The notes under the pieces: model-generated
The model's database searches: none
What the model was told of the DNA's origin: nothing
The model's input: the letters and a program-made list of their open reading frames with translations, nothing else
Translations under genes and position numbers: made by a program
From: Anthoceros angustus
Lineage: Eukaryota > Plantae > Anthocerotophyta
Assembly (NCBI GenBank): GCA_010909165.1
Contig: MU008160.1
Span: 1,674,001 to 1,738,000 of the forward strand
DNA length: 64,000 nt
Direction of reading: 5' to 3'
Shown here: positions 1 to 64,000 of the stretch, piece by piece
Layout: the number at the start of each line of letters is the position of its first letter
How positions within the stretch are numbered: the first letter of the stretch is position 1

Positions 1-2
1 CG

Positions 3-275
3 AGTACTGCTGTCAAGTCTGGTTCTGCTACGAAGATTGCCAGTGGTATGAAGACCGGAGCTGCGTCAAAGCCTGGTAATGCTTCAGCGGCTGGTATTGC
101 TCCAAGGCCTGGTGCTTCTCCGAAAGTTACTGCGGGCTCCAGAAATATGGCTAATTCAAATGACGAAGATGACGACGCTCCGAAAAGGACTATCAGACTC
201 AAATCTGTATCAGACTTTACCAGTGGTCAGCCTCCTCCTGCTCAAGCCTTTTATAGATCAGGAGTCATCAAGTAA
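3..275 (+). CDS. Possible 3' part of an upstream gene (Ala/Ser/Gly/Lys-rich low-complexity region), unidentified
   Basis: Open frame from the window start to TAA at 273-275 with coding-like third-position bias (gct/ggt/tct). No family recognised. Confidence 0.3.
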   Translation, partial: STAVKSGSATKIASGMKTGAASKPGNASAAGIAPRPGASPKVTAGSRNMANSNDEDDDAPKRTIRLKSVSDFTSGQPPPAQAFYRSGVIK

Positions 276-992
276 ACCACAAGTTACCTCGATGTTATGT
301 GACACGAGAAGGTTTGCTCTGACGGATTTGAGCTAGGCTTGTCAACGGTTGGTGCCTCGCACCGTGCTGGTGGGGTTCCAAACTGTTTGTAAGATGATTC
401 TGCTGTCACGGGTGGAAAGCCTTCTGCAGGGCAGCCACCCTTTCATGCATCAGGGAAATGGTGTACAAGTCACACGGGGCTGGAATTCGTCATGGGCAAA
501 TCAAAACCAGCAGCGTAGTTTTTCTTGTGAAGACTTGTCAAGCAAGCTGTCATCCCCATCGGTTACAAGGTCAAGACTTTCTAGGACATGGCCACAATAT
601 TCTTTTCGGGGCTTCAGCCAGCCGTACTCTGAAGGAATCTCTGCCCTGGTGATGGTGCTGTCTGGTTGACACAGTTCTGGGTACTTCCCATGGCGCACAA
701 TCCCCCGCCCAAGTTTGCCATCAACGTTTGGAGGTTGAAATGATCAGTGAGAAGCGTTGCATCAGATAGCGCAAACTATTTTGTATACACGAGCTGGTGC
801 TAGTGAGGGTTGTGCTGGATCCTCAACATGGAGATATCTTGCCGGTCCTACTCCTGCTCGTGTTTTGCTCCTCTTCACGTTTCAGGGATTCCTTGTCATG
901 TGTCACGGTAAGTATTATAGGTATCTAGTTATGTCTACTTAAACCTAACTGTAAACAAAATTGTTTCGGTTTGGGTTCCGCGCCCCTCGGTT

Positions 993-3900
993 CTAGAATA
1001 TTTCCCCTCTCCGCGGCTGGCCGGACGGCGGTTGGTCCCAACGTGATTCGCTCATTAGTCGTCCCGAAGCAGGAGTGGGACTTGGCGCCACTTGATACAT
1101 AGTCGCATAGCCGATGCCTGCGTGGTGAGGGGACACCGAATCCCTTCTGAATCTCTTGGGATCGTCTTGCGTTTCCCTCTGCGTGTGGCTCCTCCTCGTC
1201 GGGGATGTCTTGGGATCGTCTTGCGTTTCCCTCCGCGTGTGGCTCCTCCTTGTTGGGGATGTCTTGGGATCGTCTTGCGTTTCCCTCCGCGTGTGGCTCC
1301 TCCTTGTCGGGGATGTCTTGGGATCGTCTTGCGTTTCCCTCCGCCTGTGGCTCCTCCTTGTCGGGGATGTCTTGGGATCGTCTTGCGTCTCGCTCCGCCT
1401 GTGGCTCCTCCTTGTCGGGGATGTCTTGGAATCGTCTTGCGTCTCGCTCCTCCTGTGGCTCCTTGTCGGGGATGGGCTTCCAGGTCTCTTCTTATGAGAA
1501 TGACGACTCGTTGGTCTCCGGCTGCTGTGCCGTGGCGTTTCCTGCTCCTTGCTCTTGCTGGGCGCAGACCACGAGATATCTACGCCCAGCTCTCCCATCG
1601 CCTTTTCTATGCGGATTTGCAAGTCCTTCGCAGCAAGGTCAGCCTGTCGTTGTGGATCGCTCGGCTGTGTCACCCACCTGTTTATGTTGTCCTGTGGGAT
1701 CTCCATCCATCTGGCCTGAAACTGGGAGCTTGCGCCCACACCGATGTTGAAGCCTTGGTTTGACTTGACTGAAGGAGACAAAATTGTTGTCCTCTGCCCG
1801 GTAGGGTTGGAATTCGAACCTGAATCACTGGGAACAGAGGTGCGTGTCGGGGTTGCAATCCTTGCATGGTGGATTTCTCTAGGGCCCACCCGGACCTCGT
1901 CCTGCCCTGCCTTGTCCACCTCGCCGGGTTTAGTGATTCCGCGGTCTTCAACCACCTGCATGACATTTCCACATTCTGCATCCTGGGGCTCTGCTGAAGT
2001 CCAAAGATGACTTGTCAGCCGGACCTGAGGTTCTTCTCCTTCAGGCTTTTGCTCCCTTGCAAAGGTCTCTGTTGCACCTGCGAGGACAAGTTCAGCATTG
2101 CTTGCAATAGACAGTGAGCTGATTGGATCAGTTGGTGTGCTGTGCGGTTCTGTACTAGCATCACGTGAGCTGTCACCCTCCGCAGCAAGCCAACCAGGGG
2201 TCACATCGTCTGCTTCCAGACAATGGTAGCTGTCCCTGACCTGCTGAGGTTGGGAATGAAATGGTCGAGGAGCTGGAATGTCGGAGGCAGCCCACGGATC
2301 AAGTGTTGGACGACCGTACTCCCAAGGTGGCAGACCTTGACAAACTGGAGGGCCCGGATAGGGTGATGGGAAGGCAGGCCGAATCGGCCACTGAGAAGCT
2401 GGCCCAACTGGTGAACAGAATAGTGCTTGCCTAGGATCTCCGAGGTGGACAGTAGGGTCCTGACGGAATTGGGATGGTGGTCCAAAGCAAGGCGTAGGTG
2501 GATATGATGGCCTAGGATCTCCAACGCGGATAGGAGGTTCCTGACGGAATTGGGATGGTGGTCCGAAGCAAGGCGTAGGTGGATATGGTGGCCTAGGATC
2601 TCCAAGGTGGACAGGAGGTTCCTGACGGAATTGGGATGGTGGTCCGAAGCAAGGCGTAGGTGGATATGGTGGTCTAGGATCTCCAAGGTGGACAGGAGGT
2701 TCCGGACGGAATTGGGATGGTGGTCTGAAGCATGGCGTAGGTGGATAAAAGTCTCTCTCCCAAGGCTGGCGTTGTCTGCCGAAACCACTGAAAGGATTTC
2801 CAGGTCCGACTGGTTGCGGGTCCTGCCAATGAGGTGGAGGGCCAAAACTTCCAAAAGCCTTTTCCAGTTCCGCGTGTCGAGCCTGGTCGTGCATGTGGGC
2901 CAGCATTGGCTGCTGGTTCTCCCAGTTGGAAGTGGTGGCACCAGTCACATGGAACGGCTCGATGACCAGCTGATTGCCGGCCAGTACTAGCGGCCTGGTC
3001 AGGAATGTCAAGGCCTTAACAGCTCCTGGCTTCCTCAGCTGTGCCTTCGCAGAATCTGCACCGCCGTCGTATTCCAGATGTTTTAAGATGCACTTCCCTT
3101 TCTCAAGCAAACCAGCCTGTGCCAGTGCCACCTCGAACACCTCAGCTAGGGCTCCGGTTACAGGAGCTGGAGTGAGGCTTTTCCCCAAACCCCTCACGAG
3201 GACAAAGTTTTCTGTATCCTTCGTACTTTTCTCCAAGCCTTGTCCTCTGGATATCACGTTAGACCCTTCCTCAGCCTTGGTAGACTCCCCTGCGTAGATG
3301 GCGCCAGGACGGACATATTCGCCATGCCTTGTCAAGGTGAGCGGGACACTGCTAGCACTGAACTCTGCTGTACTGTCAACATAGAACTCCATGAGGGTAT
3401 CCGCAAGTTCTTGAGAGGCTAATACTAATGAAACTCGACGCTTCGAGCTTTCTGATCCACGACTCCAAGAGACCCGTCTGAGCCCTTCTGGTTTGTACTT
3501 GCTGCCGGTGGCCTTCTTCAAGAGCTTTCTCACTTCCTGTTCAAGGTTCCCTAGAACATCACCAGGTAACTTTGGCAGATTGACCACTTCAAGTGTTGCC
3601 TGTGGGTTTGGTGGCTGACAGAAGGCAAGCAAAGGAACAAATCTCGCATGACGGCAGATGAATGTAGAGCTAGACAATATCTCCAAGGTGTGAGGATCTC
3701 TGGTCCCACACCTGTAGAAGAGAGCATCAGCAAGCGCCTCGGATGCAAGTTGCACGAAGACATCTGGGAGGTCTGGCTGTGAATACACTCCTGGCACCAG
3801 CTTTGCAACTTCATTGGAGTCCCTGTTCCTGGGAGGGCCATCGCCTACTATGTCTGCGAAAAATTTGCGGAGTGCAGTGGCATCCCGCCACTTTGGAGGA

Positions 3901-5863
3901 ACATTGCTGACCAAGACTGTGCCTGAAGGGGGCAAGCGCTGCTGCATAAACTGCCCCAGAAAGTGCTCCATGCAAGGTGCTCCTTTCGAAGTGTGAACCA
4001 CATACTTCCTGGCCGTCAACTGATGTCCATTCCAGACCATCTTCTCAGGCTCAGCTATACATGCATCCAGGAAAATGGCAGCAGCTGTTTCACTCTCAAA
4101 AGATATAGTGGCGTCGTCGTCTCTGTCAGTTGGCAAAGGGTGGATGCTGAACTGGTTGGTAGCGGTGGGAACCCAGTGAAAGCCAGAGAGAACGTTTTTC
4201 ACAATTCTTTCCAAACCACCTGTTGGCAGACCAAGCTTGCCACGTATGTAGATGGACTTCGAATCATCCCACACCCCAAACGGTAGCGGTAAGTGACTTT
4301 GCACCAAAGGAGGAGGACCAAACCCAGGAGGAGGAGACACTCCTCCTCGAGCCGCAAGTGGTTCTGGCTTGGGCAAGATTAGCTCAAACTTCGCAGGAGC
4401 AATAACTGGAACCAAATCCACGTTATTGTTCAACGGTGCTGGAGTTTCTTCATTCAGAACAGGACCTGAAGCCGGTGTCATACCTGGGAACAACAATCTA
4501 CCAACTATCAGCAGCTTGAAAATGGCAAACATACACAGACTAAGCATTGCCAGCATGAAAACAGATACTCCAACCCACGTCAATGTGATCCAAAAAACAC
4601 CTGAGCAAGGCCTGAACGAATTGGGCGCCCCAGGTACAGCGGCTGGAGCCTGGGGCACGTTTGGGTCAGTAGAATCGGTATAAAAGGGTGGAACGAAGGC
4701 AACCCTCATGCCGGCAAATCGCTGTGCAAGCAAACTCTGAGGTCCCCGAACCTCGTCAGTTCTTCCGTCTTGTGCACCACCAGCCCTTGAGATCCAGGGT
4801 GCACCAGCCTCTGCACCTTGTGCACCTGCATTTGCTTGTGCGTTTCCATTTGCTTGTGACAATGCTGGTGCCTCTGTCTCTGGGTTTGGCTTGAGCTGTG
4901 GCTTGGGCTTGGGCTTGGGCTGTGGCTTAGGCCTTGACTTCGGCTCTGGCTTCACCTTACTCGTGGTACTCAGCTTCCCCTTGCCCCTCGCCTGTACCCG
5001 CTCAGAGTCTCCCACCCGTCTGACTGCACCTTCACAACCTTGAGCCCCGCCGAGGGAAGCTACATGCTGGCTCCCCTGCTGCTGATCTGCCCTAACAGGG
5101 TCTGCTACAGCCACCGGGCGGCTTGCATTAGGAGGCGGACTTTCAATCACGCCACTTGTCCTTCTTCTCTTGCGCTGGTACACCAGCGGCAACGAATCCT
5201 CCGCCTCAGCCTCCCCTCCTTGATCCCCTGCTTTCTCACCCGACCCGGTCCCCGCAGCACAGCCCGGCCCAGCCTGCTTCGAGTCCTTGCATGCACTGGT
5301 AGGTACCGAATTCCCGGTCCCCGACCGCAGATCCTTCGCAGCCAAACATTTGCCTGATTCCCCCCCGTGCGTAGAAGCCGAACAGTCCTGCACAAGCTCA
5401 AACAAGAACCCCACGTAATATCGATGTGTGCGCGTAGAACCACACGTACCAGCATTGAAGTTCTGGTGCTCGTGCTCAGCATGGAGGCCCCGGCTACATA
5501 CCTTGCCGACATGGTTGTCACTGGATCCATGAAGGATGGTGTCCACAACAACCGAGTACTCGTCCTGCTTGATGAATTCCCAGCCGCCCTCCTTGTAGAC
5601 CTGCAAACGATACTCCAAGTCCACAATAAACGCATTCTCCGTCTCTCCGAGACAAGCGAACCACCACCACTTAGTACCTTTCTCCGTCTCTCCGAGCCAA
5701 GAAAATCACCATTACCACCTACCTTGCGCAACTCCGCAAGTGCGTTCAGGATCGCGTCCTTCTCGAAGCCCATTCCCTCCAGATGCTCCACTGCAATTGC
5801 TGTGCGCTCGGCGGCCTTGCGAGATAGTCGCCGCCCGGCGCCAGGAGCCCTGGGAGGTGCCAT
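993..5863 (-). CDS. WIYLD-domain + four divergent RRM protein with Pro-rich and Arg/Ser-rich repeat tail (paralog 1, about 1505 aa)
   Basis: Exons 5863-5723, 5600-5502, 5387-4601, 4483-993, all GT-AG with consistent phase. The spliced N-terminus RTAIAVEHLEGMGFEKDAILNALAELRK|VYKEGGWEFIKQDEYSVVVDTILH fits the WIYLD pattern. Four RRM-like units lie at about 4265-2950. Core is homologous to 29543-35724. Confidence 0.8.
1155..1475. repeat. Coding tandem repeat, 54-nt unit, about 6 copies (RRSHTRRETQDDPKTSPT)
   Basis: gggatgtcttgggatcgtcttgcgt recurs at 54-nt spacing (1202, 1256, ...). ETQDD occurs six times in the translation. Confidence 0.95.
2430..2750. repeat. Coding tandem repeat, 81-nt unit, 4 copies (PPYPPTPCFGPPSQFRQEPPVHLGDPR)
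   Basis: cctgacggaattgggatgg starts at 2459, 2540, 2621 and (variant) 2702. Confidence 0.95.
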
Positions 5864-6453
5864 GGGGTTTCCACCTGCCTGCGGAGATAAATTCGTCCCA
5901 AAGGTCACCTGACGATTGCCGGAAAGAGCTTGGAGTCGGCCATCGCCTTCTCTCGTGAGCTCCAAATTTGAAGAAACCTTGGCGGCTGCAGACGGGGCGT
6001 GATGATGAGAGAAACGTGCCCGAGCACATCCTGTTCCCGTTAAGAGAAGAGACGGACCCGCGATTTTCACGATCCGTCGAAAGGTCAGTTACTGCGACGT
6101 ACTCCCGCTCCGGCTCCGGGCGTGAAGCGCGCGGCGTGTGTTACGCTCACTTGAGCCGACAAGACGCCGAGGCGATGGCGAGAGACTTGCTGATCGAAGA
6201 ATTCGAGACTCTGTGAATTCCTGGATACCCTAGAAGAAATCAAGCGAGCTTCTGATCGGTCATGAACTCGCGAAGATCGGTCATGAAGTCGCGAATCAAC
6301 ATGGATGTCAGTCTCCTGAATCTTGAGCACGAAGAGCGAAGCGGCAGCTACAAGCGCTGGCAGTGACTGACTGCCTCAAGACTCCGAGTCGGACCGCTCC
6401 CGCTTGCGCCCGGCGTCTTTTTCCAGGCACATTCGGGACGTCTGCTTCGGAGA

Positions 6454-7009
6454 ATGGCTTCAATGCCTGACTCAGAGCCGGAAATTCCACTCGCGTCTGC
6501 CATTCGAGAGGTAAAAGGTCGAGGTGGTTGTGCTGTTGTGCGCGTCGTCATCTAGAAGATCTGACCTGCCCTGCCCGCATTTTTCTTCTATAAATCGGCA
6601 GCTGGTTGGAGAGATGAAACTCCACTATGAGCAGTTGCGAGCTCTGGAGCAGCGAGAGATCGAAGTGGTTGGGGAATTCAAAAGGTTACGGGAGATGGTG
6701 GAGAAGAGACTTGCCCCCATCGCGGAGCCAGGCCCTAGCTGGAAGCTCGAGTCGGATATCATTCGGGCAATGGTTCCCTCCTTCATCTCGTGTGCAGGTT
6801 TAGTCTCCGTGTCAGCTATAGCGTTTGGAGCAGGCAAGGTCGGTCTGCGGGGGTACTACTTAACCTTTAGTGCAATGTGCATGGTTTTCTTTATGGCGGC
6901 TCTCATGTTTCGGAAAAGCGGTGTGGCATGCACTATGCTGTATCTGGGTATACTCACACTAGTGCCTGCCTTGGCGCCCTTCAGCCGGTCGCTTCTTAGG
7001 GAAGGGTAG
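6454..7009 (+). CDS. Small uncharacterised membrane protein (coiled coil plus 2-3 TM segments, about 154 aa)
   Basis: Exon 6454-6510 (MASMPDSEPEIPLASAIRE), intron 6511-6601 (GT..AG, phase 0), exon 6602-7009 with a charged helix followed by hydrophobic segments. A diverged copy of exon 1 sits at about 23790-23855. Confidence 0.55.
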
Positions 7010-7048
7010 ATTCTGTTGCACTCTGTTAACGAAGAGTAGGAAGTAACT

Positions 7049-7107
7049 TTGCAAGCTCGTCTCTGCAAGCTTTGCAAGCTCGTCTCTGCAAGCTTTGCAA
7101 GCTCGTC
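7049..7107. repeat. Short tandem repeat (tttgcaagctcgtctctgcaagc, about 2.5 copies)
   Basis: Directly visible 23-nt duplication. Confidence 0.85.
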
Positions 7108-7326
7108 GACGTGGGCAGCTCATGCTTTCAGAAGCGTCTAGACTCGAGGTGACTGATTAATATACGGTTTGAACTGAATGCAAGATTAGATGGTACAAAC
7201 ATGATACAGAACAACGTATCATAAAAACATATGAGACTCATACATTTTTATACTACGTTGTTGCTTCACACAAAGCCTGCCAATCCACTCACTTCAGCTT
7301 GAGACGTAGCTGCAGGTGCTGACTAC

Positions 7327-10300
7327 CTAGGCGACGCCACCAGCTCGAAGTTCCATCACATCATCTGCGTTACCTGTGCCCGGGTGTTGTGCTTCCTTGC
7401 TGGTCTTTCTTTCAGGCCTTCTTCGGAACCGGGTCCACAGCAGGAGACCTACAGTTGCGGCAAGAGCCCACCATAGCTGTTCCCTTCTGTTGCTGCCACT
7501 CCTGTTGGGCTCGGTAGGCGCTTTGGTTTTAGGTTGAGACCGGGATTGGGCAGAAGCCGCTTGTTGTGTCTCACGAGGATCAAGCTCTCCCTGTACTGAT
7601 TTTCTGGCAGGGTACTGGCCGCAGGTGATACAGAACGTTTGATCTGGGGAGGAGAGCTGGTAACCGCAGGCAAAGCACGGGTCCGAACCCCACCTCGTCG
7701 TCCCTGGAGGTGGGCTATCCTTGAACACTCGCTTGAAGGTGAGATAGTAGTTGAGGTGCTCGGCGTCCCGGATCTGAACGTCGTCCAGCTTCTCGATGAG
7801 GTTCACTGCTGTTTGTAGAGAAGACGGAGTTAATCTTTTCGTATAAAAACTTGGAAGAACTGTGGTTCCACAGCCCACCTGGACAGGACGGGACAAGCAC
7901 TGCTGTCAGCAACGAAAAGTGACGTGACCGGAGTTTGAGCAACAAGAGCTTATTTGAAAGGACTAATGTGAGCAACAAGGACATGTGTGAACAACAGGAT
8001 CTGATATTAGCCATGCATACCCGTTTCTTCACACTGGATGTAAGAAAGAACATACACTCCGGGAACTCAGTTCTCTCGTCCTTGAAATTAGCCAGAGGTT
8101 TAGGGTTACGAATTTCCAACCTCTATGGGGTCCTTTCTCCTCCATGCAGAATACACTCCTGGGAATGCTTCCCTCAGAATGAGCTTCCCGTGAACGTCTG
8201 AGCCGTTCCCCGCAACCCCGATTAGGTCGGCTCTGGAGAGCTTTAATGCGTACTTGCGAACCTTGGGGTGCAAATACGGCTGACGAACCTGCATCATGCC
8301 GATCATCGAAACTTCAGAACCGATTTGGGTTCCACCAAGCCGGAGGTGGAGCATGAGAGTCATGTAACCTCAATCCCCAATGCCGCTCCCAGTGGCACAG
8401 CAGAGAACTGCATGACGTTGACGATATGCTTTCGGTAGCTGTTGAACCTCTCTTCTGGCATAGAGTGAATGAAGTTGTACCTGCACAGAACGAGAATGTC
8501 AGCCGAGGGTAAATGTTCTTGCGGCATAACATGAATCGGGGCAGAACATGGGATGACATCTCACCCCGCAAACAGCTCATCTGCACCGTCACCAGTGACA
8601 ACAGAAGTAAAGCCCCGGCGCTTTGCCTCTCGCAGTGCAGCCGCAATAGCTACAGAATTTCGTATCTGAAAGCACTCAGAAGGGCCACGTTCAGAACTGC
8701 AGCTGGATGGATGTGGAACACTGAAACCAGTGGAGGCATCTCAAGACAATGGAACCAGATGGAGAGTACTACCTCCATGGGATCGAATGTCTTCAGAGTC
8801 TTGACAACAAACTCAAGCTCCTGTTCCAGAAGAGTGACTGCACTGTCTTCCCCTGCTCCACCGATGACCACATGTTCCATCCCACACCGCTTGGCCACGG
8901 CCTGAGCGTATGGCCCATCTGTTGCTGCACTACCTGCTATTACAGTGATGCCTACCCTGAATGCCCCAGGACGAAGCAGAGACGCCCCCTCTGCTAAGAT
9001 GGACGTGTCGAGCCCTCCGCTGAGCAGTAAACAATCTGCTGGTAGCATCTTTCCAAGACTCTCTAACACAATCTTTCGAGCCACAGTTGCTTTCTTGGAC
9101 AGTGCCGCCAGTCCAACTGAGGGGACATCAGGGAGGGGCATCGGGCTCTGGCACAATCTGGCATCTTGAGGCCTGGAGACATCTACAGCAGGTTGAGGTC
9201 CACTCTTTTTCAACTCTGTACTTTTAGAAGGATCTGGCCAGATCTGCCTGCGGCTAGATGGAGTATCACCTCTCGGGTCATTATCTGACTCTGCATCTAC
9301 GAGTCTAGCTTTAGCTGCAGCCTTCTCAGTGGATGTCCACAAACTGGACAGTATATCACTTCCATCAGATAAGGACGACAGTGATTTCCTGAGAACTGGT
9401 GGAGTCGTTGCAAGAGCATTGTCCTGCTCAGAGCGTCCAGTTTCATATGCAGAGAGGATCTTCGGACTCGGTTCACCCAACACCCTCTCCCTATCTACTT
9501 CAAAATGTTTGCCACATTCCACTTCCTGTACCTGGCTGAAAGGTCCACTTCGACTCTCCACTGTAGAACCCATGTCTTCCTGAGGCATGATCTCATCAGA
9601 GGCAGTTGGCTCAACTCCTTGGTGTCCTTCACCAGCATCTTCCCTAGGGGTTCTCTCCACGACTTCAACCACATTCCTAGATCCTGGTGGAGAAGTCCAG
9701 CCTTCAAACGGATTCACAAAGTGACCATCCCTGGGAGTTTCTTGTACAACATCTCCACCCCGGCCATTGGGCCCATTGGCTACCTCCTTTCCCCGCTCAC
9801 CAAGAAAAGTGAGAGACACAAATGTGTCCCATCGCACAAACCCCTTCCCTTCATATCGGAAGGCCCCATTATCATGACCTGACCCATGCAAAATCTCAGC
9901 CATGAGTTCTGCAGAGTCCACAACACTTGCGCCAGAATTGTTGAAGTACCTGCTACAGCAAAGATTCACTTGCTCAGAATTCTTTTCAATCAAGGGCATC
10001 ATCTACACTACAACTCTACCAGTGAGTCGGTCAGTACCTAACCTGTCACCATCAGCAAGAAAGACTTTCTCTGCTTTCACTGCCCGCAGATGTCGCCACT
10101 CTATGTGACTCTCCAGCTGTGCCATTTCTTTCCCAGCCTTTTCAATGCCAAGCCCGCAGCACATCACCACCACCACGTCAGGATCACTCGCCAGCAAACT
10201 GTGCCAGGAGATCACAGGAGTAGGGCCACCGACATCACCAAACAGATTCACGCCTCCAGCACAAGTCACAATTTCCGGAACCCAGAACCCTGCTCCCATC

Positions 10301-11050
10301 AGTGGATCCAACCATTGCAGACAGGCCACCGAGACAGGAGGCACCCATTTCAAAGTCCTCAATTGAACATTCCTCCATCGTGCCTTGAGCTGCTGTACAA
10401 ACACCTCACCCCGTGTATGTGCAGCACAGGAATCGGCAATCATCTGAATGTTGTCAAACACATCCGCTATCTGCACCACCCACGAACATCAGTCTTACTT
10501 CTCAAGGAAACACAGTCTGCATTCACACCCACAAACACTCCACATATTACTCACTCGACGCGGCTTGAGGGACACCACCTTGCACACCCCACTACCGCCC
10601 AACAAAAACAGGCCACAGGCCTTCTCCAAATCATTCAGACTGACTGCACAGACACCGCATTCATCTTGGGTGATGATGACATCAGGCTGGAGCTTCCTGA
10701 GCAGCTCGGCATCCACAGTATACCGTGACAGGCCACGCTCAACCAGGTGCCGAACCTGCCAATCACCCACAAATATCATTGTAGTGCCACAACATCCAAC
10801 TCCCACAAGAAACTACATTACCAGAACCTGCTTCTCAAAGCACCTGTGCATCAATCTGGCCGCTGGCCAACTGCTCTGGGTCCTGCCCTAGCGCATGTGC
10901 CGAGACACAAGGGAGATTCAACACGGAAGGCGGCCGCTTGCATTCATGTGAACGTCCCACCAATAGATGCTGCAACCCCAGCCCATAGATAACCTCTGTC
11001 GCAGCCCCAAGCAAAGACACGACCCTTGGCCGTGGCCCTTCGATGGTCAT
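7327..11050 (-). CDS. Fusion protein: BtuF-like (cobalamin/Fe-siderophore class III) substrate-binding domain + disordered linker + asparagine-synthase-like PP-loop domain + Cys4 zinc finger + C-terminal TM anchor (about 980 aa; start could lie further upstream)
   Basis: Eight exons with consistent phases: 11050-10844, 10755-10555, 10470-10043, 9949-8773, 8665-8565, 8480-8369, 8288-8121, 7878-7327. Binding-protein motifs RVVSLLGAATE..LVGRSHEC, CLQWLDPLMGAGFWVPE, DPDVVVVMCCG, DGDRYFNNSGASVVDSAELMAEILH. Synthetase motifs LLLSGGLDTS, DPME|IRNS, TGDGADELFAG|Y, KLILREAF. Also CFACG..FCITCG and LWWALAATVGLLLW followed by basic residues. Confidence 0.85.
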
Positions 11051-11479
11051 CTCGCCTACCTCCTGCAGTTCATTCACAGCTTCCTTCCCAGCTGCAATGC
11101 AAACGGAGTTGGCTGTAGTCCGCAGTCCCAGCTGACAGTTCACAACTATCCTACAATTAGCAATAAATCTCAACAAGATAAAGGCCAGGCTTTATAGGAG
11201 GCGGCGGTCACTGTATTTTCGGAAGCGAGGTATAACCACGTGACGAGGGCAGACATTTAGGCCGGATTTCCATGCCTTGTGTAAAATATCCTGATTGAAT
11301 ACCTTGAGCAGCTCGGTATTCAAGGTCAGAAGGAATAGGTAGAAGGGAAAGCGAGACGGACACGATGCGGTGCCAACACGGGTGAACTTGTGAAGGTGAC
11401 AACGATGTGAAGCTTCATTAGCGGACAGATTACAGAGTCTACTGGAAAGAAAAAAAGAGTCGCTGGCGGAGACCGACAC

Positions 11480-12446
11480 TTAATATATCCGGACGGGCTT
11501 CCCCATGGTGGTCTTGAGATATAGTACCCTAACCTGCCACAGCGCACAGGGAATCAGGACTACAGCCTACAATGCTTGCTTTAGAAGAAAAAGGAGAGGA
11601 GGGGCAAGCAAAGCCGCGCAAAAATCTGCGTGCGAAGAAAGGAATCGACACTCACGTTTTGCCAATTCTTCTTCAACAAGGAAACCAGGAAGTTGACGCT
11701 GAGCTGCACATTTTGGAAAATCTGCTTCTCCTCCATAGCGCAGTTGCCGACAGCTACTCCCATGCACAGCACCTTCTTCAACTGGAACTTCACCATCGAC
11801 TTGGTTTCAGCAACCTTTGATTCCAGCGACTCCTGGTGCGAGACGAGGGCCGGGAACTTGCCAGCCTTGTTCAAACCGGGGCCAAGGAGCCTAGGGATTT
11901 GCTTGATGACGGCCTCAGACGCCAAAAACGCATGATACTTTTTGGCCAGCTTCTTCACCAGCTTCTTGTTCTTGTTCAGCTTCTTCAGACTCTCGACATC
12001 CATGTTGTCCAGGCCGAGCTTCTCAGCCTGCAAAACCAGGACATTTCATCTCAGGGAGCTGTGCATTGACCTACCCCGAACTCACGAAAATCGGGTAGGA
12101 GAACCCTACCTCTTCAATGTGCTGAGCGTCCCCGAGCATACACACTTTCATCTTCGGGCGTGGCTCGTGAGGCAGCCTCACGGAGCCGCTGAAACGCTTG
12201 TCCTTTTGAGGATCATAGTTCTTCAAGCCAACCTGAAGCTCCACAGTCTGGGTGAACTTCTTCGGTTTCTCCTTCACATCAGCCAGAAGCTGGGAGATGC
12301 TCTCCCTAAGCACCTCGCTCTGAAGCTTACTGCGAATACGCCACCATTCCGAAACCCATCCTTCGTCACTTCATCCACACCAGAGAGCTACAAAGACACT
12401 GACTTCATCCTGCGCATATTGGACAATCGCACCAAACATACCTCAT
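11480..12446 (-). CDS. RPL10A: 60S ribosomal protein L10a (uL1)
   Basis: ATG AG|intron|T AAG CTT CAG (MSKLQSEV). Canonical ETVELQ-like [56 protein letters not shown]. Last exon [17 protein letters not shown]. Confidence 0.97.
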
Positions 12447-13080
12447 GCTTCCCGCTGTCAACGCGCAGCCCTTGCTATCCTGCTAATGCTCTTCAGGTTG
12501 TCGCAGATATTGATGAACCCCTTCTTCTCCGCAGACATCAATAAACCCCTTGTTCTCCTTCCATATGACACATATGTAAGTTTGGTCATTCACAATCCAT
12601 AACCTCGAAACACGAGGTCATCAGGACTTTGTTTGTATCCACTTTGTGTTTGTTCGTATCTTACCAAGCAACTTCTCTTCACAGTGACCTCGATCGGATC
12701 GTTTCAAGCAGTGACCACCTACCGTTTTGCAGGCCATTCGTGGTACCAATTTAATGCAAAGAGGTCCACCGGATGGCCCTTCTTTTTAACACATCGACAA
12801 GACACTTCCATCTCTAGTTCAAGGTAAGGCATGCAGCCAGGGCTTTAAACGCGGTGGTAAGACGTGTGTAATGGGCAGCAGACTCTAGCACCACTCCTAA
12901 AGCCTGGCAGAACATTACTCGTTTTCGTTCCATTGCAAGAGCTTCATTCGAAGGTAGCGAACGAGGTGGTGGGACTCAACAGGCAGGGCCGCTCTAGTGG
13001 CCTCCTTCCAAGCTTTCCGTGGTCGTGGAGGCTGTGTTGCCCGTAGGTAAGAAGGCTTTCGGAGCTCAAGTGGTGACATC

Positions 13081-13190
13081 CAGGGTGTAATTGGTACTGG
13101 TGCTATCAAGGGTTTAATTCGTACTGGTGCTATGCAGGGTTTAATGGGTACTGGTGAAGTTTAACTGGTACCGGTGCTGGTGGAAGTTCA
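13081..13190. repeat. Degenerate about 27-nt tandem repeat (agggtttaat..gtactggtgctat), 3-4 copies
   Basis: Visible at 13081, 13108, 13136 and 13158. Confidence 0.6.
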
Positions 13191-13396
13191 AATGGTGACA
13201 TCCAGGGTTTTTCTAACACTCATGCCGATGGAAGGGTTTGGGGTTTGGGGATAACACCTCAAAGTGGGGTTTTTGTGGTACAGGTCCTGGTGGAAGGGTT
13301 TAGGGTTAACACCTCAAAGTCTGAGTGAAGGATACGATCTAACTCTTCCTCGTAGAAAATGAAGAAAGGGGTGAAAATCTCAAGCAAGCGATAAAT

Positions 13397-13510
13397 AGTG
13401 TAGAGATTTTGGATACAAGCAGTTCTCAACCTAGAGCTAATGTGAATTCTAGTAACAGTGTAGAGACCATGGACACAAGTAGTTCTCAGGCTAGAGCTGA
13501 TGTGAATCCT
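13397..13510 (+). repeat. 60-nt tandem duplication, coding-like (SVEILDTSSSQPRANVN / SVETMDTSSSQARADVN)
   Basis: agtgtagaga recurs at 13397 and 13457. Probable TE ORF remnant. Confidence 0.7.
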
Positions 13511-13769
13511 TTTTCTGAGGATCAACGTAGTAGTAATATGGTTACTAGTAACCCTAATCCTCAGATCCAGGTAGTCCTAATATGAATCATGTTTCTCAAG
13601 ATCATTTGACACAGAGTCATTCGGATTGGGTTCGGGGATTTTGCAAGTTTGTCGGAATGAGGAACTTACCTCCGAGTTCACGCTGGCCAGGCCTAACCGC
13701 AGCTCAACATTGAGACGGTCCCGATCAGATTCCTGAAATGAAAGAGGAAGGCCACGCTGAGGAAGTCCA

Positions 13770-15640
13770 AAAAAAAAAGAAACAAAGCCCTCCATTTGTC
13801 CATACACAACAAGCGCCTCTTGGCCGAGTCCTTGCTATGCATACCCAGCTATCAGGGCATTCCATGTCACCACATTTTTTGAGGCCAGACTGTCAAAAAC
13901 CTGCCGTGCATCTTCCATTTCACCACATTTTGCATACATGTCCACCACACAGGTACCCACCAATACATCATCCAGGAGTCCTCTTTCGACAATCTCCGAG
14001 TGCAACTGCCTGCCCTTCTGTAAGGCACCAGTGCTTGCACAGGCCTTCAGAAGGCAAGCAAAAGTGACATCATCAGCCAAAAGGAGGCCCGCCTCCTCCA
14101 TTTGTGCATACACAACAAGCGCCTCTTGGCCAAGTCCTTGCTGTGCATACCCGGCAATCAGGGCGGTCCATGTCACCACATCCTTTGTGGTCAAGCTGTC
14201 AAAAGCCTGTTGTGCATCTTTTAGTTGTCATCCAGCAGTCCTCTTCGGAGAATCTGTGAGTGCAGCTGCCTGCCCTCCTGTAAGGCACCAGTGCTTCCAC
14301 AGGCTTTCAGAAGACAGGCAAAAGTAGTATTGTCAGCCAAACGCAGGCCCTCCTGCTCCATTTGTCCATACAGAACAAGTGCCTCATGTCCGAGCCCTTG
14401 CTGGACATACCCAGTTATCAGGGCATTCCATGTCACAACATTCTTTGTGGCCATGCTGTCAACCTGGCGTGCATCTTTCAGTTCACCACACTTTGCGTAT
14501 CCAGATATCAGAGCATTGCATGTCACCACATCCTTTGAGGCCATGCTGTCAAAAACCTGGCGTGCCTCTTCCAGTTCGCCACATTTTGCATACATGTCCA
14601 CCAGGCAGTTGCCAACAAACAAGTCAGCAGGAATACCACTACGCAACACATCACTGTGCACTTTTCTGCCAGATTCCAAGTCGGCGGCAAATGCACAAGC
14701 TTGAAGGGCAGCTACAAAAGGCGTGAGCATCCGCCTTCACTTCTGACCTATGCATCTCATAGTACAGCTGTATGGCCTCCTTTCCCATGCTTAGCATATC
14801 CAGAGATTATGGAAGACCACATGAAGACATCTGGTTTGCCCACCCTGGTGAGCACATCCATGGCCTCCTGCAGACTACCTCGACATGCATACATGCGCAA
14901 GATATGGTTCCCCAAGTATGCATCCGACTCGTACCCGAGTTTGATAGAGAGGTCATGCACTCTTCGCCCCCTCTTCTTAGCTGTACACAGTTTCAGCACA
15001 GTGTAAAACAGAGACTGAGAAACAGCAAAGTCTGTCTGCGCCAAAGATTCCAGGGCTCCAACGGCCTCGGAAAGCTTCCTCTGCTGACATAACGCCATCA
15101 CGGTTACAGCCGTGACGACGCCCATTTCTGATCCTGCACTTGTGCCAGATTCAGGATTATCCGGAGAGACTTGGAGGGAGAGAGACACCATGGCCCATCT
15201 GAAAATCCAAAGAAACGAGCTATTCATCAACCCAAGCTGGCTTGAGCATGCTGTTTAACCACAGGACCTCGCCGGACCCCTTACGACGGAAATCAGGCGA
15301 ACGGGAGCTCTTCATATCTCGTCTGTTGTCCCACCACATGGTAGGGTCCTGAAGAAATGGCTGCCACAAGTGCTCCAGCTCCTGGCGACGACCATCGTTG
15401 GAGAATTCGTCCCAACCCACACATTTTCTCAGAAGTGGAAGCTGGGCTCCTTAGATTGCTGCACCTGGAGGATTTGTTTGCCAGGTGCTGACCCCCTAAG
15501 ACGAGGTGAGCGGGAGCTCCTCGTAGAATCCCTGTACACACACCAATTTCTTGGGTCCCCAACGGTCCTGGCTGCCATACTGTGGCCATCGTTCAGGGAC
15601 CGATGTCGGAAGATGAGTCTAATACAAACAGGCAATGCCA
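13770..15640 (-). pseudogene. PLS-class PPR pseudogene with N-terminal OSB-type PDF (WWDNR) motif; no E/DYW domain
   Basis: PLS motifs (DVVTWTALIAGYAQQG, DDVTFACLLKAC, VGTCVVDMYAKCG) are spread over several frames. In-frame stops at 15222-15220, 14223-14221 and 13837-13835, at least three frameshifts and an internal deletion. WQPFLQDPTMWWDNRRDMKSSRSPDFRRKGSGEVLWL at about 15350-15240. Confidence 0.88.
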
Positions 15641-16161
15641 GGATCCCCAGGTACTTTGCATGACCACACCATACGGGCTGGCTCCGATGAGCCCAAACCC
15701 GGAAGACTTGAATGGAAACAAGAGTGTGTAAACGGGCTGGCTCTCATGTACATCGATGCAAACAAGCAGAAAGCATCTCTGCAGAAAGGATGTCTAGTGC
15801 TACCTACACATGCTATGGTCGTAGATGAAGCTAGGAAACCCTGAAAAAAAAAAAAATTACACCGAGACAGGTCCACAACGTGTGAGGCTTTTTTCTCAAG
15901 CTAATAGTTCATGCTCCATGCTCGGGCCCTGCTGGCCAAGTCCCGCAACTGGATGCGACGGTGCAGAACCAAACAAGCGAAAAGCGTAGCAGTGTCACTG
16001 CGGCCGAGCCGCTTGCTGCCCGCAGGTGTGAAACAGACTTTTACACCACATTTCGAAAGCAGCAGGCGAACAAAAACGAGCGACCAAGTGGACGAGTCCG
16101 CAGGAATCTGCACACGCCACAGTCTGCTTGTGACGGAGCCATCGGCTTGGAGCGGGAGAGG

Positions 16162-16607
16162 ATGTTCAACAAGAAGGAGATTTTGAAGTTGGCCAAGGGC
16201 TTCAGAGGCAGGTCCAAAAATTGCATCCGGGCGGCGAGGGATCGTGTGGAGAAGGCGCTTCAGTATGCCTACAGAGATCGGCGCAACAAGAAGAGGGATA
16301 TGCGAGGTCTGTGGATTCAGCGGATCAATGCCGGCAGCCGGCAGTACGGGGTAAGGCTGCGGTGTAGGCTTGGAGAGCTGGGGCATCGTGTTGCTGTAAA
16401 TCTCGTGGCTGTAAATTGGTGTGTGCCTTTCATGCGCTGCAGGTGAACTACGGGCAGCTCATGTGCGGCTTGAACAAGGAGAACATTCAGCTTAACAGGA
16501 AGGTTCTTTCAGAGCTTGCAATGCACGAGCCTTACAGCTTCAAGACACTGGTTCAGGTTGCCAAGGCTGCCGATCCCCGGCCCGGGTTGAAGCAATTGCT
16601 GCCCTGA
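16162..16607 (+). CDS. RPL20: Mitochondrial-type ribosomal protein L20 (bL20m)
   Basis: Exons 16162-16350 and 16443-16607. [35 protein letters not shown]|[24 protein letters not shown] matches plant nuclear-encoded mitochondrial L20. Confidence 0.93.
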
Positions 16608-16825
16608 GTGATTTAGGTTACATCCGTCAACTCCGGCCCATGTTGCACACAGGAGGAGCACACAGCACTTTTTTCCACTGCACACGCGTTCTCCGGCAAC
16701 CAGCTCCCCAGGGAAGCTGTGGCATTTCCATGTCGACAATGTAAGGATTTCCTCTCATGTCCTCTCGTGGTGTACTCAATGGATGGGAGTGTGGAGCTGC
16801 CCGGCGAGGTAGCTCCATCCCTGCT

Positions 16826-18427
16826 TTACTGATTGTACCAGTGAAGGAAGAGGAGTGTGATGTTAAGAACAACTATGAACAGCAGCAAAAATAGCATGTT
16901 GCTCCTTTTGTTCTGAATCGTTTTGTTCAGCTCCTTGTTGCCTGCTTCTACGTTGTGTGTAGCATTCACCGCCTACATGACAGATAGAAACAAAATAACT
17001 AACTTGTGTCATTTACAGCACAGCGGGGCACGCTGTTCAGACGTCGTACCTGCTGATATAGCTGCTCAATCTGCTGAGCTTGTCGATGCACATGGGTGGA
17101 GAACAAGTGGTTCAAAGCAGACATTTCCAGCATACTTTTCTGTGTTTGTTGCACTGAAGCCATTGTTTCAGTCAACTCAATCTGCAAAGACGGAACAGAG
17201 CTCAATGCCATAAAGTGTTAGCTTTCACATATTTCAAGTCATGTACCGAGCAGTCGAGGGCGTTACCTGTAGCATGCGGGTCTCTTCATCTAACGCTGCT
17301 TGATACGAACTTCTACCAGTTGTCACACTGGACTCCTCCGGGGGTTCGTCCCTTTCTGGAAAATAAGCATGATCCACCACAGCTTGCATCTGGAGCCCTC
17401 GCCTAAGCTTTGGAAGTCTTCGATCAATGGACTCTTGGAACCTTACGGCACGAAGTCGGTCGAACAGAGTAGTGACAACACGAAGACGCTCGCTGAGGAT
17501 CAAAACCTGCCTTGCCCAGAAAAGGGTCATACAAAAACCATGAGAAACATCATCACCTTCAAGGGTACTTCAGTGGATAAACGACGGCGTAAGCCTGAGA
17601 ATTCTGAGAGCTTACCAAACCAGTCTCGTGGGCAATCAGATCTGCATTGCGTGGAGCACTTCCAATAGCATCCCGCCAGGTCGATCCCTGCGTTTTCCTC
17701 TGCTCCATGCCTATGCTGTCCTTGAGGACATCAATTCGTTCACGGCAAGCTTTCACAAACAGCCCGACCTGACAAAGCAGCAGCCCCATTCCGTATTATG
17801 CTTCTTGTAGTACAGACCCTCCACACAACACAGTACTCTTCAAAACAGCAAGAATGTGGAACCATCACCTCATGCTCAATGTTGTCCCGCTCTTGTTCAG
17901 AACTTCGATACCTATCTAAGTAGTCTTTCCGATGCGTCACGATAAAAGAATGCATCGTTCGGATGTTCCCCAGCTGCAGAAACATCAAATCTTCAGACAC
18001 CCTGAAGACGATCTCACAAGAAACAAAAGAACTGAAGCGATGCAACCAACTGGATACCCACAATCTCCACAGCTTCGAGAAGAAATCTCGACTTCGGCTG
18101 GGTTTTGGTCATGATCAAAGAGGATGTGACCTTGGTCATTTTCGTCTGCATGAAAATGGGAAATGGTGAGCAAAGCAAAAACGTGAAGACTTCCATTCAA
18201 ACAAACCTTCCTGACAACAAGCACAACTGTGCTATCCCTCACCTCCCTACCAACCCACCAAAACTCGATATCTGCAATCGGCAGGCAAAAAGAATTCGAC
18301 CTGGGATCCAACAACTACTGAAAAGACGGTTCTGGAGAGGACAAAATACCGCATCGTATCCAAGCTTTCCAGCAGCTGACCGAACGGCATCCCTGAAGCT
18401 CTCGGTAACATCCTTCACGCTTGCCAT
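16826..18427 (-). CDS. SYP81: Syntaxin-81 / syntaxin-18-like ER Qa-SNARE
   Basis: KDVTESFRDAVR, HRKDYLD..EQERDNIE, VLILSERL..FDRLRAVRFQ, MLEMSALNHLFSTHV..QAQQIEQLY, and last exon AVNATHNVEAGNKEL..FLLLFIVVLNITLLFLHWYNQ*. Confidence 0.92.
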
Positions 18428-18937
18428 GGTTGATCATAATCATAACCTACACAATCCTGGACCCGTCTGCAAACCTCAAAACGCCGTGTATCATGTCCAC
18501 AATCGTCCAGCCACACATCCCATCCCTTCTCGCCAATTCTGTTAATCGCCCTTCCACTCTCCTGAGCTCAAATTAGCCCAAAAGACCAGCGATTGTGCCT
18601 AGCAGGACGTTGCAACTGCATTCCCAGGCGACGATGTCAAACTTCCTGGCAAGCTTTTGGAGGAGCTGAAAATCACTCTACTCGATCTCATCCAACATAC
18701 TCCCTTCAACCAAAAGAGCACTTCGCTCCGAGTACTTCTACGTTTTGGGTCTCACAATTTGTCCCCCTACGATATGGCGTAACTACAACAGCCGGGTTGG
18801 GAGCATGCGGAAACCACTGAATTTGCATGCGAGCAGCTCATGGTGAGGAGAGCAACATCGCGGGCAATTGACGGCTTGGGCCTTTTTATGTAGGTCTCGG
18901 TCATGTAATGACCAGAGTCGCTCGAACTTTGATGTAG

Positions 18938-21900
18938 ATGGAATCCTCTGAAGCCCTGCACGATGAGGAGGAGAGGAGGCTGGATGCCGACGCGCAAGAG
19001 CTGGAGCTTGCCATTTGCAGCCTGTTCGATACTAGCGGGCATAGCGAGAAACAGCAGCTTGCCAATCAGTGGCTCAACCAGTTCGTAGGAACTCCTCGGG
19101 CTTGGACAGTTTCTCTATATCTTGCCTTTCCACCTGCGAATTCTGGTGTCCGAGGTCTACAGGAAGTTCGATTTTTCGCTCTCAACCTTTTGCTGTCGAA
19201 GATCCGGAATGACTGGGTGCAGCTGTCTCAACAAGATGCTCAGGAAATTTACGAGACTCTTGTCCAGCAGCTGCCTCTGATCCGACATGATAGTGTTGTG
19301 GCATCAAGGTTGTCTATTGTGATCTGTGCAGCAGCTGCTGTTGTTGGTGAAGTGGCCTGTTACGAGGTTGGTGCCTGTGAGACCAGATCATATTTCCTTC
19401 ACCAACTGTGCAGCTCGTTATTGCAGCAGCGTTTTTGTTTGGATGGAATTTGATGGTGCTTGCGGGTCTATTGAAACCAGCTGATTGAGAGCATCATTGG
19501 AAGCGTTGATGTTGCTCCTACTGTGGAGCGATTTTTTTGGATAGATCTTCTTGCAGCACTGGCTGAAGAGGTGTTGCCTCGGTCACGGTCTCTTTCAGCA
19601 GAGGTATGGAAAGTCGCAAGCAATATGACTAGGTCTGCGTAGCAAGCATTGATTTGGCCAGGGTGCAGGGACATTCACAGGTTGACCTTCGTTCCGCTGA
19701 AAGTAATGGTCGGTCCTTTTTGTTTGGACAGGTTGGCAGATGTTTGCAGGACTGCTGCTCTCAAGTACTGCAATACCTTGACAATACAGTCAGCTTGCCT
19801 GATCAAAGCGGGGACATTCTCCCAAGAGTTCTTACGTGTTTGGAGCGATGGTAGGTCCAAACAGGTGCTTCATCTCCCTTTTGCACACTTGCAGACCTCC
19901 AGCAGACTGACAAATTGAAGAGGTGCACCCGGAATGTGATGGATGCACAACAGGATCCCAGCAGGTGTTACCTTGTCGGAAGTCTTTTCAGACAACAAAA
20001 TGCTTTTCCAGTCGATGATACATGGGCTTGGTTCACCCAGCGAAGCCTGCTTTGATGCAGCTGTAGCTGCTTCTGTGGAACTTGTATCTTCTGTGGACCC
20101 TCTGCCAGGCAGACACGAAGCCATGCGTGCAATCACAGCAGGTAAGCTATCTGCAGGTTATTTTGGCTGAACCCCTTTGTGCCTGTGTTATTGCACTTGT
20201 GCAGCTCTGAAATTTTTTACTTGCCAACGCTAGTGCTTGTTGGTTTTGGCTGAAGAGTGCAGCAATTCTTGCAAACAGAGGAGCTTATCTAGCAAATGTG
20301 GGTTCACCAACTGCAATGGATTCACCATTCAGAAAGCGAGCATTGGGCCTCTGCACTTTGCTTGGAGCTACATGTGTTGCTGAGGCACCCCTTGTTGCAA
20401 AAGGAGAGTATGAAGCGACTGAGTTGCTTAATTGGCTGGTCGATGCCTCCGGAGGAGGTGGGGGCCTGGGAATAGAAGGTGCTATGAGGGTTGTCGATGC
20501 CTGGCCACGACTTTTGGCAGTTCCTGCAGCTAGACGTGCAGAAATTCTCCAGATACCACTTTTTGCCAGTGCAGCACAGGTACCATGTTGGCTGGTTTGA
20601 GTTAATTTGCTAAGCTTTGTGCTAGTTATGATAGTAACCCATAATGCAAAGCGTGCTAGTAATATAAAACCGTACTCAGGCTGTTATGCAGGTCACCATG
20701 TATCCAGCAGATTTTGAAAGCTGGGAGGTTTCTGAGACTGATGAAGACAATTTCTATCGGTAAGTTTTTACTCATTTCTTTTCTCGTCATGCCTCAAGCT
20801 AGAATATGAAGCTGGTGCTGAGTTGCTGTGTCTATTTATCAGGTTTCGTGAAAGCTTTGCTGAAGAGGTGCTGGGCTCATTGTATCGAGAAATGGGGGCT
20901 GTCTTCCTCCAGTTTATCTTGGAGAAGCTTCAGCTGGCAGCCACATGGCAAATTGCCGAAGTGTGTGTTTTTGCCGCTGCTGCTCTAAGAGATCAGCTTC
21001 GATCGGACATGAAACTCCCGGACAAGACAGTTACAGTCAATTCGTTTGTACAAACAGTCATAAGTCAGATGCCAGGAAGGGGAGCTGTCACCACCAAGGG
21101 TATGCCAGCTCCCAAAATCAATACTCTTTCTTACCCTACTCCAGATGCTTCCCAGTTATTTTCGCTGGGAAAATAAGTGAAGATGTTGATGCTTGTTAAC
21201 TCTTGGATCTGGTGTTCTGGCCAGATAAAGAGAGTTTGCCACATGGGCGAATGGTTGAGACGGCTGTCACTGCACTTGGACGATATGCAGATTGGGCCGC
21301 TTTGGACTCAAATCTGTTAGGAATAGCGGTTCAGTATTCTCTTGGGGCCCTTTACGTTAGTGATGGTATGTATGCTTAGTTGGTGGTTTTAGCAGTCATC
21401 AATGTGAAGGCAGACAGCTCATGGGCGCTACTTCTATGCCTTGTGTGGTGCAGCTAGGGGACAAGCTTGCAAAGCTCTGAGGGAGATCTGTATAGCTGCC
21501 GCCCCAAACATTGCAGCAGCTCAGGCACTTGCACCTCTCATGTCGGAATGTGAAGCGGCTGGATTATCAATGGATATTGACGTAGGTGAACGCTTGGCGA
21601 TGGTTCAAGCGCTTGCTATTGTAGCAGCTGCCCTTCCCCCTACAGAGAGCCGACCAGCATTTGCTCGCCTCACAGCTTCTGCAGCTGCCACCCTGAGGAC
21701 CTTATCAGTGTCACAGGTGTTTATCCCCTTAACACTGTGTACTTTTTTCTTATTTTCATGTTCTTTGGTTGGCTTCAGCATAAGCTGTACATAGATTTGG
21801 CTGGTATTGACATTCTCATGGGAACTCTTCTGAATGTTTCAGGAGAGGGCAGAGGCCACTGGAAAGGCTCTTTCTTGTGAAGTCAGAGTATTCTCTGCTG

Positions 21901-23356
21901 TCCTGGACTGTGGGGCAAACGAGATTGCCTTGCAAGAAATTCTCCCAGTATTGCAAGAAATATGGCCGGTGTTAGACTCAGTGGCAACAACTTGGGCAGC
22001 AGATTCTGAAGTGGCCAGCAGCTTGTGTGAGCTTTGGGCAATTCTAGCACGAAAAGTAGGTCTGCTGCTTGCTGGCTGGATCCCTGACATAATTGCAAGG
22101 GCTACAGCTATGTTCAAGCAGCACCTGCGTTCTGTTTGTCTTGAGTGCTTGTGTGATGTAAGTTTCGGAAAGCTCATTTCGGATTTCAGTTACTGGAATA
22201 GCAAAAGGTGTCTCCTTGGAAATGACAGTAATGAGCTTGTTCTGTCTGGCAGGTTGTTGCCCTGAGCTCAAAGGGGTTGGTAACTGATCAAGTGGATTTC
22301 GCACACTCGCTCTCATCCATGCTACTGGAGATCACAAGGGCCATTCCAGGATTTGAGAGAATACTGGAAGCTACGGATATGTACAGAGGCTCTGCAAATT
22401 CAACCGATGTAGTCCCTCACCATAAGGAGAAGGCAAAATGGCAAGAAAATGCCGCAGATGTTCTCGGGGCTGTATGTCGTCTGGGAAGAAGCTTTCTCCA
22501 CAACCAGCCTGTTTTGTTATTGCCATCGCTTGGTTTCCCTCAAATTGTCCAGTGCTCAATCGGTTAGTGTGGTGTCTCTCCCAAAGGCGAGAGAAACTAT
22601 TTTGTAACTGTGATCATGCACATCTGCTGAAAGTCTTCTGAGTTCCTTTCCAGCCGAGAGCTTCTGACAACCTTGTATTTTTTTGCTCATTGACTAGGTT
22701 GTATTAAACGGAAGGAGGTGGGACCCGCCCTTGGAGCTGCTAATTTCCTAGCAGATGTTATCTTCTGCTCAACCTTCAGTGAAGAAGACGTAAAGGACAT
22801 AACTGTGTGGCGACTGCCACAAGAGCTAGTACCTCATGTCGACCAAGTTGTTAGCTTGTGTGGGGTTTCAGTGGTGGAGGTAAGAATGGTGGAATGGCTT
22901 TACATGACTTTTTAAGCTATTGCCTTGGTACTGATGAATGGATGAAGCTGGTGGGTGCAGGTAGTTTTGTCGTCTCTGGCTAGCAGTCCCACTATCCCCC
23001 AGCTGAGGGAGGCTGTGGCCATGGTTCTCTACGCCCTGTGCTCCCGATATGGTGTTGCCACAAGGGCTGCAATGTCGACCACTTTGATGTCCATTGACTT
23101 CCCTGTCAGACCTGGTTTGCTGACAGAGGCAGATAAGAACATGTTCATCGACGCTGCTGTCCGTCAACCTCTGCACCCAAGGAGGCGGTTTCAAGGTGTG
23201 TTCACCCTGGTCATACAACAGGATGGGAGATTCACTCCACCAATCTTTCTTTTTGCTGACTTCTGCACTCGGATGGTTGCAGAGCTTATAGCAGATTTCT
23301 GTAATGTTTGCCAAGGGCTGATGCCCGCAGAGACTTTAGGCGCCTACTGTAATTAA
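18938..23356 (+). CDS. Importin-beta family karyopherin (transportin-SR/importin-13-like), multi-exon
   Basis: IBN_N-like start (LANQWLNQF..AW..EVRFFALNLLLSKIRNDW) followed by HEAT-repeat exons (LLAALAEE, FYRFRE..EEVL, CELW). Exact exon set not fully resolved. Confidence 0.8.
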
Positions 23357-23539
23357 CGCCTGCAGCGACTTGAGAAACGCACTGTAATTAACACCAGCTT
23401 CGTGCTTACGAACATGTCAAAGCTACTGTTCTCCGCTACCTGAAGTTAGTCGGCTAAAGGGCCAAAGGAGGGGTGACATTATGGTTGCGGCCCAATGCAA
23501 GACCGCTTGTTGAGATGCCAATCCCGAAATTCATTTGTA

Positions 23540-23645
23540 ACTGCAGTAGCGCACGGATGTCCCGATGCAAAGAGAACGAAAGGTAGTTCTGCATGCAAAC
23601 AAAGTAGAATTCGTGCTCAAAAGGTTCTACATGTGAGCATTGAAA
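23540..23645. repeat. Diverged direct copy of 24303-24410 (sequence just 3' of PIGN)
   Basis: Shared cagtag.gcacgga..cc.gat.caa.gagaac and caaagtagaattcgtgct..aa..gttctacatgtga. Confidence 0.75.
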
Positions 23646-23699
23646 CCTGCCAGCTGAGTGAGATCGGCCGGTTGCAACCGCCTCCGGACTCCGAGTTGG

Positions 23700-23855
23700 A
23701 GGCGCTAGCTTCGACTGCCACTGTGCACCTTGTACTCCAGAGCGGCGCCTTTTTGCTAGGCTACCTGGCCAATTCTGGCCAATTTCTTTCGTTTGATTCG
23801 AAAGATGGCCTCAATCCCGAGCCTGAAGTGTCACTCGCCTCTGCTATTCGGGTTG
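23700..23855 (+). pseudogene. Dead copy of exon 1 of the 6454-7009 gene
   Basis: atggcctcaatcccgagcctgaagtgtcactcgcctctgctattcgg|gt versus atggcttcaatgcctgactcagagccggaaattccactcgcgtctgccattcgagag|gt (EPEVSLASAIR vs EPEIPLASAIR), with a frameshifting deletion after the ATG. Confidence 0.6.
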
Positions 23856-23884
23856 GGATTATAGGTTTTAGCTAGTATACCGAG

Positions 23885-24290
23885 CGTTCCCGGCATCTGC
23901 TCCACTTTCCGCTTCACTGTCGCTGCCTTCAAACACTGTCTGTCTGGTTTCCTACCATATCCTCGTCTCTCGGACTCAAGTCTGCCTTCCTTACGTTGTG
24001 TGCTACAGCATTTTTTAACTCCTTCAGCTTCGCCTTTCTCGAGTTGAGTATTGCCACAAACTGGGACAACATTAAAATCCGCGACGCATTCCCGATCACT
24101 CTGAATGTTCCATGCACAAGGGCAGATACAGTCTGTCTATCAAACGTCTTTCCTTCTAGACAAGATGTCGACTTGATGGCGGGGCCTTGCAAGCAGCTGA
24201 TCGAGCCAGATGATGAGCACGCTGTTGATGTTCTTCTTACGCCGCGTGTTGAGCTTTACTATGGTGTTGGCCTAATGCAAGACTAGTTTG
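23885..24290 (-). pseudogene. XRCC4: XRCC4 C-terminal fragment (disrupted)
   Basis: cag|FVAILNSRKAKLKELKN matches the XRCC4 coiled-coil motif (KFLSVLNAKKAKLR in plants). An acidic tail TD/FEGSDSEAES follows after a frameshift. The upstream exon carries stops and no head domain is seen. Confidence 0.6.
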
Positions 24291-24517
24291 GATTCAATAG
24301 TAACTTCAGTAGTGCACGGACATCCAGATACAAGGAGAACAGCGAAAACACGTGAACAAAGTAGAATTCGTGCTAGAAAAATGTATGTAGTTCTACATGT
24401 GACTGAAAGCAAGAAGAGGACTGTGTCACACCGGTCTCATGCATTGAGCCAGCGCTGTGAGCTAGTGCACCGATATCTTCGTAGTGCACTGCAAAGAAGT
24501 GTCACTTAAGGGAACAG

Positions 24518-27500
24518 CTAGACCACTTTGGAAAAGCGCCGTCGGCTTGGGAACAACTCGAAGTCCTTCGTGTACACGCCCGTGATGGCAAAGAGAAGTA
24601 AGACAAACACCACCTGAGCGCTCATGATCCCAAAGTGACTGATGCTGTTTCCAATCTCCATCCAGCTTCCCGTGTTGCGAACCTGGTTGACACACAATTG
24701 GTGAAAAGTAACAACAAGAACCACGATAGCCTGAGCTTTGAGAGACTTACTAGGAAGAAAAAATGAATCGTCATCACATCGGAGAAGAGAAGGACGAGAA
24801 AATAGCAACCAAGTCTCGGCAGTTCCAGCAGCTTCGTTACTGCACTAAATGCGCAACTGATAGCATAACGACAGCAAGGCATGGCAGACATGTCAACGAA
24901 AGTAGCTGGGAAGGAAGTGATCATTTACACGGCTGGATCAATATAAGAGTTGGTAGCCATACGTGACAAGAATGAAAGGGATGAACAGCTTCAGAAGTAG
25001 GAGAGCCCCCATCACATATGGCTGCAATCACACACATTAGTTTCCAGGGGAAGAACAAGCCCCAGGCACCTGATGGAAAGCTAAGCACCCAGGATGCATA
25101 CGTCAAATATGGTGATGAACCGGTAGACGGATGATATCTCAAAACTTGCTATGCTTGCCACGTTCCCAGTGCCAAAAAAGGCCACATTTATGAGGATAAG
25201 CTGCAGAAGATTGAGCAATGTTGAGTTGAACTTACCATCAATCCACCGCGAAACAAGTTGAGTACGACACTTACAAAACATAGTGGAACACGAGCATCCT
25301 GAAGCCGCAACGACCGACTCTGACTGACAACTCCAGTGTTGTCTGAGGGTAACCTCATCTCCTTAGCATCCTCTGCTGCTGGGGCATTTCTGTTACCTAC
25401 AGGAAAATAGAATGCCGTTGACTCGACCAAGATCCATGATAGTAGGACTGATGCAAGGGCACTGTAAAATAGTGCCTCGTACCTGGAGAGATATCAGTTC
25501 TCAGATGGTATCAAGTTCCAAAGAAGAAACAGGGTCCCAACATGATGTACTCAACAACTGAACTTTAAGGGCCTGACACGTACCCAATAGAGAGAAGCAG
25601 AAAAGGCGGAGCAAATCCCAGGAAAATGGACAAAAGCCGCACAAGCACGCCTCGGGGTGAAAGTAGAGGCAGAAGAACAGATATTCCTGCATTTCAAAAG
25701 CAGAATAGCAATCAAACCACATGTTGCCACAGTTCAAGCTATTGCTCCCATTTTGTACAGGAAAGAGAGAAGGATGTCAGGGAACCAACAATGACGTCAT
25801 AAGGGATAAAAAAGACAAACCAGCAAGGCACCAGTTGATAAGCTGATGCACCATCGGAAGACCCTTTCTATTCGCCCGGTAAGAGGTTGTAATCCAAACC
25901 ATCAGTGATGCCATCAGCACCAGTGATACCTGAAATAACAGACAACGTATTACCCACCTTAACAGACCCCTACCTTGCAGCATGCATGCCGGTACTATTG
26001 GGGCTTGAAGGGCTCCTTGTCCTACCTGAATCAGGAATAGAAAGAAAGAACTATCCAACTTGCGATTTGGTCCTCCAGCAATCGGCTTCCATGTGTGCTG
26101 AGCCGGAGTAAGCGAATTTATTGATTTAACAACAGTACCCAGAATAGCCACAGCAGCCCCACTTGCAACACTGTTCAAAAGCGAAGTGTCAGGAAAAGAA
26201 AATAAACCAGCAGAAAGCTACACACCTACTTGACCTCTGAACAAACTAGTGAAAATTGACAAGGGTTAATCTGTTGGATCCATCTTCTCACTGTCTTTCG
26301 AGTTTAGTATTAAATGTTAAGAAACAGCTCGCGATACTTACACGAGAACTGTGTTGTCGGGAATATGTGCCGGCATTAGTGTAAAACCAGCCAGAAGCCA
26401 ACAGCTGGCCCACACATATGCTGGCACCATGGAAATCCCTGGAGTGTTACAAGAAACAACCACTGCACCAACTACCCCTGCCACTGCAAAAATTCCTGTG
26501 TAGATTTCCCTACTGAAGAAGCTCGCCACCTTCCAAACATGAATGTGACCACATGTGAGACAACTTATCACAGTACCTCTTTCTGAAAATAATGTCAAAG
26601 ACTAACCATCAGCCAATGTCCATCCCGGCAGTATGATGCTGCAAGAAAGCATAAGACGTTTCTAGCAGATTTACCAGAAGCTCTAAAAGAAATATTGATA
26701 GCAAGGTTGCACAGGCAACTTTCACCATATCGTACATCTTTGCTCTGCACACGGAGTTCCACAAGGCTCGCAATGGACGTGTATCTCCCAATACTTCTGT
26801 CCAGAAGAAAAGCGCTAACGCCAGGTATATATGATAGAGCAGAGGGGCTTTTTCTATCACCAAGACAATGGAGCTCAACACCAGCAGCATTACACCGCCA
26901 GCACGTACCTGTGATTATGCCAGTCAGTGTAAGGCTACATAAGCCGAGTTGACATGCAAGGCAATGATTAAAGCAAGCACAACTGCTCAAAGTCTGGTTC
27001 CAAAGTGCTCACTCGCTGTCTTGTGGTTCTGACAGCACGCATCCGGCTCTTGCTGATTTGAAACTGCACCAGCGAGGTATAGCTCCAGAGAACATGAAGC
27101 CCGATGTAAACCATCCACCCAAGATATCCAGCCGTGATTATAGCCATAAGAAACAGCCAATCATAAGTCTGGAAATAATGGATGCCTGCCAGAGCTTTTC
27201 TGTTCAATTCCTGGATTGCTTCCATGGCAGCATCAACTTCATGATGAAAGATAAGACTTTCGATGTCATGTACAATCGAATGATGACTTGAAAGTTGGGC
27301 ATAAGGCTTGAAGAATAACGAAGTTGACTGCTTAAGCTCTGCTTTCGTATCAAACTATGGTTAAGAAGAACGCGCATGAGATGCACCTGGCAGACTGTTC
27401 GGCAAGAGTAACACTGAGAAACATTCTAAAAGACAAACCCAGCCATGGATACGAGATTTTCGGAGAAACTGGTTCAGTATCTGCTTTGAATTTGCCAGCG

Positions 27501-29341
27501 CTGCTTGGGCCAGCTCTTCCTGCATGCCAGGTTTTGCTGCATGAGTTCCCTCAACAAGGAACCGTTCTAACATCAGCTTTCCCATGAGAAAAGTCTACTA
27601 GGTTGATTCACGATAGCAATATGAGGAACCTTATCCAAATTCAGGTACTCCACAGGCAATGTGCCAACTGAGTTCATAGGAGAAGGCATTCCCAGAAGGG
27701 CAGACTGCCCCAACATGCATCACAGCCACAGGCTTACATCAGTGTACAGTTTTACTTCACAGAATGTCTTCAGAATGAAAAACACAAGGACGTTGTGTAA
27801 CTGGGCCATCAATTAAGTGAGGGGACTGACCATCAACGGGGCAATGTCAGCTTGATTTACATCTAGACGTTCAAGTTTCTCCAGTCCCCATCCCAAGGGA
27901 GTTTGCAAATGATGACTGTGCTCATCCACAAACTTCAGTCCATCGTCTGCATTATCTTCTGGACTGGCTGGGCTGGGGACTCGAATGCCAGATCCCCAAG
28001 CCACAAGGGGCGTCTCCGTACAAGCTGGATCTCCATCACCATGGCTGCCTACGAAGAAGAGAACAATGAGAAACATTGATGCTGATACGAAGGGATCTAA
28101 GATGCATATTATCTGCAACCCGTGGAAGGTATTAAAACCTATGCAGCCAGTAAGAGTACGATGCCTAACCTTTGTTGCTCATTCCATGATCTGCAGTGAA
28201 CACGTAGGCTGTCCTCTTATCCTTGAAGTGCTCCTCCATCAGCGCGTAGATCATCTTCACACCTCTATCAACAATTTCGATGTTGTTCAAGTATATGTTC
28301 GAATAAGGGCGATGCGCATGGCCATTTGTATCACATCCCAGGAGATGCAAAAAAGCAATGCTCCCTTGTGGCTCCAACATCTGGCGGAGGCTGTGGTCGT
28401 CCACTGATTTCTCCAGAAACTCTTTGAGGTGAGAAAACGACCACTCATCCAGGAATGATGCATCTAATAAGTCAGACAAACAGTTGATTTCAGTTCCTGA
28501 TGATAACCTATCACCCTTTTAAGATACTCTCACACACAATAGCTGAGGGTAGCTCCAGTGGACAGAGCGTGCTTGCTCGCATTCAGTCACAAACCTGTAG
28601 CGAAGTCTTCAAACTCGGATGGATAAGACTTCCAATGGGAGTGCTTCAGACCCCCCACAAAAATGGGAACTATGTCTGGGCTCCCAAAAGCTACCGTATA
28701 TCTGCTTCTGTTGAACACCGAATCAAACTCCACAGGGTTGGCCTTCCAGCCTATTCATACAAGAACCAGTGAGGACTGAGCTACATTCCTTACAACTTAA
28801 CCACAGTGGGCAGCCCTTACCAAACCCTACCCACCTTTTGTCACCGCACTAGGATCCTCATAAAATCCCGCAATAATGGCAACATGCCCAGGCCTAGACT
28901 CAGTAGGTGGGCGTGCATGAGACACACCCCACCGTCCATGCTTATGCATGACTTCATGTAGAAAAGGGGCTCTTGGTCTGCCATCAAAGTCCAGCTCGAA
29001 GAATTTATCAGCCCTCATTCCATCAGCTGCAGCACACCAGTCCGTGGTCAGCCAATCTTTTGCCTTACCACCCTTTCTGCTGGTCTGCGAAGGTGTAGAA
29101 TCCCACCGATAAATAGCACCAAACGCTTGGCGGGTGGCCTGATGTTGGGCGTCACTGGATCCATTCCATGAACGATGGGCGTCTTGAAATAGATATCGAA
29201 AATGCTGAGCATGTACACAGCGTGCAGCAACACGCCAAGCACCACAAGAGTGGCCTCCCGCCATCGCTCCTTCTGCATCATTTTGAGACGCTTCAGAAAT
29301 TCATCCTCCCATCGACGTCGCATCGGGCTTCGCTGCTGCAC
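24518..29341 (-). CDS. PIGN: GPI ethanolamine phosphate transferase 1 (PIG-N/MCD4), multi-exon
   Basis: [119 protein letters not shown]. Confidence 0.96.
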
Positions 29342-29542
29342 ATATTACAGCCGCTCTGCGGTTCGTCGAATAGTACAGGAAAGGCTTCAGTTTTACTATT
29401 CATGGAGGCGGGCCGGCGCTTGTCACTCTCGTTCACGAATTCAAATCGTAGAGTGAAAGACGTATTTTACGGCTGGTGTACAGGACCGAACCAGACCTGA
29501 AGTGCACTTCAGACACAGATGTGGAAAGTGAGAAAATCAATG

Positions 29543-32500
29543 TTATCTTTCGGGACGGTAACGCCTGCGAGTATCTCTCACCTCATCAAAGCTGCGATTT
29601 CGTCTGTATAAATGTCTGTCTTCGTCTACGCTCTTGGCATCTCTAGACGATTGCCTGTCATCGTCTAAGATCCTGGCATCCGGCCAACGACTGGAGCTGG
29701 ATCGAGGCATTGTGCTGGACCTGTGTAAAGAGCTGTACTTTGATCTTCTGTCATCGGAGTCATGCCTACTAGTCTTCCTGTGGAGCCTGGGCTCATCAAA
29801 GCTCCTTCTCGAGTGGTCAGCATCACCTCGGTCAGGCCTTCTGTCGTCACGGTACGAGGTATGATTCCTTCGGCTGTCCCTCGGTGGTGACCTGCGAGAT
29901 GGTGACTCATCTCTTCTCTTGTAGTCAAGAGACTGCTGTCTAGAATTTCCTTTCTCAGCTGAAGAAGGTCGCTTGTGTTCTACGTCTGCATCCCTGACAG
30001 GCTGGTGACTGGTACTCTTCTTGTTGGGGAGGCTGCTATGTGGCTCCGCACACTCTTCGCGGACAGGAGTGAGCCCACCAGGACTTTCGACCATTATCTC
30101 ATTCAGATCAAACTTCAGTACATCACGTTGGCGAGGTGGACTCTTCCTGCATGCTGAATCCACGGTACAGGCAGCGTCCTTGTGGTCCGGTTCTAGCTTC
30201 ATGTCTTCGTCCTGGTTGCATGCGAGCTGGGTTGTAGAGTGCTGCTCGGCTCCAGGAAGGCCTGGTCCTCCTTGCCCAGGCTGTCCTGCATGCTTCCTGT
30301 CATCACAGTCGAACTTCACCCCCGGATGACATCCGCTTGTGATGGAAGTTCTGGTCCGTAGTTTGTCCTCTTGCTCGTTCATAGCAAACCCTAGACCCTC
30401 CTCGCAGTCCCTGTCACATTCAACCACCCCAGCTCCACATACCAAGATTCCCTGTTGTCCTGAAGCTTTATTGATTTGACCACAGTTGCGTCCCATGGCA
30501 CATACATCTTTGCTAACTTGCAGATTTTGGGCACTATCTTGTTGGGGTCCAGGATTCTTATCTTGCCATAAATTAGATGGCAAAGATTTTCCGTCCTCCT
30601 CATCATCCTCCTCCGCCTCCAGCCAACCCCCAATTCTCTTCTTCACTATGTCTTCTGTGATGTCTTGTATCCTGGGCTTCTTCTGTCTAAAGTCGTCAGA
30701 CTCGAGCCGTCCTTCCGGAGGACTTCTTTTTCTGTTAAGTGGGGGAACCCCAGCAAATTCTGCATCTGGGACCTTGGCTTCTTGACCTCCGACTGCTTCA
30801 GGATTAGAACTTTGATGACCTGCGTGCTCAGGATTGCCTTCGTAATGCCATGTGGGGTGAGGTCCTGGCCTCCAGGGCGGCACTAAGGCCCCTCCAGGTG
30901 GATCTGAATACCCTGGTGGCGGTGAGCAAAATGGAGGAGCCCTTGGTGCAGGGGGCCTGCCATAGTCGGGAGGAGGGTATGGTGGCAGGGGAGGCCCCAT
31001 GCCTCTAGGAAACGAGGCGTCTGGAGCGACTTGCGGTCCAAATCTGGGGGGAGGTCGGCCCCAGGGCTCCGCACCCCAACTACCAAGTGGAGGTGCCAAC
31101 TGCACGCTGGCTCTGGGAAATCCCCAGCGTAATCTCATAGAGGAGGGATCCGATAGACCTTGAGGTGCTCCCTGCTCAAAACTTGGCACTTTCTTTTGGG
31201 CATCCAAACATGCTTGACCTCGACTATCACTTTTCGAGGGATGAAGAGTCAGCCTTTCTCCTCCCAGCTTGAGTGGCATACGACATTGTAGAAGAGCTCG
31301 AGCCACGTCAGACCCACTGACAGTCACATATGGCTCAGACCCAAGTGATACGCTCCTGACAACTTGCATTTCAGGCTCCAGCACACCGGACTTGCACAAC
31401 GCTCTCTCAAACAGCTCATTCAGAGCACCTCTTAAGGCAGGCTCGAATACCCCTCGGGCCAATCCTTTCAAAGTCAGGCTTTTGGGTCCCTCCAGTTGCG
31501 AGCGCTTCATTTCCTTGAAGAAATCTGAGCGAAGAGTGCTACTGGCACAATCATTTGGCCCCATCATAGAGCCCGAAACGCTCGAGGAGTTGGCTTTCTC
31601 AGGTTTGAGCGACTTCCTGCTAGCAGAATCAGACGGACCAGTGTCTACTTCAGGCCCGTGCTCAACCTCCTCAATAACACCACCTCTCCAATCGAGGTCA
31701 TCTTCAAAAGCTCTCCCAGAAGCTGAATCACCATTTCTTGTGGAATGCCTATATATTGCACCAGGACGAATATACTTCTGGTGCCTGAAAATGCGAAGTG
31801 GCATGTCTTTTATACAAAAGGTCTGCACTTTGTCAATGTACTGGTCCATGACGGCGTCCGCTACCACCTCTGAATCGAAGTCGATATAAGCAAACGGTTT
31901 TCCGGGAGGCCAAGAAAAGTTCCTGATGCTTCCATGAATCTTTTTCTCTATACTCAAAGTTCGTAGAACTGCTTCAAACAAATCCTTCAGTCTTTGAGTG
32001 AAGTAGCCATCACCTGTGATAGGAAGCCTTGCCAAATAAAGAGTGCTTTGGTCACAAAATTCCTTGACAGATACGGTTTCCCGAGGGGATATACTATTCG
32101 GTGCAGTACGAGGCCTTCCTAAAAATCGAGCAGCACATAGTGGAACCCACTTAGGATGACGACAGAAGAAGGTGTTTTCACCCAATGCCTCAAGCAGCTT
32201 CGGATCCTTGGTGCACTTGTAAATCAAAGCATCCGCCAAAGCCTGTGAGAAAAGCTCAAGATACGCGTCAGACTGAGAAGGAAGGAGATAAACTGCGCGC
32301 ACAAGGTCGCTCTTCAAGTGCTCATCTGAGCCCTTCAGAATGTTTGAGAAATAGCGTCTCAGAGCCGTCTCGTCTTGCCACTTTGGAGTTACATTGGCGA
32401 CATAAATAACCTTCAGAGGATCCAGGTTCCGGTCTCTAGTTTGGGGGAAAAGCTTGTTCCGCTGTAAGGTGTCACCACTGGGATCCTGATTGTTCCTCCC

Positions 32501-35500
32501 CACCTTCAAGTAACACCCATTCAAAGGTAATGCAGCTGGATCAGCTTGACAAGCATCAAGGAAAACCATGGCAACCTTCGGTGTAGAAAATTCGGCAAAC
32601 CCAAAATTGAAATGGTGCCTCTCACGTAGATAGACCTCCTCCAGACGAGCCATCTTCTGCGGAACAAATTCGAAGGAGTTTAATAACGTGCGTACAACCT
32701 GTCTTACAGACGCCTCGAGATCTTTTAGTCCCTTGGGAATATTTCCCAGGTAGAGAGACCTTATTGGATCAGCCAAATGCGACGACATGCCACTGCCAGT
32801 AACATTGTCTCCCGAAGACCCTGCTCCTCTCCCGTCAGTGACAACTGCACGTCCAGGTACGTTGCCATGCACTTCAACTGCGATAGGTGTGCTTGCTGAC
32901 GAGCATTCAGGTATTTTCTGCTTTTCCACACCCATATGAGATGGTTGAGCCACACCCTGCTTTCGAGGTGGTGGGGCTGTTCCACCGACAGGAGTGAAAC
33001 CAAAAGCAGCAGAAGAAGAGGGCCCAGTAGGAGCTGAGAGACCAGGGCAGGCAGCAGCAGGTGGACATGGAACATTCACATGTTGGCCATGGTCAGGCAG
33101 AGGTGAAACGTTAGGAGTTGGAGTCCCAGACAGCATTCCTCTCAAACTTCCAGTCAACGACGGTCGGATCTGATCCGTCAGAGGAGGCAATTCTGGATCA
33201 GGAGTTGATACAGTCCCTGCTCACATATAACACAAAGAGATTGGTGGTTCTCCAACAACGGTGAGGCAGAGCACCGACAGGAAGACTCGAAAAAGCTCTA
33301 AACATATCGGTACCTGATACATTAGGAGGGTGGCACACTCCAGGACAGTTCGGAGTAGGAGGAAGGGTGTTCTTTGTGGAATTACCAGCTTTGGAAGCTG
33401 AAAGGTGAGGATGGCTTCCTGCCATGGACACCGAGATTCAGCAAGCAAACAGGCCAAACGATGGGCAGAAGATAGGATCTTACAAGGGGAAAGAGATGGA
33501 GAACCTGAGGAATCTGGAGGAAGCCAGGTAGCCGGCCAGGTTGGTATGGCATTTGGCGTTCGCGGGGATACACCTTGCGAGGCAGGATATGCTTCACAGC
33601 TGCCCGTTGCATGTGCTGCACAATCTGGAAGGTTGTTCTCTGCTTTCGCTGAGGCAGGAACATCATCCGAATCTGTCTGTGAGCCGTCTTTATGCAACTG
33701 CTCTTTACCATTGGAGGAACAAGCAGTAGTCTGCACAACCGCATCACCAGAGGAAGCCCTCCTTGCAGAAACCTGAGGACCATTCTCTGATCCTTTCACA
33801 CAAGCTAACCTCCTGCCTGGTGATGAATCTTCTTGTGACACCATACAAGCAAACTTCCCCTCAAATCCAGGAGGGAGACGGGGAGAATGTAGAGGTAGCA
33901 CATCTTGATCACCTGATTCCTTCTTTTCGTTAAATAAGGGCTTGGATTCGATGGCATCCAGAGGGCGAAGAGGTGACGGTTTAGAACTGTCTTGCACTTG
34001 AACCTTTGGTTCAGGAGGGAGTGGGATACGTTCCTGCCTGACTGGCTCGGGTTTACATAACTGTGCCTCCTGTGCAGTCAGTTTCACAGACTTCTGTTCG
34101 GTGCTTAGTTGCACAGAAGCTGGACTGATGTTCGACTTGCCGACATGGGTTCGGGCGCTATCTGCATCCAGCAGTTCAGGATCTTTGAGCCCGTTGGAAC
34201 CTGTTACGTTTTCCACATTTGGGCCAATGTCGGATTTTAAATCTGCTGAATTCTCTGTCGGTTCAGCCAGATGGGTTCGTGTGCTGAAGCCTTTCGTACT
34301 TGTTCCATTCGCACCATGTGGTACGATAGCACCTCTTGCTGTGGTAAAGCCACGGATTTTCCTCAGCATCCCAATCCCGTTCTCACCTGCTTTTCTTCTC
34401 TTGCTAGCAAGCTGCACCTCATTGTCCTCGGATATTATTCCTTCAGGCCTCCCTTCGGCCTCAGCTAAACCGAGTGACCGCTGCGCTGAGTCTGGACGAG
34501 CCTGCTGCTCAGGACAAAACTGGCCGAGACTGTCTGCCCGTCCAACAACTCCAGCTGACGATGCCCCAGCTTCATGGACGCTTTCATTTGACACAACACT
34601 GGGTGAAGGGTTTTCACCCACAGACCTGGAACCTTCAATGCTAGGCTCTGTCCCACAAGTTGCCTCACCCAAAGGGGGAGAACCCACTACAGTAACATCC
34701 TCAGTCTGCTTGCATACATCCCTTCCAAGAGAGGGACGGGATCTTTTCCCGCGAACCTTCACCTGGAACCCAGTTTCAAACGACTGAGACACACAGTTTG
34801 TGGCGGCATCATGGACGCCGTTATCATCACTTTTCACAGCGACAGAGTCAGGAACCGTCCCGCAGGAGCTATTCCCATTGCCACCCGACTTCACAGTACA
34901 GTCACCATCACTCCCTACCTCAGGCCCAGGCCCCTGCCCGGCCTCAGTCACATCCAGCACCGGCTGCTCCCCCTCATACGGCTCCCAGAAGCAAGGCAGA
35001 TTAGGCAAGCCGCACCTGACCGACCACAGGTGCCTCTGATGGCTACGTATATCCGGAGAATCCGGCGAATGCCCTTCAGGCGAGCCGCAGAAAACTGTCT
35101 GCTCCATCTGAGGCGGCACAACAGTTGCAGCCGCCTTTCCTGCACCACGCTGTAGGGTTCTGCTGCTATGTCGGCCATTTGCCGCCTTCCCATCTCGACC
35201 AGATCTCATTTGAGTCTTGCTCTGATCAACATAAAAAACGCTCATACATACATATATTCAAACGCTTTCGAAGAGCTTCCTTCCTCAACACAAAGTTCTT
35301 TTAGCCCTTACAGACGATAGAGACACAACCCGGGCCTCATAGATCTTGCCTCTGCTCCACCCTCTAACCACGACGCACCTCCCTCACCCGCTACCCTGCC
35401 GACCACTCCCCAACATTGACCACATACCTGCTTAAGGTTCTTGTCAGAAGTGATGCAATCAACCACAATCTGGTAGTTGTTCTCCTCAATATAACTCCAG

Positions 35501-35724
35501 CCAGCCTTAGGCCCGTATATCTGCATCACAAAACGACCATATCATCCACTCCATCCACTCCCACTCCCACTCCACTCCACATCACAGCACCAACACAACC
35601 AGCCGCTACGCACATCCAGGAGGTTCCGCACTGTCCAGGTGATGGAGGCCTTGGAGAAATTCCAGTCCGCATCTTGCAGCGATTGCACCACAGCTTCCAT
35701 GCGGCCGCGCTGCTCCTCCCTCAT
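29543..35724 (-). CDS. WIYLD-domain + four RRM protein with long disordered linker and RD/RS-rich tail (paralog 2, about 1900 aa)
   Basis: Exons 35724-35614, 35520-35428, 35221-33484, 33397-33314, 33216-29543, phases 0,0,1,1 consistent. Spliced WIYLD: RMEAVVQSLQDADWNFSKASITWTVRNLLD|IYGPKAGWSYIEENNYQIVVDCI. RRM1 has RNP2 LYLGNI and RNP1 FNFGFAEF; RRM3 has LYLARL and KPFAYIDF. Confidence 0.85.
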
Positions 35725-36482
35725 TTCCGCTCCCCTGCAAGCTGCTCCGGACAATAATGCAGATAATGCGAGGCTGTCACCGCAGATTGGCCATGCCTCC
35801 AAGACTCCAATGCGGGGTTCAGTCAGTGGGCGGGGTTTCTTGCCTCCCCGGCCTCAGCTGCTGCAAGGGCAGCAAGAAGCGGCCTTGATGCCCATTCTCG
35901 TGCTACGATGCCTGGAAGATGGCGGGCGCAGACGGCGATTGCAGAACCAGCTGGGCCAATGCGGAGCAGGCGGGACTGGCAGCATCGCCTAGGGTAAGGG
36001 ACGCCCTTTCCGGGCACGGTTTGCGTGTGTGGCCATCCAGCGCAGGCTGGCTCGTCCGGGCTCTCAGCGGCTGAGTGAAAGCCTCACAGCCTGAGCCTCA
36101 TCAGCCTCAGCCCGAGCCTGTCGTGAGGAGAAAAAAAACAGTTTGACCCAATACGAGAAGCCCAGCTTGCATTACTATGGTGCTGGCCGGTTGCCGCGAC
36201 CGGCTCACCGGGAGTGGACACTTTCTTGCCTTGTACCTCAGCCTGTTGTGCAGTTTTACTCGCGTGAACTTTGACGCCTCGACAGAAAGAGCACTGGAGA
36301 GGAACGTGCGTGAGACCGTATGAAAAAATGTGTATGTACCGGGAGGTCCAACATGCCGGCCTGGATCGGGATGTCAGGCCGGTACCGTGTCCATACAAGG
36401 TCCTTCGTCTGCGGGGCTTCGTTTTGGCGGCAGGCGATTGAGGGCGCTCGGTCACGTACATACCACGTCCAGGCATGGTCAG

Positions 36483-37905
36483 GGTAACCAGGTGATGTTG
36501 GGAAGAAGAAAAAAAAAGAGATCTTTGTTGATCTATGAGACCTAGATGAAGGTAACCTGGTGATGTTGGGGTGAAGAAAAAGAAAGAGATCTTTGTTGAT
36601 CTATGAGACCTAGATGTCTAAGACCTCCTTGATCGTGCTAAGTTTTTAGTAAGGAAAGAGGAGATGGGTGAAGCCATCTATGTATTGAAGGACATCAAAG
36701 CAAGATCCCAAGGGAGCAACTAACCTCCATGTCTGAAGTCACCTACAATGTCATAACCAGGGAGATTGAATGGCTAGGCATATTGAATGGCCTACATATT
36801 ACTGAGCTAATACTCCATGTCTAAAGTCACCTACATATAATGTCATAACCAAGGGAGATTGAATGGCCTACATAGTACTGAGCTAATCAACGAATGCATC
36901 TCCTGTTGTCGGTAGTATAATTGCTGCAAGTGCCCTTTGGAGGGCAATGGATACCCACTACCGAACGAACGTTGTAAAATAGACTTCATAATCAAGAGTT
37001 TGGTGTGCGGGTTTCCCACGAAGTGCTTAGAACTTTTCTGGTTTAGTTTAGTATGTTTGAGTCTTAGTCTAGTATCGTAACAACACACAAGAGGCATAGA
37101 ATAGATACGGTTTGGCTTCGTTTGAGTCTTCTTCTTCAAACAAAGATGCCTTTGGTAATGTTGAAGAAACACTGGCTTCGTTTGATTCTTCTTCAAGCAA
37201 AGATGCCTTTGGTAATGTTGAAGAGATGCTTTCCTCCGTCTCTTGCACTCACCAAGAGAGTCAGGGCTGCCCAATCTTGGATAGCTGACACTCTACTGAT
37301 GTTGTCGTGTACGAGAGGTGACCTCCTTTCAACATGAAAAAGGAGGTGTAAAAGTCTGACTCCTCTAGGCCTTCCATTAAAGACATTCACGGCCATCCTT
37401 TCTTTGTTCGAAAGATCGAGTGTCGGCTCGAAGTGAATCAAGAGATGACTTGACCGTTCAACTGATATGTGATGTACCATATGGAAGAAGGGTTGTCACC
37501 ACCTCGATCTCCAGAAAATGATATGTTATGATATATGTTGGCAGTCTGTGCCGCATGTGTTTTGTATGTATGTGCCGCATGTGTTCTCTGGATGTATGTG
37601 CCGCATGTGTTCTGTATGTATATGCCGCATGTGTTCTGGTGGTGTTTGTGGGTTTTGTGGAAGAGTATTAGTGAATAAAGTGATTTACCAGTGAAGATTG
37701 TGTGCCTTCCCACATACCGGAGTAATGGCAACTAATCAGCAACACAGAGCAACTAATCAGCAACAGAGAGAGCTTTTCCTCACAAGTTCTGCTACGAGTG
37801 CAGGCATGTGATTCCAAGCAGGTTCTTGCTGGATGTTATTGGAGACGAGAGGGAGCTTTTCCTCACGTGATTCCAAGCAGGTTCTTGCTGGATGTCATTG
37901 GAGAC
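36483..37905. repeat. Cluster of unrelated short local duplications (periods about 68, 88, 57-60, 24-27 x4, 21 and 59 nt)
   Basis: Examples: ggtaacc.ggtgatgttggg at 36483/36551, caaagatgcctttggtaatgttgaaga at 37141/37198, gtgccgcatgtgtt x4 at about 37548-37634. Confidence 0.8.
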
Positions 37906-37972
37906 TTATCAAGGATCATTTATCTCTATTAGTTACAACTGGTTTATAAGTAGCTACCCTTATTAGAACCCT

Positions 37973-38041
37973 GGGCATTTGGTCTAGTGGTATGGGTCTT
38001 GCTCATCACAAGAGGTCGCGATTAATACTTTCGCAATGCCC
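37973..38041 (+). pseudogene. tRNA-Pro-derived relic (pseudo-tRNA)
   Basis: GGGCATTTGGTCTAGTGGTATG...AGAGGTCGCGA...TCGCAATGCCC matches plant tRNA-Pro acceptor, D-arm and T-stem. The Pro anticodon and the B-box TTC are lost. Confidence 0.75.
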
Positions 38042-38599
38042 TTAATTAGAATATATATAAAATATATTTATATTTTAGTTTTCTAGTACTATAGTTATAC
38101 TAGATATATATCATTCTTCTATCTGTTGTATTATATAATATTATGATACTTTATACTATCCTTCTAATATAATATAATAATACTACATAATCCTTGTATA
38201 TATATGAAATCATAGGTATGCTACAATGTTTCTCCGAGTCGTATCTTTCCTGACATTTTACCTGGCACTTCCGTCGTTCCTCCAACTCCCTCCCTGAACT
38301 CATGAATTTTAATAGGTGATGGAATTTTGAAGAAATATCTTGATAAGTTGATACAAGACACGACCTTCACCTCGCCAAGGTCTGCGGTGCCGACAGTGCA
38401 GGAATTCGCTGCTACACAGAAATCTCACAAGTACTCGCACAGTTTGAGATTCAAACGAAGGTCACGTTCCTCGCCGATTGCATCGTCGGCATCCCAAATG
38501 AATCAAGCCCTAACAGCGGCGAGTCCAGGCCGAGCAGGGCAGATGCATCTTCAGATTCAGACACTGAGAAAAGAGGACGTCCTGATCGCCGCCAAGATT

Positions 38600-39059
38600 C
38601 TAAGCGTACCCCCGACCAACGCAGTTCAGACACCGCTGAATCCTGCCAAAATAGCCCATTATGTGACACACACACAAGCCACAGCGCTGGCGGCCAAGGT
38701 TGGAAGTTGGAGACTCTTACTTGTTGCCTTCACAGGTAGGACACACGCACGGCTTCATCACCACGGGATCGAACAATGGCGACCACTGGATGGTAGACTT
38801 CCCCTTGCACAGCTGACAAGACGTGAATCCTTTGCCTTTGCACCTCTGGCACGGCGGGGAAGTTCTTTTCTGCGACAACGGAAGGGAAGATTAGGTGACT
38901 GTAAAACGAGCTGGTAATCGGAGGTGCTGGAAGTACCCGTTTAGCTTCTACGAAGGACCGGAAGGCTTGCACTGTGACCGAGGAGACCATAGAGACGGCG
39001 AAAACGCCACCCACCAACACGCCCCCTGCAGTGGCAATCAGCCGCACGGGTCCTCTCAT
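38600..39059 (-). CDS. Small DnaJ-type cysteine-rich zinc-finger (CxxCxGxG) protein with N-terminal hydrophobic segment
   Basis: Three exons: RGPVRLIATAGGVLVGGVFAVS..EAKR | ..CKGKGFTSCQLCKGKSTIQWSPLFDPVVMKPCVCPTCEGN | KIQRCLNCVGRGYA*. The WSPLxDP..PCxCPTC pattern matches a conserved plant family. Confidence 0.88.
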
Positions 39060-39185
39060 GCTTCGTGCTTTGCGGAAATTCCAGGTCCAACTTCTCCCGG
39101 AGTCGAAGCAATTAGATTAGGGTTTTGTCGACATGGAAGTGAAGGGTACTGACAAGGTGTGGTCACAACCCATTGACGAGCAGGA
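39060..39185. promoter_or_regulatory. Candidate bidirectional promoter with telo-box (AAACCCTAAT on the minus strand, about 39116-39125)
   Basis: Only 126 nt separate two divergent start codons, and the interval contains attagggtttt. Confidence 0.5.
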
Positions 39186-41788
39186 ATGGCTCGGATTCGA
39201 AGACCTCGAGATGGTGGAGAAGCACACAGAGAGGGGAAAGTTGTTCCCCAGACTAGGCCTCTGTATATTGCAGCCGCCGTGACCGCTATCGTTCTGGACA
39301 CTCTTCTGATCTGCTTCATAATTGCAAGAGTTCCTTGTATGTATTTCCTTGTATTCCAAGCGCTGTTTAATGTCCTTGTTTTGGCATGGTTGAATTGGCT
39401 GTTGAACAGTGCTTGTTGATTGGTCGTTTGATTTTCAGACACGAAGATAGATTGGGATGCTTACATGTCACAGGTGCACCTTCTTTGATTGTACACCATG
39501 CGTTCCGCTACTTTTCATACTTGTATCCAGTTGGTAATGAGATGCATAATCTTTGCAGTGATTATGTCAGTCCTCATACAAGTCCTTCTTTTCAGGTGGA
39601 GCAATTTCTAGGGGGAGAAAGGAACTACAAGGATATCTCTGGAGACACAGGTCCTCTTGTCTATCCTGCTGGTTTCCTGTATATATACTCTGTGATAAAG
39701 TATCTGACAGGTTCAGCCGTCTTCCCTGCGCAGGTCCTTTCTCTTTCTCTCTGTCGTTCTTGTGTAGTCTCATGTGACGTTTCGAATGCTCAGCAGTAGA
39801 GTACCAGCAAGTCTGCGCTTGACTTTCCATGTCTCCCTCTCTACGAGGGTAGTCAGTAGTCTGATTTCTGACAGGCAAGGTCCTTTCCATGATTGGTGGT
39901 TCATGCCTACATGCTGCTAGCAGATTTTCTTTGGGGCCCTGTACATTGTCAATCTTGGAATTACGCTTCTCATATACATCAAGGCTGCTGTGGTGAGCGA
40001 TGGTTGAGAGACATCCCTTTGCTTTGCATGTGATGTGTGGATGCGGCAAGTACACTCTGATCTGATGGAATATGGTCAAAATACATTGGCAGGCACCGTG
40101 GTGGGTTTTGTTGCTCTTGTGCCTATCGAAACGAGTGCACTCCATATTTGTTCTACGACTGTTCAATGACTGTGTAGCTACAACACTTGCACATGCATCC
40201 ATTGCAATCATGCAGAGGCAACATTGGTATATAGGTCTGCTGGTCTTCAGGTGAGCACACTTGTGACTCTCCAGGATGTTAGTGTACTCTCTAGCTAAGT
40301 TACATTGTGGATTTCATCTTGTGTACGACCGGGAGACATTCATGAACAGTGAGTGCTACAGTCTAGTGCTTCCAGGTGCTTACTGCTCGACATTGTCTGT
40401 TGCGTGAAAAGGGCAGTGCGGCAGTTTCAGTGAAGATGAATGTGTTGCTTTATGCACCACCCCTCCTGCTTCTGCTGCTGAAGGTCAGTGGTTGGGAACC
40501 TCTTGACGTTTAGGGACTGCCACCTAAGGTACTTGTGTTTCTGCTTACCCACAATTTTAAGTTCATGTTTGCAGACCTTGTCACTGAGAGAAGTTGCAAC
40601 CGCACTTTCGTATGCTGCACTGGTTCAGGTACGGATGCACATTGCTGCCAGGATACTATACCGTGCCATCTCTGGATACACCCTCCCTGACGAGCTGGTG
40701 CGTTTGATGCGGAATGCAGGTGATTTTAGGGTTTCCATTCCTTTTGCACGCCCCACTGGCATACTTATCAAGAGCATTCAATCTTGGTCGCGTTTTCATT
40801 CATTTTTGGTAACTATATCCACCCTTTCGCCCCAGAAATCGTCAATCCATTTCTTCTCTAACAAAAAATCTCGGTGCAGGTCTGTGAATCTCAAATTTTT
40901 ACCCGAGCCTCTGTTTGTGTCGAAACCATTGGCTGTTCTACTACTGCTATTGCATCTTGGGTTGTTGTTGCTGTTCGCTCAGGCTAAGTGGTGTCGGTAA
41001 GTTTTGCACGTCTTATCCAACACTGATTTTCAAAGCCCAATCCTGATTCATCCTCTCTGACAGCTCTGTAATTCCTCAGAAATGAAGGTGGCATCCTAGG
41101 TGCAACTGCGCTGTATGTTCCAAGAAAAAGCAACCAATTTGGATGGTTTGATTCTGTGAAGCAAATGTGGAACACCAGAGGGAAAGTCTTGAGTGCAGAT
41201 CGTACGTTAGCATACGCCTTGTCATTCTATATAGTGTGACTGCCCCAGGTACCAGAATGCTGTTTCAATGCTAAGATGTGTGCCTCAATTTTTTGCAGAT
41301 ATAGCAACTGTACTTTTCACAGGAAACTTCATCGGTATAGTCTGTGCGCGTTCTCTTCACTATCAATTCTACTGCTGGTATGCTACCCCTCTCCTCTGGC
41401 CAGCTGTCGTCTATAATCCAGTCCAGTCTCCCCTTACTCCCCGTCTTGCACTCATGAACTTACTTTAATGCCGTCTTGGATCAGGTACTTCTTTAGCTTA
41501 CCGCTGCTGCTGTGGAAGGCACCTTTTCCCACACCTGTGCGGTATGTCATAGAGATTTCAGCACGAGCCAGTGAAGGTTTTACTATATCATCCGTGAGTG
41601 TGAACCAAATGACTGTTGGTTGTCTGTTCAGGCTAGCCTTGCTTGGAGTTGTGGAGCTATGCTGGAATATCTACCCGTCCAGCATTGCATCATCATTAGC
41701 TCTACTGGCAGCTCATATCACCATCTTATGGGGTCTTTGGAAGGCTCCGAGTGAGGCGCCACACGCTGAAAAGGAAGCCGAGTCGTGA
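39186..41788 (+). CDS. ALG3: Dol-P-Man:Man5GlcNAc2-PP-Dol alpha-1,3-mannosyltransferase, multi-exon
   Basis: VP|[99 protein letters not shown]. Confidence 0.96.
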
Positions 41789-42630
41789 TATGGCTACAAG
41801 GAACTTACTTATGCGGGTAGATGCCTCATTGAGTCCAACGCACTAAAACACAACCACGGTTTACCTCGGTTCATTTCTGAGCTACCTATTGCACCTTGTC
41901 CCGAGTTCCTTGCAGTTATGATATGCCTACTTATCCACCTGAACCTTCTACTAGGTCCAGACAAATGTACGTAGTACCTTTTGGTCATTTAATGTTATTC
42001 TAACTCCCTTAATCATCCCATTTGTACTTTGTAATATTGCTTTAAACTTTTTGGCAACGCAGACCGTCAGACCTACAGTGCATCGTGTATTTAGCTATCC
42101 TATTGCGGATGAGCAATTTAACCCCAGAACGTTGGAGCGTTTTGGGCTACTTTCTAGAGGGAAAATCATTGAAAGTTAATTTTGATATTTTTTACTCCAA
42201 TTTTTATGGTTTTAAACCCTAAAGCCCCAGGATCTCCAAGGAGAGAGCTTTCCAACACACTCTCATTTGCCTAAATCCAACTTGAGATGGTTGAGACATG
42301 TCAATATGAACACACAGCGGGGTAAAAAGAGAGCAAGTTTCGTCGGTAGGTTTGTCCAAATGGCAGATGGGGCCACAAGTGCACAAAATGGAGACCATCT
42401 GATAGCTCTACTTACTCTTCAGAATGTTCACATGCTCGGACCACAGCAAGCGGATGAAAAAATTTACAACAAAGGCGATCTAAACACCAGGGATCTTCAC
42501 AGTACATTAAGGAACGTTTGCAACTTGAGTTACATTCTGACCCTCAACGCGTCCTTGCTTATGTAAGGTCTGACTGTCACAAACCTGGACTCCACGCCTG
42601 CTCCTGCACCCCCATTCGCCAACACCTCAT

Positions 42631-42834
42631 TGTTAGATTGACTGTTAACCTAGCATAGTTAGGTGCCAACTTATGTGAAACACCACACACTTACATTTTT
42701 TGTTCATAATGCTTCCTAACCCCGAACGATTCATTCAGTTCTAATTCTGCTTCTGCACTCACTTTCTTTCTCCTAGCTCCGCTGCTCTTCATGTCGCTTG
42801 CATTCAGTTGAAACCTCCGCTCTAAATCATAAGA
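42631..42834 (+). repeat. 5' LTR (TGTTAG...CATAAGA), followed by tRNA-iMet PBS
   Basis: Homologous to 44908-45097 and 54712-54843, and directly followed by TGGTATCAGAGC. Confidence 0.88.
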
Positions 42835-43680
42835 TGGTATCAGAGCTTGGATCTGTCATGCCGTGTGACACTAATCTCTGCACTTTGGGTTTAGTGTTTG
42901 ATTAACATTAATTAATCTAATTACTTATCTCTAAGTAAGTAATTAATATTAATTAATCTGAAGTGTTTATGTTAATTAAACGTTGATTAGTGTTAATTAA
43001 ACATGGTTAGCAATAGCTAAGTGGATAAGCTCAAGTAATATGCTTTGGCATATTCCTTGCATATTATAGTGTATTCTTAGGATATTTCCGACATATGCTG
43101 ATGCCAATAGGATTTCTTAGGAATATGCCGATGCCAAGGGCTAGTATATATAGACCCTTCCATTGTGGACAAGCTCAGATCATAGCTTGTCCTTGTTCTG
43201 AGGAGGCCAAAGCTATGACTCCGAGAGCGATGTGTGAGGAATTTGCGTATCGTTCTCATGGGGAGAGTGTGTTTGTGCCACGATGTGAAGCTACTCCCTC
43301 CTGTTGTTACAAGCTATGATCTCTTTGTGTGTACGCTAGATAGGCGTGCTAGGATAAGCTTGCTAGGCTTAGTGTGCTCGGCGTAGTGTGCTAGGCGATG
43401 CTAGGTGATGCTATATGATGCTAGGCGATGCTAGGCTTAGTGCGCTAAGCGATGCTAGGTGACGCTAGGCGACGCTAGCTCTTTAAGCAAGTAGGCAAAG
43501 GACCCTCTAAAGTATGCCCAAGGCTTGAGGCCAAGGGAGAAGAAGCCCAAGTCCAAGGAGAAGAGGAGAAGAAGCCCAAAGTCCAAGGAGAGGAGGAGAA
43601 GAAGCCCAAAGTCCAAGGAGAGAAAGGGTTTGGCCTTTTAAGGACAGCCAACCAAGAGAGAAACAAGAGTATTTTACTCT

Positions 43681-43877
43681 TGGGCGCCGGATTTCAAGGG
43701 ATAAGCGAGGAGTGGATAGGCATGGGTATGTCATCAATCCATTTGATTTCACTTTACGAGTAGCACCCCACCTCGGTTCGGATGGGGTGCTAGCCAATGA
43801 AGAGTTTTGGACGGTGAAATCAAATGGATTGATGACATACCCATGCCTATCCACTCGCTATCCTTGAACCGCGCCCA
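43681..43877. other. Long inverted repeat/hairpin, perfect 43-bp core (43710-43752 pairs with 43814-43856); second copy at 45922-46075
   Basis: gagtggataggcatgggtatgtcatcaatccatttgatttcac is followed by its exact reverse complement. Inner stem tagcacccc/ggggtgcta; bulged outer extension. Confidence 0.95.
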
Positions 43878-46800
43878 ATGTAACCTTGGAGGGTTGGGTG
43901 CTCGGCCGGTTGCTAGCAGTCGCTGGGGCCGTTGCTAGGGACTGTTGCTATAGCGGCAAGACTCGAGAACTGTTGCTATGGTAGCAACCAAGTCGGAGTT
44001 ATTTTCCGATAAATGGAAAACCTATTTGAGCGAAATCACGAAATACCCGAACGGAAGTAACGCGTCCTATTTCCAGTAGCGGGAAGAGACAAGGAATATT
44101 TGCGGCGAGGCGGGCGCGCCACCTCAAGCTCGAACGTGACTGGACGGAGGTCGGAGGAAACGCGGCCGAATGAGTCACGGCGCGCAGACGACGAGCGCAC
44201 TCAAGAGGGCCGAATCGGTGGAATGGCGGTCGGCGGATCGGCGGTGGCGGAGGCTGGAGAAGGCTAGGCGGGCGGCTCGGGTGTGGCGGCGAGGGCAGGC
44301 GGAGCAGAGGGCAGTGGAGGCAGCTCGAAGGTGCGGCGTGGGCGGGCAATGGGAAGTAAGCAAGCGGGGCGGAATTACACCCCAATGAGAATGTCGGGCG
44401 TGCGGCTCTGGAGAAGGCTAGGCGGGCGGCTCGTGTGGCGACTGCGCCGCAAGAAGCTAAGAAGAGCAGGCAAGTCGGATGGGAAGTCGGCCGAGGAGGG
44501 TGCAGAGGAAAAGGGTGCAGGCGGTCATGGTAGTGGCACGCACCACAGGAGGTCGCGGACAAGGGCAAGACAAAGCGCGAGGTCCTGTCTGCAGTGGTTG
44601 CGGATACACCTCCAAGCCTCTGCAGGTACACCAAGCCTCACACAACCGAGGTAGGGTGGCGGCAGCTGGCAGCGGCGGTGTATTGGCATGAGGATAAGAA
44701 CGGGGTTTCAATTCGGAGGGTCGGGGTCTTGTGGACCACAGCGGATGAAAAATTTACAACAAAGGCGATCTAAACACCGTGGATCTTCACGGTACATTAA
44801 GGAACGCTTTGCAACTTGAGTTTCGACCCTCAACGCGTCCTTGCTTATGTAAGGTCTGTCACAAACCTCGGACTCCACGCTCGCACCCCCATTCGCCAAC
44901 ACCTCATTGTTAGATTGATCGTTAACCTAGCATAGTTAGGTGCCAACTTATGTGAAACACCACACACTTACATTTTTGTTCATAATGCTTAACCCCCGAG
45001 ATTCATTCGTTCTAATTGCCTTCGCACTCACTTTCTTTCTCCTAGCTCATTGCTCTTCATGTCGCTTGCATTGAAACCTCCGCTCTAAATCATAAGATGG
45101 TATCGAGCTTGGATCCGCATGATCGTGTGACACTAATCTCGCACTTTGGGTTTAGTGTTTGATTAACATTAATTAATCTAATTACTTATCTCTAAGTAAG
45201 TAATTAATATTAATTAATCAAGTGTTTATGTTAATTAAACGTTGATTAGTGTTAATTAAACATGGTTAGCAATAGCTAAGTGGATAAGCTCAAGTAATAT
45301 GCTTTGGCATATTCCTTGCATATTATAGTGTATTCTTAGGATATTTCCATATCGATGCCGATAGGATTTCTTAGGAATATGCCGATGCCAAGGGCTAGTA
45401 TATATAGACCCTTCCATTGTGGACAAGCTCGGATCATAGCTTGTCCTGACTCAGGAGGCGATGTGAGGAATTTGCGTGTCGTTCTCATGGGGAGAGTGTG
45501 TTTGTGCGATGTGAAGCTACTCCTCCTGTTTCTTCAAGCTATGATCTCTTTTTGTGTACGCTAGATAGGCGTGCTAGGATAAGCTTGCTAGGCTTAGTGT
45601 GCTCGTGGTGTGCGGCGTGCTAGGTGATGCTATATGATGCTATGCTAGGCTTAGTGCGCTAAGCGATGCTAGGTGACGCTAGGCGGCCTTCTCTTTAAGC
45701 AAGTAGGCAAAGGACCCTCTAAAGTATGCCCAAGGCTTGAGGCCAAGGGAGAAGAAGCCCAAGTCCAAGGAGAAGAGGAGAAGAAGCCCAAAGTCCAAGG
45801 AGAGGAGGAGAAGAAGCCCAAAGTCCAAGGAGAGAAAGGGTTTGGCCTTTTAAGGACAGCCAACCAAGAGAGAAACAAGAGTATTTTACTCTTGGGCGCC
45901 GGATTTCAAGGGATAAGCGAGGAGTGGATAGGCATGGGTATGTCATCAATCCATTTGATTTCACTTTAAGCACCCCAAGAGCAGAGCACCTCGGTTCTGG
46001 ATGGGGTGCTAGCCAATGAAGAGTTTTGGACGGTGAAATCAAATGGATTGATGACATACCCATGCCTATCCACTCGCTCGCTATCCTGAACCGGCCCAAT
46101 GTAACCTTGGAGGGTTGGGTGCTCGGCCGGTTGCTAGCAGTCGCTGGGGCCGTTGCTAGGGACTGTTGCTATGACAACCTCAGAACTGTTGCTATGGTAG
46201 CAACCAAGTCGGAGTTATTTTCCGATAAATCTGAAAACCTATTTGGGCGAAATCACGAAATACCCGAACGGAAGTAACGCGTCCTATTTCCAGTGAAGAG
46301 ACAAGGAATATTTACGAGGAATCAAGGCGCCACACCTCAAGCTCGGGCGTGGCCGTGGGCGGAGGCTGGAGAAAGCGGCCGGCGTCGCGGAGTCGCGGCC
46401 CGGCGTGGCACTCGAGAAGAGAATCGGGTGGAATGGCGGTCAGGCGGATCTGGCGGTGGGAGGCAGGCGGTGTCGGGCAGCGGCACCCGGCAGGCGGCGG
46501 GCGAAGTGCAGTGGGCAGCTCGAAGGTGCGGCGTGGGCGGGCAATGGGAAGTAAGCAAGCGGGGCGCCGCGTGGCGGGGAGTAATGTCGGGCGTAGCTCC
46601 ACAGAGAAGGCTAGGGCGGCTCGGGTGTGGCGTGCCGCAAGAAGCTAAGAAGAGCGAGCAAGTCGGATAGGCCAGTGAAGGCCGTAGGAACCAGGAAAAG
46701 GGAAGTGCAGGCGGTCATAAGCGGTGGCACGCACTCGGGAGGTCGCGGACAAGGGAGCCAGCCGGTCCTGTCTACCGTGGTTGCGGATACATCCAAGCCT

Positions 46801-47134
46801 CTGCAGGTACACCAAGCCTCACACGCAGGTAGGGGCTGGCCGAGGCGGGCGGTGTATTGGCGGTCGGAGGATAGGGGGTTTCAATTCCGGAGGGGTCGGG
46901 GTCTTTGAAGTCGGGACCGAAAATGGAAGGATAGGCATGGGTTGAATCAATTGAGAGTCGAGGATTGTCAGCGCTTTCCAAATCTGAGTGGTCAGGCGGG
47001 ACACCCCGCCATCGTGAAGTTGGAAGCCGAGCGGTGTTTCCAGGGGATCCTCGGTCAAACAGCGAGCTAAGCGGAAATTTGGATGGGAAGTCGGCCGAGG
47101 AGGTTGATACGAGCAGTGGACAGGGAATCTTGAG

Positions 47135-48744
47135 GTGGGAAGTGCGGTGGTGCATCACGATGGCGGGACTCCTTACTGTGAAACTGAGCCACGCCACAGT
47201 CGAAGCATGGCCCCTAAGAAGACCACTCCGGTGGCCATTGAGGCCATTACCAGCATCAATGGCCCAACATGGGGCAATCGGAGAGTGAAGGCGGGGTCTT
47301 TGGTGGCTAAGCATCACTTGTCCTTCATGGACAAAAAGTGGTGCTACAATAGCCTGCGTTGGTTTGGGAGTGTCAGGGGCACATGAGGAGAAGGCCACGG
47401 GGAAGGCAACACGAGAACCAACCCCGCACTGGAATATTCATTGTTCCAGTCTATGAGAGGCTGAAGAGGAATGTGGTGGAATAATCATTGATCCTTTCGT
47501 GAAGCCATCTCCCAAAAGTCAGGAGGCACAAGTCGCCATTGCTCCCACATTGTCTAGGGTGGAGAATGGTGGGTCACCAACAAGTTAGACCACTGGCGGA
47601 TTAGCCAAGTGGATCCTGCTCTCACTCACTAAGAAGCTAGAGCACATTGTCGACCATTTTCTTGTCTTTCTCTATGAGGTGGTGAGAGGGTCCAAGATAG
47701 ATTGGGCTAGGATGTTCTATGACACAGCAGGGAGAGGGACCACTTGACCCTACCATCACCCTCCCTATCTCCCTTCTTAATCCACGTTTTTGACCATGCC
47801 AAGTTCTTTGGAGGATAGAGATGGTCTCGACCTTCCATGCCCGGAGGCCGGTGTTTGAAAGAAGGAAGCCCAAAGAGGAGTCGAGGAAGAGGCCATCTCC
47901 GGTGCTGGGGAGTGAAGATGAGAAGTCAAGTGTCCATGAAGAGGAATGTGGCGTTGCTAAGGTGTCGGCCGGTTGCTAACAAAGCAACTGGAGTTGCTAA
48001 GACTCCAGGCACCAAGAGAGGTCGGTGAGCAGGGGACTCCAACCACTCCTAGAGCCACAAGAGCACGACCGGGAACTCACCCGGATGTAAGGTGACAAAG
48101 GAAAGGCCGAGCAGCACGGTTGCGAGCGTGGCGGAAGCCAGTCAACAGGAGGAATCGCCCAACCTTGGGCACGGCCGAGCCGACCCGAGAAAGTCACTAC
48201 TGCTCAAGGGGTGACCTCAAGTATACCCGGAAGTGGTCGCAGGGAGAGCCGCGCCAGATAGGAAGGAGGGAACCCATCCCAGTGGGGTTTGGGGCCTAAC
48301 ATCACCCTACAGGGTCTCGGCTATGGCACGCACTAGGTGAGATGGAGGACCGATAGCTCGGTCCTCTCTTTGTTAGGTTCTGGTAGCGGCAGGGGAACAA
48401 CAGGGAGGCGGTAAAGGAGCTCCAGAATGAAGCAGGAGAAGGAGGTCTTGGAGGGGCGCCTAGGTAGCATGGAAGCGGAATTAAGGAAGATCCGAGAAGA
48501 GTTGCGGAAGTCCAAGGATCAGGAAACCCTCATGGTTCAGCTCTCGGACGCACAAAGCACCATAGGGGAGCTGCAGAATGTCATCTCAGATGCAAGTTCA
48601 GGCCGAAACCGCGGATGCCCTGGGCGCTACAAGAAGGAGAGGGACGAGGCAAGGAAAGGTTGGAAAGAGGCCAAGAGGGCCAGGATTGCAAGGAGAGCCA
48701 CCGTGGAAGATGCGGAGCCTCCATGGAAGAATCATTCGAGTTAG
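47135..48744 (+). pseudogene. Fragmented non-Copia ORF (plant transposon accessory-ORF-like segment plus coiled coil)
   Basis: Stop-broken reading includes LVFLYEVVRGSKIDWARMFYD (about 47660-47725) and a heptad-rich KQEKEVLEGRLGSMEAELRKIREEL (48427-48744). Family assignment is tentative. Confidence 0.35.
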
Positions 48745-48884
48745 CAGCGGAGGAGGTTGCTAAGCAAGCAAGCCGCTAAGGAAGCAACAACTCCACTGCT
48801 AAGGGAGCAACAGCTCCAAGACCGAGCTACAACAAGGAAGAAGGGGCAACAAGACCGGAGGAGGACAAAGCAGGCCGGGAGGCG

Positions 48885-51800
48885 GGTAAGCACCGCCTAA
48901 GAAGTCTAACTTCCCAATGGTGCATTAGATTGAGGATGCTTATCAAGATAACCATGTGCTGGATTCTCCTTGGCTGAGAGAAGATTGTCTCCGAAAGTTT
49001 ATGTTGTTGTGGGCACAGGGGGGACATGGAGGTACTTGATCCATGCCTTGACGGGCACTGGATCCTACCTATGGGTTGGATTCTTAAGGAGGAAACTCTC
49101 AGCCGACCCATCCAGGATTCAAGAGCTCACCGAGGAGGAGTACCAGACTATGCGGCGAGCACAAGAGAGAGAGGAGTCCAGCTCTGAGGAGGTAGAGATT
49201 TTATGGGAGAGATTGCCCAACCAGCCAAGAGGGAGGAGAGCAAGAGGAGAACATGGGGCTAGGCGGCCTAGGAGGCCCAGGAGAGGTAATAGGGGTAAGT
49301 GGCCCTGAAATAGCTAAAGGCCCATGTGTTATAGACTGTAAATCTTATCCTCTCTCATAGTGGACAGAATTGATAGATAGGCCTCTAGGATTGGTAGGCT
49401 AAGACCGATTGGTATTTTTGGCAAGCCAAGCCGCTTTGTGGGTCGATCTTGGGTATAAGAGGCACTTGATGAAATGTAAGCAATGTTGGCCTAAGTCTCG
49501 GTGTTTGGGGTGAGCACGGGGTTTGGGAGGGTTCCAGATCCAGTCTTTGTAAGCCTAAACCGTTCCTCAGAGGAAGACTACTGTTGCCCAGATCCGTGTG
49601 GCCGATCCGCAAGAGTGGTGGAAAGCAAGGAGGGAGCCTTGTGATCTCCTTGGAGGAGTCCTCAAGGTCAAGAGGAAGGGGTCGGGAAGCCGGGAGGCTG
49701 TCCCTCCTTTACTCATTCTCTGCGGTTTGTCTAGTACTCACCTTGTGTTTAAGTTTTTCAGTGTCAAGGTCGCAGGAGAGAAGACAAGGCGGGAGCCGTG
49801 TGTGTGAAGGAGGAAGTCAAGTGAGTGAGTGTGGGCTTGTGGGTTTGGAAAATGAGAGGAAAAGTGAGCCGTAAGAGAAGTGGAGAATCTTTGGGCATGG
49901 AGAGTTGCTGATTGGCTGTTTGAGAGGAGTAAGAAGGGCTGGAAGTCTGTAAGAGATGGTTGTGTTCTTGAAGAGAGAGAGAGAGAGGAGTCGAGGAGGT
50001 TGAAGATCCGTGAGTGGATGAGACGGAATGATTGCGAGAGAGATGAACAAGCATTTTGAGAGTTGGTGAAGTCTGTAAGGGCCTGGATGAGAACCTTGTA
50101 AGGACTGGAAGTGTTGTGAGTGGAAGTGGAGGTCGAATGGGGGAGTGAGAACAAGGAGGTTGAGAGAGTTCTGGGAACTTGGAGGTGTGATGAAAACACA
50201 AGGTGTTGGTATGGGTTGGAAGGTGAGCTGAAAGGCTGGAGAGGGGCAAGGAAGTCAAGTGAGTCAGGTTGGGCTTGTGGGTTTGGAAAATGAGAGGAAA
50301 AAGTGAGCCGTAAGAGAAGTGGAGAATGCTGGGCATGGAGAGTTGCTGATTGACTGTTTGAGAGGAGTAAGAAGGGCTGGAGAAGTCTGTAAGAGATGGT
50401 TGTGTTGCTGAAAGAGAGAGCTGTGAGTGGGGGTTGAAGATCCCGTGAGTGAGTAAGACGGAATGATTGCGAGAGAGAGATGAACAAGCATTTTGAGAGT
50501 TGGGAAAGTGCTGTAAGGGCCTGGATGAGAATCTCGTAAGGACTGGGAAGTGTTGTGAGCTGTGGAAGTGGAGGTCGAATGGGGCAGTAAGGAGTGAGAA
50601 CAAGGAGGGTTGAGGGGAGTTGCTGGGGAACTTGGAGAGTGTGATGAAAACCTGAAGGTGTTGGTATGGGGTTCGGAAGGTGAGCTGAAAGGCCAGAGAG
50701 GGGGCAAGGAAGTCTGAAGAAGTGCTGCAAGAGTGAGAGGTGGAGGGGAGTTATGAGAGCGGTAAGCACCGCCTAAGAAGTCTAACTTCCCAATGGTGCA
50801 TTAGATTGAGGGATGCTTATCAAGATAACCATGTGCCCGGATTCTCCTTGGCCGGAGAGAAGATTGTCTCCGAAAGTTTATGTTGTTGTGGGCATGGGGG
50901 ACATGGAGGTACTTGATCCATGCCTTGACGGCACCGGATCCTACCTATGGGTTGGATTCTTAAGGAGGAAACTCTCACCGACCCATCCAGATTCAAGAGC
51001 TCACCGAGGAGGAGTACTGCATCATGCGGCGAGCACAAGAGAGAGAGTCCAGCCGAGGAGGTAGAGATTTTATGGGAGAGATTGCCCAACCAGCCAAGAG
51101 GGAGGAGAGCAAGAGGAGAACATGGGGGCGCCTAGGAGGCCTGTGAGAGGTAATAGGGGTAAGTGGCCTGAAATAGCTAAAGGCCCATGTGTTATAGATC
51201 AGAATCTTATCCTCTCTCATAGTGGATGTAATTGATAGATAGGCCTCTAGGATTGGTAGGCTAAGACCGATTTTTGGCAAGCCAAGCCGCTTTGTGGGTC
51301 GATCTATAAGAGGCACCTTGATGAAATGTAAGCAATGCAAAGTCCTGGCCAATGAGCACGGGGTTTGGGAGGGTTCCAGATCCAAAGGTCGAAGCCTAGG
51401 CACCGCTCCTCCCCAAGAAGACTACTGTTGCCCAGATCCGTGTGGCCGATCCGCAAGAGTGGTGGAAAGCAAGGAAGGGAGCCTTGTGATCTCCTTGGAG
51501 GGAGTCCTCAAGGTCAAGAGGAAGGGGTCGGAAGCGGGAGGCCGTCCCTCCTTTACTCATTCTCTGCAGCTTGTCTAGTACTCACCTTGTGTTTAAGTTT
51601 TCTGAGTGTCAAGGTCGCAGGAGGAAGAAGACAAGGCGGGAGCCGTGTGTGGAGGAAGTCAAGTGAGTCGGGCTTGGGCTTGTGGGTTTGGAAAATGAGA
51701 GGAAATGAGAGGAGAGAAGTGGAGAATGGAGAGTTGCTGATTGCTTGAGAGGAGTAAGGGCTGGAAGTCTGTAAGAGATGGTTGTGTTCTTGAAGAAGAG

Positions 51801-52136
51801 AGGTGAGTTGAAGATCCCGTGAGTAAGACGGAATGATTGCGAGAGAGATGAACAAGCATTTTGAGAGTTGGTGAAGTGTAAGGGCCTGGATGAGAACCTG
51901 GGGAAAGGCTGGAGTGTGGAAGTGGAGGTCGAATGGGCAAGAGGGAGGAGAACAAGGAGGTTGAGAGAGTTCTGGGAACTTGAGAGTGATGAAAACCTCA
52001 AGGTGTTGGTATGGGTTGGAAGGTGAGCTGAAAGGCCGAGGGGGCAAGGAAGTCTGAAGAAGTGCTGCAAGAGTGAGAGGTGGAGGGGAGTTATGAGAGC
52101 AGTAACCCTGATTGGTGGATCTAACTTTGTGGATGA

Positions 52137-52172
<36 letters not shown>

Positions 52173-54140
52173 AGCCTTATCCACTTGGATCCCGAATTGG
52201 GTCCCACCATTCTATTAATAGCCCGACCTGATCCCAAGGTGGCCCCCCCTCTGCTAGAAATAGAGGGTGGTTGCTAAGTTAGCAAGATCATCCGTTCGGG
52301 GTGGCATCGAGGTCGTGGCTAAGATAGCCAGTCAGTGTTGTTAGGGGAGTCACAGTGCATGGCGCTAGATGTTTTGGTGTGTCCGTGTTTGGTTGGATTG
52401 GCTATGTTTTGGTTGTCTTGACACGAAATCACTCCCTTGGGTACGAATCTCAAGTCTACAACGATAAAGAGGGTAAATGTGGCCTCTTTGTGACCACTTG
52501 GTTTAGAAAATCACTCCACAATAATCCAAGACCTCAACATTGGTCTTAGTCAAATGAGTCTTAGGTATCTAAAGGGACAATTACTTATGGCTTTCGGGAT
52601 AATAGCCCACTTGTGTCCATTATCGACTATGCATGCCGATTGGCATCTAATCCGGACTAGCGGAGCATCTCGGCTTATTGTTTTAAGTTGTCAAATGGGG
52701 CGATTAATTTGAGCTCTAAAAGCACTCGATGGCTCTTTCGTCCACAAGGGCCGAATATGACCAGTCTTTGTAAGCCTAGGCACCGTTCCTCTGCCACAGT
52801 GAGAAGACCTGTTGCCCAGATCCGTGTGGCCGATCCGCAAGGGTGGTGGAAAGCAAGGGAAGGGAGCCTTGATCTCCTTGGAGGGAGTCCTCAAGGTCAA
52901 GAGGAAGGGGTCGAAGGAGGAGGCTGTCCCTCCTTTACTCATTCTCTGCAGTTGTCTAGTACTCACCTTGTGTTTAAGTTTTTGAGTGTCAAGGTCGCAG
53001 GAGAAGAAGACAAGGCGGGAGCCGGTGTGTGTGAAGGAGGAAGTGAGTCAGGTGTGGGCTTGTGGGTTTGGAAAATGAGAGGAAAAAAGTGAGCCGAGAG
53101 AAGTGGAGAATCTGGACATGGAGAGTTGCTGATTGGCTGTTTGAGAGGAGTAAGAAGGGCTGGAGAAGTCTGAGATGTTGTGTTCTGAAGAGAGTGAGTG
53201 GAGGTTGAAGATCCGTGAGTGGAGATGGAATGATTGGGGAGAGAGATGAACAAGTATTTTGAGAGTTGGTGAAGTCTGTAAGGGCCTGGATGAGAACCTT
53301 GTAAGGACTGGAAGTGTTGTGGCTGTGAAGTGGAGGTGAATGGGGCGTGGAGTGAGAACAAGGAGGTTGAGAGAGTTCTGGGAACTTGGAGGTGTGATGA
53401 AAACACAAGGTGTTGGTATGGGTTGGAAGGTGAGCTGAAAGGCTGGAGAGGGGCAAGGAAGTCAAGAAGTCTTGCAAGAGTGAGGAGGGGAGTTATGAGC
53501 GGTAACCACGATTGGTGGATCTAACTTTGTGGATGAGTAGAGAGAGAGAGAGAGAGAGGTCAGCTTATCCACTTGGATCCCGACTGGGACCCACCCCTAT
53601 TAATAGCCGACTGATCCCAAGGTGGACCCCCCTAGAAATAGAGGTGGTTGCTAAGTTAGCAAGGTCATCCGTTCGGGGTGGCATCGAGGTCGGCGTGGCT
53701 AAGATAGCCCGAGTGTTGTTAGTGATCACAGTGCATGGCTAGATGTTTTGGTGTGTACTGTTTGGTTGGATTGGCTATGTTTTGGTTGTCTTGACACGAA
53801 ATCACTCCCTTGGGTACGAATCTCAAGTCTACAACGATAAAGAGGGTAAATGTGGCCTCTTTGTGACCACTTGGTTTAGAAAATCACTCCACAATAATCC
53901 AAGACCTCAACATTGGTCTTCCGTCAAATGAGTCTTCCGGTATCTAAAGGGGACAATTACTTATGGCTTTCAGGATAATAGCCCACTTGTGTCCATTACT
54001 GACTATGCAGATGCCGATTGGCATCTAATCCGGACAGCTAGCGGAGCATCTCGGCTTATTGTTTTAAGTTGTCAAATGGGGCAGTTAATTTGAGCTCTAA
54101 AAAGCAGACCTCGATGGCTCTTTCGTCCACAAGGGCCGAA
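48885..54140. repeat. Interleaved internal duplications (X Y X' Y' Z Y'' Z') with purine-rich about 440-nt repeats and (AG)n tracts at about 52140-52170 and 53537-53557
   Basis: cggtaagcaccgcctaagaagtc at about 48885 and 50760. gaagtcaagtgagt..gggcttgtgggtttggaaaatgag at about 49813, 50251, 51655 and 53040. gattggtggatctaactttgtggatgag at about 52110 and 53510. Confidence 0.88.
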
Positions 54141-54400
54141 TATACAGCCTTGACTGATACTGTTAAAGAGGTCGCATGGGAAATAACTTTTCTTGAAGGC
54201 CTAACCTGTCAAAGAAGATTCTCCAACTTTACTTTTACGTGACAACAAATCAACAATTGCTATGGCTAGCAACCCTCGATTTCATTCCAGGAAAAAACAC
54301 ATTGAGACAAGGCAGCATTATGTTTGGCATGCTGTTGAAACATGGGTCGTTAAGGTTTCCTATGTCTTTACAGACATGATTACTACAGACCAAGAATCTG
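53900..54400 (+). pseudogene. Copia reverse transcriptase C-end / RNase H remnant (partial duplicate at about 52530-52760)
   Basis: PQHWSSVK..RYLKGT..YG, DYADADW, GAVNLSSKKQTSMALSST/AEYTAL..KEVAW, DNKSTIAMASNPRFHSRKKHIETRQHYV, with frameshifts. Confidence 0.9.
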
Positions 54401-54711
54401 CCTCAACATAAACACTATCTACACATGGAGGCTCTTGGCATTTTCTCATCATTATTACCTGTCTCTAAGAGTGCCCTACCGAGCCACAATTAGCAATATG
54501 GACATGGACTTATGGCGGATGACGCTCCTTGACCTAGCCAATCGCCACTTGTTCTCCCTAATTCTATGGACCAAGCTATGCCAACCAAATGTTTTCAGTC
54601 GGCTTTCCGCTTGTGCAGCGGATCCCTTGCCTTATCGCATGGGGACTACTTATCCGCAGCCAAGAGCCTGTTTTTCAGTCCACCCCTAACCATGCGTAAT
54701 TAAAGGGGGTG

Positions 54712-54843
54712 TGTTAGATTGATTGTTAACACAAACCATTCATTCTGTTCTGATTCTGCTTTTGCACGTACTTGCTTTCTCTTAGCTCCTCCGCTCTTCA
54801 TGTCACTTGCATTCAGCTGAAGCCTCCGCTCTAAATCATAAGA
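54712..54843 (+). repeat. 3' LTR (internally deleted relative to the 5' LTR), preceded by PPT
   Basis: TGTTAGATT...CTAAATCATAAGA after aaagggggtg. About 70 nt of the 5' LTR is missing. Confidence 0.88.
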
Positions 54844-56389
54844 CTCGCGCACTATTACCTCACTGGCCCTTTGTAAGACCCTGTATTACCCTTGAGTCGT
54901 CGAGTTGTTTCAGAAGCCCTCATTATGTGGGCTCACTGTGGGACATTGGCACTATGGGGCTTATGACGCCGGGTGTAATGAACGGCACAGTAAGGCTGTG
55001 AACAACACAATATTTCTATTTTAGGTCTTTTGGCACCTCATTAAAGCTCACTGCGCAGTGAGCTTGTCGTCTTCCGCGTGAAAGCCACATCAAGCCCTGC
55101 AAGTGCCGGCTTCCTAAAATATGCCTCTTGACATCCCGCACCCATCGATTCAGGTAAGCTCGATGTTTATTTGATTCAGGTAAGCGAGATGTGGTTTGAT
55201 GAGGTGTGGCGAGGTAGCGGGCGATTTCACACAGTTAGGAATTCAGGCTAGTGCGCAAAGTGCAGGGCAGATGGCGGAAGCGAGGAGGTGTGCGATTTGT
55301 AGGCCAAGCAGCGACTATTGCGTGCAGCCGAGCAGGCGTGGCAGGGGCGAGCAAATAACGAAAGCAAGGTGGTGAGCGGGGCATGTAGACAACCAAAATG
55401 GGTGGGACCGTGAACGGATGTGCGGATGAATCTTGCAGAATGTTGAGCGGAAGAGGATTGCAAGCTGGTGAGCGGATGCATCTTGCAGAATGCATGCATC
55501 TTTTCTTAGAAGCAACATTTCAGATTTTGTGTTCGCAACATACCTTTGTCACAGCTCATGATTTTGCAGATTGTGGGTTCGCAATATACCTTTACAGAGC
55601 CCGTGACTTTGCAATTGAAGTAAAAGAAACCAGACTTCTCCATAGGGCTTCATCTTATCTATACCGCCAAGAATCATGTGAGCATTCCATTTGAGTGAAG
55701 CTTGCGGGGTGCTGAGCGGGTGCATTGTGATTTTCATTCGGCTTCGAGAAAGGTTCGAGAGCCTAATTTCTAGGGAAGTGCTGAGGTGACCCCTATCCTA
55801 CAATGCCTCTCTAGTTCCGTCCACACAAACAGGCCTCTCTTAAAATATCCCGTTCGAATCAGCCATGTACTAAACTAAGAAAGCTCTCTTCAAATCCAAC
55901 CTGTACGGAGTCCATGCTAAGAACCCCTACCGTTTCTCACTTGGCACGTAAAATATGGACTGGGTCAGCGCTATGAACAGGCCGGGTGCCGGCGAGATAA
56001 ACAATGAGGCTTATGTGTAATCAACTTTGTTAAGAGCCATGGCTACATAAGAAGGTGGTGTGTGACGTGTATTCCCATCGTTCACATTGGTCTTTGTCAT
56101 GTTAGGGATATCTTTTGGTTGTCCATTCTTTATGGAGGAGGATCTTGCTGTGATAGGGTGTACATTGTGGTCATGAGGTTTTGAAGTATAGTGTTTTTCT
56201 ATATTATTTTAATATATTACATAATAATATGCTCAATTTCATCCGTACTTACCATCACACAAACTCTGCAATAGAAGGTAGCACTCCAGGCTTGGATTGG
56301 TAGGTTCATGCTGTTCACTCACAAATTTGGCATATGCTGGTATACTGTGGCTCCTCTTGTAGGTAGCAATGGAGATGTCCCGATGTTGT

Positions 56390-56996
56390 CTACATCTGTT
56401 CATCATCTTCTGCAGCGCTAGCTTTTCTAGCACACTCCACCTTTCGGGCACTCTGCGAGGACATGGTGCAAGAAGGTTCACCTGGGTGTTTGCCGTTTGG
56501 GATGCCGGCAAACTTTGGGCTGCTTTCACTAAGAGAGGCCATAGTATCAGTGGAATTTGTTTGTCTAGAGCTCCTCTTTACTTCTTCCTCCTTCCTGAAG
56601 CGTTTTAGTTTTGGATTGCACTTTCTCACAATGAGGTTGCCTATGTTAAAGATACTGCTTATTTCTTGGGCAATCCGCGTTCAATGCTTTGTCCTTAGAT
56701 TCCTGTGCTTCAGGTGCACAATTTGCATCTCCAAATAGGCTTCAACGAGTGTTGTCGTAAGCTCTTCAAACCATGTAGCGACCGATTCAGGTTGTTTTCC
56801 TATAGCTTTCGCCTAAATCTTTGGCACTTCTAAGTAGGACATCATCGTTCGACTCCCTCATGTTCTCTGTGATGTGTAGTATGGATTCTTCTCCAACAGC
56901 GGTCGCATAGATGCGAAAGGCTTCCTCCATGGTGTGACTAACCAGTGCAGCAGGCCCCTTCGAGAGTTTTGTCACAGTGCAAGGTGCAAGGTGCAA
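56390..56996 (-). pseudogene. Trihelix/Myb-SANT-like DNA-binding gene relic
   Basis: WFEELTTTLVEAYLEMQIVHLKHRNLRTKH*TRIAQEISS..RKCNPKLKRFRK (56773-56590) fits the trihelix pattern. The conserved Trp is a TGA (56683-56681) and there is a frameshift upstream. Confidence 0.6.
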
Positions 56997-58623
56997 GGTG
57001 CAAGATCATAGTTTAGGAACCCATGACGGTTGGTTGCTAATCTCAGGAGCATCGGCGTCCTGAATCAGTTTGGTTCTCCCCTCTATGTGTTTTTATGAGG
57101 GTAGGGGTTGATGTGTTAGGTTTTTTGGAGCGTTTTTATAGCGTGCTCAATAGTGGAGTGATAGCCGACTGATGTGATAGTCGGCTTTTTGTACAGCGTC
57201 TTTATGAATACAGAACATTATCTCTAAAGAAAGGTCACAGTTTAGGTAATCAAATTAGAATTATGGATCCCGGGCAAGTGTAAAGGCCAGCACCCAACCT
57301 GCACCTGGCCTACACATATCAGTACCCGAGTCTAATTTCGCTCAAACAACGGGGTGGAAGGCACAATAAGGAGACGAGTTGAGGTGATAAAGAACCTAAA
57401 AATGGGATACCAACAGTCCTTTTAGGAGTACCGGCGAACGGTGTAGTGAGCTTTATCAATATCTATGTGAAAGTCACATGAGTTGGCAGGCCAGAGTGAG
57501 GCGCGTGATGCGTTTCATGACGACTCAGACCGCCCTCCTAACCACAGGTAAAGAGGTTTCAAGCCCCTTCTAAGGCGATTCTAATGCGCTCTCTATTCGA
57601 TCCAAGGGTGAATTCCTTGCCGGTTTTGGATGTTGCAAGCATGAGAGCATGTAGCTCGATGTAAAAGATGTTGATTATGATTTAAATGGGAATTCTTGGT
57701 GCCAGATTGAGGCAGCAATTACTTGTTTTCATTCGGAACGATGCAAATTGAATGGTTCATCATATTGGGGTTAACTCAAACATTCGTCCACCTAAAGTTA
57801 AGGAACATTGTTACTAGCAGAAGTATAATTAGCCCCTCGTTTTTCTCTTGATAAATACAATCCATGGTATATATATTATTGCTAGAAGAAGAAAAACAAG
57901 TGGCTATTAGAACTAGCTCATATAACTCAAAATGAGAGAATAAAAACGATGTGATATCATACTACATATATGCACAATCAGCTCGCTGTGAACTAATGAG
58001 TTAGACTAGATTCTCATACATTATTATTCTATCAAGATAAATACTTGAGATATCCAATCTATTCATTAAATTAATTTGATGGATGAATCTTAAACTTTTC
58101 AATCCAGTAAAAGACATCCAAATGTATTGAACCATATTATGTATATTATTATTATGATATTTTTTATACACACCTATATATCTATAATGAACACACATCA
58201 CTATCAAGTTTGTGAGAATATTGCAAACTCATTTATGTAGCTTATGTGGATGGGTTACTCTCAAAGTTGAACCAAGTGCTCACGAAGGGGTTCGCAAGCG
58301 TTATTAGGAAGAATTTAAATAATTAAAAACTAACGTTTTTGTTTTTATATCGCTTACAAGTAACCTTCCTGTTAATATCCGGGCAAGGGGATGAGTGTGT
58401 CTTAGCTTTTTTACAAGTGAAGCGAAATGGGGGACAGGGTAGCAACGGAGACATGCGAGGGAATCTGGGACAGATGCAAAAACAGCTGAGCAAACCAGAA
58501 AGCACTGTGCGAAAAGCAGGAGGAGAATGTGGCGCTGTCTCATCAAGCTTCCAGCCTGCAGGCTACAAATGTGGAGTCAAAGGTGAAGCTGGCAGCCCGG
58601 CCAGTGAGCTCCTCCATCCGCCC

Positions 58624-60217
58624 ATGGCTTGCGCCGCATTCCCGCTACCGCCCACAAATGCCGTCAGTCTTCCAGCCCACCACCCACCAGCAGCAGCATT
58701 GCCCCATCCACGACCCAACATCACTCTCCACCCCCGCATTGCCCACGATGCCCAGCAGCGTCCGATACCCCTGCTCCCGGCAGGCGGAGATGGAGGCTCC
58801 GGCCCCACCTTCCTCTTCCCGGCCGGGGGAGGGGGCGATGGGGACGGGGACAAGGCCGGGCGGAGTCCGAGCTGGAGATGGAGCTGGAGCATGAGCTGGG
58901 CTGCCCTGGCTATGGCGGCCGGAGCGGGGGACGCGTTCACACGGCCCAGGAAGGCGACTGCAATTGTGCTGGACAGCAGCACCCGGCAGACTTACGTGGG
59001 GGAGTTCGCTGCCAAGTATGCCGAGGTTGGTGTGGGCGGGAGAGTAGGGTGCCTAGAATGGAGAATGTAGCCACCGGGTTGGTCTGGTTGGATGGACGAC
59101 AAAGCTCAGGAAATGCAGGGCGTGGTCTGACAGGCTCTGCGCCAAGCCTGCGAGCAGTACGGGTACGAGTTCTACGACTCCCCCTACCAGCTCAACATTG
59201 TGGGAGTGAGGAATCCGTCGGACGACCCCGGGGCGTTCGACGACCACTTCGCCGTGGTTTACAGCACCGGGGAGGAGGGGGGGCAGCCGTCCGGTTGGGT
59301 GGTACTGTCTGCTTCTACAGCATTGGATGTGGCTGGTAATTTTGCTGGTGGATATGGGGTAAATGGGGATGTGCTGGAAATGTGTGTATGATGTACAAAC
59401 GTGGTTTCAGGTGACCAGCTACACGGCTTCTGTGGATCCGGGCAGAGCATGGCTGACAATGGGGTGGGGGGGACCCGGGGGCACGGCGATTCTCTGTCCT
59501 GGGCAGTATGTGGATGCCTATCAGGTACTGTTTGTCGCTGCAGGAGGATTGGGAGGAGGAGAAATGGAAGGACTGATTGTTTGCTGGTGGGCTTGTTGCT
59601 TGTCAGGTGGGCCTGCACAATGGGAAGTACGAGGCTCTGGTGCAGGAGCGCCCTGTGAAGGTGTGGAGGGACCACGACCGGGATGGGAAGCTTGATTTTG
59701 GAGAGCATGGAAGGTGGGGTGAGGTGAAGTGTTTGTCCTGCTTCAGTAGGTGGGGTTTCAGGCAGGTTGGCTGCCCGTACCTGATGTTCATGCTGGTGCT
59801 GATGCTCTGGTGTGGCAGTTTCGACGATGAAGGCCTGTTTGGTGTGAACATACATCACGCTGGGATCAAGGATACAGCGGAGTACAAGTTTCTGTTGACC
59901 AAGTATACGGATATGGTGGAGAAGTACTCGGCAGGATGTCAGGTTGCTGTGCTTTCCCTTTCTGTCTTGTTCGGTGATGTGAACTTGTTGGTGGTTCTGT
60001 TCTGGTCTTGTGGTTGCTGAAATTTGCTTCTGCTGTTTGTCAGGTGATTGCGACGGAAGAGGATTTCGGGCATTTCATGGAGACTGTGAAGCTGTCCGTG
60101 AGGAAGGGGCACAAGCCCTACTTCACCTACACGTTGTTCCAAGGGGAGGAAATGTGGGATACCATCTCGGGCCCCTTGCAACAAGCCAGACAGACTTTGC
60201 AACCGTATCTCACGTGA
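58624..60217 (+). CDS. L,D-transpeptidase (YkuD)-like protein of bacterial/phage type with plastid-like N-terminal extension (362 aa)
   Basis: Six exons with consistent phases: 58624-59025, 59134-59301, 59411-59524, 59607-59713, 59819-59942, 60044-60217. Spliced motifs LNIVGVRN, FDD, DPG, TAILCPGQY, GLHNGKYEALVQ, VWRDHDRDG, FGVNIHHAG, YSAGCQV, FTYTL. Confidence 0.8.
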
Positions 60218-60796
60218 TCTTGTTCTGCACTGTTGAGACACTGTGAGTTGAGTTAGAAGCAGAGTCACCATGCTACAAGACAGCAACTTGTGGCCTTCTC
60301 TGTCATTGAAACAATCAATAACCCAAGACCTTGGTAGGAATGACGCTCGCAACAATGCCAAATGTCATTCTAGAAGGGGAGGGTTTCCCAAGACGTTTTT
60401 GGTTGTGCAGATTGCCAACCCCGGGAACGAAATGTGCTTGCTAGATCTGCCTTTGAGAGCTTCTGCACTGCATCGCAACCATCCCGAGAAACAATGTGCA
60501 CACATCATCCCATACAGTCACAGAAACTTCTGCTTTCAGGTGCGAGATGCAATGAAACAACAGTAGTTGATTTGACACATTCTTCTGCGCAGTTTGTTAT
60601 TGGGAAGCACACCTTCGAGGGAGACAGGCAAGAGACAGTTTCATCTGCCTGTCCTCCGCGCAAAACAAGACATTTGATGAACCCCAGACATACCATCCTT
60701 TTCTAAGGTCTGTCAGGAGTGATTCAGACATCCAGATGCCTGCAGATTTGTACCCTCGAAGACGGCAGGAATTGAAGACAACACACCAACTCCATT

Positions 60797-63700
60797 TCAG
60801 ACTCGCCTGTTGTAGGACAACTTGCTGCTGCACTCCAACGTCCACCGCCTCTGCCCTTTGCTGCTCGGTTTGGTAAAATTTGATGTCACCGGCTTCTCCA
60901 GCTTCTCGTTCCTGGTGAAGCTGCTTCTCACGTTCTCAGCTGCAGTGGGAAACTCCCTCTGGTCTGGTCTCACCGAGAAGCCTGTTTGAAAGTGTCTCAA
61001 GGAGCTGCTTCTGGACGTCCGCATCGATGGCTTGCTCGCATCCGCAACGGGAGCCTGAAACTGCTCGGCCATGTTGTGGTGCTGAGATCTGAGGACTCCT
61101 TCATCTGACGAGTGTCGGACTCTATGTTGAGGTTTTGCGTCCAAGCCTGCAGCATTCGTCTTGCCGGGAGACGGAAGGATGTTCTCTCTGATCCTTTGCC
61201 AGTGCTTGGATTGTGGGTCCAGACTGACTCTCCTCTCAGTTTCGATGGTGTGCCTTCTTTCCAGCTTCACCACAGAGCTGCTGGCGGCGCTGAGATTCAG
61301 GTCTGTGAATTTGCACCCGAAAGCCTTCCTGAGATGGGTTGCGCTCTTCTCTTCGATCTTGAGCACTCTGTCCCCGGTGCCTGCAAGCAGTGTGTCGAAG
61401 TCCTCTGATCCAAACCGATGCTTCCTCCGGCTGCTGGCGGTGGGAGTCATGAACCTTGGGAGAGATGCAGGAGTCATTACTGCTCTGGCTGCTGGCACAG
61501 TTCTCGCATGCGACTCGGGTTCGGCTATGGCGGCCAAGGAAGTCCTCACTCTGATAGGCGGGGGAGCCCTGGGAGTCTCAGGGATGGCTTCAGCTTCGAT
61601 GGGAGTGGCAGGTCGGGGCTCCTCGTGCTCCGACACAGCCTCTGCACCGATCTGTTCCGGACTAGCCTCAATTTCCTCTTCTTGCTCAAGTGCGGCAGCG
61701 ATTTCCTGACTGGCCAACAGTTCTCGCAATTCCTGCTCTTCCTTCAGCTTTGCGGCAGCTTCCTGCCTCGCCAGCTCCTCCTCTTCTACCCTGCGTTCCG
61801 CAGCTGCTACTTCCTTCGCTGCTCGGTCGTGGTTCTCTTGAATCTTGGCCTCGACTTTCTGGATCCTTTCACTGATCTTCTGGCACTCACTCTGGTAAGA
61901 CTTGATTTGCTTCAGCAGTGCAGCCATGGCTGCTTCTTTCTCTTCCTTCTCGGCCTGGAGAGGTGGAGCACAAGGTCTGGTGAGCAAATTTCACTCCATT
62001 TTAAAAGCAAGACTGGATGCCCAATTCAGCATTGTGCTTACCGCAGTGAGCTCCCTTCCCAGATTGACACCCTTGGCTCTCTTGCCGAAAGCCAGAGAGC
62101 AAGCAGTCTCACCCAGATCATCTTGCTTCGGACTCACATGCACCAACATAATGGTTTTGGAGTCCTCGCCTGCAATTTCTTCAATATGTTAGTGCACATA
62201 ACAGAGCTGGGAAAGGGCTGCGTCGACATCATGGGCTCGATGGACCAGCAGACTCACCCAAGGAATCCTGAAGAATTTGCGTCAGTTTGCTATTCCTGCG
62301 TGCAGTACAGAACGAAAGCTTCAACAGGCAAGTTTTTGATTCTTCCAGCGACTACACAAGCACAAGCAGCAGCAAGTCTGCTGCCAAGAACGAAGACCTG
62401 CCCCCATTCGAAGACCATACCTGAAGGGCACATGAGGCTGCTTCCTTTGCAGCGCACTGATCACGTCACAAAGTGCTGAGAGTGACATGTTGATGGACTT
62501 CCCTTCCTGCAGAGTCTGGCCCTTAGCTTGAGTCTTGAGCAGTCGCTCACTACCTCCCAGATCAATGAGCCACATCTTACTATTGGTCTTGCTGCCATCT
62601 GGATAGTTGCAGGTTATACTGATTCGCAGGAGGCTGCAACATGAGATACCCCAAAGTCAAGACACTCTGGCCCATGGCCTGCAATGCGAGACGAATATGT
62701 GACGAAAGACGATGCATCACAAGCTCACTCACCAATGAGACCTGCTGGAAGCCTCGTTGGCATTCGTCCAAGACGTGGATCTAGTCCGACTTCCGATGTG
62801 GTACAGCCTTTTTGCTTGCTGGAAATCGGAGACAGGAAGCTCCGACAGGTTCTCGACTTCGATGAACCCCGTCGGACCCATTTGAATTGACAGGCTGCGC
62901 ACAGGAAGGAACACCACACCGAAAGCGGTCATGTCCCATTCTAAAATTCAGCAGGTGCGTAACGCGTATGCAAGGAATGCGCATGCATGACGAGTCCTAC
63001 CACTTGGGAGGAGGGTCATTAATCCGGGTACGGCGAGGAACCAGCAGATCTCGCAAGGAGCCCATGTAGACTTCCAGCATGCTCAAGGAGTAGCTAAAAT
63101 GGGCGTCGCTCTCCTTGGACGCTTCGATGAAGAGCTGCTCCAATGTGCGAGGTACAACTCCCGGACAATCCTTGTTTCCCTCCTGGCATTCCAAAAGGCA
63201 ACCCAATCCATCAACATTCCTCACTCTCGCAGCAGGCATCAATCAACCTTCATCCCACCAGCACCAGCGACAACGCTAGCTACCCATACCATGGTGAAGG
63301 TCTTCCCAGTGCCAGTTTGCCCATACGCGAAAATGCACACATTGTGCCCATCCAGCGCCGACTGTATGATGGGCTGCACCTCGGAGAAGACATCATCTAG
63401 CAGCAAGACGGAGAACGAATCAAAACCAGCCCAGCCCAGGCTCTGCAACTTCCACCAGCCTGTCTCCGTCATGACACACCTGCCAGGAGACGTAGCTCAC
63501 TCACCTTGAGGTGCCACGGGATCAAACACTCTGTCAAATTGGAAGTCTTTGGCCACCTTCCCCGGCGCCGGGATGATGACCTTGTCAGCGTCAGGAGTGA
63601 CAAGAGGCCCAGTCCTAGCCCGACGTTCGTTGGGCAGTAGAGGCCTCACTCGACAAAAAACTCTGATATTCCCTGCAAACTCCACCGAATCCACTCCCAT

Positions 63701-64000
63701 CACCATACGCCCCATCCACCACCTCACCAGCAGCGAGGAAACAGACCGACCCTTCACCCACCTTTCAGATCCAGGTACCGGTTCAGGGTCGCCCTCCGCT
63801 TCACACTGGATGCGTTCAATGCTGCCCTCAACCTCCGAAGCTCAGCTGCAACAAGGAGGATAATGACGGTGAGCCCACAAAACCTGCATTTCCATTCCAC
63901 CAACCCAACAACCATCCCCGCGCTCCTTCGACAACCCACCTTCCAGCCGCTCGTTGGAGGCCGAGAACCCCTCGGACTCAGTTGGCGACAGCCCGCCCTC
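60797..64000 (-). CDS. Kinesin-14 family motor protein (5' end beyond the window)
   Basis: [12 protein letters not shown]|[89 protein letters not shown], then a long coiled-coil/disordered last exon. Confidence 0.95.

Follow-up and report, generated by a model that had tools for sequence, protein, structure and literature searches.

The window analysed here, a 64,000-nt stretch of the Anthoceros angustus genome, contains two minus-strand genes in which a WIYLD domain precedes four RRM-fold units. We refer to the gene at 993-5863 as gene 1 (member 1) and to its paralog at 29543-35724 as member 2. The first-pass annotation of this DNA had described a WIYLD and four-RRM gene at the former position, and our analysis confirmed that this gene is real. 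The exons and introns of gene 1 are as follows.

5863-5723, minus strand: exon 1, coding sequence (47 aa); ATG at 5863-5861, ends ...AELRK; codes for the N-terminal WIYLD half (helices 1-2)
5722-5601, minus strand: intron 1 (122 nt, phase 0, AAG/GTAGGT ... TTTGCAG/GT); interrupts the WIYLD domain
5600-5502, minus strand: exon 2 (33 aa); codes for the C-terminal WIYLD half; signature residues W, I, Y, V and D in ...GGWEFIKQDEYSVVVDTI...
5501-5388, minus strand: intron 2 (114 nt, phase 0, AAG/GTATGT ... GTGCAG/G); free of stops, length a multiple of 3
5387-4601, minus strand: exon 3 (262 aa); low-complexity linker rich in A, G, P and S
4600-4484, minus strand: intron 3 (117 nt, phase 1, GT..AG); free of stops
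4483-993, minus strand: exon 4 (1162 aa and stop); four RRM-fold units, proline-rich repeats, disordered region and R/S/T-rich tail

Gene structure and the WIYLD domain

The intact open reading frame of gene 1 encodes a protein of approximately 1505 aa. Introns 1 and 2 were placed from the genomic sequence, and consensus GT..AG sites lie exactly at the predicted junction 5723/5600, in agreement with the earlier proposal that the WIYLD domain is split at LRK/VY. An intron at the place of intron 1 was seen or deduced in the paralog, in contigs L001 and L003 from two other species, and in Sphagnum gene models; L003 also requires an intron at the place of intron 2, because the frame changes there and a stop is present. 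Exon 2 shares one uninterrupted 1543-codon frame with the RRM region and is separated from exon 3 by 114 nt. The exon 3 linker carries a K/P-rich stretch and a basic cluster, RKRRR, which is likely a nuclear localisation signal; a similar ...KRRR... motif occurs in L003.

Transcript evidence came from Logan contigs, taken as RNA, which cover 1261-4636 of gene 1. Over this region the contigs of relatives were 90-99% identical to gene 1, and nearly all indels were multiples of 3; a 1-nt deletion at 3149 was found in two contigs of a relative. In run X10, from a close relative, a transcript contig lacks intron 3; the skipped stretch is bounded by CT..AC when read on the plus strand. Given the intact frame, the splicing of intron 3 in the relative and indels mostly in threes, gene 1 is alive.

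The paralog was mapped as follows.

29543-35724, minus strand: member 2, same architecture as gene 1
35724-35614 and 35520-35428, minus strand: WIYLD exons of member 2, followed by a long linker exon
About 32803-31211, minus strand: four-unit module of member 2, with canonical RNP motifs

A tblastn comparison showed 29% identity between the paralog and gene 1 over 383 aa (E 8e-41). The second exon of the paralog matched Pfam WIYLD at positions 36-57 (23 bits), and its three introns were equivalent to those of gene 1 in position and phase (0, 0, 1), with junctions ...S/G/... in both genes. The shared architecture and equivalent introns claimed for the paralog were thus borne out.

The WIYLD domain of gene 1 was scanned exon by exon with the 61-position Pfam profile (PF10440; gathering score, 27 bits). 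Exon 1 matched positions 3-32 (16 bits, E 0.011) and exon 2 matched positions 35-57 (25.3 bits, E 1.4e-5), each below the gathering score alone; the two halves are collinear and do not overlap, and the per-exon scores sum to approximately 41 bits. Exon 1 also gave weak matches to UBA families and could be aligned with the equivalent exon of the paralog, L001, L003 and Sphagnum. The signature residues are present in exon 2 as W..I....Y...VD. In an alignment of five family members, W, Y and V were invariant, and the last position was acidic (Asp in gene 1, Asp or Glu in its kin). [quoted passage not shown] Point mutants of the SUVR2 WIYLD domain still complement silencing (PMC4260354), suggesting that an intact domain is not critical in every case.

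WIYLD received its name in a 2006 paper that found it only with SET or in proteins without other known domains, and that first proposed dimerisation as its role (PMC1636477). All 33 papers on WIYLD in the literature that we searched appear to treat SUVR/SET proteins or gene-family surveys, in which the domain is described only as the SUVR N-terminal module or alone, and we found no study there of a WIYLD and four-RRM design. SUVR1, SUVR2 and SUVR4 (WIYLD-PreSET-SET proteins of land plants) resemble gene 1 in their N-terminal WIYLD with the W, I, Y, L/V, D signature, and both are plant-specific and likely nuclear. Unlike these proteins, gene 1 lacks Pre-SET and SET, and a four-RRM array makes up the rest. 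A Pfam search at E up to 10 detected no SET or Pre-SET match in any ORF of either paralog, as the first reading of this DNA had stated; the gene 1 protein therefore cannot be a methyltransferase, and an assignment to the SET-type enzymes was rejected.

RRM-fold units, RNA-contact residues and tail

The four-unit region of gene 1 was modelled with AlphaFold2 (model m1386adcfd160) from an alignment that included 24 relatives. The model (pLDDT 82, pTM 0.61) contains four b-a-b-b-a-b units; a run with only the two paralogs aligned reached a pLDDT of 49.7 and was left out of the fold search. The units map to the following positions.

4005-4256, minus strand: unit 1, model residues 17-100; spanned by the Foldseek alignments to Prp24 and raver1
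3648-3920, minus strand: unit 2, model residues 129-219, pLDDT about 90
3327-3596, minus strand: unit 3, model residues 237-326
2955-3206, minus strand: unit 4, model residues 367-450, pLDDT about 90

The best Foldseek matches of the model were Prp24 (E 1.6e-8), raver1 RRM1-3, U2AF65, SFPQ/NONO and HuR. Nearly all of the best 50 were RRM proteins, and rank 12 was a mitoribosome subunit chain of doubtful class. VIA comparisons with RRM proteins gave Z scores of 9.7-11.3 at an rmsd of approximately 2.2 A per unit: unit 3 aligned with U2AF65 RRM1 (Z 10.5, rmsd 2.2 A, 88 residues) and unit 4 with a nucleolin RRM (Z 9.7, rmsd 2.1 A, 80 residues), and the La RRM was also matched by unit 4. Atlas matches of the four-unit model were nucleolin, U2AF and RBM19. 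A 24-sequence family profile gave weak but consistent matches to PDB sequences, among which the leading ones were nearly all to RRM proteins and U2AF65 RRM1 was matched at unit 2; the two-paralog profile returned only noise against the same sequences.

Pfam RRM_1 (PF00076) did not match gene 1, either as a whole protein or unit by unit. Unit 2 gave a weak match to Pfam PHM7_cyt, which we take to be an RRM-like family, and unit 1 of a relative, P0005, passed RRM_1 (23.2 bits; gathering score, 20.7). Our modelling predicts that the four units adopt the RRM fold, and we regard them as real at the fold level. The earlier description of four RRM-like units stands as a predicted fold (AlphaFold2, Foldseek and VIA) but not as Pfam RRM domains.

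Prp24, of the yeast U6 snRNP, resembles gene 1 in having four RRM folds with a non-canonical last one and was among the best structural matches; unlike gene 1, it has no WIYLD or UBA domain. Identity of the gene 1 array to Prp24, raver1, U2AF65 and nucleolin was 8-15%, and the units are oriented differently relative to one another (TM about 0.2). Pfam detected no sequence homology of the array to Prp24 or other multi-RRM proteins, and the structural matches do not imply orthology.

The RNP motifs of gene 1 are degenerate to different degrees. Unit 1 retains the RNP2 Tyr (SIYIRG) and has lost the RNP1 aromatics (DATISF), unit 2 retains the RNP1 Phe (DVFVQL) and has lost the RNP2 aromatic, and neither motif of unit 3 has aromatics (TLEVVN, RVSLVL). 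Unit 4 is non-canonical and lacks RNP aromatics throughout the family; it has a conserved helix, GALxExFExAL. Unit 2 is the best conserved of the four (motifs PKW, ADALxYxC and FxCR). Overall, the family consensus has seven aromatic RNP positions, and gene 1 retains only two of them, which suggests that its RNA binding may be weak or non-canonical; the loss of the other five makes canonical RNA binding by units 1 and 3 doubtful. Member 2 and most kin retain the aromatics in units 1-3. The loss pattern of gene 1 recurs in P0006, an orthologue-like protein, and in Sphagnum and Selaginella, and so looks maintained rather than a product of decay.

Two tandem repeats lie downstream of the array.

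2429-2747, minus strand: 81-nt tandem repeats, 3.9 copies (TRF), translated as 27-aa proline-rich repeats PPYPPTPCFGPPSQFRQEPPVHLGDPR
1154-1474, minus strand: 54-nt tandem repeats, 6 copies with 95% matches (TRF), encoding 18-aa tail repeats TSPTRRSHRRRETQDDPK

The last 190 aa of gene 1, which include the six 18-aa repeats, consist of 18% R, 15% S and 13% T, with 11 RS/SR dipeptides. The Arg/Ser-rich tail reported previously is thus R/S/T-rich and of mixed charge, and does not qualify as an RS domain of the classical type. The few RS dipeptides and the mixed-charge R/S/T/P composition of the repeats also led us to reject a classical SR protein.

Relatives in non-seed land plants

The two genes had been taken as a two-gene family, which our searches refuted: the family comprises 19 clusters, and all of the named clusters are from mosses, lycophytes or ferns. 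Sequence comparisons indicate that this is an old family of non-seed land plants and that the four-RRM array is its conserved core. The uncharacterised members from Sphagnum, fern, Selaginella and Ceratopteris were 25-31% identical, and UniProt labels those of Selaginella and Ceratopteris as 'RRM domain-containing protein'.

The fusion with WIYLD is conserved in other species. In Sphagnum jensenii, protein P0042 passed Pfam WIYLD (29.5 bits, above the gathering score), carries the module at residues 394-841, and has an N-terminus whose language-model features were nearest to WIYLD clusters. The unnamed Sphagnum proteins CAK9220416.1 and CAK9208081.1, among others, contain the four-unit module and a WIYLD domain split at the same place. 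L001 and L003 have split WIYLD exons upstream of a four-unit module; the sequence nearest to gene 1 (45% identity) lies on L003, and that nearest to member 2 (39%) on L001. The annotation had known of no characterised WIYLD-multi-RRM fusion without SET, and the literature searched likewise contained none, but the design itself is already present, unnamed, in Sphagnum proteomes.

WIYLD is absent from the fern members, suggesting that the core function does not require it; one Adiantum copy has no introns. A CCCH zinc finger lies between units 3 and 4 in some members (Pfam zf-CCCH in P0005 and P0022), which fits a role on RNA. P0006 was separate in the tree with 99/99 support, indicating that the duplication into members 1 and 2 is old. 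A word search with residues 440-900 of the gene 1 ORF gave no matches, and one with family alignment A4 matched only P0006, probably through words from low-complexity parts.

Proposed role and alternative readings

The reading that we favour, with little more than even confidence, is that gene 1 encodes a probably nuclear protein that bridges RNA or an RNP to a ubiquitinated partner. The WIYLD domain would be a three-helix UBA-like module that forms only once intron 1 is removed, followed by a disordered linker with the basic cluster, a compact array of four RRM-fold units, the proline-rich repeats and the R/S/T-rich tail. Through its array the protein would be part of a ribonucleoprotein, with canonical RNA contact in this copy most plausibly made by unit 2, whereas units 1, 3 and 4 would probably make non-canonical or protein contacts. 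The WIYLD domain would bind ubiquitin, or a ubiquitin-like surface of a partner, and the protein would then connect its RNA or RNP with chromatin or with a nuclear protein that bears ubiquitin.

Mex67/NXF1 export factors combine an RRM with a C-terminal UBA domain; this three-helix module serves to dock on a partner, and in yeast Mex67 it binds ubiquitinated Hpr1. They resemble gene 1 in the RRM-fold part and the UBA-like module; they differ in domain order, in their LRR and NTF2-like domains and in the type of UBA, and are unrelated in sequence.

We consider it possible, though unlikely, that the array of member 1 is instead a pseudo-RRM scaffold for protein contacts, which might for example pair with another RNP protein or with member 2, and that its WIYLD domain does not bind ubiquitin but serves in dimerisation or in docking to a partner. 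The RNP aromatics lost from units 1 and 3 and absent from unit 4 point this way, as do the retention of the loss pattern in P0006, Sphagnum and Selaginella and the dimerisation first proposed for WIYLD (PMC1636477). However, unit 2 has kept its RNP1 aromatic and those motifs that are most conserved in the family, some kin carry CCCH fingers, the RNPs of member 2 are canonical, and gene 1 retains the signature Asp, which we equate with the ubiquitin-binding residue of SUVR4.

The bridging reading can be extended to the whole family, in a form that we hold to be improbable as a whole. The family would then be a SET-less WIYLD branch that predates the moss/Anthoceros split and uses its four-RRM array to couple a ubiquitin mark, on ubiquitinated histones or stalled RNP factors for example, to nascent or regulatory RNA; of two specialised subunits, member 2 would be the canonical RNA binder and member 1 its degenerate, scaffold-like partner, and the branch might be the source of, or sister to, the SUVR WIYLD. 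If so, it would represent a chromatin-RNA link absent from seed plants. The conserved position of WIYLD ahead of the four RRM-fold units in several species of non-seed land plants shows that the domain joined RNA-type machinery early in land-plant evolution. Gene 1 can be cloned and is a concrete candidate for connecting ubiquitin signalling with RNA/RNP biology in bryophytes; its practical value is modest for now, binding and localisation being predictions. With one paralog canonical and the other eroded in its RNA-contact residues, this old pair is also a natural experiment in the conversion of RRM arrays into scaffolds.

It is very improbable that the WIYLD exons form a small gene of their own and that the DNA was simply misread as a fusion: although WIYLD occurs in proteins without other known domains (PMC1636477), like the plant WIYLD-only proteins, and the contigs of relatives cover 1261-4636 but not 4970-6200, the frame shared with the RRM region and the 114 nt to exon 3 leave no space for a terminator and promoter, and the same linkage in the paralog, L001 and L003 and the joined Sphagnum gene models led us to reject this reading. 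Decay of member 1 from a duplicate of member 2 into a pseudogene, to which the degenerate RNP motifs, large low-complexity expansions, long branch and 1-nt deletion in the relative could be ascribed, is equally hard to credit and was rejected, given the approximately 1505 intact codons, the old duplication marked by P0006, and the transcription and splicing in a relative whose indels are nearly all in threes.

Gene structure and the divided WIYLD domain

Sequence, fold and comparative evidence confirm the combination of a WIYLD domain with four RRM-fold units in gene 1 (993-5863, minus strand). The DNA around the gene is eukaryotic and plant-like, with a G+C content of about 50%, and 1543 codons are open in one frame on the minus strand from 5624 to 993. 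The stretch 993-5624 reads as one ORF because introns 2 and 3 are both stop-free and multiples of three in length.

Exons and introns of gene 1 (a slash marks a splice boundary)
5863-5723, minus strand: exon 1, with the ATG at 5863-5861, ending in ...AELRK at the consensus donor AAG/GTAGGT
5600-5502, minus strand: exon 2, 33 aa, preceded by the acceptor TTTGCAG/GT and ending at AAG/GTATGT
5501-5388, minus strand: intron 2, 114 nt, stop-free, a multiple of three
4600-4484, minus strand: intron 3, 117 nt, stop-free, a multiple of three

The predicted product has approximately 1505 residues. The first-pass annotation had joined 5723 to 5600; splice signals lie at both positions (AAG/GTAGGT and TTTGCAG/GT), so this predicted junction coincides exactly with them. 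Retention of intron 2 (5388-5501) or intron 3 (4484-4600) would preserve the reading frame, and the presence of two such introns in one gene may reflect chance (about 0.3% by a crude estimate) or tolerated intron retention. The coding region also contains two tandem arrays, 81 nt x 3.9 at 2429-2747 and 54 nt x 6 at 1154-1474.

The spliced model was scanned against Pfam one exon at a time. Exon 1 matched profile positions 3-32 of the 61 positions of WIYLD (PF10440; 16 bits, E 0.011), with additional weak matches to several UBA families, and exon 2 matched positions 35-57 (25.3 bits, E 1.4e-5). Each half scored below the gathering score of 27; the halves are collinear and complementary, and their plain sum exceeds it. 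This by-exon agreement argues for the earlier proposal of a WIYLD domain divided by an intron. The signature W..I....Y...VD is encoded in exon 2, and its Asp is the likely counterpart of D74 of SUVR4, a residue on which ubiquitin binding depends (PMC4260354). [quoted passage not shown]

The four RRM folds and their RNA-contact residues

Pfam RRM gave no match in gene 1, scanned whole or unit by unit, and unit 2 matched weakly to PHM7_cyt, which we take to be an RRM-like family. Language-model neighbours were of the RRM, PARP14-RRM and NID types (scores 0.82-0.86). With only the two paralogs as input, the structure model was of low quality (pLDDT 49.7); AlphaFold2 run on an alignment of 24 family sequences (A3) gave a pLDDT of 82 and a pTM of 0.61, and the four b-a-b-b-a-b units are clearly visible, spanning model residues 17-100, 129-219, 237-326 and 367-450. 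In a Foldseek search of the PDB, the top match of this model was Prp24 (E 1.6e-8), a protein of the yeast U6 snRNP that likewise has four RRMs, followed by raver1 RRM1-3, U2AF65, SFPQ/NONO, HuR and hnRNP A2/B1. The top 50 were RRM proteins nearly throughout, the mitoribosome subunit chain at rank 12 being of doubtful assignment. VIA-align superimposed unit 3 on U2AF65 RRM1 (Z 10.5, rmsd 2.2 A, 88 residues) and unit 4 on a nucleolin RRM (Z 9.7, rmsd 2.1 A, 80 residues), and the Atlas shape search returned clusters of nucleolin, U2AF and RBM19. With few exceptions, the leading matches of the 24-sequence profile among PDB sequences were RRM proteins (CPEB4, RBM28, U2AF65 and PTB), with weak E-values. 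At the level of the predicted fold, the model and these matches confirm the four RRM-like units that had been proposed, Pfam RRM remaining silent. The relative orientation of the units matched no solved protein (TM ~0.2).

In units 1-3, the family consensus and member 2, the paralog at 29543-35724, have aromatics where canonical RNP2 and RNP1 motifs carry them; in unit 4, RNP aromatics were found in no family member.

RNA-contact motifs of units 1-3 (RNP2, then RNP1)
Unit 1: consensus/member 2, SLYLGN and FGFAEF; gene 1, SIYIRG and DATISF
Unit 2: consensus/member 2, VIYVAN and DAYLEL; gene 1, TVLVSN and DVFVQL
Unit 3: consensus/member 2, TLYLAR and FAYIDF; gene 1, TLEVVN and RVSLVL

The RNP aromatics left in gene 1 are only the Tyr of unit 1 RNP2 and the Phe of unit 2 RNP1. 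Erosion of unit 1 RNP1 and of all of unit 3, with unit 2 kept, also occurs in P0006 (the nearest relative of gene 1), Sphagnum and Selaginella; because these relatives share it, the pattern seems to have been maintained and does not look like decay. Judged from these motifs, the erosion weakens a simple reading of gene 1 as a four-RRM RNA-binder. The loss of most RNP aromatics, which recurs in kin, suggests the main rival, in which the array would be a pseudo-RRM scaffold offering no more than one canonical site for RNA.

The paralog, the wider family and the literature

Member 2 was said to share the architecture and intron positions of gene 1, and this held. Its ORF at 29543-33190 aligned with gene 1 at 29% identity over units 1-3 (E 8e-41), with a weaker alignment in unit 4. 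Its exon 2 (35520-35428) matched WIYLD positions 36-57 (Pfam, 23 bits), and each of its three introns has a counterpart in gene 1 at the equivalent place and in the same phase.

Introns shared by gene 1 and member 2
First: phase 0, after ...LRK (gene 1) and ...LLD (member 2)
Second: phase 0, after exon 2
Third: phase 1, at ...S/G/...

The family had been described as consisting of two genes; instead, 1.84 billion representatives searched exhaustively with a profile yielded 19 clusters and no more. The named members came from Sphagnum species, Selaginella and the ferns Ceratopteris, Pteridium and Adiantum, and no seed-plant name occurred among the named clusters. In Sphagnum jensenii, CAK9220416.1 (P0042, 926 aa) combines an above-threshold WIYLD at residues 10-72 (29.5 bits) with the four-unit module, which occupies residues 394-841, and its sister gene models keep an intron at the equivalent ...ILK/LYK point. 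P0006, on contig L003, is 45% identical to gene 1 (tree support 99/99), and two WIYLD half-exons lie about 450 nt upstream of its RRM ORF. The nearest relative of member 2 is P0005, on contig L001 (39% identity). Two WIYLD half-exons precede it by about 6 kb on the same strand, and its unit 1 exceeds the Pfam RRM_1 threshold. A CCCH zinc finger lies between units 3 and 4 in P0005 (residues 508-532) and in the family protein P0022 (residues 37-61), and is absent from both window paralogs. In P0006 (L003:1319-3076), units 1-2 are followed without a break by a DNA-binding domain of the AP2 type (40.6 bits in Pfam) at the place of unit 3; the Logan contig may be a chimera, or the RRM-AP2 fusion may be real.

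The fern members lack WIYLD, and several of them are known from transcript contigs. In Adiantum nelumboides (P0002, GCA_022343405.2) the module occupies a single intronless 2220-bp ORF with no WIYLD, a short form that might be a retrocopy. Long forms of 1203-1379 aa, with other N-termini, also occur in Ceratopteris and Pteridium.

According to the paper that gave WIYLD its name (PMC1636477), every protein then found to carry it either had a SET domain or contained no other known domain. By title and abstract, the 33 papers mentioning WIYLD concerned SUVR/SET proteins or gene-family surveys throughout, the four mentioning both WIYLD and RRM were gene-family surveys, and no description of a WIYLD-RRM protein was found. 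WIYLD-RRM is a new domain architecture made from known parts; several non-seed land plants conserve it, and public proteomes already contain it without a name. The earlier interpretation of gene 1 is partly supported; its proposed function, as an adaptor between ubiquitinated chromatin or proteins and RNA, we only infer.

Presumed transcript contigs of relatives and repeats in the window

The expression data were Logan contigs guessed to be RNA. Those covering 1261-4636 came from organism A, with at least 99% identity, and from organism B in several studies, with 90-95% identity; none of the contigs fell on 4970-6200, which includes the predicted 5723-to-5600 junction. In a contig from run X10, 4484-4600 is missing and the gap is bounded by GT..AG on the minus strand, which shows that intron 3 is spliced in a close relative. 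Between the relatives and the window, almost every indel over gene 1 had a length divisible by three.

In runs X5 and X10, contigs of the close relative lack one nucleotide at 3149, within unit 4, and break at 3651/3652 with approximately 28 unlike letters on either side; the relative might have an insertion or an additional intron, or the assembly might be at fault. Close to the 2429-2747 array the relatives' contigs break or diverge, with loose ends at 2882, and the repeat number therefore probably differs between species. Elsewhere, GC skew is strongly positive (up to 0.45) from about 46000 to 54000; this region holds many long minus-strand ORFs of repeated serine/leucine/proline-rich units at 49738-53477 and looks like a large repeat array.

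Follow-up and report, generated by a model that had tools for sequence, protein, structure and literature searches.

How did a hornwort come by a single gene that joins a domain resembling bacterial vitamin B12-binding proteins to an enzyme domain of the asparagine synthetase type, and what might such a protein do? The gene lies in a stretch of 64,000 nucleotides of Anthoceros angustus (contig MU008160.1, positions 1,674,001 to 1,738,000), hereafter the window. A preliminary description made from the letters of this window had proposed a membrane-anchored enzyme of prokaryotic origin, which would bind a corrinoid or metal chelate and amidate or ligate it.

Gene structure and transcript

The whole coding region occupies positions 7327..11050 on the reverse strand, as do all features mentioned below. 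It comprises eight exons (11050-10844, 10755-10555, 10470-10043, 9949-8773, 8665-8565, 8480-8369, 8288-8121 and 7878-7327), which together form a CDS of 2946 nt, stop included, encoding 981 aa. The seven introns are 80-242 nt long with GT-AG borders throughout, and the ATG at 11050 is the earliest in-frame ATG downstream of an in-frame stop. The 5' UTR contains a five-codon upstream ORF (11056..11073), read from the sequence, which falls within the transcript contig of run X1. This run, from the source organism, provides one contig of 3167 nt that extends from 7275 to past 11200, has no mismatches and has lost all seven introns at the modelled junctions. Run X2, from a relative, also contains one contig, approximately 95% identical and with all seven junctions; run X14, from a second relative, has the same seven junctions split over two contigs, the shorter side of the joint 7876/8119 being only 26 letters long. 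In run X22 the gene is present as unspliced DNA. The runs are RNA by guess only and their spliced state is read from the exact loss of introns in three organisms, a loss that is itself evidence of splicing. The single eight-exon frame described previously is thus borne out, including the junctions 10043/9949 and 8773/8665, both of which are spliced; instead of two separate transcripts, one contig spans the whole CDS in the source organism and in one relative. The gene is real and expressed, with a single transcript encoding a single protein in which the motifs are intact.

The searches and fold models presented here were run with orthologues and single exons rather than with the spliced 981-aa protein. 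A tblastn search of exon 4 against plasmids gave no match, and when the complete lycophyte orthologue was used for a word search, low-complexity words of the linker crowded the candidate list and only two proteins were retrieved.

Domains of the protein

The N-terminal half is a class III binding-protein-like domain (aa 7-319; 9829..11032) encoded by exons 1-3 together with the first part of exon 4, in agreement with the preliminary description: exon 3 alone matches Pfam Peripla_BP_2 with 41.8 bits, above the curated cut-off of 27.5, and full-length orthologues score 42-93 bits. The domain has 890 relatives at E ≤ 1e-10 and retains 23 of 24 subfamily-conserved residues. Among its motifs are GRSHEC (aa 32-37; 10940..10957), which characterizes a cytosolic subfamily and has H and C nearly invariant in 65 sequences, QDECGVCAV (aa 99-107; 10642..10668), with the CxxC pair that by alignment is typical of the same subfamily, and CLQWLDPLMGAGFWVPE (aa 186-202; 10273..10323), in which subfamily alignment shows W189, P192, W199 and P201 to be invariant or nearly so. 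Since the first β-strand begins already at residue 9, there is no space for a signal peptide, as had been noticed before, and the binding domain is consequently placed in the cytosol; relatives of ~300 aa also open directly with the first strand. Atlas look-ups confirmed both families, that of the binding domain and that of the AsnB-like domain, and supplied the phyla of those bacterial binding proteins that stand alone.

The fold is predicted from the orthologue of Closterium, whose binding domain is ~50% identical to that of Anthoceros. Its AlphaFold model (pLDDT 91.7) shows two α/β lobes with a long, rigid connecting helix (residues 151-170). PDB structures that match this model at E ≤ 0.001 number at least 175, and the 50 matches listed are all class III binders; the closest to the predicted fold are haem-binding proteins, slightly ahead of BtuF. 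By sequence, no solved structure was found within the cytosolic subfamily, the best match being BtuF 5ysc (E=1.6e-7), and NCBIfam gave weak matches to F420-0, IsdE and siderophore binders. The domain therefore shares with BtuF and the haem-binding class III (cluster A) proteins its Pfam family, the two lobes and folds of tetrapyrrole binders as nearest neighbours, but it has neither signal peptide nor lipobox, does not serve an ABC importer as its receptor, and belongs to a distinct cytosolic subfamily of ~300 aa marked by the conserved motifs H-E-C, CxVC, W-x-PE and PCG. A further protein with which it may be compared is CBA1 (PMC10828217), likewise eukaryotic, BtuF-like in fold and tied to B12 use. 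CBA1 is described as secreted or endomembrane-targeted, with little sequence similarity to BtuF and no enzyme domain, and this description sets it apart from the present domain, which is a clear Peripla_BP_2 member, cytosolic and fused to an enzyme.

The binding domain is followed by a linker (aa 320-554; 9124..9828), recognized by composition and alignment as acidic and poorly conserved. Its acidic nature, noted earlier, is confirmed by a pI of 4.7 (D+E 40 vs K+R 26; S/T/P/G 84/235), and its length is 235 aa. The linker cannot be aligned between homologues and measures only ~30 aa in Prasinoderma.

The C-terminal half contains a glutaminase-less AsnB-type synthetase, a PP-loop ATP pyrophosphatase (aa 555-860; 7693..9123; exons 4-8), for which Pfam Asn_synthase matches exons 4-5. 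Both motifs that had been reported are present, the PP-loop SGGLDTS at aa 589-595 (9001..9021), read with Asp593 intact, and TGDGADELFAG at aa 695-705, and all 40 of the 40 family-conserved residues are kept. Of 61 family members, 56 carry the PP-loop Asp; it is gone from the fusions of Zygnematophyceae, lycophyte and ferns. Neither Pfam nor NCBIfam found a GATase/Ntn glutaminase domain in this protein, and the family profile aligns with E. coli AsnB over residues 209-522 only (E=2.9e-20), in keeping with the missing glutaminase of the preliminary description; CbiA ATPase and GATase_3 domains were not found by Pfam either. The model of the orthologous AsnB-like domain (pLDDT 96.6) places it in the PDB nearest to ASNS/AsnB, followed by β-lactam and carbapenam synthetases, with which it shares the PP-loop, the predicted fold of the synthetase domain and the GDGxDE acid motif. 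By analogy, it would be expected to adenylate a carboxylate and then form an amide. The enzyme differs from these relatives in its length of ~330 aa, in having a four-Cys zinc ribbon of its own at the C-terminal side, in the motifs TFDPME and WRRKDPIEVG, and in the context of its family, which is cobamide salvage and not amino-acid or antibiotic synthesis; compared with the glutaminase-inactive relatives of AsnB, its Ntn domain is wholly missing and not just inactive. Canonical AsnB is indeed distant from the family (E=1e-9 or weaker, vs ~E=1e-100 for orthologues).

The four cysteines of the ribbon (C866, C869, C881 and C884; 7618..7677), which correspond to the finger seen earlier, are shared by 58-59 of 61 members of the family, those from archaea among them, and give weak matches to Pfam DZR/Zn-ribbon. 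Of the membrane segment with basic tail that had also been proposed, a hydrophobic run of 15 residues (aa 933-947; 7432..7476) and a basic stretch after it are present, with 34 residues in all between the run and the C-terminus, whereas a membrane helix is borderline by hydropathy (best Kyte-Doolittle mean 1.32 over 17 residues). Terminal hydrophobic tails are clearer in homologues, namely the lycophyte protein P0151 and the transcriptome proteins P0008 and P0014, and the segment in Anthoceros is, from its sequence, a probable membrane anchor.

Distribution and gene neighbourhoods

The same fusion was found in eight clusters from five named green-lineage taxa, with copies in Prasinoderma, Chara, Closterium, a lycophyte and ferns, all unannotated, those of ferns being without the CxxC pair. 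The Anthoceros gene is a member of this conserved green-lineage fusion. Such a spread does not fit a fusion peculiar to a plant lineage with bacterial symbionts, as first suggested, and the notion of a recent prokaryotic import is equally at odds with the phylogeny of the AsnB-like half, in which the copies from fungi, algae and plants group as a eukaryotic clade separate from the prokaryotic ones. The preliminary description had counted a widespread and characterized fusion against its proposal; the fusion is widespread yet uncharacterized, and by this rule the proposal is not refuted.

Stand-alone orthologues of the AsnB-like domain occur in non-Dikarya fungi, many algae and archaea. The eukaryotic distribution, non-Dikarya fungi plus algae, matches that of B12 users, to which non-Dikarya fungi belong (PMC8085122). 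Hornworts retain METH, MTRR, CblB/C/D/J and CBA1, METH being absent from all other land plants (PMC11439496). The host appears to be a B12-using non-seed plant. The fusion is also kept in lycophytes and ferns, which are without METH and whose copies have lost the PP-loop Asp, a point against the function proposed below.

The gene neighbourhoods of prokaryotic homologues, which the preliminary description had suggested checking, strongly back the core of its proposal: both halves are neighbours within operons for cobamide salvage. The four archaeal-type AsnB-like orthologues examined all adjoin a Peripla_BP_2 gene of the signal-less subfamily with Cys motifs, and in one archaeal-type locus a CobB gene (465 bits, cut-off 254) lies between the two. 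Overall, the prokaryotic neighbours include the cytosolic binding-protein subfamily, CobB, CbiZ, CbiB, CobS, CobT, CobU, BtuC-type permeases and DUF71. Binding-protein genes are present in 23 of 70 loci, as is DUF71, and FecCD in 22; CobS and CbiZ follow with 11 loci each, CbiB with nine, and CobU and CobB with six each. A cobamide-type neighbour was seen in 42 of the 70 loci and none in the remaining 28. Complete cobamide operons were found in six loci (L035, L044, L047, L050, L053 and L054). The order in a Dehalococcoidales locus is BtuF-BtuC-BtuD-CbiB-CobD-AsnB-like-CobT-CobS-CobC-DUF71-CobU, and that in an Acidobacteria locus is riboswitch, TonB-dependent receptor, CobT, CobS, cytosolic binding protein, tetrapyrrole methylase, DUF6580, AsnB-like and nitroreductase. 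In the operons of Dehalococcoidales and Korarchaeia, the adjacent binding proteins are of the ordinary secreted type and not of the cytosolic subfamily.

The cobalamin riboswitch RF00174 lies upstream of three bacterial operons, L035 (97.7 bits), L050 and L054, and also of an operon with a receptor, an adenosyltransferase and a DUF71::binding-protein fusion. No riboswitch was found at L052 and L065; L046 begins inside its operon and L053 has little upstream sequence. Clustering was not seen at the fungal loci L085 and L086, as expected for eukaryotes. The surroundings of the bacterial stand-alone binding protein P0026 (L001-L004) lack AsnB-like and cobamide genes as well as a riboswitch; its neighbours are an enzyme of the ATP-grasp type and an unrelated ABC transporter. 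A distant archaeal AsnB-like protein, P0265 (L006-L009), was set aside as it lies among housekeeping genes.

The modules are also fused in pairs: DUF71 with the binding-protein domain in bacteria, AsnB-like with DUF71 in Bryopsis, and the binding-protein domain with the MetH domain that binds homocysteine. A role of DUF71-B12 (a Diphthami_syn_2 subgroup) in B12 salvage was predicted independently (de Crecy-Lagard et al. 2012; PMC3541065). As a predicted PP-loop enzyme of carboxylate amidase type from the same operons, it resembles the AsnB-like enzyme, of whose gene it is the direct neighbour in ~16 loci, but it belongs to another PP-loop family, with homology only at the level of the HUP fold, and its role is a prediction only.

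Proposed function and its alternatives

We consider, with moderate confidence, that the gene is the plant form of an uncharacterized cobamide (vitamin-B12-family) salvage enzyme, which holds a corrinoid and amidates one of its carboxylates. The earlier proposal of a corrinoid-binding, amidating or ligating enzyme in an undescribed B12 route is upheld as regards the route, since the link with B12 is well supported by gene context (cobamide-salvage operons, three with a riboswitch); binding and catalysis we infer, the substrate and the carboxylate acted upon being guessed from the same context. No relevant literature was found on this fusion or on an AsnB-like enzyme in corrinoid salvage.

The N-terminal domain, a putative BtuF-like carrier to which gene context assigns a corrinoid, would hold this ligand in the cytosol, while the PP-loop domain would use ATP to adenylate a carboxylate of it. 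Free ammonia, proposed as the nucleophile because there is no glutaminase domain, would then attack the adenylated carboxylate, an amine being less likely in its place. The amide so made or restored would most likely belong to a side-chain carboxylate, re-amidated on a salvaged corrinoid that is incomplete or deamidated. The zinc ribbon may be a structural element of the enzyme, and the C-terminal tail may tether it to the cytosolic face of an endomembrane at which B12 emerges after import. The reaction proposed here, amidation of corrin carboxylates with ATP, is that of CobB/CbiA and CobQ/CbiP; these, however, belong to the MinD-type ATPases, carry a triad glutaminase and proceed through acyl-phosphates, whereas the present enzyme is of the PP-loop adenylating type without glutaminase.

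A different step of the same corrinoid pathway, in the nucleotide loop, is a possible reading given the co-occurrence with CbiB and CbiZ, but an unlikely one. The enzyme might activate cobyric acid at its f-propionate so that aminopropanol or its phosphate can be ligated, either in addition to CbiB or in its place, or it might help to remove and exchange the lower ligand in the remodelling of pseudocobalamin, as proposed for DUF71-B12. Hornworts harbour cyanobacteria that make pseudocobalamin, and algae remodel this compound via COBT, COBS and COBC, while CbiZ was not found in Chlamydomonas. In operons of Dehalococcoidales and Planctomycetota, the AsnB-like gene is flanked by CbiB/CobD on one side and CobT/CobS on the other, and in several archaea it adjoins CbiZ, CbiB and CobS; moreover, DUF71-B12 is anticorrelated with bacterial CbiZ (PMC3541065). 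Against this, the co-occurrence of CbiB in nine loci indicates that the AsnB-like enzyme is not a simple replacement of CbiB, and its closest partners are carboxylate amidases, namely CobB, DUF71 and the NAD-synthase-like genes near it in six Bathyarchaeia-type loci, which points to side-chain amides. PP-loop chemistry also runs in the direction of forming amides rather than cleaving them.

That the protein handles some other metal chelate or tetrapyrrole, for instance haem, sirohaem, a siderophore or a precursor of F430 type, seems decidedly improbable. The structural precedence of haem-binding proteins and the weak NCBIfam matches mentioned above would fit such a ligand, one Korarchaeia locus also carries F430-type genes together with a Mur-ligase-like and a nitrogenase-like gene, and the conserved His and Cys may bind metal directly. 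However, the riboswitches are specific for cobalamin, the recurring neighbours are CobS, CobT, CobU, CbiZ, CbiB and CobB rather than genes for haem or siderophores, the CobB of L012 scores above the cut-off of cobyrinate a,c-diamide synthase and below that of F430 CfbB, and the fusion with a MetH domain indicates a corrinoid. The siderophore or metal-chelate option of the preliminary description found no support.

Only a slight probability can be given to a B12 sensor, chaperone or store in which the AsnB-like fold binds a nucleotide or serves as a scaffold. The copies that have lost the PP-loop Asp or, in ferns, the CxxC pair do persist as genes, and a long disordered linker with a membrane tail would suit a scaffold; yet all conserved residues of catalytic type are intact in this gene, and the prokaryotic orthologues are compact enzymes of operons. 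Hardly credible, finally, is either a plain ammonia-dependent asparagine synthetase beside an unrelated binding protein, given the distance from canonical AsnB and the zinc ribbon of the family, or a false joining of two genes, since this, despite an unconserved linker inside one long exon and the existence of stand-alone halves, is ruled out by the single intron-free contigs across the whole coding region and by the conserved fusion.

Beyond the salvage enzyme that we favour, the gene could mark, more tentatively, an unrecognized and ancient system for amidation or repair of cobamide side chains, common to archaea, some bacteria and B12-using eukaryotes. The modules of this possible system would be the AsnB-like PP-loop enzyme, DUF71-B12, the cytosolic BtuF-like corrinoid carrier and often CobB. 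Current understanding confines eukaryotes to the uptake and trafficking of B12, and we know of no eukaryotic enzymes that modify corrinoids except COBT, COBS and COBC, which exchange the lower ligand in some algae. If the system is real, a land plant, early fungi and algae would, beyond importing B12, finish or mend corrinoids that are incomplete or deamidated. The gene family is a concrete and testable candidate for a missing step of salvage or repair and would supply a partner and a substrate carrier for DUF71-B12, whose predicted role dates from 2012; the pairwise fusions and riboswitch-controlled operons offer archaeal and bacterial proteins ready for biochemistry. Active B12 biochemistry would thereby be extended to a land plant.

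Transcript and domain architecture

Joining eight exons from the minus strand of 7000-11400 produces a frame of 2946 nt encoding 981 aa, with the exons read from the frame at 11050-10844, 10755-10555, 10470-10043, 9949-8773, 8665-8565, 8480-8369, 8288-8121 and 7878-7327. The seven introns, of 80-242 nt, all have GT-AG borders, and the start is placed at ATG 11050, the earliest in-frame ATG downstream of a preceding stop. The proposal that this frame forms a single transcript is borne out by intron-free contigs in public read data. The sequencing run of the source organism (X1) yields one 3167-nt contig, spanning 7275 to past 11200, which shows no differences from the window and lacks all seven introns, with junctions exactly as modelled. 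Runs of two related organisms (X2 and X14) have seven junctions identical to the model, all on one contig of about 95% identity in X2 and split over two contigs in X14, where the joint 7876/8119 has just 26 letters on its shorter side. That X1, X2 and X14 represent RNA is our guess; exact loss of the introns in three organisms, together with an intron-containing DNA contig (the genomic, unspliced form of the gene found in run X22), is the pattern expected of spliced mRNA.

Within the transcribed 5' UTR, an upstream ORF of five codons (ATG AAC TGC AGG AGG TAG) occupies 11056-11073 of the minus strand, 5 nt ahead of the main ATG. At the other end, the X14 contig omits 72 nt directly after the stop codon (window 7254-7327), the ends of this gap being AC..AC, unlike a GT-AG intron; it is probably a between-species indel of the 3' UTR. 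A 24-nt unit repeated three times head-to-tail lies about 200 nt past the stop codon (window ~7055-7125), outside the X1 contig, which ends at 7275.

Pfam recognizes Peripla_BP_2 from exon 3 and Asn_synthase from exons 4-5, with NCBIfam concordant, and finds no glutaminase domain in the gene product, in agreement with the glutaminase-less AsnB-type domain of the preliminary description, the sequence motifs of which are all present. The linker (aa 320-554) has an acidic pI of 4.7, and the N-terminus is too short to hold a signal peptide. The proposed C-terminal transmembrane segment fares less well: a hydrophobic run of 15 residues is present, but its hydropathy is borderline and 34 more residues follow, whereas homologues have clearer hydrophobic tails. 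The protein retains 40 of 40 conserved residues of the AsnB-like family, among them the Asp of the PP-loop and all four Cys, and in the binding domain 23 conserved residues out of 24. This differs from the fusions of Zygnematophyceae, lycophyte and fern, in which the PP-loop Asp is lost.

Distribution and phylogeny of the two domains

An exhaustive search with exon 3 retrieved 890 relatives at E<=1e-10, the best long matches all combining Peripla_BP_2 with Asn_synthase. Named carriers of the fusion, all annotated as hypothetical, are Diphasiastrum (a lycophyte), Adiantum (a fern), Chara, Closterium and Prasinoderma, a range wider than the plant lineage with bacterial symbionts that had been envisaged. 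No moss, liverwort or seed-plant protein appears among the strong matches of this search, suggesting that the fusion may be missing from these groups. When the fusions are aligned, binding-domain motifs, PP-loop domain and zinc ribbon prove common to them, and a terminal hydrophobic tail to several; the linker is variable. The Prasinoderma protein P0015 (973 aa) carries a tandem pair of binding-protein domains N-terminal to the enzyme domain, with a linker of just ~30 aa.

The closest relatives of the binding domain are bacterial proteins of ~300 aa which begin at the first beta-strand and are therefore without signal peptide. Motifs common to this subfamily are H-E-C, CxVC, W-x-PE, PCG and YFNRPGPR. 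The source annotations of the bacterial relatives, 'cobalamin-binding protein' or 'iron complex transport system substrate-binding protein', we take to be generic family-level names. No solved structure of a close subfamily member was found, the best match being BtuF (5ysc, E=1.6e-7). A high-confidence model predicted for the domain from the Closterium orthologue (pLDDT 91.7) is nearest to the haem-binding proteins ShuT, RhuT and BhuT and to BtuF, all binders of tetrapyrrole-sized ligands.

With respect to the enzyme domain, a profile search brought up stand-alone orthologues (330-400 aa, about E=1e-100). Their hosts are Mortierellomycota, chytrids and Allomyces, green, red and cryptophyte algae, and Thermoplasmata archaea. 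Canonical glutaminase-bearing AsnB proteins scored E=1e-9 or weaker. The zinc ribbon and family motifs are already present in the archaeal proteins. The family profile aligns to residues 209-522 of E. coli AsnB, and a model predicted for an orthologue (pLDDT 96.6) comes closest to ASNS and AsnB, followed by beta-lactam and carbapenam synthetases. In the maximum-likelihood tree streptophyte fusions are monophyletic (100/99), the window protein grouping with Chara to the exclusion of the lycophyte and fern copies; fungi form one clade, algae and the Prasinoderma fusion another. Since these eukaryotic clades stand apart from the prokaryotic sequences, the AsnB-like half belongs to an old eukaryotic family and not to a recent import, contrary to the prokaryotic origin first suggested. 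The family is a new, hitherto uncharacterised form of AsnB-type amide synthetase, joined to a putative cytosolic BtuF-type carrier.

Prokaryotic gene neighbourhoods

All four Thermoplasmata-type orthologues that were looked up adjoin a Peripla_BP_2 gene, and the products of these neighbours are members of the plant domain's own subfamily, which has no signal peptide and carries the Cys motifs. Adjacent prokaryotic homologues of both halves, proposed as a check, thus exist, and their pairing is the operon counterpart of the plant fusion. In locus L012 the order is beta-propeller, DUF4430, DUF6580, AsnB-like, CobB and binding protein, the CobB scoring 465 bits against the NCBI cut-off of 254 for cobyrinate a,c-diamide synthase.

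We then scanned one genome per species, obtaining 70 loci from Thermoplasmata, Bathyarchaeia, Nitrososphaeria, Methanomethylicia, Korarchaeia, Desulfurococcales and Thermoproteales, plus a few from bacteria (Acidobacteria, Dehalococcoidia, Planctomycetota and one actinobacterium). Once neighbours were clustered and their representatives named with Pfam, the most frequent were binding-protein genes and the PP-loop family DUF71 (Diphthami_syn_2), each at 23 loci, and FecCD permeases (22 loci), followed by CobS and CbiZ (11 each), CbiB (9), and CobU, CobB, B12-binding radical SAM and NAD-synthase-like proteins (6 each). At least one cobamide-type neighbour occurs at 42/70 loci; the remaining 28/70 have none, which argues against a corrinoid reading.

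The complete pattern appears in two bacterial operons. That of Dehalococcoidales runs BtuF, BtuC, BtuD, CbiB, CobD, AsnB-like, CobT, CobS, CobC, DUF71 and CobU, and that of Acidobacteria TonB-dependent receptor, CobT, CobS, cytosolic binding protein, tetrapyrrole methylase, DUF6580, AsnB-like and nitroreductase. Rfam cobalamin riboswitches precede three bacterial AsnB-like operons (that of Acidobacteria and two of Dehalococcoidales), and another precedes an operon of receptor, adenosyltransferase and a DUF71::binding-protein fusion. Pairwise fusions also join DUF71 to the binding domain (metagenomic bacteria), the AsnB-like enzyme to DUF71 (Bryopsis), and the binding domain to the homocysteine-binding domain of methionine synthase. 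A paper of 2012, arguing from similar clustering, assigned DUF71-B12 a predicted role in B12 salvage; it does not describe the AsnB-like family (PMC3541065), nor did we find in the literature any description of this family in corrinoid salvage.

Two observations on gene context argue against a corrinoid role: in some operons the partner of the enzyme is an ordinary secreted BtuF and not the cytosolic subfamily member, and one bacterial member of the binding subfamily lies in an unrelated gene context. The latter, a stand-alone protein in locus L001, is directly 3' of a 499-aa ATP-grasp (CPSase_L-type) enzyme, another type of carboxylate-amine ligase; no cobamide gene or riboswitch was found near this pair (L001 6435-8921).

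Other associations may be recorded here. DUF6580, a family of membrane proteins (L005 7369-7992, L012 1483-2106, L035 7472-8008, L084 209-2527), is repeatedly encoded beside the AsnB-like enzyme and has a further match in the N-terminal part of a TonB-dependent receptor that is preceded by a cobalamin riboswitch; it would seem to be another uncharacterised family linked to B12. DUF4430, a transcobalamin-like domain, accompanies the enzyme in two archaeal loci. The Bathyarchaeia-type loci L032, L034, L036, L037, L043 and L064 have a NAD-synthase-like PP-loop gene one or two genes from the AsnB-like gene, in most cases flanked by DUF71 on the other side, bringing together up to three distinct carboxylate-amidating PP-loop enzymes. 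In the korarchaeial locus of Methanodesulfokora (L047 12193-16256), cobamide genes are followed by Mur-ligase-like, nitrogenase-like and CobB/CfbB-like genes resembling those of coenzyme F430 synthesis. A metagenomic protein of 510 aa (P0126) combines a cytosolic binding-protein domain with the first module of MetH, a homocysteine S-methyltransferase domain, which hints at a possible split or alternative corrinoid-dependent methyltransferase.

Predicted reaction in B12 salvage

The central idea of the preliminary description, a corrinoid-linked enzyme handling B12, is supported by comparative gene context, namely cobamide-salvage operons and riboswitches, its function being predicted. Among land plants, METH, MTRR and CblC/D are kept by hornworts only (PMC11439496), and in fungi the distribution of the enzyme agrees with the use of cobalamin by all non-Dikarya lineages (PMC8085122). 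Against this reading, degenerate copies of the fusion are kept in lycophytes and ferns, even though METH is found in no other land plants than hornworts.

The main rival is a role in the nucleotide loop, either activation of cobyric acid or remodelling of the lower ligand. It draws on the company that the AsnB-like gene also keeps with CbiB, CbiZ, CobT and CobS, and on Chlamydomonas, which remodels pseudocobalamin and in which no CbiZ was found. We favour re-amidation of side-chain carboxylates in salvaged corrinoids that are incomplete or deamidated, because the tightest partners of the enzyme (CobB, DUF71 and, in Bathyarchaeia, the NAD-synthase-like protein) are all carboxylate amidases. In such a re-amidation, the cytosolic BtuF-like domain would hold the corrinoid while the PP-loop domain activates a corrinoid carboxylate by adenylation, and ammonia would then attack to form the amide; ammonia is the presumed nucleophile because there is no glutaminase domain. 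The C-terminal tail may keep the enzyme at the cytosolic face of an endomembrane.

Repair of this kind would benefit eukaryotes that depend on environmental B12. The comparative sequence evidence makes the gene family a strong candidate to supply a step missing from B12 salvage, one that would extend into a land plant.

Follow-up and report, generated by a model that had tools for sequence, protein, structure and literature searches.

Can a cell wall enzyme of a bacterial or phage type be at work in a plant cell and, if so, on which wall does it act? This question is raised by a gene at positions 58624-60217 (forward strand) of the 64,000-nucleotide stretch of DNA analyzed here, hereafter the window. 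The cross-linking and turnover chemistry of bryophyte chloroplast peptidoglycan is largely unknown, and the known plant genes for plastid peptidoglycan comprise those for its synthesis, one penicillin-binding protein and a few hydrolases. Hornworts possess all peptidoglycan synthesis enzymes (PMC8964177), and meso-diaminopimelate (meso-DAP) occurs in the moss peptidoglycan precursor (PMC9434261). A literature search found no paper on a gene such as this one. Our tentative proposal, held at somewhat short of even confidence, is that a bryophyte, probably a hornwort, carries it in the nucleus as a working gene encoding a putative plastid-envelope L,D-carboxypeptidase or endopeptidase that remodels plastid peptidoglycan.

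The gene model proposed by a first-pass annotation of the sequence is borne out. Six exons join in frame into 1089 nucleotides, which encode 362 amino acids followed by a TGA stop; the five introns each run from GT to AG and are 82-109 nucleotides long, and every motif quoted in that annotation is present in the spliced protein. The junctions are confirmed by RNA contigs from three related species, which skip exactly these five introns, with the runs covering each intron varying. Run X1 is from the window's own species, and its contigs differ from the window at zero letters; runs X2/X3 and X7 come from two relatives at about 95% identity. The parts of the transcribed region are as follows.

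58430-58623 (+), transcript 5' leader, which includes two ATGs in frame (58453 and 58474) and, at 58527-58586, a short upstream open reading frame
58624-59025 (+), exon 1, encoding the N-terminal leader and linker
59026-59133 (+), intron 1, 108 nt, GT to AG, skipped in X1, X2 and X7 contigs
59134-59301 (+), exon 2, in which the catalytic domain begins, with invariant Arg160 (NIVGVR) and Asp171 (FDD)
59302-59410 (+), intron 2, 109 nt, GT to AG, skipped in X2 and X7 contigs
59411-59524 (+), exon 3, with the strands that carry DPG and GTAIL-PGQY, 90% identical to Sphagnum
59525-59606 (+), intron 3, 82 nt, GT to AG, skipped in four of four runs
59607-59713 (+), exon 4, invariant His232 (GLH-GKY) and Arg249-Asp250, then a DxDxDG-type loop (residues 250-261)
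59714-59818 (+), intron 4, 105 nt, GT to AG, skipped in four of four runs
59819-59942 (+), exon 5, His276 (codon 59853-59855), a 10-residue insert, then Ser301-Ala-Gly-Cys304, in which codon 59937-59939 encodes the Cys
59943-60043 (+), intron 5, 101 nt, GT to AG, skipped in four of four runs and also spliced in the Sphagnum transcript contig L005
60044-60217 (+), exon 6, C-terminal helix, FTYTL strand and terminal helix, with the TGA stop at 60215-60217
60218-60600 (+), 3' untranslated region; RNA contigs continue past 60600 into the convergent neighbor gene

Two features of this model allow for longer products. The RNA contigs start at 58430 (X7), 58438 (X2) and 58497 (X1), and the ATGs at 58453 and 58474 fall within the transcripts of both relatives. 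Indels in this region of the relatives total +6 and preserve the frame between these ATGs and 58624, and therefore the protein could start 57 amino acids upstream of 58624. Intron 4 is in frame and free of stops, and its retention would add 35 residues (read-through open reading frame 59577-60020).

The gene is spliced, expressed and under purifying selection. Coding-sequence indels between species are multiples of three, 10 of the 11 listed interspecies differences in exons 2-3 are at third codon positions, and exon 5 differs from organism B at one nucleotide in 120. That this is not a working plant gene, and that the window holds bacterial contamination or a decaying transfer, is a negligible possibility: nothing other than bacterial affinity speaks for it, and against it stand the five spliceosomal introns, for which RNA from three species gives confirmation, the intron positions common to the window gene and Sphagnum, the bias of substitutions to third codon positions and the plant genes that flank it.

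To which protein family does the product belong? Residues 129-353 match a bacterial and phage family at 45% identity (E = 2e-56); this match is to P0041, from an MMETSP marine alga, and many bacterial proteins match at about 1e-45. The family, which has no Pfam model, corresponds to PHROG 3000 and to the C-terminal part of the "endolysin" PHROG 33083, in agreement with the likeness to an uncharacterized bacterial and phage family that the first-pass annotation had suggested. Remote searches and structure prediction were run on stand-ins: piece 59577-60017, which is free of stops, the orthologue from Sphagnum and the relative from the alga. The window piece 59577-60017 matched PHROG 3000 at E = 2e-11 (exon 4 alone), and phage homologues matched PHROG 3000 at 3e-32 to 1e-63 and PHROG 33083 at 1e-10 to 4e-20. 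A search with a 13-row alignment located at least 573 loci of the family in representative bacterial genomes, mostly in prophage-like regions of Bacteroidota, and crAss-like phages also carry members.

Pfam searches gave no match at all for the separate exon pieces and none to YkuD (PF03734) for the phage homologues, and 3 of 87 family members matched YkuD weakly (best E = 0.01), without reaching the gathering threshold. For Tlde1/DUF2778 (PF10908), the single match, phage DAC16 at 15.1 bits (E = 0.032), falls below the threshold of 30.1 bits, and the resemblance to this family is at the level of the fold only. A sequence profile yielded chance matches only against the PDB, and matches in an NCBIfam search were confined to fused LysM or lysozyme parts. 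Low-scoring EF-hand look-alikes in a Protein Atlas search of the read-through open reading frame are produced by the DxDxDG loop in exon 4, and an EF-hand identity was rejected; the same search with the Sphagnum leader gave uninformative scores of about 0.4.

Structure prediction supports a YkuD (L,D-transpeptidase) fold for the domain, in which His and S-x-G-C occupy the elements where they would be expected; this is the assignment that had been made from the motif alone. Two AlphaFold models were obtained (pLDDT 89.2 and 91.6), for which the best Foldseek matches are L,D-transpeptidases; in VIA-align comparisons, Z reaches 8.8 and the top 50 entries are all of the YkuD fold. For the model of the plant protein, from Sphagnum, Z is 5.3 or above in 16 entries and falls to 2.3 in the next. 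A Foldseek-independent search of 48,161 solved chains retrieved 20 at Z 5.1-7.7, the next being at 2.8; 19 of these are named YkuD-fold enzymes, and the last, 4xxt, titled as a fused amidase/peptidase/peptidoglycan-binding protein, we presume to hold the fold as well. By Z, the closest structures belong to three L,D-carboxypeptidases, Pgp2, Csd6 and Bd1075. The hhalign comparison of the family with YkuD, itself non-significant (E = 0.076), places SAGC on the SxGC of Escherichia coli LdtA, with the His off by at most one residue.

Asp, His, Arg, His, Ser and Cys are invariant across 99 family sequences, and His276 and Ser301-x-Gly-Cys304 are so in 87-99 members. The 24-residue spacing remarked on in the first-pass annotation is correct when counted from the second His to the Ser, and the distance from the invariant His276 to Cys304 is 28 residues; a long spacing is not, however, general to the family, 320 of 408 bacterial sequences having the canonical 18, against 28 in eukaryotes. 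The difference is due to a 10-residue insert between His and Cys that is present in eukaryotic copies only.

How did the gene reach a plant? The window gene is nested in the tree among bacterial and prophage sequences, as the earlier suggestion of horizontal transfer had anticipated, and the eukaryotic copies (window, Sphagnum and one MMETSP marine alga) form one clade that shares the unique insert and sits on a long stem branch. This topology supports descent from a cell-wall-lysis gene of a phage or bacterium, acquired by an ancestor. The catalytic domains of the window and Sphagnum proteins are 72% identical and the N-terminal regions 37%. Searches located the gene in the window's lineage (three species), in at least seven Sphagnum species and in the single MMETSP alga. 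They yielded no copy from Physcomitrium, from Marchantia or from further annotated plants that likewise have plastid peptidoglycan; such absences are weak evidence given a database with incomplete plant coverage and without hornwort transcripts. A core component of the plastid wall would not be expected to have so narrow a distribution among plants, to the extent that such absences count.

The long branch and the insert bear on a further explanation, neofunctionalization, under which the Cys-His domain would now act on some amide or ester other than peptidoglycan, or in another compartment. The insert is specific to eukaryotes and lies between His and Cys, beside the active site, and the plant copies have a canonical DxDxDG loop. 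All family-invariant residues are nevertheless retained, and the 72% domain identity between window and Sphagnum suggests a conserved ancestral pocket; we give this explanation a slim chance.

Which reaction, then, would the enzyme catalyze? Across the family, the domain is fused to GH24 lysozyme, LysM, PG_binding_1/3, GH108 and Amidase_2 domains and, among AFDB proteins, to SLT, NlpC/P60 and amidase domains. The algal relative carries a LysM domain, and in Bacteroidota the copies immediately follow a GH108 lysozyme, within prophage-like clusters. Given this association with lysozymes, amidases, peptidoglycan-binding domains and prophage-like clusters, the ancestral job was probably wall hydrolysis. 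A wall-destroying role, natural to the family, suits defense equally well.

The family occurs in lytic settings throughout, in its genomic neighborhoods and in its fusions alike. A hydrolase, be it an L,D-carboxypeptidase or an endopeptidase, is therefore likelier than the formation of 3-3 cross-links, the main reading of the first-pass annotation, which gave it more credit than these contexts allow. A plastid-envelope L,D-transpeptidase that cross-links plastid peptidoglycan through 3-3 (or other L,D) bonds would have the fold and the Cys/His motif of its namesakes and would draw on the same leader argument as the plastid hydrolase; an amine acceptor can resolve the thioester intermediate, and Tlde1-type relatives perform both reactions. 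Likeness of fold alone cannot separate hydrolase from transpeptidase. Besides the lytic contexts, two observations count against cross-linking, the nearest solved structures by Z being L,D-carboxypeptidases and the protein falling below the Pfam YkuD threshold, and we consider it quite unlikely.

The proposed location depends on the N-terminal part of the protein, in which four segments can be distinguished.

58624-58782 (+), first 53 residues of the leader, rich in Pro, Ala and His, containing three Arg and a single acidic residue and lacking a hydrophobic core
58783-58851 (+), Gly/Asp-rich stretch (GGDGG ... GGGG-DGDGD), with the GGDGG and GGGG runs at residues 54-71
58870-58929 (+), Ser-Trp hexamer-repeat segment, then a weakly hydrophobic Ala-rich stretch with the small residues A-G-A-G at 99-102
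58930-59025 (+), linker into the first enzyme-domain helix, with a conserved STRQTY-GE motif in the alignment with Sphagnum and homology from about residue 129

The first of these segments is transit-peptide-like in composition, and no signal peptide was detected at either candidate start. It evolves fast, with many first- and second-position changes between species. The Sphagnum orthologues have a run of 4-10 Gly with acidic flanks at the equivalent relative position, and the plan of segment 58870-58929 is kept in Sphagnum, with in-frame deletions of 6 and 21 nt in the relatives. Despite the low N-terminal identity, a polyglycine and hydrophobic plan is common to both leaders. The Ala-rich segment, for which the best 15-residue Kyte-Doolittle mean is 1.0, may serve either to associate with a membrane or as a site for type I signal peptidase. 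We also considered a short secreted isoform that would begin at Met90, the sole internal Met ahead of the hydrophobic stretch, and put it aside, this residue being Leu in organism B.

The polyglycine of the leader is reminiscent of the envelope-sorting signal of Toc75. Polyglycine following a transit peptide keeps passengers at the intermembrane space, and a tri-Gly within it is essential in signals of the Toc75 type (PMC5147994). The bipartite Toc75 transit peptide is, similarly, an N-terminal extension of 100-140 residues with a transit-peptide part, polyglycine and a type I signal peptidase site (PMC5147994); its hydrophobic part, however, lies ahead of the polyglycine, the reverse of the order in the window leader, and the two have no sequence similarity. 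Polyglycine runs are common in GC-rich genes, which counts against reading them as sorting signals.

The leader also bears on the explanation that a domesticated lysis enzyme is directed against bacterial walls, in defense or in the control of a cyanobacterial partner. Such an antibacterial or symbiosis role agrees with the lytic nature of the family in phages and bacteria, the patchy distribution among plants and the LysM domain of the algal relative, and hornworts and Sphagnum both host cyanobacteria. Transferred wall hydrolases have a precedent in eukaryote immunity in the tick amidase Dae2 (bioRxiv 10.1101/2020.04.10.036376). The lack of a signal peptide at both candidate starts, the Leu that replaces the only Met before the hydrophobic stretch in organism B, and a transit-peptide-like leader with conserved polyglycine argue the other way, and we regard this role as fairly unlikely.

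Under the plastid hydrolase reading that we prefer, the mature protein (about residues 107-362) would be a YkuD-fold cysteine enzyme in which His276 would activate Cys304 for attack on the carbonyl at the meso-DAP L-centre of the stem peptide, giving a thioester. Water would resolve the thioester, so that the enzyme would act as an L,D-carboxypeptidase or endopeptidase, trimming stems or opening cross-links. The leader of about 105-130 residues, with its transit-peptide-like start, polyglycine/acidic stretch and weakly hydrophobic segment ending in small residues, would most likely deliver the enzyme to the intermembrane space of the plastid envelope, the site of bryophyte plastid peptidoglycan, and there the enzyme would remodel the peptidoglycan layer in plastid growth or division. 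Chemistry, substrate and location are what we infer for the enzyme, and the plastid-peptidoglycan role is plausible.

A bolder version of this proposal, which we consider doubtful, is that this would be the first eukaryotic enzyme with the L,D-transpeptidase fold, derived from a phage lysis gene captured before the split of hornworts and peat mosses and shared with a marine alga, carried by a Toc75-like polyglycine leader to the intermembrane space and editing DAP-type stems in the plastid. If true, it would add a component to plastid-wall metabolism and a second natural client to polyglycine envelope sorting. A conserved, expressed enzyme of this fold is a concrete target for knock-out, localization and assay in transformable hornworts and mosses. 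It also defines a large uncharacterized branch of YkuD-fold wall enzymes lacking a Pfam model, and would represent a well-documented case in which plants domesticated a lysis gene from a phage or bacterium, the gene gaining introns and a putative targeting leader.

Among characterized enzymes, Pgp2 (Campylobacter), Csd6 (Helicobacter) and Bd1075 (Bdellovibrio) resemble the domain at Z 7.3-8.8 over about 125 residues, including the Cys/His elements of the active site, and have peptidoglycan stem peptides as substrates. Sequence identity to them is, however, 12-20%, Pgp2 and Csd6 have an extra NTF2-like domain that is absent from the window protein, and the window's family, unlike these enzymes, has its own further invariants Asp171, His232 and Arg249. 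The L,D-transpeptidases (PF03734; LdtMt2, Ldtfm and E. coli LdtA-D) share the fold and the His ... S-x-G-C motif, and LdtMt2 has the 18-residue His-Cys spacing of the bacterial members, but the contexts of the window's family are lytic, not synthetic. The Tlde1/Tae5 (DUF2778) type VI effectors are a divergent, wall-damaging branch of the YkuD fold with L,D-carboxypeptidase activity (bioRxiv 10.1101/2020.02.18.954545). The likeness amounts to TM-scores of 0.64/0.74 to an AFDB DUF2778 cluster and Z 5.6-6.5 to Tlde1a, whereas neither a type VI nor an immunity context was seen for the window's family. The true sequence family of the window gene is that of PHROG 3000 and the C-terminal domain of PHROG 33083, none of which is characterized; these are intron-less phage and prophage proteins of about 200 amino acids, without the leader or the 10-residue insert. 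Moss plastid peptidoglycan hydrolases, DipM-type and others, are reportedly required for chloroplast division (Utsunomiya et al., 2020). Like the putative hydrolase of the window, they are wall hydrolases of bacterial type encoded in a bryophyte nucleus, but they have other folds (M23 and lytic transglycosylase) and proven knock-out phenotypes.

The three forward frames were read across 58624-60230, and the joined exons span 1089 nt, encoding 362 amino acids and ending in TGA. The exons, each placed by frame reading and RNA contigs, are:

58624-59025, + strand, exon 1
59134-59301, + strand, exon 2
59411-59524, + strand, exon 3
59607-59713, + strand, exon 4
59819-59942, + strand, exon 5
60044-60217, + strand, exon 6

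The five introns range from 82 to 109 nt, and all have GT..AG boundaries; the gene is single-copy in the window, and its GC3 is 72% compared with a window GC of 50%. Contigs from RNA runs, compared over 58300-60600, have the five introns precisely spliced out: the contig from organism A, the window's own species (run X1), has no differing letter, and those from organism B (X2, X3) and organism C (X7) are about 95% identical to the window and identically spliced. The six-exon, 362-aa model of the first-pass annotation is thus confirmed, with all five junctions supported by RNA in three species. Coding-sequence indels between species measure 6 and 21 nt, and 10 of the 11 listed interspecies differences in exons 2-3 fall at third codon positions, whereas the leader changes freely at first and second positions. 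We assign a very low probability to an artefact at this transcribed locus.

Intron 4 (59714-59818, 105 nt) is in frame and stop-free, so that its retention would add 35 residues between the active-site halves without truncation. Sphagnum transcript contig L005 keeps intron 4 with intron 5 spliced, and P0259, an isoform of 375 aa annotated in S. fallax, stops just past exon 4, before the catalytic His and Cys. RNA contigs of the 3' exons extend more than 3 kb beyond 60600, where they probably merge with a convergent neighbor that contains a 396-codon Glu/Ala-rich minus-strand ORF (60797-61987); the genes may overlap at their 3' ends (60218-61987 and beyond). Elsewhere in the window, GC skew is strongly positive (0.3-0.45) across 50001-54000, and Ser/Pro/Leu-rich ORFs on the minus strand occur there in two similar sets, one at about 51.55-52.18 kb and the other at about 52.96-53.48 kb. 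This arrangement suggests a dispersed direct repeat; no array was reported in this region by Tandem Repeats Finder.

Two in-frame ATGs, at 58453 and 58474, precede the start at 58624. Both lie within the contigs of organisms B and C, which start at 58438 and 58430, respectively; the contig of organism A starts at 58497. Because the indels of organisms B and C across this stretch total +6, translation may begin 57 codons earlier. The 5' leader also holds a short out-of-frame upstream ORF of about 19 codons (58527-58586).

In a tblastn search, the stop-free query 59577-60017, which spans exons 4 and 5 and the in-frame intron 4 between them, matched crAss-like Bacteroides phages and P2-like Pseudoalteromonas phages, in which the homologs are separate genes of about 200 aa that carry a hypothetical annotation and have no Pfam family. 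These phage proteins match the functionally unassigned PHROG 3000, with E-values as low as 1e-63, and, in its C-terminal third, the endolysin PHROG 33083; exon 4 by itself is enough for a PHROG 3000 match (E = 2e-11). Large protein collections contain several hundred bacterial and metagenomic relatives. The spliced protein aligns over residues 129-353 with P0041, an algal relative from the MMETSP marine-eukaryote collection (45% identity, E = 2e-56), and with many bacterial proteins of 200-225 aa (E about 1e-45). The resemblance to an uncharacterized bacterial and phage family, suggested in the first-pass annotation, is borne out. Asp171, His232, Arg249, His276, Ser301 and Cys304 are invariant across 99 sequences; Arg160 is invariant in an 87-sequence alignment and more than 90% conserved among the 99. 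Directly after the invariant Arg-Asp, residues 250-261 (59664-59705) read D-H-D-R-D-G-K-L-D-F-G-E and match the canonical calcium-binding pattern DxDxDGxLxxxE, fully in plant copies and partially in bacterial members; this loop, the source of EF-hand look-alikes in a Protein Atlas search, may be a calcium site. One metagenomic protein (P0040, 285 aa) joins an N-terminal LpxR (lipid A deacylase) fragment to the C-terminal half of the domain; the join may be genuine or an assembly chimera.

AlphaFold models were built for the algal relative (pLDDT 89, pTM 0.87) and for the domain of the Sphagnum ortholog, 72% identical to the window protein (pLDDT 92, pTM 0.89). In Foldseek searches of the PDB, L,D-transpeptidases and their kin ranked on top and nearly all 50 matches shown have that fold, with weak E-values (best 4e-3). 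VIA-align returned YkuD-fold proteins as all 50 top entries (Z up to 8.8); for the plant model, 16 entries scored Z 5.3-8.1 and the next 2.3. A Foldseek-independent search of 48,161 representative chains yielded 20 at Z 5.1-7.7, followed by 2.8. Above this gap are Pgp2, Csd6, Bd1075, LdtGo, Ldtfm, LdtMt2/5, YcbB, DpaA, Tlde1a and 4xxt, the last titled a fused amidase/peptidase/peptidoglycan-binding protein that, we presume, contains the YkuD fold. The Z values are individually middling by the tool's own scale; since the matches are exclusive to this fold and a score gap lies beneath them, the assignment of the modeled family to the YkuD fold, as originally proposed, is safe. At the sequence level, 3 of 87 family members match Pfam YkuD below threshold (E about 0.01), as does one phage protein to Tlde1_dom (E = 0.032). 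Profile-profile alignment with E. coli LdtA-D and DpaA places SAGC on SxGC and His within one residue, but at only E = 0.076. The longer-than-canonical His-Cys spacing applies to the eukaryotic sequences only (28), whereas 320 of 408 family members have 18, also the spacing of LdtMt2 (His336/Cys354).

Among full-length relatives, the nearest are Sphagnum proteins labeled "unnamed/hypothetical", which form a cluster (460-476 aa, at least seven species), and MMETSP transcripts with a C-terminal LysM domain. Sphagnum genomic contigs match all five window intron positions and have one extra leader intron; the Sphagnum and window proteins share 72% identity across the domain but 37% across the leader. 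The four eukaryotic sequences group as a single clade in an IQ-TREE quick tree (SH-aLRT 96), surrounded by sequences from bacteria and prophages. The same clade reappears in a second tree, built with named genomes, where it is flagged as long branches meeting. Both trees agree with the suggested horizontal acquisition, and a 10-residue insert unique to eukaryotic sequences independently supports a single eukaryotic origin. The trees place the donor no more narrowly than among bacteria or prophages; if the window genome is that of a hornwort, with which its 50% GC and introns of roughly 100 nt are consistent, the gene would predate the hornwort/moss split. The YkuD superfamily is known; this branch, uncharacterized, lacks a Pfam model, and no earlier description of its eukaryotic members seems to exist: the literature searched on moss, chloroplast, bryophyte, land plants and horizontal transfer contains no report of a plant L,D-transpeptidase/YkuD gene of this kind, and eukaryotes are absent from a 2025 review of L,D-transpeptidases.

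Representative bacterial genomes contain at least 573 loci with a relative, the best 80 being almost all from Bacteroidota. Fusion partners of the domain are GH24 phage lysozyme, LysM, PG_binding_1/3, GH108 and Amidase_2 and, in AlphaFold DB clusters, SLT transglycosylase, NlpC/P60, amidase, lysozyme and SH3 domains; fold neighbors there include DUF2778 and a cluster labeled "murein L,D-transpeptidase catalytic domain family". A membrane-anchored version of 222-224 aa, present in Ohtaekwangia and in a related metagenomic contig, directly follows a GH108-plus-PG_binding_3 lysozyme, both lying within a one-direction cluster of small genes that looks like a prophage lysis region. At the Bacteroidota loci L013:7233-8669 and L014:7434-8675, the family member, whose C terminus forms a membrane helix, always comes after such a lysozyme, among small same-strand genes without a Pfam family; the pair may constitute a previously undescribed lysis cassette of two enzymes, carried by prophages or tailocins. 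These fusions and lysozyme neighbors point to peptidoglycan degradation as the probable ancestral role. L,D-carboxypeptidases are, by a slight margin, the best structural matches among solved enzymes. This likeness and the lytic ancestry favor hydrolysis at the DAP L-center, which, given action on peptidoglycan, we consider substantially more probable than cross-link synthesis.

The main alternative is a defense or symbiosis enzyme, patterned on the domesticated amidase effectors of ticks (bioRxiv 10.1101/2020.04.10.036376). The lytic ancestry and the patchy distribution favor such a role, but neither candidate version of the protein has a hydrophobic N-terminal signal peptide, and the sole Met able to start a short secreted form is lost in organism B, both of which count against it. 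A synthetic 3-3 transpeptidase and a changed substrate are rated less likely than this alternative.

The case for a plastid role draws on the leader. Residues 1-53 are Pro/Ala/His-rich with one acidic residue, residues 54-76 Gly/Asp-rich (GGDGG, GGGG), and residues 83-102 comprise a Ser-Trp repeat and a weakly hydrophobic Ala-rich stretch ending in A-G-A-G. Imperfect repeats of the hexamer AGCTGG encode the Ser-Trp segment (58870-58899), which is one unit short in organism C (6-nt deletion at 58886). In Sphagnum, the first 100 residues are basic and Ser-rich; next come an acidic region that includes a run of 4-10 Gly, an SW-SW segment and, last, a hydrophobic part with small residues at its end. 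The polyglycine run varies from 4 to 10 among species (P0253, P0254, P0157), with constant flanking acidic residues. Judged from sequence, the plan is common to both despite divergence. Overall, the observation is confirmed, its interpretation is partly supported, and the gene is a testable candidate of good interest.

Plastid peptidoglycan is located in the intermembrane space. All surveyed hornworts have a complete set of peptidoglycan synthesis enzymes (PMC8964177), and the precursor in moss, a DAP-type pentapeptide, belongs to the class of substrates on which L,D-enzymes act (PMC9434261). Toc75 is the sole chloroplast protein known to carry a transit peptide followed by a polyglycine-containing part, which is cut off by plastidic type I signal peptidase (PMC5147994). 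The leader of the window protein has its elements in a different order from Toc75, and polyglycine is common in GC-rich genes, both of which limit the analogy; the leader's Toc75-like plan, together with the location and synthesis of plastid peptidoglycan, supports by analogy a putative action of the product on peptidoglycan in the plastid envelope.
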